NCBI GenBank assembly: GCA_050114895.1
Contig: JASFRP010000001.1
Coordinates: forward strand, 1-27,930
DNA from: Gemmatimonadota bacterium
GTDB taxonomy: Bacteria; Gemmatimonadota; Gemmatimonadetes; Longimicrobiales; Gaopeijiaceae
Reading direction: 5' to 3'
Length of the DNA stretch: 27,930 nucleotides
Shown: positions 1-27,930 of the stretch, piece by piece
How positions within the stretch are numbered: position 1 is the first letter of the stretch
How the letters are laid out: the number at the start of each line of letters is the position of its first letter
Translations under genes and position numbers: made by a program
The notes under the pieces: generated by a model
What the model was told of the DNA's origin: nothing
The model's database searches: none
What the model saw: the letters and a program-made list of their open reading frames with translations, nothing else

Positions 1-2
1 TT

Positions 3-902
3 CGTCGCCTGGAATCGCCGGAGGGGCTTCATCCGCTGGATCTGGACCCGGAGCCAGAAGCCGATCCACCCTTCGAGAGCAGCATGACCCGGGAAGAATT
101 CCAGCGGGCAGTGGAACGGATCAGAGAGCTCATTCGGGCGGGAGACGCCTTTCAGGTGGTTCTCAGCCAACGTCTGGGAATGTCCTTCCAGGGACGGCCC
201 TTCGACCTGTACCGGGTCCTGAGGACGGTGAACCCTTCCCCGTATCTCTACTACCTGGAGTTGGATGGACTGACCCTCGTGGGCAGCTCCCCGGAGGTTC
301 TGGTGCGAGTGGAAGACGGAACGGTGACGGTCCGTCCCATCGCGGGAACGAGACCGAGGGGGAGGAATGCCGAGGAGGACCGGGCCATGGCTGCCGACCT
401 CCTGGCTGACGAGAAAGAGCTTGCGGAACACCGGATGCTCGTGGACCTGGGGCGGAACGACGTGGGTCGTGTCGCTCGCTTCGGGTCGGTCAGCGTCCCG
501 GAGCTCATGGTGGTGGAGCGGTATTCCCACGTCATGCACCTGGTGAGCCAGGTGGAGGGGGAGTTGAGGGATGGGCTCTCCGCCATGGATGTCTTCAAGG
601 CGTGCTTCCCTGCCGGCACCGTGTCGGGTGCTCCGAAGATCCGGGCCATGGAGATCATCGACGATCTCGAGCCGGTGAAGCGGGGGCCGTACGCGGGGGC
701 GGTGGGGTATTTTTCCTACGGAGGGTTGAACATGGACACGGCCATCACCATCCGGACCGTGGTGGTGGCGGGGTCGCGGGCCTTCGTCCAGGCCGGAGCG
801 GGGATCGTGGTGGACTCGGATCCGACCCGGGAGTATGAGGAGACCCTGAACAAAGCCAGGGCCCTCCTCAGGGCCGGATCCATGGTACCGTCCGGCTCCT
901 AG
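3..902 (+). CDS. trpE: Anthranilate synthase component I, C-terminal part (5'-truncated by window edge)
   Basis: Frame is open from position 3 (RRLESPEG...SSMTREEF). Chorismate-binding domain motifs [16 protein letters not shown] (TrpE-type, not the PabB-type PAPF/Y), [44 protein letters not shown]. Confidence 0.92.
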
Positions 903-2263
903 CCACCGAGCTCCGCGTAGAACCGGGACACAGCTCGGATCCCCTTCTCGAAGTTCTCGAGGGGAATCCACTCGTTCGGGGCGTGCATGTTGGCTCCGGG
1001 AGGGGCAAACCCCATGAGAAGGACCGGCGCCTCCAGGATTTCCTGGAAGTCCACCACGATGGGGATGGATCCGCCCTCACCAGTGAGGACGGGGGGTTGT
1101 CCGAAAGCCTCCGCCAGAGCTCTGCGGGCCGCCTCGAAGAACGGCCCTGTCAGCTCCGCTTTCCAGGGCCTTCCCCCGTGCAGTTCCCGGATTCGCACCT
1201 TCACCTCGGGAGGGGCGACACGGGATACGTGGGTCTCCAGCAACTCCTTCACGCGCTCCGGCCTCTGGTTCGGCACCAGGCGGAAGCTGACCTTGGCCAT
1301 GGCACGGGCGGGAAGCACGGTCTTCGCCCCTTCTCCGACGTATCCACAGAGCAGACCGTTCACGTCGCAGGTGGGTCGGATCCAGATGCGCTCCAGGAGA
1401 CTGAATCCCTCCTCTCCGTTCAACCCCGGCGCTCCCACTTCACGCTTGAACCCCTCCACGTCGAAAGGCAGCGCCTGCAGTGCATCCCGGGTTCCCCGGT
1501 CCCACTCCAGGACGTCGTCATAGAACCCGGGGATGGAGATGCGGCCGTCGGGGTCTTTCAGGGACGCCACGATGTTCGCCAGGACGTTCCCGGGATTCAC
1601 CACGGCCCCGCCGTACGTACCCGAATGAAGATCACCACCGGGACCCTGAACGTGGATTTCGAAATACGCCAATCCTCGGAGAGAGAAGAGGAGGGAGGGG
1701 AGGCGCTGGGCGAACATGGAGGAATCGGAGATCACCACCGCATCGCAGGCGAGGCGGTCCTTGTGAGCTTGCACGAAGGGAACCAGGCTCGGGGAGCCGA
1801 TCTCCTCCTCCCCTTCCGCCAGGACGACGACATTCACAGGAAGGCGTCCTGCACCCCTCAGCTGCGCTTCCAGCGCCTTGATATGCAGAAAGAGTTGGCC
1901 TTTGTCGTCGGATGCTCCCCGAGCGAAGAGATTCCCGTCCCGGACCGTGGGCTCGAAGGCCGGAGAGTGCCACTCCTCCAGCGGCTCTGGAGGCTGAACG
2001 TCGTAGTGTCCGTAGATGAGGAGGGTGGGGGCTTCGGGGCCTGCCTCTCGCCATTCCCCCAGGACCACCGGATGTCCCGGGGTCTCCATCACCGAAGCCT
2101 CCAGGCCCGCGTCTCGTAGCCGGTCTGCCACCCAGGTGGCGGCGGCACGGACGTCCGGAGCGTGCTCCCCTCGGGCGCTGACGGAGGGGATGCGAAGGAA
2201 CTCGAAGAGCTCGGCGCGGAAACGAGAAAGCTCACCGTCGATGTAGGCCTGAACGTCTGCCAT
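899..2263 (-). CDS. M20/M25/M40 family metallopeptidase (dipeptidase, ArgE/DapE-like), 454 aa
   Basis: Metal-binding motifs [30 protein letters not shown] and C-terminal NMHAPNE. Confidence 0.92.
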
Positions 2264-2361
2264 GGGTCTTCTCCCGTGGGGTTGGGAACCGATATTCGGG
2301 ACTGGACACGGAAGCTCGGCCCGAACCGCGATCTTCCGGCTGCCTCCTCCCGGCAGAGGTC

Positions 2362-2390
2362 AATCTAGAGGCCTGTTGAAACTTTTTCAC
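2362..2390 (-). promoter_or_regulatory. Possible sigma70-type promoter for the dipeptidase gene (GTGAAA-N17-TAGATT)
   Basis: Minus strand: -35-like GTGAAA (2390-2385), 17-nt spacer, -10-like TAGATT (2367-2362), ~100 nt upstream of the ATG at 2263. Overlaps the divergent ECF-type promoter. Confidence 0.3.
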
Positions 2391-2402
2391 CCTCCTCGCG
2401 TA
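2377..2402 (+). promoter_or_regulatory. ECF sigma-type promoter TGAAAC-N16-CGTA
   Basis: TGAAAC (2377-2382), then a T-tract and a 16-nt spacer, then CGTA (2399-2402). This is an exact match to the B. subtilis sigma-W-type consensus. It is intergenic and points into the structured region. Confidence 0.6.
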
Positions 2403-2408
2403 CGGAGC

Positions 2409-2703
2409 AAAGCCGGGGAACGAGGCTACTTTCCCCGACCGGAAATATGGGTATCCGCTCCAGGCAACCATTCGTGGCCGGGGCTCGTCATACAGGATGC
2501 CGGAGGGGTGCGGGGAGTGGGATGGGTCCGGTGCTGTAATCACGCGGGCTCGTTGGCGTAAGCTAGAGAGTCAGCGACGCGGAGTTCGGCGCGTAATCCG
2601 AACAGGAGGGGCTGGTCACCTCTCCTTAACCCAACTTCCACGGGGTGCCTCCGTGGGGGACGAGAAAAGGCGGCGACCCATGCGGGTCGTCGTCTTTCTA
2701 TTT
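2409..2703 (+). ncRNA. Putative stand-alone structured ncRNA of unrecognised family (5' end ~2409 or ~2496; structured core 2543-2703)
   Basis: Consecutive hairpins: CGCG+UCGUUGGC/GUCAGCGA+CGCG (2543-2581), GUUCGG/CCGAAC (2584-2603), AGGAGGGG/CCUCUCCU (2604-2626), CUUCCACGG/CCGUGGGGG (2635-2659), then a terminator (2666-2703). G-U wobbles in four stems pair only on the + strand. No credible CDS. ECF-like promoters lie upstream. Confidence 0.6.
2666..2703 (+). terminator. Intrinsic terminator of a + strand transcript
   Basis: AAAGGCGGCGACCC-ATGC-GGGTCGTCGTCTTT followed by CTATTT. Its two G-U pairs become A-C mismatches on the - strand. Confidence 0.75.
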
Positions 2704-2803
2704 CAGGGCGGGGGAACCCTGCGCGGTGGGGTAGTGGAAAGCCGTCACTGGCCGAAAAGGGGGAGTTCACCCGGCACCGGATCGCGAGACGGGGGGCCGT
2801 CGC

Positions 2804-3082
2804 TCAGATGAGGCCTCTGATTCCCCAGCGGTAGATGCAGGTGAAGAGTGTGGCGAGGACGGCGGCTCCCGCCATTCCACCGCCGCTCAGGGCAAGCGGG
2901 TCCTCGAAAGCGAAGATGCCGACCCCCAACATCCCACCGATCACGGCAGCGAACGCACCCAGGGTCACCAGGATCGCGGTATGGCCAGGCGTGGCTTCGG
3001 GCCGCCTGATGAGGGCTTTCATGGCCAGGCCGATAAGGCTGCCCATCACGATCCAGACGCCTACTCCGATCCAGTTCTCCAT
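2804..3082 (-). CDS. GlsB/YeaQ/YmgE-like (transglycosylase-associated) small membrane protein, 92 aa
   Basis: Three Gly-rich hydrophobic segments with the family pattern WIVMGSLIG...LGAFAAVIGG...GGMAGAAVLA. Downstream of pspA on the same strand. Confidence 0.7.
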   Translation of the reverse strand: MENWIGVGVWIVMGSLIGLAMKALIRRPEATPGHTAILVTLGAFAAVIGGMLGVGIFAFEDPLALSGGGMAGAAVLATLFTCIYRWGIRGLI

Positions 3083-3191
3083 CGGATCCCGTTGAGGTTG
3101 AGGTCCTGGTGTGGAAGCGGAAGAGAATCTACCCGGTTTCCTTTGCCTTCACTAGGAGGTGGTTCCAGGCGTCGGGAGAGACGATCCCCCC

Positions 3192-3848
3192 TCAGTCCTT
3201 TCCCATCATCCTCTTCAGCTCCCGGAGCTTCGCCTCCGCCTCCTCTTCCGGTGAGAGGCCCCCGGGGGGCGGGCCCGCCCCTGGCGAGCCGAGGTCTGCC
3301 AGAAGCTCCTCCTCCGCTTCTCGCTGGTGGTCTATCCCTTCGATCTTCTCCGCCACTCGATCCAGCTGGGCAAACAGGTCATCGGCCTCGGTCATGGAGC
3401 TCCGTGCCTCCGCCCTCCCTTTGGTGGCGGTCAAAGCCTCCCGCTTCGCCTTCGCCTCCTTGAACTGAGCCATCATCTCCTTGACTTCTGTCCTCTTCAG
3501 CTCGAGCTCAGCCCGAAGGGCCAGGGCTTTTTGCTGCTGTATGGTCTTCCTCTTTTCGTGCTTCTCCGCGAACTCGGCGGCGACTCTGGCCGTCTCCTCG
3601 TCCCCAATGCGGCCGGCCATGGCCTCCCTGCGCCTGCAGGTAGCCACTTCCTTCTCCTCGAGCTCCGCCAGCTGAAGGGCCTTCTTGATCTGCTCTTCCA
3701 GGGTGTGGGCTTGAGCCTGAGCGTCCGTCAGCTCCTCCTGCATCTGGTGGAGAAGCCGATCCACGACGTCCGGGACCTCGTCCCTGTTGAGCTCGTCCTT
3801 GAAGTTGTCCACAGCCTCTTTGAATGCTTGCCGAAGGTTCTCAAACAT
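3192..3848 (-). CDS. pspA: PspA/IM30 family coiled-coil protein (bacterial ESCRT-III-like), 218 aa
   Basis: N-terminal amphipathic helix MFENLRQAF, long Ala/Glu/Lys coiled coil with AGRIGDEETARVA and AKREALTA segments, FAQLDRVAEKI, Pro/Gly linker, C-terminal EAKLRELKRMM helix. Confidence 0.85.
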   Translation of the reverse strand: MFENLRQAFKEAVDNFKDELNRDEVPDVVDRLLHQMQEELTDAQAQAHTLEEQIKKALQLAELEEKEVATCRRREAMAGRIGDEETARVAAEFAEKHEKRKTIQQQKALALRAELELKRTEVKEMMAQFKEAKAKREALTATKGRAEARSSMTEADDLFAQLDRVAEKIEGIDHQREAEEELLADLGSPGAGPPPGGLSPEEEAEAKLRELKRMMGKD

Positions 3849-3914
3849 GACCGCTGGCTTCTCTCCCTGGAGGTTGTCTGGGAAGCAGATTGGGCCTGTC
3901 GCCTCGATGCCTGG

Positions 3915-3942
3915 AAGTTAGCACGGGGAAAAACCCAAACAA
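3915..3942 (-). promoter_or_regulatory. Possible sigma70 extended -10 promoter for pspA (TTGTTT-N16-TAACTT with TGn)
   Basis: Minus strand: TTGTTT (3942-3937), 16-nt spacer ending in TGC, TAACTT (3920-3915), ~65 nt upstream of the pspA ATG. The -35 overlaps the U-tract of the sigma-gene terminator. Confidence 0.4.
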
Positions 3943-3980
3943 AGAAGAAGGGCCCGAAAGCAATCGTGGCTTTCGGGCCC
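3937..3980 (-). terminator. Intrinsic terminator downstream of the ECF sigma gene
   Basis: Perfect 12-bp stem GGGCCCGAAAGC/GCTTTCGGGCCC (3950-3980) with a 7-nt loop, followed on the - strand by TTCTTCTTTGTTT. Confidence 0.8.
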
Positions 3981-4021
3981 CCGCGGGCTTCGCCTCCACC
4001 GCCTGTCGTGGGTGGAGAAGC

Positions 4022-4651
4022 TCAGTTGAGAAGTGCTTCAATCCTCTGTGCGAAGGAGCTTCTTGCACGGTGCAGCCGGCTCTTGACGGTCCCGAGGTTG
4101 ACCCCGGTGATGTCTGCGATCTCCTCGTAGCTTTTCCCTTCCAGCTCCCGGAGACGGAAGACGAGACGATGATGCTCGGGGAGCTCCTCCACCGTTTCCT
4201 CCACGATCCGTCTCAGATACCGCTTTCGGTATAGATCATCCGGCCTCATGCGGGAGTCCTCGAACTGCAACGGACGATGATCGTCGTCGAAGCTGTTCTG
4301 AAGCTTCTGGAAGAGCACCAACGGACTCCGGGAACGGTTGCGCAGCTCGTTCTTCGAGAGGTTGCTGGCGATGGTATAGACCCAGGTGGAGAATTTCTTG
4401 GAGGTGTCGAACCGATGAAGATGCCGGGTTACTCGGATGAATGCCTCCTGAACCAGGTCCTGTGCCCGATCCGGGTCTCCCGTCTTGCGAACGATGAAGT
4501 GAACGAGCCTGTCCCGATAACGGTCATAGAGGTGCTGAAATGCACCGGTGCGCCCCTCGATGTGCGCAGTCACCAACTCCTCGTCCGTGAGCTCGGCCAG
4601 CGGCCGAAGGTCCCTCAGCTGTTCCTGATCCAACAGATCCAGGTGGGCCAT
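4022..4651 (-). CDS. ECF-type RNA polymerase sigma factor (RpoE/SigW-like), 209 aa
   Basis: Region 2: AQDLVQEAFIRV, FSTWVYTIASNLSKNELR. Region 4: VFRLRELEGKSYEEIADITGVNLGTVKSRLHRAR. No region 3. Confidence 0.93.
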   Translation of the reverse strand: MAHLDLLDQEQLRDLRPLAELTDEELVTAHIEGRTGAFQHLYDRYRDRLVHFIVRKTGDPDRAQDLVQEAFIRVTRHLHRFDTSKKFSTWVYTIASNLSKNELRNRSRSPLVLFQKLQNSFDDDHRPLQFEDSRMRPDDLYRKRYLRRIVEETVEELPEHHRLVFRLRELEGKSYEEIADITGVNLGTVKSRLHRARSSFAQRIEALLN

Positions 4652-4683
4652 GTGGGCTTCCTCTCGGAGAAATCGAGACCGTC

Positions 4684-4709
4684 TACGTCGCTATAAACAA
4701 AAGTTTTCG
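4684..4709 (-). promoter_or_regulatory. Candidate autoregulatory ECF promoter of the sigma gene (CGAAAA-N16-CGTA)
   Basis: Minus strand CGAAAACTTTTGTTTATAGCGACGTAGA aligns with the 2377-2402 motif (GAAA, T-tract, CGTA at the same spacing). Ends 33 nt upstream of the ATG at 4651. Confidence 0.45.
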
Positions 4710-4931
4710 AACCAGAGGAATTTTGAGTTTAAAATATGTCAGGTTCGGGGGCAGAGATCAAGAGGGGGGGGCTGGCGGAACGTCCCTCCGCAGGGAACCA
4801 CGGTGCCGGGCCCACGAAATCCGTTGCTCACGGCGGAGAGAAGGAAGAACTTGAAAGTAGAGAGAAAAGGTGCTCGGGCCATCCCCGGATGCCCGGCGAA
4901 AGGCCGTCAACATCATTCCCCAGGGAGGCGC

Positions 4932-5570
4932 ATGGCAGGAGTGCAGGCTTCCAGAAAGCAGAGGGTTGCGGCCGTGGTGGGCCTTTCCCTTCTGGAGGTG
5001 ATCCGCATTCGCGATCTGCCCTCGGAGATTCTGGGCTCGGAGAACCCGTCCCAGACCATGCCCAGGAGGCTTGGGCTGAGCGATGCCGTGGAACAGCAGA
5101 TCCGGCGTTTCAAGGCTGAGGCCAGGAGGCGCGGGGGCATCTCCGACGACGAGGTGAGGGCACTCTTCGGTCTGGTGCTCCGCCGCCCCGATGCGCAGGA
5201 GGTCTTCTTTCAGACTGGTGAGGTGCTGGGAGGAAAGGGGGTGGGGGACCGGAGAGGTCGAAGGTGGTATCCGGAACGCATCGGCTACGCAATTGCCCGC
5301 CGACGGGTGGAGAGGCGGTTTCGAAGCTTGTTCGGCCGGTGGGTGGGAGGGTTCGCTCACGGCCCCTTCGTCATCGAAGCCAGCGGACACTTCCTGTTGG
5401 AGATGGATCCGAAGGGACACGCCTGCTCACTCCTCTCGGGTTTCGCCCAGACCATTCTCTCTCGGCACCTTTCCCGGGCCGTGAGGGTAGCCCATCCAGC
5501 GTGCCTCGGGGAAAGGCAGGAGGTCTGCCGTTGGATCGCGTCCGACGGGGATCCGCCGCACCGGGGGTGA
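4932..5570 (+). CDS. V4R-domain (BchJ/4-vinyl-reductase-like fold) hypothetical protein, 212 aa
   Basis: ATG at 4932 with GGAGG RBS (the 4650 start in the ORF track runs through the promoter region). The C-terminus HAC...G...VRVAHPACLGERQEVCRW matches the V4R pattern C...E/HxxC-x-x-G/E-x-x-x-C-x-aromatic. Confidence 0.65.
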   Translation: MAGVQASRKQRVAAVVGLSLLEVIRIRDLPSEILGSENPSQTMPRRLGLSDAVEQQIRRFKAEARRRGGISDDEVRALFGLVLRRPDAQEVFFQTGEVLGGKGVGDRRGRRWYPERIGYAIARRRVERRFRSLFGRWVGGFAHGPFVIEASGHFLLEMDPKGHACSLLSGFAQTILSRHLSRAVRVAHPACLGERQEVCRWIASDGDPPHRG

Positions 5571-5595
5571 ATGCGTTCAACCGATGGAGGGATCC

Positions 5596-6054
5596 ATGAT
5601 TCAGAAGGGGGACGCCGCCCCGGACTTCGAGCTTCCGGCCGACGACGGAGGGCGTGTGAGGCTCGGGGACCTGAAGGGGAGACGTGTCATTCTCTACTTC
5701 TACCCGAAGGACAATACCTCAGGCTGTACGACCCAGGCCTGCGAGCTTCGGGATGCACTCCCGAGAATCGATGAGAAAGGGGCTGTCGGGGTGTCACCCG
5801 ACCCCGTCTCGTCTCACCAGAAGTTCCGGGACAAGTACAGTCTGAATTTCCCCCTCCTCTCCGACCAGGACCACCAGGTCTCGGAGGCCTATGGCGTCTG
5901 GAAGGAGAAGTCCATGTACGGGCGGAAGTACTGGGGGATTGAACGCAGCACGTTCATCATCGATGAAAACGGGGTGGTGGTGGACGTCTGGCGCAAGGTG
6001 AAACCGAAGGGGCACGCCGACAGGGTCGAGGACATCCTCAGCGCGGGGGGCTGA
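5596..6054 (+). CDS. bcp: Thioredoxin-dependent peroxiredoxin Bcp/PrxQ, ~152 aa
   Basis: GDAAPDFEL, LYFYPKDNTSGCTTQAC (CxxxxC), FPLLSD, YGVWKEKSMYGRKYWGIERSTFIIDE. RBS GGAGG before ATG 5596. Confidence 0.93.
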   Translation: MIQKGDAAPDFELPADDGGRVRLGDLKGRRVILYFYPKDNTSGCTTQACELRDALPRIDEKGAVGVSPDPVSSHQKFRDKYSLNFPLLSDQDHQVSEAYGVWKEKSMYGRKYWGIERSTFIIDENGVVVDVWRKVKPKGHADRVEDILSAGG

Positions 6055-6114
6055 GCAGGGGAGGTGGCTCGAGTGGTCCTCGGACCTTACCCCTCAAGAA
6101 GGCCGGTTGGTTCT

Positions 6115-6579
6115 TCACCTCGGATGCAAGGCCTTGTGGGCCTTGAAGGCGCAGAGGTCCTGAACCACGGTGAATCCCCGGGCTCTGGCTCTCGAGGCGA
6201 CCTCATCGGCGCGGATCCCCTCCTGGAGCCAGATCACCGGCTTCTCTCCGCGGCTCATTGCCACCTCCACGATGCGCGCCGCCTCCTCTGACGGACGGAA
6301 CACCAGAACCATGTCCACGGGCTCCGTGACCTCCAGCAAGGAGCCCCTGGCTTCTTTCCCGAGAATCCGGTCCACATGGGGGTTGACGGGAATCACCTCG
6401 TATCCTCGGCCCGCCAGATAGGAGGGGACCCGGCGTGCAGCCTTCTCCGGGTTCCGCGATATTCCCACCACCGCGATGGTCCTGACCGAGTCAAAGATCT
6501 CCCTGACACCCTCCGGGCCGGGGTTCTCCCTGTCGGAGCTTTCATCGATGATGCTCTGGAGTCGGCTCAATGTTTCCAT
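6115..6579 (-). CDS. CoA-binding protein (YccU-like), ~154 aa
   Basis: TIAVVGISRNPEK, GYEVIPVNP, VDMVLVFRPS, VIWLQEGI, VVQDLC. Start taken at ATG 6579. Confidence 0.88.
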   Translation of the reverse strand: METLSRLQSIIDESSDRENPGPEGVREIFDSVRTIAVVGISRNPEKAARRVPSYLAGRGYEVIPVNPHVDRILGKEARGSLLEVTEPVDMVLVFRPSEEAARIVEVAMSRGEKPVIWLQEGIRADEVASRARARGFTVVQDLCAFKAHKALHPR

Positions 6580-6889
6580 GCGCTTCGGTCCTTTCGGAGG
6601 GGTATCGCTCCTGCCCCAGCGGTCGACCGGGGAGTCGATGCTTCCAGGGACCCGTAATATGCATCCTCGAGCAACCGGTCCATACACCTCCCCGTTGGTG
6701 GAGATTGTCCCGCCCCCATCCGGGCTGCGTCCGTCCCGGGAAGCACCAGGGAGATCCCCCGAATACGGGGATTTGCTTCTACCCTATTGCACCGAGTCCC
6801 CCTGGCACCCAAGATCCAACTCTGTGGAGGACCGGGCGAGTCTTCTCCTCCGGGACTCCAGTGGTTTGAACCTCATCTCAATCTGATCG

Positions 6890-7735
6890 ATGAACGAAGC
6901 AGCGTTTCTTGGGCTGGGTGCCCTGGCGGGTGGCATTCTCGGCTGGTGGGTGGGCGCACGAGCAGGGGGGGGAAGGGTCGGGCAGCACCTATCCGGCCTC
7001 CTGGGAGCCCTGCGATCTGGGCGGCTCCCGGAGGCGGGGGCGGAGCCGGCCCGAGAGCTTCCCCCTGTCCGTGAGATCAGGGAGCTCCTGGCAAAGGGCT
7101 GGGTCCCACGGTCGATGGCTCGGGAAGAAGCTCTCCGGGAATCTCTACAGCGCCTTGCCGACTACCTGAGACACCGGGTGGAAGCCCCCCTCCTGGTAGG
7201 ACTGGACGAGGGAGACCAGGCTCTCAGGGAAAGTGCCGAAGCGGCCCTGGATGCGGTGGAGGACCTGGAGTTCTTCCTGGAGGATCCTCCCGTGGTTCCC
7301 GTCCTGGAGACGAAGAATCTCGTGGACTTGATGGGAGAGGTGACGCAGGAGTTCGTCGACAAGTTCACCATCTTCGTGAAGGTGGAGGGATCCCAGGAGC
7401 CCCTTCGCCTAAGAGTGGATCCTGAGCCGCTCAAGGATGCCATCTTCCTGCTCCTGCACAACGCGGGCGAGTTCGGAGGCGGGAAGCCGGTCCAGGTAAC
7501 GCTGCGGAAGGAGGTGGACAGCGTCCGGGTCCTCATTCGGGACCAGGGTCCGGGGTTCAGCGCCGACGCCATTCTGCAGGCGATGAGCCCCTTCTATTCC
7601 ACTGCCCCTGGCGGTCTCGGGCTGGGTCTTCCCTATGCCAAAATGGCCGTGAAAGCTCAGGGTGGTGACCTGCTCATACGCAACCGGGACGAGGGGGGGG
7701 CCGAAGTCGAGATCGTCCTTCCCATGAAGAGCTAG
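6890..7735 (+). CDS. Membrane-anchored histidine-kinase-like protein (HATPase_c) with atypical H-box, 281 aa
   Basis: N-terminal TM segment. N-box LLHNA, G1 IRDQGPG, F-box PFYST, G2 GLGLGL. The putative H-box reads LRHRVEAPL. Confidence 0.8.
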   Translation: MNEAAFLGLGALAGGILGWWVGARAGGGRVGQHLSGLLGALRSGRLPEAGAEPARELPPVREIRELLAKGWVPRSMAREEALRESLQRLADYLRHRVEAPLLVGLDEGDQALRESAEAALDAVEDLEFFLEDPPVVPVLETKNLVDLMGEVTQEFVDKFTIFVKVEGSQEPLRLRVDPEPLKDAIFLLLHNAGEFGGGKPVQVTLRKEVDSVRVLIRDQGPGFSADAILQAMSPFYSTAPGGLGLGLPYAKMAVKAQGGDLLIRNRDEGGAEVEIVLPMKS

Positions 7736-7796
7736 GGCTCCGGGTCAGAGATCCGGTGCCATTCGACGGCTCTCGCATCCGCCCGGGCCAGCGGGA

Positions 7797-8234
7797 TCAG
7801 ACGTACCCATACACGTGATACAGGAGCAGATACACGAGTAGACCCGTAACGGAGACGTACAGCCAAAGAGGGTACGTCCATCGAGCCAGCCTCGCGTGTG
7901 CGTGGAACCGGGAGGTTCGGATCAGAAGGACGAGGCGGAGGACCAGGGGTACGATGAGGACGGCCAGGGTCATATGGGAGAAGAGTATCCCCAGATAGAA
8001 GAGCCTGGCCGTTCCCTCACCGGCGAACCGATGGGTGCCGGTGAGGGAGAAGCGGACCACGTAGAAGAGGAGAAACAGGCCGGAGGACACCAGGGCCCCG
8101 GTCATGGCGGTCCGATGCCGTCGCACTTCCCTCTTCCTGATGAACCAGAGACCCCCCAGAAGGAGAAGGGTGCTCGCCAGGTTCAGGGTGGCGTTGACGG
8201 GAGCAAGCAGGTCACCGAGGGCCCGAGGTGTCAT
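7797..8234 (-). CDS. DUF420 family membrane protein, ~145 aa
   Basis: APVNATLN, HRTAM, SGLFLLFY, ILFSHMTLA, HARLARWTYPLWLYVSVTGLLVY. ATG lies 1 nt after the heme A synthase stop. Confidence 0.85.
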   Translation of the reverse strand: MTPRALGDLLAPVNATLNLASTLLLLGGLWFIRKREVRRHRTAMTGALVSSGLFLLFYVVRFSLTGTHRFAGEGTARLFYLGILFSHMTLAVLIVPLVLRLVLLIRTSRFHAHARLARWTYPLWLYVSVTGLLVYLLLYHVYGYV

Positions 8235-8235
8235 C

Positions 8236-9234
8236 TTAGCTTTCGTCAGCCCCATGGGTCGGGGTGAGCCGGGTTCCTGCACCCACCCTCGACGGTTCGC
8301 TCCCCGCTCCTTCCCTCCTCCGTTCATCGCTTCCCCCGGGGTTCTGGTGGGGAGCCCACGTCAGGACGCTGATGGTCACGAGGAGGGTCAGCAAGGTGGC
8401 GGCGAAGAGGGTGTGAAGCGCCACGGGGACAACCGCGAGGCGGGAATAGACCGAGAGGAATCCCAGCAGAACCTGAGCCAGCGCCACCAGTACGATTGCC
8501 ACCCCCAGCATCCGGAGTCGCCGGGAGTCACTTCGCCGAAAGGCAACGTGTCCGACCCAGAATACGGCGAACAGAAGGAGCACTCCCAGAGCCCTGTGGC
8601 CGAAATGCAGGACCACCAGGGGATGGTGGAGAGGAGGGATCCACTCCCCCAGACAAAGGGGCACATCCGGGCAGGCCATGCCTGCGTCGGTGTGCCGGAC
8701 GGTCGCCCCCAGGACGGACTGCAGAAAAGCGAGTGTCGCGGCGGCGGTGGCACTCTTCCGAAGGGGTCCAACGGCTGCAGGACGGGGTCCGACGCCCTGA
8801 GTCCAACCTTCGGATGTGGCGACGGCGAGAATGGTGGCAAGGGCCAGAAAGAGGAATGCCAGGGCCAGGTGAGAGGTGGAGACGGCATCGGGAAGCCGGA
8901 GGAGCACGGTGACTCCGCCGAGGACCGCCTGAATCAGGAGGAGCCCGATTCCCACCAGGGCCCACCAGCGCACCCAGGCGAACCGCGGGGTCTCCCGGAA
9001 CGCGAGCCAGGTCGCGGCAGCGAAGAGGAGAATCAAACCACCCGCCACCAGCCGGTGGAGGTGCTCCCAAAAGACACCACCCGTCATCTCCGGAACCAGG
9101 GTCCCGAAGCAGGTGGGCCAGTCCGGGCAGGCGAGGCTGGATGCGGTAGCGTGGACGATGCTCCCCAGAAGGAGGAGGCCGAGAGTCCAGAGTACGGTGA
9201 CCAGAAAGGCCTGTGGGTGCTGTCGGTTCTTCAT
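8236..9234 (-). CDS. ctaA: Heme A synthase (COX15/CtaA), type-1-like with two Cys pairs, ~332 aa
   Basis: CPDWPTC, WEHLHR, SHLALA, second loop CPDVPLC, HFGHR, LHTLFA; about 8 TM segments. Confidence 0.9.
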   Translation of the reverse strand: MKNRQHPQAFLVTVLWTLGLLLLGSIVHATASSLACPDWPTCFGTLVPEMTGGVFWEHLHRLVAGGLILLFAAATWLAFRETPRFAWVRWWALVGIGLLLIQAVLGGVTVLLRLPDAVSTSHLALAFLFLALATILAVATSEGWTQGVGPRPAAVGPLRKSATAAATLAFLQSVLGATVRHTDAGMACPDVPLCLGEWIPPLHHPLVVLHFGHRALGVLLLFAVFWVGHVAFRRSDSRRLRMLGVAIVLVALAQVLLGFLSVYSRLAVVPVALHTLFAATLLTLLVTISVLTWAPHQNPGGSDERRREGAGSEPSRVGAGTRLTPTHGADES

Positions 9235-9390
9235 GGCGGCCAGGTACCCGGGAGGTAATGGCGCGTGCCTCCCTGAGGGGGAAGTGGCAGAGGCTCTGCC
9301 CGACTCCGGCGTGGAATGGAGCCGGTTCTTCCGGTAAGTTTCTGCGTTCCCGGAAGCGGGCGCCATCTCCAGCGTGAAGGTGGGGGAGCC

Positions 9391-11232
9391 ATGTCCGAAA
9401 ATAAACCACCGGTGGGAGGTACCGGAAAGCGCTTGAGCCCGAAGCAGACGCTCGGGTTCCTGAAGCTCCTGGCGCCTCGGGTTGCACCCTACAAGAAACC
9501 GCTGGCGGTGGCCGGGGTCCTGCTCTTCATCGGAACCGCAATCGGCCTGGCTTTTCCCCTCGTGGTCAGGCAGCTCCTCGACGCCGCCTTCCTGGCGGGA
9601 GACGCCTCCCTCCTGAATCTCATCGCCCTGGGGCTGATTGGACTCTTCGGGATCCAGGCCGTGAACAACTTCGGTCAGAGCTACCTCACCGCATCGGTCT
9701 CGGAGAGGGTGGTGGCGGACCTGAGGCGAGATCTATTTCGGTCCCTGGTCTTTCAACCCCCGGGATTCTTCGACGAACGCCGGGTGGGTGAGCTTACCTC
9801 ACGCATCTCCTCCGATACGGGGCTCGTCCAGGCGGTCCTGAGGTTCGGGATTCCCGAGTTGATGCGGCAAGGGGTGTTCCTGGTGGGAGCCCTGGTTCTC
9901 GTGACTGTCACGCATCCCCGCCTGACCCTGGTCACCCTCATCGCGATCCCCTTCGCCGCTCTGGTGGGATGGCTGTTCGGGAAGCGGGTCCGGCGCCTCA
10001 CCACCCGCATCCAGGATCGCCTGGCCGGTGCGGTGTCCAGAGCGGAGCAGGTCTTCACCCAGATCCGGACGGTGCAGGCTTTCACCCGGGAGGACTGGGA
10101 AGAGGAGAGATTCACCCGGGAAATCATGGCTGTGAGGGACGAAGGACTCCGGAGAGCGGTGGCACGAGCGGGGCTCACCGGTGCGGTGACCTTCTCAGCA
10201 TTCGGTGGCATCGTCCTGGTGCTCTGGGAGGGCGGACACCTGGTTCTGGAAGGGGCCCTTACCCCCGGGACCCTCGTGGCCTTCCTTCTGTATGCCGTGA
10301 CCATCGCCGGAGCCATCACCTCCCTCGCGGGGTTCTGGGGGAACCTTCAGGAGGCGGCGGGGGCAGCCCAGCGGATCTTCGAGCTGATGGCGCATCCCAG
10401 AGCCCTCCGGGACCCGGAGACGCCGGCGGTACTCCCCTCGCCGGTTCGAGGGGAGGTCGCCTTCGAAGGGGTGACCTTCCGGTATGGACAGGGGCTGCCA
10501 CTGGTCCTCAAGGGGATCGACGTGGGGATCGCGCCTGGAGAGCGGGTGGCTCTGGTGGGAACCTCCGGGGCGGGAAAGAGCACGATGGCGTCCCTCATTT
10601 CGCGCTTCTACGATGTAGAGGACGGGAGGGTTACCCTGGACGGCCTGGACGTGAGAACCTTCGGGCTGACCGATCTGCGGACACACATCGGGATCGTGCC
10701 TCAGGAACCGATGCTTTTTGCCGGCACTGTGCGAGAGAACCTGGCCTATGGTCGCCCCGATGCCAGTGACCAGGAGATCGAAACGGCCGCGCGGAACGCC
10801 CATGCCCACGACTTCATCCAGAGCTTCCCCAACGGCTACGACCAGCTCATTGGTGAAAGGGGGGTCACTCTCAGCGCCGGCCAGCGTCAGCGGGTCGCCA
10901 TCGCGCGGGTGATGCTCGAACGCCCGGCCGTCCTCATCCTCGACGAGGCCTCGTCGAGCCTGGATGCCGAGAGCGAGTCGCTGGTCCAGGATGCCCTGGA
11001 CCGGTTGATGGCGGGGCGGACCACCGTCGTCATCGCTCACCGCCTCTCGACGGTGATCCGTGCCGACGGGATCCTGGTGCTGGATGGCGGGACCATCGTC
11101 GATCGTGGGAGCCACACCGACCTCCTGGGCCGCAGCCCAGTCTATCAACGCCTCTACCAGCGCCAGTTCGACGACGCCCTGGCATCCACCAGGGAATCGG
11201 GCGGGCAGGCTTTGCTGGGGGACGAACCGTAG
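9391..11232 (+). CDS. ABC exporter, fused TMD-NBD (MsbA-like), ~613 aa
   Basis: Six TM segments, FFDERRVGELTSR, Walker A GTSGAGKST, signature LSAGQRQR, Walker B LILDEA, H-loop IAHRLST. RBS GGGGGAG before ATG 9391. Confidence 0.93.
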   Translation: MSENKPPVGGTGKRLSPKQTLGFLKLLAPRVAPYKKPLAVAGVLLFIGTAIGLAFPLVVRQLLDAAFLAGDASLLNLIALGLIGLFGIQAVNNFGQSYLTASVSERVVADLRRDLFRSLVFQPPGFFDERRVGELTSRISSDTGLVQAVLRFGIPELMRQGVFLVGALVLVTVTHPRLTLVTLIAIPFAALVGWLFGKRVRRLTTRIQDRLAGAVSRAEQVFTQIRTVQAFTREDWEEERFTREIMAVRDEGLRRAVARAGLTGAVTFSAFGGIVLVLWEGGHLVLEGALTPGTLVAFLLYAVTIAGAITSLAGFWGNLQEAAGAAQRIFELMAHPRALRDPETPAVLPSPVRGEVAFEGVTFRYGQGLPLVLKGIDVGIAPGERVALVGTSGAGKSTMASLISRFYDVEDGRVTLDGLDVRTFGLTDLRTHIGIVPQEPMLFAGTVRENLAYGRPDASDQEIETAARNAHAHDFIQSFPNGYDQLIGERGVTLSAGQRQRVAIARVMLERPAVLILDEASSSLDAESESLVQDALDRLMAGRTTVVIAHRLSTVIRADGILVLDGGTIVDRGSHTDLLGRSPVYQRLYQRQFDDALASTRESGGQALLGDEP

Positions 11233-11256
11233 GACCAGAGAACACGAGGATTCGCC

Positions 11257-12414
11257 ATGACCAACTTCGCCTCCGTTGCGTCCAACCTCGGCACCGTAAC
11301 CAAAGGGGCGCTAAACGGCGCGCTTCATCCCCTGAGATCCGTCCGCATGGCCGGGCGACTCGTTCACAGGAGCGGCCAGAAGCCGGGTGCTCCTCCGGGT
11401 TCCCTGGTGCACTCCGGCCCGCAGAAGGTGGAGAAGGTCAGGCTTCGCCTCTTCGAGTACGACGCGGACAGACTCCAGGAACGGACGCTGGAGGACGTCT
11501 CCGAGGCTTTCGCCATCCGGGACAATCCCCCGGTCGGCTGGGTGAACGTGGATGGGTTGCACGACACGGACATCCTGGGACAGATCAGGGACAGCTTCGG
11601 GATCCACCTCCTCGTCATGGAGGATGTCCTCACCCTGGGCCAACGGGCGAAGATGGAGGAGTACGAGGGATACCTCTTCTTCGTGCTCCCCATGCTCACC
11701 TTCGACGAGGACACGCTCACGGTTCACGCGGAACAGCTCAGCCTTGTCCTGGGTCCGAGTTGGGTCCTGACCTTTCAGGAGCGATTCGGCGACGTCCTCG
11801 AGCCCGTCCGGGAACGCCTGAGGAACGGGCATGGACGGATACGCCAGAGAGGCTCCGACTACCTGGCCTACGCCCTCATCGATGCGGTGGTGGACCGCTA
11901 TTTCGGGATCCTGGAGAAGCTTGGGGACGTTGCGGAAGATCTGGAGGAGGCGGTGATGGAGGATCCGGCGCCTGAGGTCCTACACAGGATCAACCACCTG
12001 AAGAAGGAGCTCCTTCTGCTAAGAAGATCCATCTGGCCCCTCCGGGAGGCCCTCAGCGCCTTCGCCCGGACGGAGTCGGAGCTGGTGGCGGAGGGCACCC
12101 AGATCTTCGTGCGTGACGTCTACGACCACGCGATACAGGTCATCGACACCGTGGAGACCCTCAGGGACCTCACCGGCGGGATGACGGACCTCTACCTCTC
12201 CAGCGTGGGTCAGCGGACCAATGAGGTGATGAAGGTCCTCACCATCATGGCCTCCATCTTCATCCCACTCACCTTCATGGCAGGGATCTACGGGATGAAT
12301 TTCGATGTCATGCCGGAGCTTCACGTACCCTGGGCATACCCGGTCCTCTGGCTCGTCATGCTGGCGGTAGCCGGGGCCATGGTCTGGTACTTCCGGAAGA
12401 AGAAGTGGTTCTGA
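11257..12414 (+). CDS. corA: Magnesium/cobalt transporter CorA, 385 aa
   Basis: KPGAPPGSL, WVNVDGLHD, YLAYALIDAVVDRYF, NEVMKVLTI, YGMNF (GMN motif), MPEL, two C-terminal TM helices. An alternative start exists at ATG 11347. Confidence 0.95.
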   Translation: MTNFASVASNLGTVTKGALNGALHPLRSVRMAGRLVHRSGQKPGAPPGSLVHSGPQKVEKVRLRLFEYDADRLQERTLEDVSEAFAIRDNPPVGWVNVDGLHDTDILGQIRDSFGIHLLVMEDVLTLGQRAKMEEYEGYLFFVLPMLTFDEDTLTVHAEQLSLVLGPSWVLTFQERFGDVLEPVRERLRNGHGRIRQRGSDYLAYALIDAVVDRYFGILEKLGDVAEDLEEAVMEDPAPEVLHRINHLKKELLLLRRSIWPLREALSAFARTESELVAEGTQIFVRDVYDHAIQVIDTVETLRDLTGGMTDLYLSSVGQRTNEVMKVLTIMASIFIPLTFMAGIYGMNFDVMPELHVPWAYPVLWLVMLAVAGAMVWYFRKKKWF

Positions 12415-12633
12415 GACAAAGGACCCGGGAGGCTGAAGCCGGTCCCCAGGCCGGCTGGAGCCGGGAGCCTCCCTGGATCCCTTGACATCCTCTCTCGCAA
12501 CGCCCGACCTTCCGTCGCGTTCGGTCCCGTCGTCAGGGTCCCCGCCGCATCCTCGGGGGTGATCCACGGGGAGGGTTCCTGTGGAGGCACCCCCTCAGAG
12601 AGATCGTGGGTCGGAAATGAGGACAAGTTGGGT

Positions 12634-14871
12634 GTGAGAATCGGAAACGCGGCCTTTCCCCTGGGCGTTCTGCTCTTTCTCCTCCCTGCGCCCGCCGCTC
12701 CGCAGGCTACCGGGAACGGGGGGGGGGACGATTCGGCCGGCTCCGCGGTCCTGGACCCGGAGGCTATGCCCCGCCCCACTGCCCGCGCCGTGAGGACCAC
12801 CTCACCCCTCATCATGGACGGAGTCCTCGACGAGGCGGCCTGGGCCGAGGCCGAGCCCATTACGGGCTTCATTCAGTCCATGCCGAATGCGGGTGCGCCG
12901 GCCACCGAAGAGACGGTGGTGCGAGTCCTCTACGATGACCGGAAAATCTACATCGGGGCCTTGATGCTGGACTCGGAGCCCGAAGGGATCATCCATCAGT
13001 TCCTGGAACAGGACTACGAGACGCACGACGACGACGTCTTCGCGGTGACTCTGGATACTTTCCTGGACCGGCGGGATTCCTTCATGTTCCTCATCAACCC
13101 GAACGGAGCCGTGAAGGACGGGCAGACCTTCGACAACTCCAGGACCACGAACCTCGCCTGGGAGGGGGTCATCGAAGTCGAGACCACCATCCACGACGAG
13201 GGGTGGACGGTGGAGCTGGCCATTCCTTTCACGACACTCCGCTTCGATCCCCGAGAGGGAGAGCAATCCTGGGGGATGAACTTCCTCCGGAGGATCCGGC
13301 GGAAGAACGAGGATTCCTATTGGGCGCCGGTGGACCGGAGGACCCGGGTACACACGATGGCCTACGCCGGGACCGTCTCGGGATTCTCCGGTCTCCCCCA
13401 CCCTCGCAATATCACCCTCAAGCCGTTCGGCCTCGCTTCCAATTCCAGAGGGACCCTGATGAGTCCCTCGGAGGTGGGAACCACTTCGGACTTCGGGATG
13501 GATCTGAAGTGGGGGGTCACGCCCCGTCTGACCCTGGATCTGACGTACCGGACGGATTTCTCTCAAGTGGAGGTGGACCAGGAGCAGGTGAACCTCACCC
13601 GCTTTTCCCTGTTCTTTCCGGAGAAGCGGGATTTCTTCATGGAAAACGCCGGCATCTTCGCCTTCGGGGACCTCTCGGAGCGAAACATCCGCCTGGGCGC
13701 GTCTCCGCGGGATTTCACCCTCTTCCACTCCCGGCGAATCGGTCTCTCGGCCGGGCGACCGGTCCCCATCGTCGGCGGCGGCCGATTGACGGGAAGGGCG
13801 GGGGGGTTCGACATCGGCTTCCTCAACATGAGGACGGAGAGTGGTGAGGGCCTCCCCTCCGAAAGCTTCTCCGTGGCCAGGGTTCGAAGGACGTTCCCCG
13901 GAGAGCTGCAGGTGGGGGCCCTCGTGGCGAGTCGGGACCCCCTGGGCGAGGGGGAGAGGGAATACAACCGGAGCTATGGCGCCGACCTGAATCTCACGGT
14001 TGCTGGAAAGCTTTTCCTCCATTCCTACCTGGCCGCCACGGATTACCCCGGGGTGGAGGGGAACAACAGGGCCGGACGTGTGTCCCTCGCCTTCCGGGAC
14101 CGACTCTGGGACCTTTCAGCCCTGTACCGGGAGGTGGGAGACGCCTTCGAGCCGGGGCTTGGGTTCGTGAGCAGGAAGGGAATCCGGCACTCCTATGGGA
14201 CCCTGGGGGCGCACCCGAGGCCGGCCATCCCCGGGGTGAACGAGCTGAACCCCTACCTGGAGCTTCATTACATCACCAACCTTCATTCCGCCCTGGAGAG
14301 CCGGGAAGGGACGGCAGGGCTAGGAATCCTGTTCGGGGACGGTGGAGAGCTCCAGACTCGGGTTTCGGACCGGTTCGAAGCCATCGACGAGGCCTTCGCC
14401 GTGGCCCGGGAGGGGGAGGTCCTGCCGGGACGGTACGATTTCACCGAAGGCTCCATCTCCTACGCGTCCAGTGCGGCTCGACCCCTTTCCGGGGAATTGG
14501 AGATCTCGGGAGGGGGATACTACGGCGGCCACCGGAGCTCGGTGAGCATGTCGGGAGCCTGGCGGCCGAGTCGCCATTTCGCGCTGGATCTCCGCATGCA
14601 ACGGAACCGGATCTCGTTGCCCGGCAAGGAGTTTTCCGCGGACGTATTCGGTGCACGGGTGGATCTGGCGGGCTCCCGACGCCTCTTCCTCAGCTCCTTC
14701 CTCCAGTACAACACCGCCTCGGAGGAGGTCGTCACCAACATACGCCTGAACTTCATCCACTCTCCCCTGAGCGATCTGTTCCTGGTGTTCTCGGAGCGCC
14801 GGGAGTCTCATGGGGGAGTGGTGCTGGAACGGGGCGTCACGCTGAAGGTGACCAAGCTCTTTTCCTTCTAG
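12634..14871 (+). CDS. DUF5916-like secreted protein: CBM9/DOMON-like N-domain plus probable outer-membrane beta-barrel, ~745 aa
   Basis: GTG start after GAGGA, signal peptide, DGVLDEAAW, W.VELAIPFTTLRF, TDFSQVEVD, LFFPEKRDFFME. Alternating beta-strand pattern and terminal KLFSF (C-terminal Phe typical of OM barrels). Confidence 0.8.
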   Translation: MRIGNAAFPLGVLLFLLPAPAAPQATGNGGGDDSAGSAVLDPEAMPRPTARAVRTTSPLIMDGVLDEAAWAEAEPITGFIQSMPNAGAPATEETVVRVLYDDRKIYIGALMLDSEPEGIIHQFLEQDYETHDDDVFAVTLDTFLDRRDSFMFLINPNGAVKDGQTFDNSRTTNLAWEGVIEVETTIHDEGWTVELAIPFTTLRFDPREGEQSWGMNFLRRIRRKNEDSYWAPVDRRTRVHTMAYAGTVSGFSGLPHPRNITLKPFGLASNSRGTLMSPSEVGTTSDFGMDLKWGVTPRLTLDLTYRTDFSQVEVDQEQVNLTRFSLFFPEKRDFFMENAGIFAFGDLSERNIRLGASPRDFTLFHSRRIGLSAGRPVPIVGGGRLTGRAGGFDIGFLNMRTESGEGLPSESFSVARVRRTFPGELQVGALVASRDPLGEGEREYNRSYGADLNLTVAGKLFLHSYLAATDYPGVEGNNRAGRVSLAFRDRLWDLSALYREVGDAFEPGLGFVSRKGIRHSYGTLGAHPRPAIPGVNELNPYLELHYITNLHSALESREGTAGLGILFGDGGELQTRVSDRFEAIDEAFAVAREGEVLPGRYDFTEGSISYASSAARPLSGELEISGGGYYGGHRSSVSMSGAWRPSRHFALDLRMQRNRISLPGKEFSADVFGARVDLAGSRRLFLSSFLQYNTASEEVVTNIRLNFIHSPLSDLFLVFSERRESHGGVVLERGVTLKVTKLFSF

Positions 14872-14959
14872 TGCCTGGGTCGATAGGTTGGCCCGTTGTC
14901 GCTGCCAATCTTCTCCCGGCCTCATCTGCCCGGGCCCCGAATCACAGGCTTCCCGAGGA

Positions 14960-15934
14960 ATGAAGGTGCGCATACTCTCCCTCAGCCTTCTTCTCCTGGT
15001 CGCGTCCAGCGGCTGCCAGGCGGGTTCGGGCACCTCGGGATACCAGTGTATCGCTCCCGCCAACCCGGGCGGGGGATGGGATCTGGCCTGTCGGCTTGCG
15101 AGCCGGGCCTTCACGGAGTCAGGTCTGATCGCGGGGAATATCCAGGTGGTGAATCTCCCTGGCGCAGGAGGGGGCCGAGCTTTCGTCCAGCTGGCTACAC
15201 GGCGCCGCTCGGACCCCGGCGTATTCGTCGCTGCGAGTCCCGCCACCACCCTCAATCTCGCCCAGGAAAGGTTCGGATCTCTGGAAGTGGGCGACGTGCG
15301 TTGGGTAGCTGCTCTCGCGGCGGAATCCGGGGTGCTCGCCGTGCGGGCCGACGCGCCCTGGAGATCCCTGGAAGAGCTCATGGCCCAGTGGAGAGCCGAC
15401 CCCTCCTCCATCGTGACGGCCGGGGGTAGCGCGGTGGCAAGCCAGGACCACGTGAAGGTCCTGTTGATGGCGGAAGCGGGTGGGATCGACCCGCTCCGCG
15501 TCCGTTACGTTCCCTTCGACGGGGGGGGAGAGGCCCTGGCGGCCGTGCTGGGCGGATTCGTCGACCTCTTCTCTGGAGACGTATCGGAGGTCCTGCCCCA
15601 CATGGAGGCGGGCTCGGCTCGCATCCTCACGGTCATGAGTCGGGACCCACTCTCCCCCCCGCTGGATGAGCTTCCCACGACCTTTCAGGCCGGCTACCCG
15701 GTGGCATGGCCTACCTGGCGGGGCTTCTACATCCCCGGTGACGTGCCCGACTCGGTCTACGAAGGATGGTCGGACCGCTTCCTGGCCCTCGGGTCATCCC
15801 AGGAATGGGGGGATATCACGAGAGCCTATCGGTGGGAGCCGTTCGTGCTCGTGGGCCCGGAATTCGAGACGTTCGTGAAGGATCAGGTGGGGACGTTCCG
15901 CGGCCTGGCCCGGAGGATGGGGCTCATCCCTTGA
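14960..15934 (+). CDS. tctC: Tripartite tricarboxylate transporter substrate-binding protein (Bug/TctC), lipoprotein, ~324 aa
   Basis: Lipobox-type signal (LLLLVASSG-C), CIAPANPGGGWD, NLPGAGGG, YVPFDGGGEA, WRGFY. Confidence 0.9.
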   Translation: MKVRILSLSLLLLVASSGCQAGSGTSGYQCIAPANPGGGWDLACRLASRAFTESGLIAGNIQVVNLPGAGGGRAFVQLATRRRSDPGVFVAASPATTLNLAQERFGSLEVGDVRWVAALAAESGVLAVRADAPWRSLEELMAQWRADPSSIVTAGGSAVASQDHVKVLLMAEAGGIDPLRVRYVPFDGGGEALAAVLGGFVDLFSGDVSEVLPHMEAGSARILTVMSRDPLSPPLDELPTTFQAGYPVAWPTWRGFYIPGDVPDSVYEGWSDRFLALGSSQEWGDITRAYRWEPFVLVGPEFETFVKDQVGTFRGLARRMGLIP

Positions 15935-16392
15935 GGCGTCTGGATCGGTTCCTGGGTGTCTCGCTGCTGGGTGCCGGGGTCGGGATCTTCGGTGCCGCCA
16001 GGAGGTTCACCGTGGGGTTCCTGGTGGACCCCGTGGGGCCTCGCGCCCTCCCCTACCTGGTGGCAGGGATCTTCGCCGTGGGAGGTGTCTCCCTCCTGGT
16101 TCGCAGAGGTCCGGGGCCGGAAGACAGTTCGGCACCCACGGGCCCGGGTGCGAGCTTTGCCTCTCAGGGCCTGTGCGCAGGAGCTCTTCTCCTCTATGCG
16201 GTCTCGATCCCCATGCTGGGCTTCCTCGCTTCGACGGTGCTGGCCACCAGCGCGCTGTCGAGGATCTTCGGAGGGCGCTGGTTGGCGGGACTGGGTGTCG
16301 GACTCGCCCTTGGGTTGGGCCTTTACGGTCTCTTTTCCTATGGGTTCGGCCTCGATCTTCCGCCGGGATCTCTCTTCGCCGGCGGCCCGTGA
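15931..16392 (+). CDS. tctB: Tripartite tricarboxylate transporter small membrane subunit TctB, ~153 aa
   Basis: TTG start overlaps the tctC stop (TTGA). DPVGPRALP motif, four TM segments, LGFLAST, C-terminal FGLDLP. Confidence 0.85.
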   Translation: MRRLDRFLGVSLLGAGVGIFGAARRFTVGFLVDPVGPRALPYLVAGIFAVGGVSLLVRRGPGPEDSSAPTGPGASFASQGLCAGALLLYAVSIPMLGFLASTVLATSALSRIFGGRWLAGLGVGLALGLGLYGLFSYGFGLDLPPGSLFAGGP

Positions 16393-17885
16393 CCGTCCTG
16401 GGAGAGCTTGTCGCGGGGTTCGGCGTGGCCCTCCAGCCCCTGAACCTTCTCCTGGCCGGAGGCGGTGTGGCGTTGGGGACGGTCGTGGGGATGCTCCCAG
16501 GAATCGGGCCCATCAACGCCATCGCCATCCTCATCCCCATCACCTTTGCCGCTGGGATTCCGGCGGAGTCCGTGCTGATCTTTCTCGTGGGGATCTACTA
16601 CGGCTCCCAGTATGGGAACTCCATCAGCACCATCCTGATCAACGTTCCGGGTACGGCCTCGGCGGTGGTGACGGCCATCGACGGGTACGCGCTGACCCGG
16701 AAGGGGGAGAGCGAGCGGGCGCTGGCGGTGGCGGCAGTGGCCTCCTTCGTCGGAGGCACCCTCTCGGTGGCCGGTCTCGTGTTCTTCGCACCTGCCCTGG
16801 CTCACCTGGCGGTTCGGTTCGGGCCGGCGGAATACTTCGCCCTGATGCTGTTCGCCCTCACGGCCCTCTCGAGCCTCGGGGGAAAGGACCTGGTGCGGGG
16901 GCTGGTGGCCCTTGGATTCGGCCTGTTCCTGGCCGCTGTCGGCATCGATCCCCAGAGCGCCGTGCCCCGTTTCACTTTCGGCCAGCTGGGTCTCCTGGAC
17001 GGAATCGACTTCGTGGTGGTCACCATCGGGCTCTTCGCCATCTCGGAGGTGCTGCTGGCTCTGGAGGTGACAGAGGGCGTAGAAAGGCGGCGAGAGAAGC
17101 TGAGACGGGTGTGGCTCAGCCTGGCCGACCTGGCCCGGACGGGCTGGACCATGGTCAGAGCCTCGGTAGTTGGTTTTGTGGTGGGCGTACTTCCGGGAGC
17201 GGGAGGGACTGTAGCCGCGTTCCTGGGCTATGCCGTCGAGGAGAAGGTCTCTCGCAGGGACGGGAGCTTCGGCCATGGGGACATTCGAGGTGTGGCGGCC
17301 CCGGAATCGGCGAACAACGCGGCTGCGAACGGCTCGATGATCCCCCTGCTGACCCTGGGAATCCCGGGTAGCGGTACCACCGCGGTGCTCCTGGGCGCCC
17401 TGACTGCTCTGGACGTCACGCCCGGACCACAGCTCGTACAGGAACGTCCCGAGGTCTTCTGGGGCCTGGTAGCCTCCATGTATATCGGCAACCTCCTCCT
17501 CCTCGTCCTCAACCTTCCCCTGGTGGGGGTCTTTGCCCGACTCCTTCGTCTGCCGAGGTGGGTGCTCATGCCGGGGGTCGCCGTGCTGAGTGTCACGGCG
17601 GTATACGCCCTCAACCAGAGCGTGTTCGATCTTGGACTCATGGTGGCGTTCGGAGTCGTGGGGTACGTGTTCCGGAAGGCGTCCATCCCCCTTGCCCCGG
17701 CGATTCTGGGCGTGGTTCTCGGCCCACTCATGGAGAAGAACCTCCGGCGCTCCCTGGCTCTCAGCGGAGGGGATTGGGGGGTCCTCTTCGCGAGCCCCAT
17801 CGCCGTCACATTCTGGGCCCTTGCCGCAGGGTTCATTCTGATCCCACCCTTCGTCTCCTTTCTGACGAAAGCCCGATCCCACTGA
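16389..17885 (+). CDS. tctA: Tripartite tricarboxylate transporter large membrane subunit TctA, ~498 aa
   Basis: GTG start overlaps the tctB stop (GTGA). GMLPGIG, ILINVPGTAS, FGPAEYF, VAAPESANNA, LTLGIPGS, PLAPAILGVVLGP. Confidence 0.93.
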   Translation: MTVLGELVAGFGVALQPLNLLLAGGGVALGTVVGMLPGIGPINAIAILIPITFAAGIPAESVLIFLVGIYYGSQYGNSISTILINVPGTASAVVTAIDGYALTRKGESERALAVAAVASFVGGTLSVAGLVFFAPALAHLAVRFGPAEYFALMLFALTALSSLGGKDLVRGLVALGFGLFLAAVGIDPQSAVPRFTFGQLGLLDGIDFVVVTIGLFAISEVLLALEVTEGVERRREKLRRVWLSLADLARTGWTMVRASVVGFVVGVLPGAGGTVAAFLGYAVEEKVSRRDGSFGHGDIRGVAAPESANNAAANGSMIPLLTLGIPGSGTTAVLLGALTALDVTPGPQLVQERPEVFWGLVASMYIGNLLLLVLNLPLVGVFARLLRLPRWVLMPGVAVLSVTAVYALNQSVFDLGLMVAFGVVGYVFRKASIPLAPAILGVVLGPLMEKNLRRSLALSGGDWGVLFASPIAVTFWALAAGFILIPPFVSFLTKARSH

Positions 17886-17900
17886 TGCCAACAACGGCTC

Positions 17901-17943
17901 GGGAAAGGAAAAGGGCCCCGTCCGTGGACGGGGCCCTTTCCTG
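17901..17943. terminator. Bidirectional intrinsic terminator between convergent tctA and S9 peptidase genes
   Basis: 13-bp stem AAAGGGCCCCGTC/GACGGGGCCCTTT (17910-17939) with a 4-nt loop. U-rich tail TTTTCCTTT on the - strand and a shorter one on the + strand. Confidence 0.8.
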
Positions 17944-17997
17944 ACTTCGGGGATCTCGAGCTCCGGGGGACCGCGAGATCAGGTGCGAGGGTTTGGA

Positions 17998-20640
17998 CTA
18001 CTTCCCTTCCTCCCCTTCCGCCGGCGGAGCAGGATTCATGATCCACTTGTCCAGCCAGGCCGTCCATCGGGCCCACAGGTCCAGGAGGGTCTCCTTCGCT
18101 GCCGGTCCGTGGTCCTCATAGGGATACCGGTACAGAGCCGCGGTCTTCCCGAGGCCATTCAGGGCATGGAACATCTTGGGCGAGTGGATGGGATCCGTAC
18201 CAACGTTCTGGTCGTGCATCCCGTGGTACATCAGGAGGGCTCCGGTCAGCTGGTCGGCATAGAGGAACGGAGACATGGAGAGGTACACGTCCTTCGCGTC
18301 CCAGAGGAAGCGTCGCTCGTTCTGGAAGGCCAGGGGGGTCAGGGTCCGGTTGTAGTTCCCGTCGCCGGCGATGCCAGCCTTGAAGAAAGGCGTGTGAACC
18401 ATCGCGTTGGCCGTGGAAAAGGCCCCGTAGGAGTGCCCGCCGATCCCCAGTCGGCTCCGATCCACGTACCCCCGGGCCTCAATGGAGTCGATGACCGTCG
18501 AGAGGTCGTTCCGAAGGTCGTACTCGTAATGGTTGTTCATGGCCCCCTCCTCACCCACGATGGGTGCGTCGGGCTCCACCAGTACGTATCCAAGGCGGAT
18601 CAGATACTGCATGGACCGGGTGCCGAAGTTCGGGAAGGCGTTCTTGTTGTAGGTCCTGGCCCCCTCGTCGTAGCTCTCCTGATCCGTGTACTCCCGGGGG
18701 TAGAACCAGAACATGGCCGGGAGGTGAGACCCTTCGCGGAATCCGGGTGGCAAGGTGACGGTGACGCGGAACTTGAAGCCGTCCGGGCGAGTCACCACGA
18801 ACCGCTCCTGCCGAGCCCCGGTGATATCGGGGGCGTAGTCCACATTGTGGGTCAACTGGGTGGGCTGGCCGCCTTCCAACCGATAGGACTGGGGAACCTC
18901 CGTCGGTCCTTCCCGGGACACGATGAAGGTCCCGGCATCCAGATCCACCGGCGTGAGGACCCGCTCGTAGACGCCGTCGTTGTCACCCTCGAAGATCCGG
19001 GTCTTCTCCCCGGTCCGGATGGCGACCCGGTCGATGAAGCTCTTCGGCGCAACAGCGTCGGGGTCCTCGTTGTACTCGGTTCCCTGGAAGAACACGGCCT
19101 GGCCGTCGGCCGAAAGCTGGATGGTAGCCCCGGATTGTCCCGGAGCGCCTCCGCCCCGGCGCCCGAATCCGCCGAACCCGCCACCCCCGCTCCCGCCCCT
19201 GGCGGTCATGAGGGATCCAGGGTTGGCGTAGAAATCGTCGCTGCTATACCGGACCAGCGTGTGCTTCTCTTCCGGGTCGTTCAGGTCGACGGCGTAGATG
19301 TGCTGGTCCTGCCCACTTCGCTCGGCGGCGAAGAGGACCTGCATGTCCGGGGAGAAGCGGTGCCAGGACATCCGGGTGCTCGTCTCGTAGACGACGGTCT
19401 TGCTCGTGCTGTCGAAAGGCGGAGCCCAGAGGTACACCCGGTCCATTCGGCGGCTCCGGGTCCGACCCTCCTGGCCGGGCTCCTCCGCGGGTTCGGCAGC
19501 GGCCTCGGCGCTATCCGGAGCCGGTTCCTGTTCGAGGTAGGTCAGGCCTGCCCCGTCGGCCCGCCAACCCAGGTCCCTTCGGTCCGACTCGGCGGCTTCG
19601 CCCCCGACGCCGGGAGCGGTGACGGGTCGGTCATCCCGGAGCCCCGTGTTCAACTCGCTCTCGTCCAGTGTGGTCAGGACGTTGCCATCCCGATCCCATA
19701 CCTCCTCCACGCTTCCGAAGCTGGAAACGGGGACGATGTAGCTGAAGGGCTTCACCGTGCGGGTGACCCGGACATAGGCACCGTCGGGAGCGAAGTCCAG
19801 GCTCCGGATCATGTCCGGCTGGCCGATATTGGTGACCCTGCGGTTGTCCACCTGAATGAGGGCCAGCTGGCCGGTGAGGTGCCACTCCAGGAGAGCCTGG
19901 TCGTATGGGGTGGCCATGAGGCTGGCGTAGGTCCGGAGGATGTTCTTTCCGTCTTCCGTGACCTTGATCTCCGGGCCCTGAGGGGCGGCAGGATGAGCAG
20001 GCATGTCCGGTCTGTCTTCCGGAACCAGGACCGTGCCGATGTACCGGCTGTCGTCGGTCCACTGGAAGGAGGTCACCTCCGTGGCGAGAACCGGTCGCCG
20101 AGTGAGTTGGCGAGAGCGTCCGTTCGACGCGTCGGCCACGTAGAGGTGGGTCGCGGTGGGCGTGTGGACGAAGAATGCGATCCTGGTTCCGTCCGGAGAC
20201 CACGTGGCGTTGGAGACCCGGGCTCCGTCGGGAACCTGGACAGGGGTCTTCGAGCCGTCCAGGGCCGAGATGATCTCGATCCCCACGTTGTTTCTGATGG
20301 TCAGGTTCCGGTCTCGGTTCGCCGCGAAGTCTATGAAGAGACCTCCCAGCTCATGGAACGGCTTGGAGAAGACATCCATCGTCACCGGGCCATCCCCGAT
20401 CTCATTCAAGAAGAGGGACTTGTCAGCATTCGCCTCAGAGAGGGTGACGTTCAGGTACCACGGGGCCAGAACGGCCTCCGCGATGGTATCCGGGGGCTGT
20501 TGATAACCCTCGGCGGTGAGGATCTGATCCCGGTCCCAGGTCTGCCCTGGAATTCCTGTCGGGAGGGCCAGACCCACGGCCAACAGGCATGAGAGAAAGA
20601 CGCCCCGGGCAGGGAGTCTCTTGAGGAGATTGGGGTGCAT
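17998..20640 (-). CDS. S9 family (prolyl oligopeptidase-like) serine peptidase with beta-propeller, secreted, ~880 aa
   Basis: Signal peptide from ATG 20640, WD40/PD40-like WSPDG and FSPD repeats, nucleophile GGHSYG, HGMHDQNV (Asp), YEDHG (His), YNRTLTPLAFQNE. Confidence 0.9.
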   Translation of the reverse strand: MHPNLLKRLPARGVFLSCLLAVGLALPTGIPGQTWDRDQILTAEGYQQPPDTIAEAVLAPWYLNVTLSEANADKSLFLNEIGDGPVTMDVFSKPFHELGGLFIDFAANRDRNLTIRNNVGIEIISALDGSKTPVQVPDGARVSNATWSPDGTRIAFFVHTPTATHLYVADASNGRSRQLTRRPVLATEVTSFQWTDDSRYIGTVLVPEDRPDMPAHPAAPQGPEIKVTEDGKNILRTYASLMATPYDQALLEWHLTGQLALIQVDNRRVTNIGQPDMIRSLDFAPDGAYVRVTRTVKPFSYIVPVSSFGSVEEVWDRDGNVLTTLDESELNTGLRDDRPVTAPGVGGEAAESDRRDLGWRADGAGLTYLEQEPAPDSAEAAAEPAEEPGQEGRTRSRRMDRVYLWAPPFDSTSKTVVYETSTRMSWHRFSPDMQVLFAAERSGQDQHIYAVDLNDPEEKHTLVRYSSDDFYANPGSLMTARGGSGGGGFGGFGRRGGGAPGQSGATIQLSADGQAVFFQGTEYNEDPDAVAPKSFIDRVAIRTGEKTRIFEGDNDGVYERVLTPVDLDAGTFIVSREGPTEVPQSYRLEGGQPTQLTHNVDYAPDITGARQERFVVTRPDGFKFRVTVTLPPGFREGSHLPAMFWFYPREYTDQESYDEGARTYNKNAFPNFGTRSMQYLIRLGYVLVEPDAPIVGEEGAMNNHYEYDLRNDLSTVIDSIEARGYVDRSRLGIGGHSYGAFSTANAMVHTPFFKAGIAGDGNYNRTLTPLAFQNERRFLWDAKDVYLSMSPFLYADQLTGALLMYHGMHDQNVGTDPIHSPKMFHALNGLGKTAALYRYPYEDHGPAAKETLLDLWARWTAWLDKWIMNPAPPAEGEEGK

Positions 20641-20894
20641 CTGTGCCTCCGTGGATGGGGTCCCCGGTCCTATCGCCGGGGTTTCATGACTGCTCGGTGG
20701 TCTCGATGGCCGGCAGCTTCCTGTGAAAGAGCTTCTCCCGGGCAGCGTCGAACCCGGGATCGGGCTCCGGTGAAAGTGGAAGGAAACGCCGTTCTCTGCC
20801 AGGGACACGCTGGAAGGGACCAGCGTTGACGCAGCTCCCCGGGGTCCCAGAACGGGCGAGGCTACCGGGACCAGGAGGAAATGGGGCGGTGTCG

Positions 20895-20920
20895 GGCAAC
20901 TCTTCGGTCTCTGTTGCGTA
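20895..20920 (+). promoter_or_regulatory. Candidate ECF promoter GGCAAC-N16-CGTA
   Basis: GGCAAC (20895-20900), 16-nt spacer, CGTA (20917-20920). Same AAC-N16-CGTA geometry as 2377-2402; ~85 nt upstream of the lipoprotein ATG. Confidence 0.4.
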
Positions 20921-20927
20921 GAATGAG

Positions 20928-20942
20928 TGGCACGGACGTTGC
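20928..20942 (+). promoter_or_regulatory. Sigma-54 (-24/-12) promoter TGGCAC-N5-TTGC
   Basis: TGGCACGGACGTTGC matches the canonical TGGCACG-N4-TTGC consensus. Intergenic, 63 nt upstream of ATG 21006. Confidence 0.7.
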
Positions 20943-21005
20943 GCCAAGGGCCGGAAGCCCCTGTCTCAACTCCACTCCTTTCACAGCGCAGGAGAGAGGC
21001 CTCGG

Positions 21006-21770
21006 ATGGTGCCGTTGAAAAGGCGGAAGTGGGCGCGTAGCGTCCTGGTTTCCCTTCTCGCTCTGCCTCTGCTGAGCTCCTGCTCCGGCAGCCGGAAACC
21101 CGACGCCACGGTGAGCGCTACCACGCCCCGGGAGAAAGCCCAGTTCTTGCTGGTCCGGCTCGCGGTGCTGAACCCCAGGGTCGCCGAGCCGTTGGTGAAG
21201 GGGTTCTCGGCTGCCGCACTGGAGAGGGCCATCGGCCTCGTGGTGGCGACGGGGGTGGAGAACGCAGGGTGGGCAGAGGGCCTCCTGCAGAAGGAGTGGT
21301 GGTTGTCGGATGACCCTGGCACCCGCCGCCGAGAGACGGAAGAGGTGGCCGGGGTCCTTTCGGAAGTCCGGAAGATGGGCCCTGCTGGAGCCCACGACGG
21401 CGAGGAGCGTCAGAGAGAGATCCGGGAGGCACTGACGCAGGGGGCCACGCTGGCCCCGCCGACAGATGGAGAGGGGGAGGCCGGAGACGGTCCTGGGGTG
21501 GGAGCAAGGCAAAGAGAACCCGAAGACGCCACGCCGGGCTCGTGGAACGCGCAGGAGCGGAGGGCGGAGTTGGAGGACGCCGTCCGGTGGGTCCAGTTCA
21601 CCCGGGCGTGGTCATCCTACTATGCTGCCGCAGGGGCCTCGGCAGGCGGAACCGGGGTGCCCTCGAGAGGGCCGGAGGTTGCTCTGGATCAGGCAGTCAC
21701 CATGTCCCTCGTCCGACCCGACTTCCTGGATCGCCTGGCGGGGCTCATGGCTGAGGGGTTGGGAAGTTGA
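21006..21770 (+). CDS. Hypothetical lipoprotein, 254 aa
   Basis: Basic N-terminus, hydrophobic stretch and lipobox LSS-C. GGAGAG RBS-like sequence upstream. Fills the gap between two - strand genes. No family recognised. Confidence 0.65.
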   Translation: MVPLKRRKWARSVLVSLLALPLLSSCSGSRKPDATVSATTPREKAQFLLVRLAVLNPRVAEPLVKGFSAAALERAIGLVVATGVENAGWAEGLLQKEWWLSDDPGTRRRETEEVAGVLSEVRKMGPAGAHDGEERQREIREALTQGATLAPPTDGEGEAGDGPGVGARQREPEDATPGSWNAQERRAELEDAVRWVQFTRAWSSYYAAAGASAGGTGVPSRGPEVALDQAVTMSLVRPDFLDRLAGLMAEGLGS

Positions 21771-21789
21771 GCTCCGGAGAAAGCCTGTT

Positions 21790-22173
21790 CTACCCGAGGA
21801 CGGAGTTCCGGATCACCAGGATCCCAGCTACAACCAGCGCCAGCGCCAGGCCCACTCCCATGACGTGGATTCCGAAATCTCGTTCGTCCCGAGGCCTGCG
21901 CCGGTTCGCCGAATAGGTCATCTGTGCCAGTGCGGCGGCCACCATGGTGAAGGCCATGTGCAGGCCCAGGGGACCGCTGAAGAATCGGTAGGTGAAGATC
22001 AACAGGAAACCCAGGACCACCTGGATGTAGAGGGTTACCGTAAAAGCGCTGGCCAGGTCCCACATGAGCTTCTGGTAGGGACGTTTCCCCGCCATGCCCC
22101 AGAGGGCATACCCGAAAGCTGCGAGCCCTGTCAGAAAGACGGGGTACCGGAGCAGAGAATGGAGCGTGTACAT
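21790..22173 (-). CDS. Small 4-TM membrane protein, 127 aa (resembles uncharacterised proteins often labelled 'cytochrome B')
   Basis: ATG 2 nt after the serine hydrolase stop. LHSLLRY, YIQVVLG and LHMAFTM segments; four hydrophobic helices. Confidence 0.7.
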   Translation of the reverse strand: MYTLHSLLRYPVFLTGLAAFGYALWGMAGKRPYQKLMWDLASAFTVTLYIQVVLGFLLIFTYRFFSGPLGLHMAFTMVAAALAQMTYSANRRRPRDERDFGIHVMGVGLALALVVAGILVIRNSVLG

Positions 22174-22175
22174 CG

Positions 22176-23342
22176 TCAACGATCCGCAGTCATGAACAAT
22201 TCGCCGATCTCCCGGGCGTTCCCGGTCTGCCCAGCTCCCTGAATGTTCGTGAGGATCGCTACCACGACTCCCTCCTCGGGATAGATGACCAATACCGTTG
22301 TCCCGCCGACGGCTCCACCCGTGTGGGAGATGATCCGACGCCCTCCTTCCAGGTGCTCTCGCCACCCGATTCCGTAATCCGTTCGTTCTCCGTCGCGTGT
22401 ATGCTGGGAGGTCCAGAGGAGCTCGACGGTCTCGGGCCTGAGGAACGCTCCACCGAGATAGGCTTGGCCGTACCGAACCAGGTCGGAAGCCGTGGAGAGA
22501 AAGCCCCCACCTGACCACTTGTTGGAGTTGTCCACGTAGGGAGCGTTGATGATCCGTCCGTCGGGTGTGCGGAGGTAGGCCCTGGAGCGGTGGTATATGA
22601 GGGAATCCACGTGCTCCGCCACCGTTTCGGTCATTCCGGTGGGTTCAAAAACCACTCTGCGCATGTAGTTCAGGAACGGCTCCCCGGCCACGCTCTGCAC
22701 CACGGCGGAAATGAGATTCCAGCCATAGGTGGAGTATTCGTAGGCGGTCCCCGGCTCGTGGATCAGGGGGTCGTTCGCGAAGATCTGCAGCGCGTCCACG
22801 ACGTCGTCGTAGTGGACCATGCTCTCGAACTCCCTGTCCCGGTAGTGTCGGATTCCCGCCAGATGACCCCCCAGGAGACGGGTGGTGACCGGCCATTCCT
22901 TCTCGGGAAAGGAGGGGACGTACTCCTGCACCGGGGCATCCAGGTCCAGTCTTCCCTCCTCCACCAGCGTCCCTACCGCGCCAGCCGTCAGGGATTTGGA
23001 GATGGAGGCGATACGGAACTTGGTGGAGGGCCACACCGGGACCCGGTTTTCGAGATCGGCCCATCCGAATCCCTCTGCCCAGACGATCTTCCCATCGACG
23101 CCCACCGCAACGGAAAGGCCTGGCACCGTCTGCTCCTCCATGCGGTCCAGAATCAACTCCCGAGCCTGGTCCACTGCCCCTTTCCAGACCCCGGGGGCCG
23201 GAGCCAGCGCAGGGGCGGGCAACTCCTGAGCGCGGAGCACCGGAGAGTGGCCAAGGGGCCCATGGAAGAGGAGGGAGGTGGCGAGGAAGGCCACCGTCAA
23301 GGCCGCACCGGATGGAAGAGGCGTCCCGCAGGAGCGCTCCAT
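22176..23342 (-). CDS. Serine hydrolase, beta-lactamase class C/penicillin-binding-like family, secreted, ~388 aa
   Basis: FRIASISKS (SxxK), GRLDLDAPV, LLGGHLAGI, YEYSTYG (catalytic Tyr), HTGG. GGAGG RBS before ATG 23342; signal peptide. Confidence 0.9.
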   Translation of the reverse strand: MERSCGTPLPSGAALTVAFLATSLLFHGPLGHSPVLRAQELPAPALAPAPGVWKGAVDQARELILDRMEEQTVPGLSVAVGVDGKIVWAEGFGWADLENRVPVWPSTKFRIASISKSLTAGAVGTLVEEGRLDLDAPVQEYVPSFPEKEWPVTTRLLGGHLAGIRHYRDREFESMVHYDDVVDALQIFANDPLIHEPGTAYEYSTYGWNLISAVVQSVAGEPFLNYMRRVVFEPTGMTETVAEHVDSLIYHRSRAYLRTPDGRIINAPYVDNSNKWSGGGFLSTASDLVRYGQAYLGGAFLRPETVELLWTSQHTRDGERTDYGIGWREHLEGGRRIISHTGGAVGGTTVLVIYPEEGVVVAILTNIQGAGQTGNAREIGELFMTADR

Positions 23343-23496
23343 CACCCCTCCGGACCGGGGTTCGTCAGCTGAGGAGGGGGGCGTTCGCACCATGGGTCAC
23401 CTCCGCTTTCTGGCCTGTATGGGTGAATGGCTGTGGGCCTCGATGAAGCTACCCCGGGTGCCGGGGGGAAGCCAGGCTTCCTTTTCCAGGACTGCT

Positions 23497-23527
23497 CCGC
23501 CCCACCGGGCTACTCCCGGTGGGGCGG
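23497..23527. repeat. Perfect 13-bp inverted repeat (stem-loop) downstream of the Asp-box protein gene
   Basis: CCGCCCCACCGGG-CTACT-CCCGGTGGGGCGG, with no U-tract on the - strand. Confidence 0.7.
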
Positions 23528-23548
23528 TGTCTCCCTGTGGGCGGTGTC

Positions 23549-26536
23549 TCAAGGATGGAGGCGCTGGCCCCGATACTCTCTCAGGGCCTGTTTCGCGGCT
23601 TCGACAATGGCCCGGTGCGTTTGAGTAGGCGGATAGAGGGAGCCCTGCCTCACTTCGGTGCCATTGAGGCTGGTATAGACATTCACCACCTGACGCCGGT
23701 GCTGCTGAAGGGCCTGCTCCTCCTGGCTCAGGCTCGGGTCGGGCCGCCCCGGACCGAAGCCCATTCCCACCGCCACCCCAAGGACCTCGGTGAACTCCTT
23801 CTGGAGGGCCACGAGGTCGTTCAGGAAAGCCTCTCTCTCCTCGTACTGCGCCTGGGTCAGGGGAAGGTCAGGGTCTCCGCGAACCTCCACCGTCGTCGAC
23901 ACGGTAGTTCCCCTGGCCTCCAGCGTTAGGGTGTAGCTTCCCGGTGATACGAAGTGGCCCCGGTCCTCCACGCTACGTGGGAGCCGGGGGTCGTCGAACC
24001 GTGTCCATCGCTCCGGGCCATCGTCGGATGGGGTGGGGTAGCGGAGATCCCAGTTGACTCGATGGAGGCCTTCTTCGGCGGGCACCTGGTATTCCCGGAT
24101 CAAGCCTCCGTTGCCGCGAGTCACCCGGAGACGGGCATCGCCACTTCCTGGGCCCAGCTTGTAGGTGATGATTGCGCCGTCCGCCGGGTTCTCACCCGCG
24201 AACTGGGCTTGCCCCCTGTAGGACGTGTCCTTCCAATAGGTGAAGATGGTGGCCCGCCGGACGGTGAAGATATGGGCGGGCGCCTCCAGGACTCCGGCGC
24301 TCCATTCGGCCAGAGGCCGGATGTCGTCCACGATCCAGATCGCCCTCCCATGGGTGCCGATGACCAGGTCCTTCTCTCGGGGGTGGATGAGGAGGTCGTC
24401 GTAGTGGGTGGTGGGCATGCCCGGCCACTGGGCCCAATGGGCTCCCGCGTCGGTACTGGCGAAGAGGTGGTGCTCTGAGCCCAGGAAGAGGACGTTCGGA
24501 GCGTCGGGGTGTTCGATGATCTCGTTGACCGACCCGGAAGGGAGTCCCGTCATCAAGGGCTCCCAGGACGCGCCGAAATCGGTGGTCCGGAACACATAGG
24601 GGGAGAAGTCCCCGTCCCGGTGAGCGTCGAAGGCGGCGTAAGCGGAGCCTGGAGCGGTTGCGGAGGGGGTGACCCGACTCACGTAGGTGCCGGGCGGGAT
24701 TCCGGGCACATTCCCGCTGACCTCGGTCCAGCTGGTGCCTCCGTCCCGCGAGACCTGGAGATTCCCGTCGTCCATTCCCACCCAGAGGACGTTCGGATCC
24801 AGTGGGGATTCACCGATGGAAACGGCCTCTCCGAAGCTGCCCGTTCCGTCGTTCCGGGAAATGGTAATGTCACGGCCCAGCACCCCCATGAGAGGAACGG
24901 TGTCTCGGTCCACCATCTTCGACAGGTCCCGGGTGGGTTCCCAGCTATCCCCCCGGTCATGGGAGATGAAGAGGCGGTTACCTCCGACATAGACGGTGGC
25001 GGGATCATGGCTGGACACCAGGACCGGGGAGGTCCAGTCGAAGCGATACTCCTCCGCCCCCACCGGTGCGACGGGGCTGATGGCCATCATATCCCCGGTG
25101 AGAGGGTTGAATCGGAAGTAATCCCCGTCGTTGGAGGCTCCGTAGGCAAAGAGGGCCTCGGACCGATCCGGCTGCCAGAACATCCCGTCTCCATACCCCA
25201 CCTGTTTCCAGTCATCGTTCACGATGCCTGCCCAGCGCCGGGTCCGTGAGGGCCCCATGAACGAGTGGTTGTCCTGGAGCCCTCCGTAGACGTAATAGGG
25301 ATCTCTCATGTCCACGCCGATGGCGTAGAACTGGGCGATGGGGAAGTTGTTGATCCTCCGGAAAGTGACGCCCATGTCGTAACTCTCGTGGAGGCCGGCA
25401 TCCCCTCCCAGATATAGATGATTCGGATCGTTGGGGTCGATCCAGAGGGCGTGATGATCGGCGTGGACACCCACGTCGTACGTGGGACGAACGGCGAACT
25501 CCTCGAATGTTCTGCCGCCGTCCTCACTCTTGTAGGAGGATGTACCAAGAGTGTAGACCCTGTCCGGGTTCTCGGGATCGATGAAGATCTCCGAGTAGTA
25601 CATGGGCCGGCCGTTCAGGGGGTTCACCCGTTCCCACGTAAGGCCCCCGTCTTCGGTCCGGTATGTCCCCTGCAGCTGGGCGTCGGAATGCTCGATGAGG
25701 GCACTCAACACCCGAGGGTCGGATCGTGCGATGGCCAGTCCGATTCGTCCCTTGTCACCCCCGGGGATCCCGTTCGTCAACTCCGTCCAGTTCCTGCCTC
25801 CGTCCGTCGTCTTGTAGATTCCGCTCCCGGGGCCCCCGCCATTGAAGCCCCAGGTTCGGCGCAGCCTCTGATAGGCCGCGGCGTAGAGGACCTGCGGGTC
25901 GGACGGGTCCATGACCAGATCCACGACCCCGGTAAGGTCGTCGACATAGAGGACCTTCTCCCAACTCTCGCCGCCGTCGCTACTCTTGAAGACGCCTCGC
26001 TCCGCACTGGGAGCCCAGAGGTTCCCCAGGGCGGCCACGTAAACCACGTCGGGGTTCGAGGGATCCACCTCCACCTTTCCTATGTGTCTCGTCTCGGCCA
26101 GGCCCAGGTGCCTCCAGCTTTCCCCTCCGTCGTCGGATCGGTACACGCCGTTTCCCCAGGAGGAGCTCTGCCGGTTGTTCTGTTCTCCGGTTCCGGCGTA
26201 GACGACCCGGGGATTCGACGGGGCGATGGCCACGTCGCCAAACGTGCTCACCGCCATGGTGTCGAAGACGTTTTTCCAGGTGATTCCCCGGTTGGTGGTC
26301 TTCCACAAGCCACCGGAGGCACTGGCCACGAAGAGGGTGGAGGGGTCGTTGGGAAGGGCCTCGATGTCATGGACTCGTCCACCGGTCACGGCGGGCCCGA
26401 TGGCCCGGGCCTCCAGAGCTTGGAGGTGGGACTCGGGGATGGGGGCCGTCACCTGTGCGCTGAGGGGTGTCGAGAGAGGGAGAGCCAGTAGGAGGCTGAG
26501 CGCGCAAGCTGCGGGAGTTCGTATGGGGACCGGCAT
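23549..26536 (-). CDS. Large secreted BNR/Asp-box (VPS10/sortilin-like) beta-propeller protein, glycosyl hydrolase-like, ~995 aa
   Basis: Signal peptide, RAIGPAVTGGR, and about 11 Asp-box repeats (WKTTNRGITW, YRSDDGGESW, FKSSDGGESW, YKTTDGGRNW, YRTEDGGLTW, YKSEDGGRTF, ESYDMGVTF, ISHDRGDSW, VSRDGGTSW, RTTDFGASW, ASTDAGAHW). Ig-like C-terminal region (GLHRVNWDLR). Confidence 0.85.
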   Translation of the reverse strand: MPVPIRTPAACALSLLLALPLSTPLSAQVTAPIPESHLQALEARAIGPAVTGGRVHDIEALPNDPSTLFVASASGGLWKTTNRGITWKNVFDTMAVSTFGDVAIAPSNPRVVYAGTGEQNNRQSSSWGNGVYRSDDGGESWRHLGLAETRHIGKVEVDPSNPDVVYVAALGNLWAPSAERGVFKSSDGGESWEKVLYVDDLTGVVDLVMDPSDPQVLYAAAYQRLRRTWGFNGGGPGSGIYKTTDGGRNWTELTNGIPGGDKGRIGLAIARSDPRVLSALIEHSDAQLQGTYRTEDGGLTWERVNPLNGRPMYYSEIFIDPENPDRVYTLGTSSYKSEDGGRTFEEFAVRPTYDVGVHADHHALWIDPNDPNHLYLGGDAGLHESYDMGVTFRRINNFPIAQFYAIGVDMRDPYYVYGGLQDNHSFMGPSRTRRWAGIVNDDWKQVGYGDGMFWQPDRSEALFAYGASNDGDYFRFNPLTGDMMAISPVAPVGAEEYRFDWTSPVLVSSHDPATVYVGGNRLFISHDRGDSWEPTRDLSKMVDRDTVPLMGVLGRDITISRNDGTGSFGEAVSIGESPLDPNVLWVGMDDGNLQVSRDGGTSWTEVSGNVPGIPPGTYVSRVTPSATAPGSAYAAFDAHRDGDFSPYVFRTTDFGASWEPLMTGLPSGSVNEIIEHPDAPNVLFLGSEHHLFASTDAGAHWAQWPGMPTTHYDDLLIHPREKDLVIGTHGRAIWIVDDIRPLAEWSAGVLEAPAHIFTVRRATIFTYWKDTSYRGQAQFAGENPADGAIITYKLGPGSGDARLRVTRGNGGLIREYQVPAEEGLHRVNWDLRYPTPSDDGPERWTRFDDPRLPRSVEDRGHFVSPGSYTLTLEARGTTVSTTVEVRGDPDLPLTQAQYEEREAFLNDLVALQKEFTEVLGVAVGMGFGPGRPDPSLSQEEQALQQHRRQVVNVYTSLNGTEVRQGSLYPPTQTHRAIVEAAKQALREYRGQRLHP

Positions 26537-26693
26537 GATGGATTCCTCTTCGGTACATCGGGATTGCGGATGGTGATTGGAATGGTATCGGAGGCTTCGA
26601 GGACCCGGCAAGGAGCCGGCGTGGAGGAACAGCTCGAATACCGGTGAAGAGGAGGAGTCGACGGTGCTCGGTGATGTTGCAGGGATGCGGCTT

Positions 26694-27461
26694 TCAGCCT
26701 CCCAGGGCATCTTTCACCACCCGGAGTACCTCCTCGTCCATGTCTTCGGCTCCCAGCATCCAACGCAGGTAGTCCGGGGCCGTGGCAGCCACCTGACTCA
26801 ACGCCTCGCCGCGGTGCTTGCCGCGTCTGAAAACCAACTGCCCTTCCCTTTCCTGGAACCAGCGGTCCACGGCTGTCTGGAAGGGGCTCACCTCGTCGCA
26901 ATACGCGTGGAGTCCTTCCAGGCCCCGGGGCAGGTGTGGGTACAGGGCCAGCTGGGCAGAGAGGACGGCGGCGGAGGTGCGGATGTCGCCCAGGGCCGTG
27001 TGGGCTTCCCGGTGCTCCCTGCCCAGGTAGAAACGGGCCGCTGCCGAGAGGTCCCTCGGCTCCTCCCTGTGAAAGATCGTCTGGGCGTCGATGAGAAGTC
27101 TTCCCTTCAGGGAGAAGGGAACGTCGGCCCGCCTGAACTCAGCGAGGAGCATGGGGAGGTCGAAGCGCCTGATGTTGAACCCTGCGAGGTCGCAGTTGTC
27201 CAGCAACTCCGCGAGACTCCGGGCGATGGCCGAAAAGGGCGGCTCCTCGGCGACGTCCTGATCCGTGATGCCATGGATGGCGGAGGCTTCTGGAGGAATG
27301 GGGATCCCAGGATTGAAGCGCCGCACCCGCTCCAGGACGTCCCCCTGGGGAGAGATCCGGATGAGAGCCAGCTCGATGATCCGGTCGGACGAGAGGCTCA
27401 GGCCGGTTGTCTCCAAGTCGAAGAATGCCAGGGGGCGGGTGAGGGAGAAAGGCAGTTCCAT
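26694..27461 (-). CDS. DEDDh 3'-5' exonuclease (DnaQ/epsilon-like) with C-terminal FxxGKH domain, 255 aa
   Basis: ExoI FFDLETTG, ExoII GFNIRRFDLPML, ExoIII HTALGD, C-terminal FRRGKHRGEAL...DYLRWM. Confidence 0.9.
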   Translation of the reverse strand: MELPFSLTRPLAFFDLETTGLSLSSDRIIELALIRISPQGDVLERVRRFNPGIPIPPEASAIHGITDQDVAEEPPFSAIARSLAELLDNCDLAGFNIRRFDLPMLLAEFRRADVPFSLKGRLLIDAQTIFHREEPRDLSAAARFYLGREHREAHTALGDIRTSAAVLSAQLALYPHLPRGLEGLHAYCDEVSPFQTAVDRWFQEREGQLVFRRGKHRGEALSQVAATAPDYLRWMLGAEDMDEEVLRVVKDALGG

Positions 27462-27523
27462 GGTCTTCCGGCTCCATTATGCAAACCGGGCCGGGCCCGG
27501 ACATGGCTGAAAGGGACGGGCTC

Positions 27524-27775
27524 TCATGGCGAACCTTTTCGGGCCTCCCTCTCCCACCGAAAGAGAGGAGGCACGGCCAGGAGGGCCCAGGTGAGTTCAA
27601 GTACCATGAATCCGGCTCTGCGATCCACGAATGCGATCCAGAAGAGCAAGAGACCGCCCATCAGGTTCATCGCGTTGTAAGCTCGATCCTTGGGCCCGAA
27701 CCAGTTTCTGCTGTTGCCGAGGTATGCCAGGAGGATCAGGAATGCTCCGGCCAGCGAAATGAGTTGATAGAGCAC
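27524..27775 (-). CDS. Small membrane protein, CBU_0592-like, 83 aa
   Basis: Pattern G.A.LIL.AY...Y..MNL.G..L...E..W; three TM segments. Confidence 0.7.
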   Translation of the reverse strand: MLYQLISLAGAFLILLAYLGNSRNWFGPKDRAYNAMNLMGGLLLFWIAFVDRRAGFMVLELTWALLAVPPLFRWEREARKGSP

Positions 27776-27867
27776 GAGTGGGGTACCGTAGCTATGGGTG
27801 TCGCGAAAAGAACACCTTAACTTTGAATTATCGGATCCCTTTTCCCAAGAGGGGGCATGTGAACCCC

Positions 27868-27930
27868 ATGGCTGAATCCATGCAGGCGGTGGTGATTACG
27901 AGGTTCGGAGATCCGGAGGTCCTGGAGTTG
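27868..27930 (+). CDS. N-terminus of MDR-family NAD(P)H:quinone oxidoreductase / zinc-type alcohol dehydrogenase-like protein (3'-truncated)
   Basis: MAESMQAVVITRFGDPEVLEL matches the typical MxAVVIxxxGxPEVL start. Start could be ATG 27868 or 27880. Confidence 0.65.
   Translation, partial: MAESMQAVVITRFGDPEVLEL

Follow-up and report, generated by a model that had tools for sequence, protein, structure and literature searches.

A previously undescribed small RNA gene beside an ECF sigma factor operon in Gemmatimonadota

The hairpin array at positions 2409-2703 of a 27,930-nt stretch of Gemmatimonadota DNA (the whole stretch that was analyzed, hereafter the window) is a real, previously undescribed noncoding RNA gene of ~200 nt (~195-205 nt) on the + strand. 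The small RNA (sRNA) is predicted to extend from ~2498/2512 to 2703, with the start at ~2498 deduced from its main promoter, P2. Its family core is formed by three hairpins (2584-2603, 2604-2626 and 2635-2659) followed by an intrinsic terminator (2664-2703), all of which are conserved in relatives, and RNA from the element is present in metatranscriptomic libraries.

Structure and transcription of the RNA

The original prediction, made from the sequence alone, had proposed a series of stems, and all of them were located in the sequence. The + strand of 2409-2703 folds with a minimum free energy (MFE) of -139.2 kcal/mol (z = -3.77; none of 200 dinucleotide shuffles was as stable), compared with z = -1.43 for the - strand against dinucleotide shuffles. 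Among 32 distinct homologues, 15% of the paired cells are G.U, and standard pairing is obtained for 95% of cells on the + strand versus 80% if the same columns are read on the - strand. The RNA is therefore oriented on the + strand, and both the G.U content and the fold z-scores agree with the earlier argument that G-U pairs set this orientation. The proposal that the element belongs to no known RNA family was borne out by Rfam 15, which gave no matches at gathering thresholds over the whole window and, for 2200-2900 at E ≤ 10, only two chance matches (mir-9847, 14.7 bits against a threshold of 74, and sR10, 10.2 bits against a threshold of 45). As expected for a stand-alone noncoding RNA, the array ends in a terminator of its own and is flanked by a divergent dipeptidase gene and a convergent next gene; this convergence holds in every syntenic locus, in agreement with the view that the element is not a riboswitch or leader of either neighbor. 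A small protein was considered and rejected: the window ORF at 2497-2811 crosses the terminator, and no reading frame is conserved because homologues differ by indels of 2-3 nt in the linker and spacer.

Conservation and covariation in relatives had been named as a check on the element, and sequence, structure and covariation proved to be strongly kept there. We assembled 36 homologue matches comprising 32 distinct sequences, in which the core pairs in 95.0% of cells, versus 81.3% after column shuffling and 48-58% after partners are displaced by 1-3 columns. Compensatory changes on both sides were found in 37 of 40 pairs, and none of 500 shuffles reached any of five covariation measures; this alignment was fitted to the covariance model, which favors the structure, and the first MAFFT/RNAalifold alignment already contained the same four helices with compensatory changes. 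Three of the four hairpins first proposed, together with the terminator, are thus conserved and covarying, whereas the fourth (2543-2581) is restricted to a subgroup and lies outside the core.

Hairpin 1 (2584-2603, +) has a covarying stem, in which UA is exchanged for CG at two positions in 14-15 of the 32 sequences, and a loop, CGCGUAAU, that is kept in close members and variable in distant ones. Hairpin 2 (2604-2626, +), with the apical loop CUGGUCA, is the hallmark of the family. All eight of its pairs have changed on both sides, while the loop reads Y-U-G-G-U-C-A and keeps its GGUC in all 32 distinct sequences; even in a diverged paralogue (L079, described below), where the inner stem has switched from GG/CC to CC/GG, the loop is unchanged. 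The YUGGUCA loop is the most constrained element of the RNA. A linker follows (2627-2634, +), UAACCCAA in the window and CCCCAACU in most members, which is unpaired in the consensus structure and varies in sequence and length; the single-stranded linker noted previously is therefore unpaired and C-rich in most members, but not invariant. Hairpin 3 (2635-2659, +), in which nine of ten pairs have changed on both sides, carries GGUGCCUCC in its loop and 3' arm. Its GCCUCC is common, not invariant, and includes CCUCC, an anti-Shine-Dalgarno-like core; the anti-SD-like arm is lost in distant members. GGCUGGUCACCUCUCCUU may resemble the 3' tail of 16S rRNA, of which the 3' end is not assembled in this metagenome-assembled genome (MAG).

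The terminator (2664-2703, +) could work in both directions, being shared with the convergent gene for a 92-aa protein, whose stop codon it adjoins in two relatives (L008 and L017). As the original prediction held, a terminator is part of the element: its stem is kept, 15 of its 16 pairs covary, and it is preceded by an A-run and followed by a U-run. Its conserved G.U pairs favor the + strand. A simple terminator scan reported nothing for the window because the U-tract there is interrupted (UCUUUCUAUUU); relatives have 7-8 U after this stem. We also considered an H-type pseudoknot between CGCG 5' of hairpin 1 and the CGCG of loop 1, and rejected it. It shows no covariation, since both segments are invariant and palindromic in close members, and the complementarity is absent in distant members (L093, L095, L096 and L099-L102).

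Upstream of the core lies a variable, G-rich 5' part (2498-2583, +), which ranges from ~10 to 100 nt among homologues and contains 37-51% G in 12 of 13 of them, the exception being L036, with 20% in a 10-nt part. It carries the lineage-specific hairpin at 2543-2581, which is found only in the subgroup with long 5' parts (the window, L015, L033, L037 and L042). The apex of this hairpin, GCGUAA, resembles loop 1, and L033 has the full CGCGUAAU there; the apex may thus be a duplicated loop motif. The motif GUAA(U/G)C occurs three times in window 2533-2600 (at 2535, 2559 and 2594), and a loosely conserved GG(U)UGGGA is present in the 5' part of homologues. MFE folds often pair the 5' part with the linker and the C/U-rich arm of hairpin 2. 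Pairing of the G-rich 5' part with the C-rich linker was rejected as a structural feature, as the MFE folds are inconsistent across homologues, and such pairing is no evidence in itself because any G-rich tract pairs with any C/U-rich tract.

The DNA upstream of the 5' part contains a further stem, CGGGGAA/UUCCCCG (2414-2437, +), that appears in both the MFE and the centroid folds and is located between the promoters P1 and P2. The stem exists as first described, but it lies outside the core and 5' of the main transcript start that RNA contigs suggest; most relatives carry an unrelated inverted repeat at its place. It would form a 5' stem-loop of any transcript initiated at P1.

Four metatranscriptomic runs (rhizosphere, wetland and sediment) were aligned to 2100-3100. 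One 213-nt contig (X15) covers 2512-2723, beginning 20 nt after the P2 -10 element and ending 20 nt past the U-tract, a second contig of 151 nt covers 2527-2675, and several contigs from relatives, with 5' parts unlike that of the window, cover 2577-2680. The start at 2512 fits P2, the -10 element of which ends at 2492. Contig depth is zero over 2100-2511 and 2724-3100, and these silent flanks act as a control that makes DNA carry-over unlikely. Across several studies, words of 2512-2705 occur in at least 16 RNA runs. Short contigs thus coincide with the element while its neighbors are uncovered, but metatranscriptome contigs have no strand and have blunted ends, so assignment of the transcript to the + strand rests on structure and promoters. 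The contigs and the covarying terminator agree on a discrete small transcript with a terminator, the exact ends of which are imprecise when taken from contigs. In the four runs, no contig reached far enough upstream to represent a P1 transcript.

ECF-type promoters and a candidate regulon

Two promoter motifs precede the RNA. The main one, P2 (2464-2492, +), reads GCAACC-N16-CGTCATA, and P1 (2377-2402, +), which reads TGAAAC-N16-CGTA and scores 28.5 bits by position weight matrix (PWM), is located 87 nt upstream of P2 in the window and ~60-100 nt upstream of it among homologues. In 14 genomes, the P2 blocks GCAACC and CGTC.TA are invariant or nearly so and are separated by a spacer of fixed length and free sequence, and the P1 motif is found at the same relative place in 12-13 of the 14, again with variable spacers. 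Divergent members have GCAACC/GAAACC-N16-CGTC 67-134 nt before the core, and two distant members have variant -10 elements (CATC and TGTC). The hallmarks of promoters recognized by ECF sigma factors are AAC at -35 and CGT at -10, and by these features P1 and P2 are recognizable as ECF-type promoters. The proposal that the RNA is ECF-induced therefore holds at the level of promoter motifs, which are conserved across genera around free spacers; beyond that level, dependence on an ECF sigma factor in vivo is what we infer from them.

A scan of the window's own genome with the P2 PWM, at a cut-off of at least 15 bits, returned 12 sites, compared with none in a reversed-sequence control, and the best copy of the promoter motif in the genome is that of the RNA itself. 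Nine of the best P2-/P1-like sites (C275:3113, C256:1354, C98:641, C525:2830, C615:1663, C113:70, C507:2731, C132:3324 and C119:2882 of assembly G000), which read TG[CA]AACC-N16-CGTC or TGAAAC-N16-CGTA, are situated 20-180 nt upstream of, and directed at, genes encoding PadR regulators (seven) or MacB/FtsX-type permeases (two). From this excess, and from the orientation of the sites at PadR and MacB genes, the motif appears to be a functional promoter type that serves a regulon. The PadR-permease modules are a candidate ECF regulon.

A candidate for the sigma factor driving P1 and P2 is encoded nearby, and it is a candidate by adjacency. The gene (4022-4651, -) encodes an RpoE/SigW/SigM-like ECF sigma factor (Pfam Sigma70_r2, r4_2 and ECF; NCBIfam TIGR02937, 115 bits) that is 85-91% identical in relatives, always at the same locus. 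Its best NCBIfam scores are to the SigW, RpoE and SigM models, all below the equivalog cut-offs. Upstream of the gene is a sigma-70-like promoter, TTGATC-N17-CATATT, at window 4761-4733 (-); across eight genomes the promoter takes the form TTGATC/TTGCCA-N17-CATATTTTAAACTCAAA, with TTGCCA-N17-CATATT shared by seven relatives. A possible autoregulatory ECF promoter at 4709-4684 was rejected, as its N15 spacer is the wrong spacing and it is not conserved in the seven relatives, and no conserved ECF-type motif was found upstream of the sigma gene in the window and these relatives. Since the neighboring ECF gene thus lacks a conserved promoter of the ECF type, and the genome contains ~12 ECF-like genes, its product is no more than a candidate for the cognate sigma factor.

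Distribution and origin of the RNA gene

The RNA gene lies in a conserved neighborhood. In order, the locus contains a gene for a chorismate-binding enzyme, an M20 dipeptidase gene (-), the RNA (+), the gene for the 92-aa protein (-), a coiled-coil protein gene (-) and the ECF sigma gene (-), and this order is kept in nearly all carriers, the most divergent included. The dipeptidase gene (899-2263, -; Pfam PF01546 and PF07687; NCBIfam dipeptidase, 545.8 bits) is divergent from the RNA, and the 92-aa membrane protein gene (2804-3082, -), the last gene of the ECF operon, is convergent with it, a layout that agrees with the one first described. The names GlsB and PspA given earlier to two products of this operon are resemblances only: the 92-aa protein is GlsB/YeaQ-like by eye and has no Pfam or NCBIfam match, and the 218-aa coiled-coil protein (3192-3848, -) has a sub-threshold match to PspA (E = 6e-4; 19.5 bits against a cut-off of 243). 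The sequence CAAT(C/G)TA(G/C) is conserved between the M20 start and P1 (window 2348-2357); read on the - strand as TAGATT/TACATT, it is likely the -10 box of the dipeptidase gene, placed back to back with P1.

A BLAST search with the intergenic region against 40 relatives gave five matches, which share window 2578-2700. When a two-loop pattern was scanned over one genome per prokaryote species, 37 loci were found; 13 of these are true homologues, all in Gemmatimonadota MAGs, and the other 24 are unrelated sequences, approximately the number expected by chance. A covariance model (R1) was run on 150 genomes sampled from the GTDB family to which the window belongs, and it detected the RNA in 31 of them, representing 27 of 81 genera. 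Among 151 genomes sampled across the phylum, R1 recovered only members of this family and weak terminator-like matches, and a second model (R2), for which 30 diverse members were used, gave no convincing match in 118 genomes from other families of the class. Within the limits of this sampling, the RNA is thus restricted to a portion of a single family of Gemmatimonadota. The weak matches outside the family (L076-L078 and L127) were rejected, since it was mainly the terminator that matched, and one further match (L103, 31.7 bits) is a false positive that has no synteny, promoter or hairpin 2 stem and was left out of R2. One genome contains the paralogue L079 (L079:1501-1628; G152 contig 35), which scores 60.7 bits with R1 and 82 bits with R2. 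This diverged second copy sits between genes for a LytS-type histidine kinase and an endonuclease/exonuclease/phosphatase-family protein, and no clear P2-type promoter was found at it.

Five members of the GTDB family (L108-L112, in G009, G102, G003, G005 and G023, respectively) have no RNA at the locus, and the covariance model found nothing there even with filters off. In these genomes the ECF sigma and coiled-coil genes are followed on the same strand by the 92-aa and M20 genes, which abut or overlap each other. The ECF sigma, coiled-coil, 92-aa and M20 genes are therefore probably, judging by this arrangement, an ancestral four-gene operon, and the RNA gene, together with its promoters and bidirectional terminator, would occupy a clade-specific spacer of ~0.3-0.55 kb that split the older operon between its 92-aa and M20 genes.

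Function and comparison with known systems

We lean, with modest confidence, toward the RNA being a trans-acting regulator of an ECF stress regulon. The arguments for this reading are an analogy to sigma-E-dependent sRNAs, the presence of conserved segments that are unpaired, and the paralogue outside the locus. An ECF sigma factor would activate transcription from P2 (plus P1), transcription would stop at the RNA's own intrinsic terminator, and the sRNA would then act in trans on other transcripts in the ECF-controlled stress regulon. As the most constrained element, the hairpin 2 loop is the likeliest point of contact with a partner, and its GGUC could engage targets by loop-to-RNA pairing; the C-rich linker and the CCUCC of hairpin 3 would perhaps pair at ribosome-binding sites. 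Its role may, by analogy, parallel that of MicA/RybB, as the original prediction suggested.

Duplex folding of the full RNA with the start regions of five neighboring genes produced only long, meaningless duplexes, and genome scans for complements of loop 1 and loop 2 gave chance-like matches, mostly inside coding sequence. In five loci (L008, L025, L031, L032 and L035), the gene divergent from the ECF sigma gene (the homologue of window 4932-5570) has a conserved C-rich leader, G(A/G)ACCAGCCCCCCC, that runs into the start codon and is complementary to 10-12 nt of the hairpin 2 5' arm and loop (GGGGCUGGU). The leader is absent from the window and was for that reason not counted as a target. 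No Hfq or ProQ gene (PF17209, PF04352) was found in the window's genome assembly, which is 78% complete, and the chaperones on which trans-acting sRNAs usually depend may therefore be missing. The genome does have a CsrA gene.

These properties bear also on an unlikely alternative, that the RNA binds protein, with the YUGGUCA loop on its stable stem titrating or delivering an RNA-binding protein when the ECF regulon is on. An invariant loop on a freely changing stem is as compatible with protein recognition as with RNA pairing, the sequence of the terminator stem is unusually conserved, and lineages with long 5' parts have an extra hairpin with a loop-1-like GCGUAA apex; that Hfq and ProQ were not found and CsrA is present points the same way. 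Each RNA has a single GGUC loop, however, which contains no GGA of the kind that CsrA needs, one member is almost without a 5' part, and no candidate protein co-occurs in the locus. A CsrA sponge in particular was rejected, as GGA in the 5' part (36 observed versus 29.1 expected from composition) is not enriched.

The history of the locus raises the question of whether the RNA acts in cis instead, such that the inserted gene uncouples or represses the dipeptidase gene, by antisense or transcription interference, when the ECF promoters fire. The abutting or overlapping 92-aa and M20 genes of the five RNA-less relatives are in keeping with this model, as are three loci (L031, L036 and L091) in which 3-22 nt separate the RNA promoter from the M20 start codon, such that any M20 leader there must overlap the RNA gene. 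We nevertheless regard it as quite improbable: an antisense role needs no conserved hairpins, covariation or invariant loop, most genomes have room for, and conserve, the M20 -10-like TAGATT/TACATT between the M20 start and P1, and in one genome a further copy occupies an unrelated locus. That the RNA senses a ligand or signal, as an orphan riboswitch-like element or ribozyme instead of a pairing regulator, is highly improbable, for although compact hairpins in which unpaired nucleotides are strongly conserved, with a terminator after them, might suggest it, the syntenic loci have no co-directional downstream gene, and the RNA has no multi-helix junction, supported pseudoknot, conserved alternative anti-terminator pairing or Rfam match.

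Taking trans regulation together with the distribution and promoter analyses, we tentatively offer a joint reading, which we hold as a possibility and do not expect to stand in every part: the RNA may be the first regulatory sRNA family of Gemmatimonadota, inserted into an ECF operon in one clade, wired by promoter type to PadR and MacB-permease genes, and acting independently of chaperones through its GGUC loop. If so, the invariant GGUC loop, as a kissing-loop or protein contact, would take the place of a linear Hfq-type seed, the RNA would serve an envelope or antimicrobial stress response as a loop-driven arm that needs no chaperone, and its insertion point would be the 92-aa/dipeptidase junction of a conserved ECF-sigma operon. 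Gemmatimonadota is widespread in soils and sediments, few of its strains are in culture, and a full-text literature search found no paper on sRNAs or RNA regulators in it. The RNA may therefore provide an entry point to ECF stress signaling and post-transcriptional control in the phylum: its promoter type links it to a definable regulon of PadR regulators and MacB/FtsX permeases, its structure is backed by covariation, evidence of its expression comes from numerous metatranscriptomes of environmental samples, and its evolutionary origin within an ECF operon is clear. For Rfam, it makes a clean new family.

The promoters resemble those of a well-studied system in another phylum. In Bacillus subtilis, sigma-W promoters have the form TGAAAC-N16-CGTA and sigma-M promoters the form TGCAAC...CGTC, as established in literature from the Helmann laboratory. 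P1 equals the sigma-W consensus letter for letter and P2 is like that of sigma-M, with the consensus being that of B. subtilis, a member of a different phylum. The neighboring sigma factor scores best against SigW, RpoE and SigM models, below their cut-offs, and in a further difference from the B. subtilis case its own gene has no such promoter that is conserved.

Among RNAs with known roles, RsaE/RoxS, CcsR and AbcR are loop-seed sRNAs with C-rich or anti-SD motifs. The Gemmatimonadota RNA is like them in having conserved C-rich or CCUCC sequence in or beside hairpin loops (hairpin 3 and the linker), but its most conserved loop, GGUC, is not C-rich and its CCUCC is not invariant. CsrB/RsmZ likewise are structured and, like this RNA, apparently abundant, and a CsrA gene is present in this genome, whereas the Gemmatimonadota RNA has neither repeated GGA loops nor GGA enrichment.

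By function, the parallel is with ECF-dependent sRNAs such as the sigma-E-dependent MicA, RybB and MicL of enterobacteria, which are also small stand-alone transcripts with an ECF-type promoter and an intrinsic terminator, and which also belong to a wider set of ECF-type promoters in the same genome. The Gemmatimonadota RNA shares no homology with them in sequence or structure, as it has no Rfam match, and it differs in length (~200 nt, compared with 70-140 nt), in having an invariant apical loop and no conserved single-stranded 5' seed, and in its tandem promoters and the lack of a detected Hfq. Sigma-E-dependent sRNAs extend beyond the enterobacteria, FoxJ of Fusobacterium nucleatum being described as one (PMC11005410). 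Thus, the Gemmatimonadota RNA constitutes a new RNA family by its sequence and structure, and ECF-dependent sRNAs, the kind of regulator to which it appears to belong, are already well known elsewhere.
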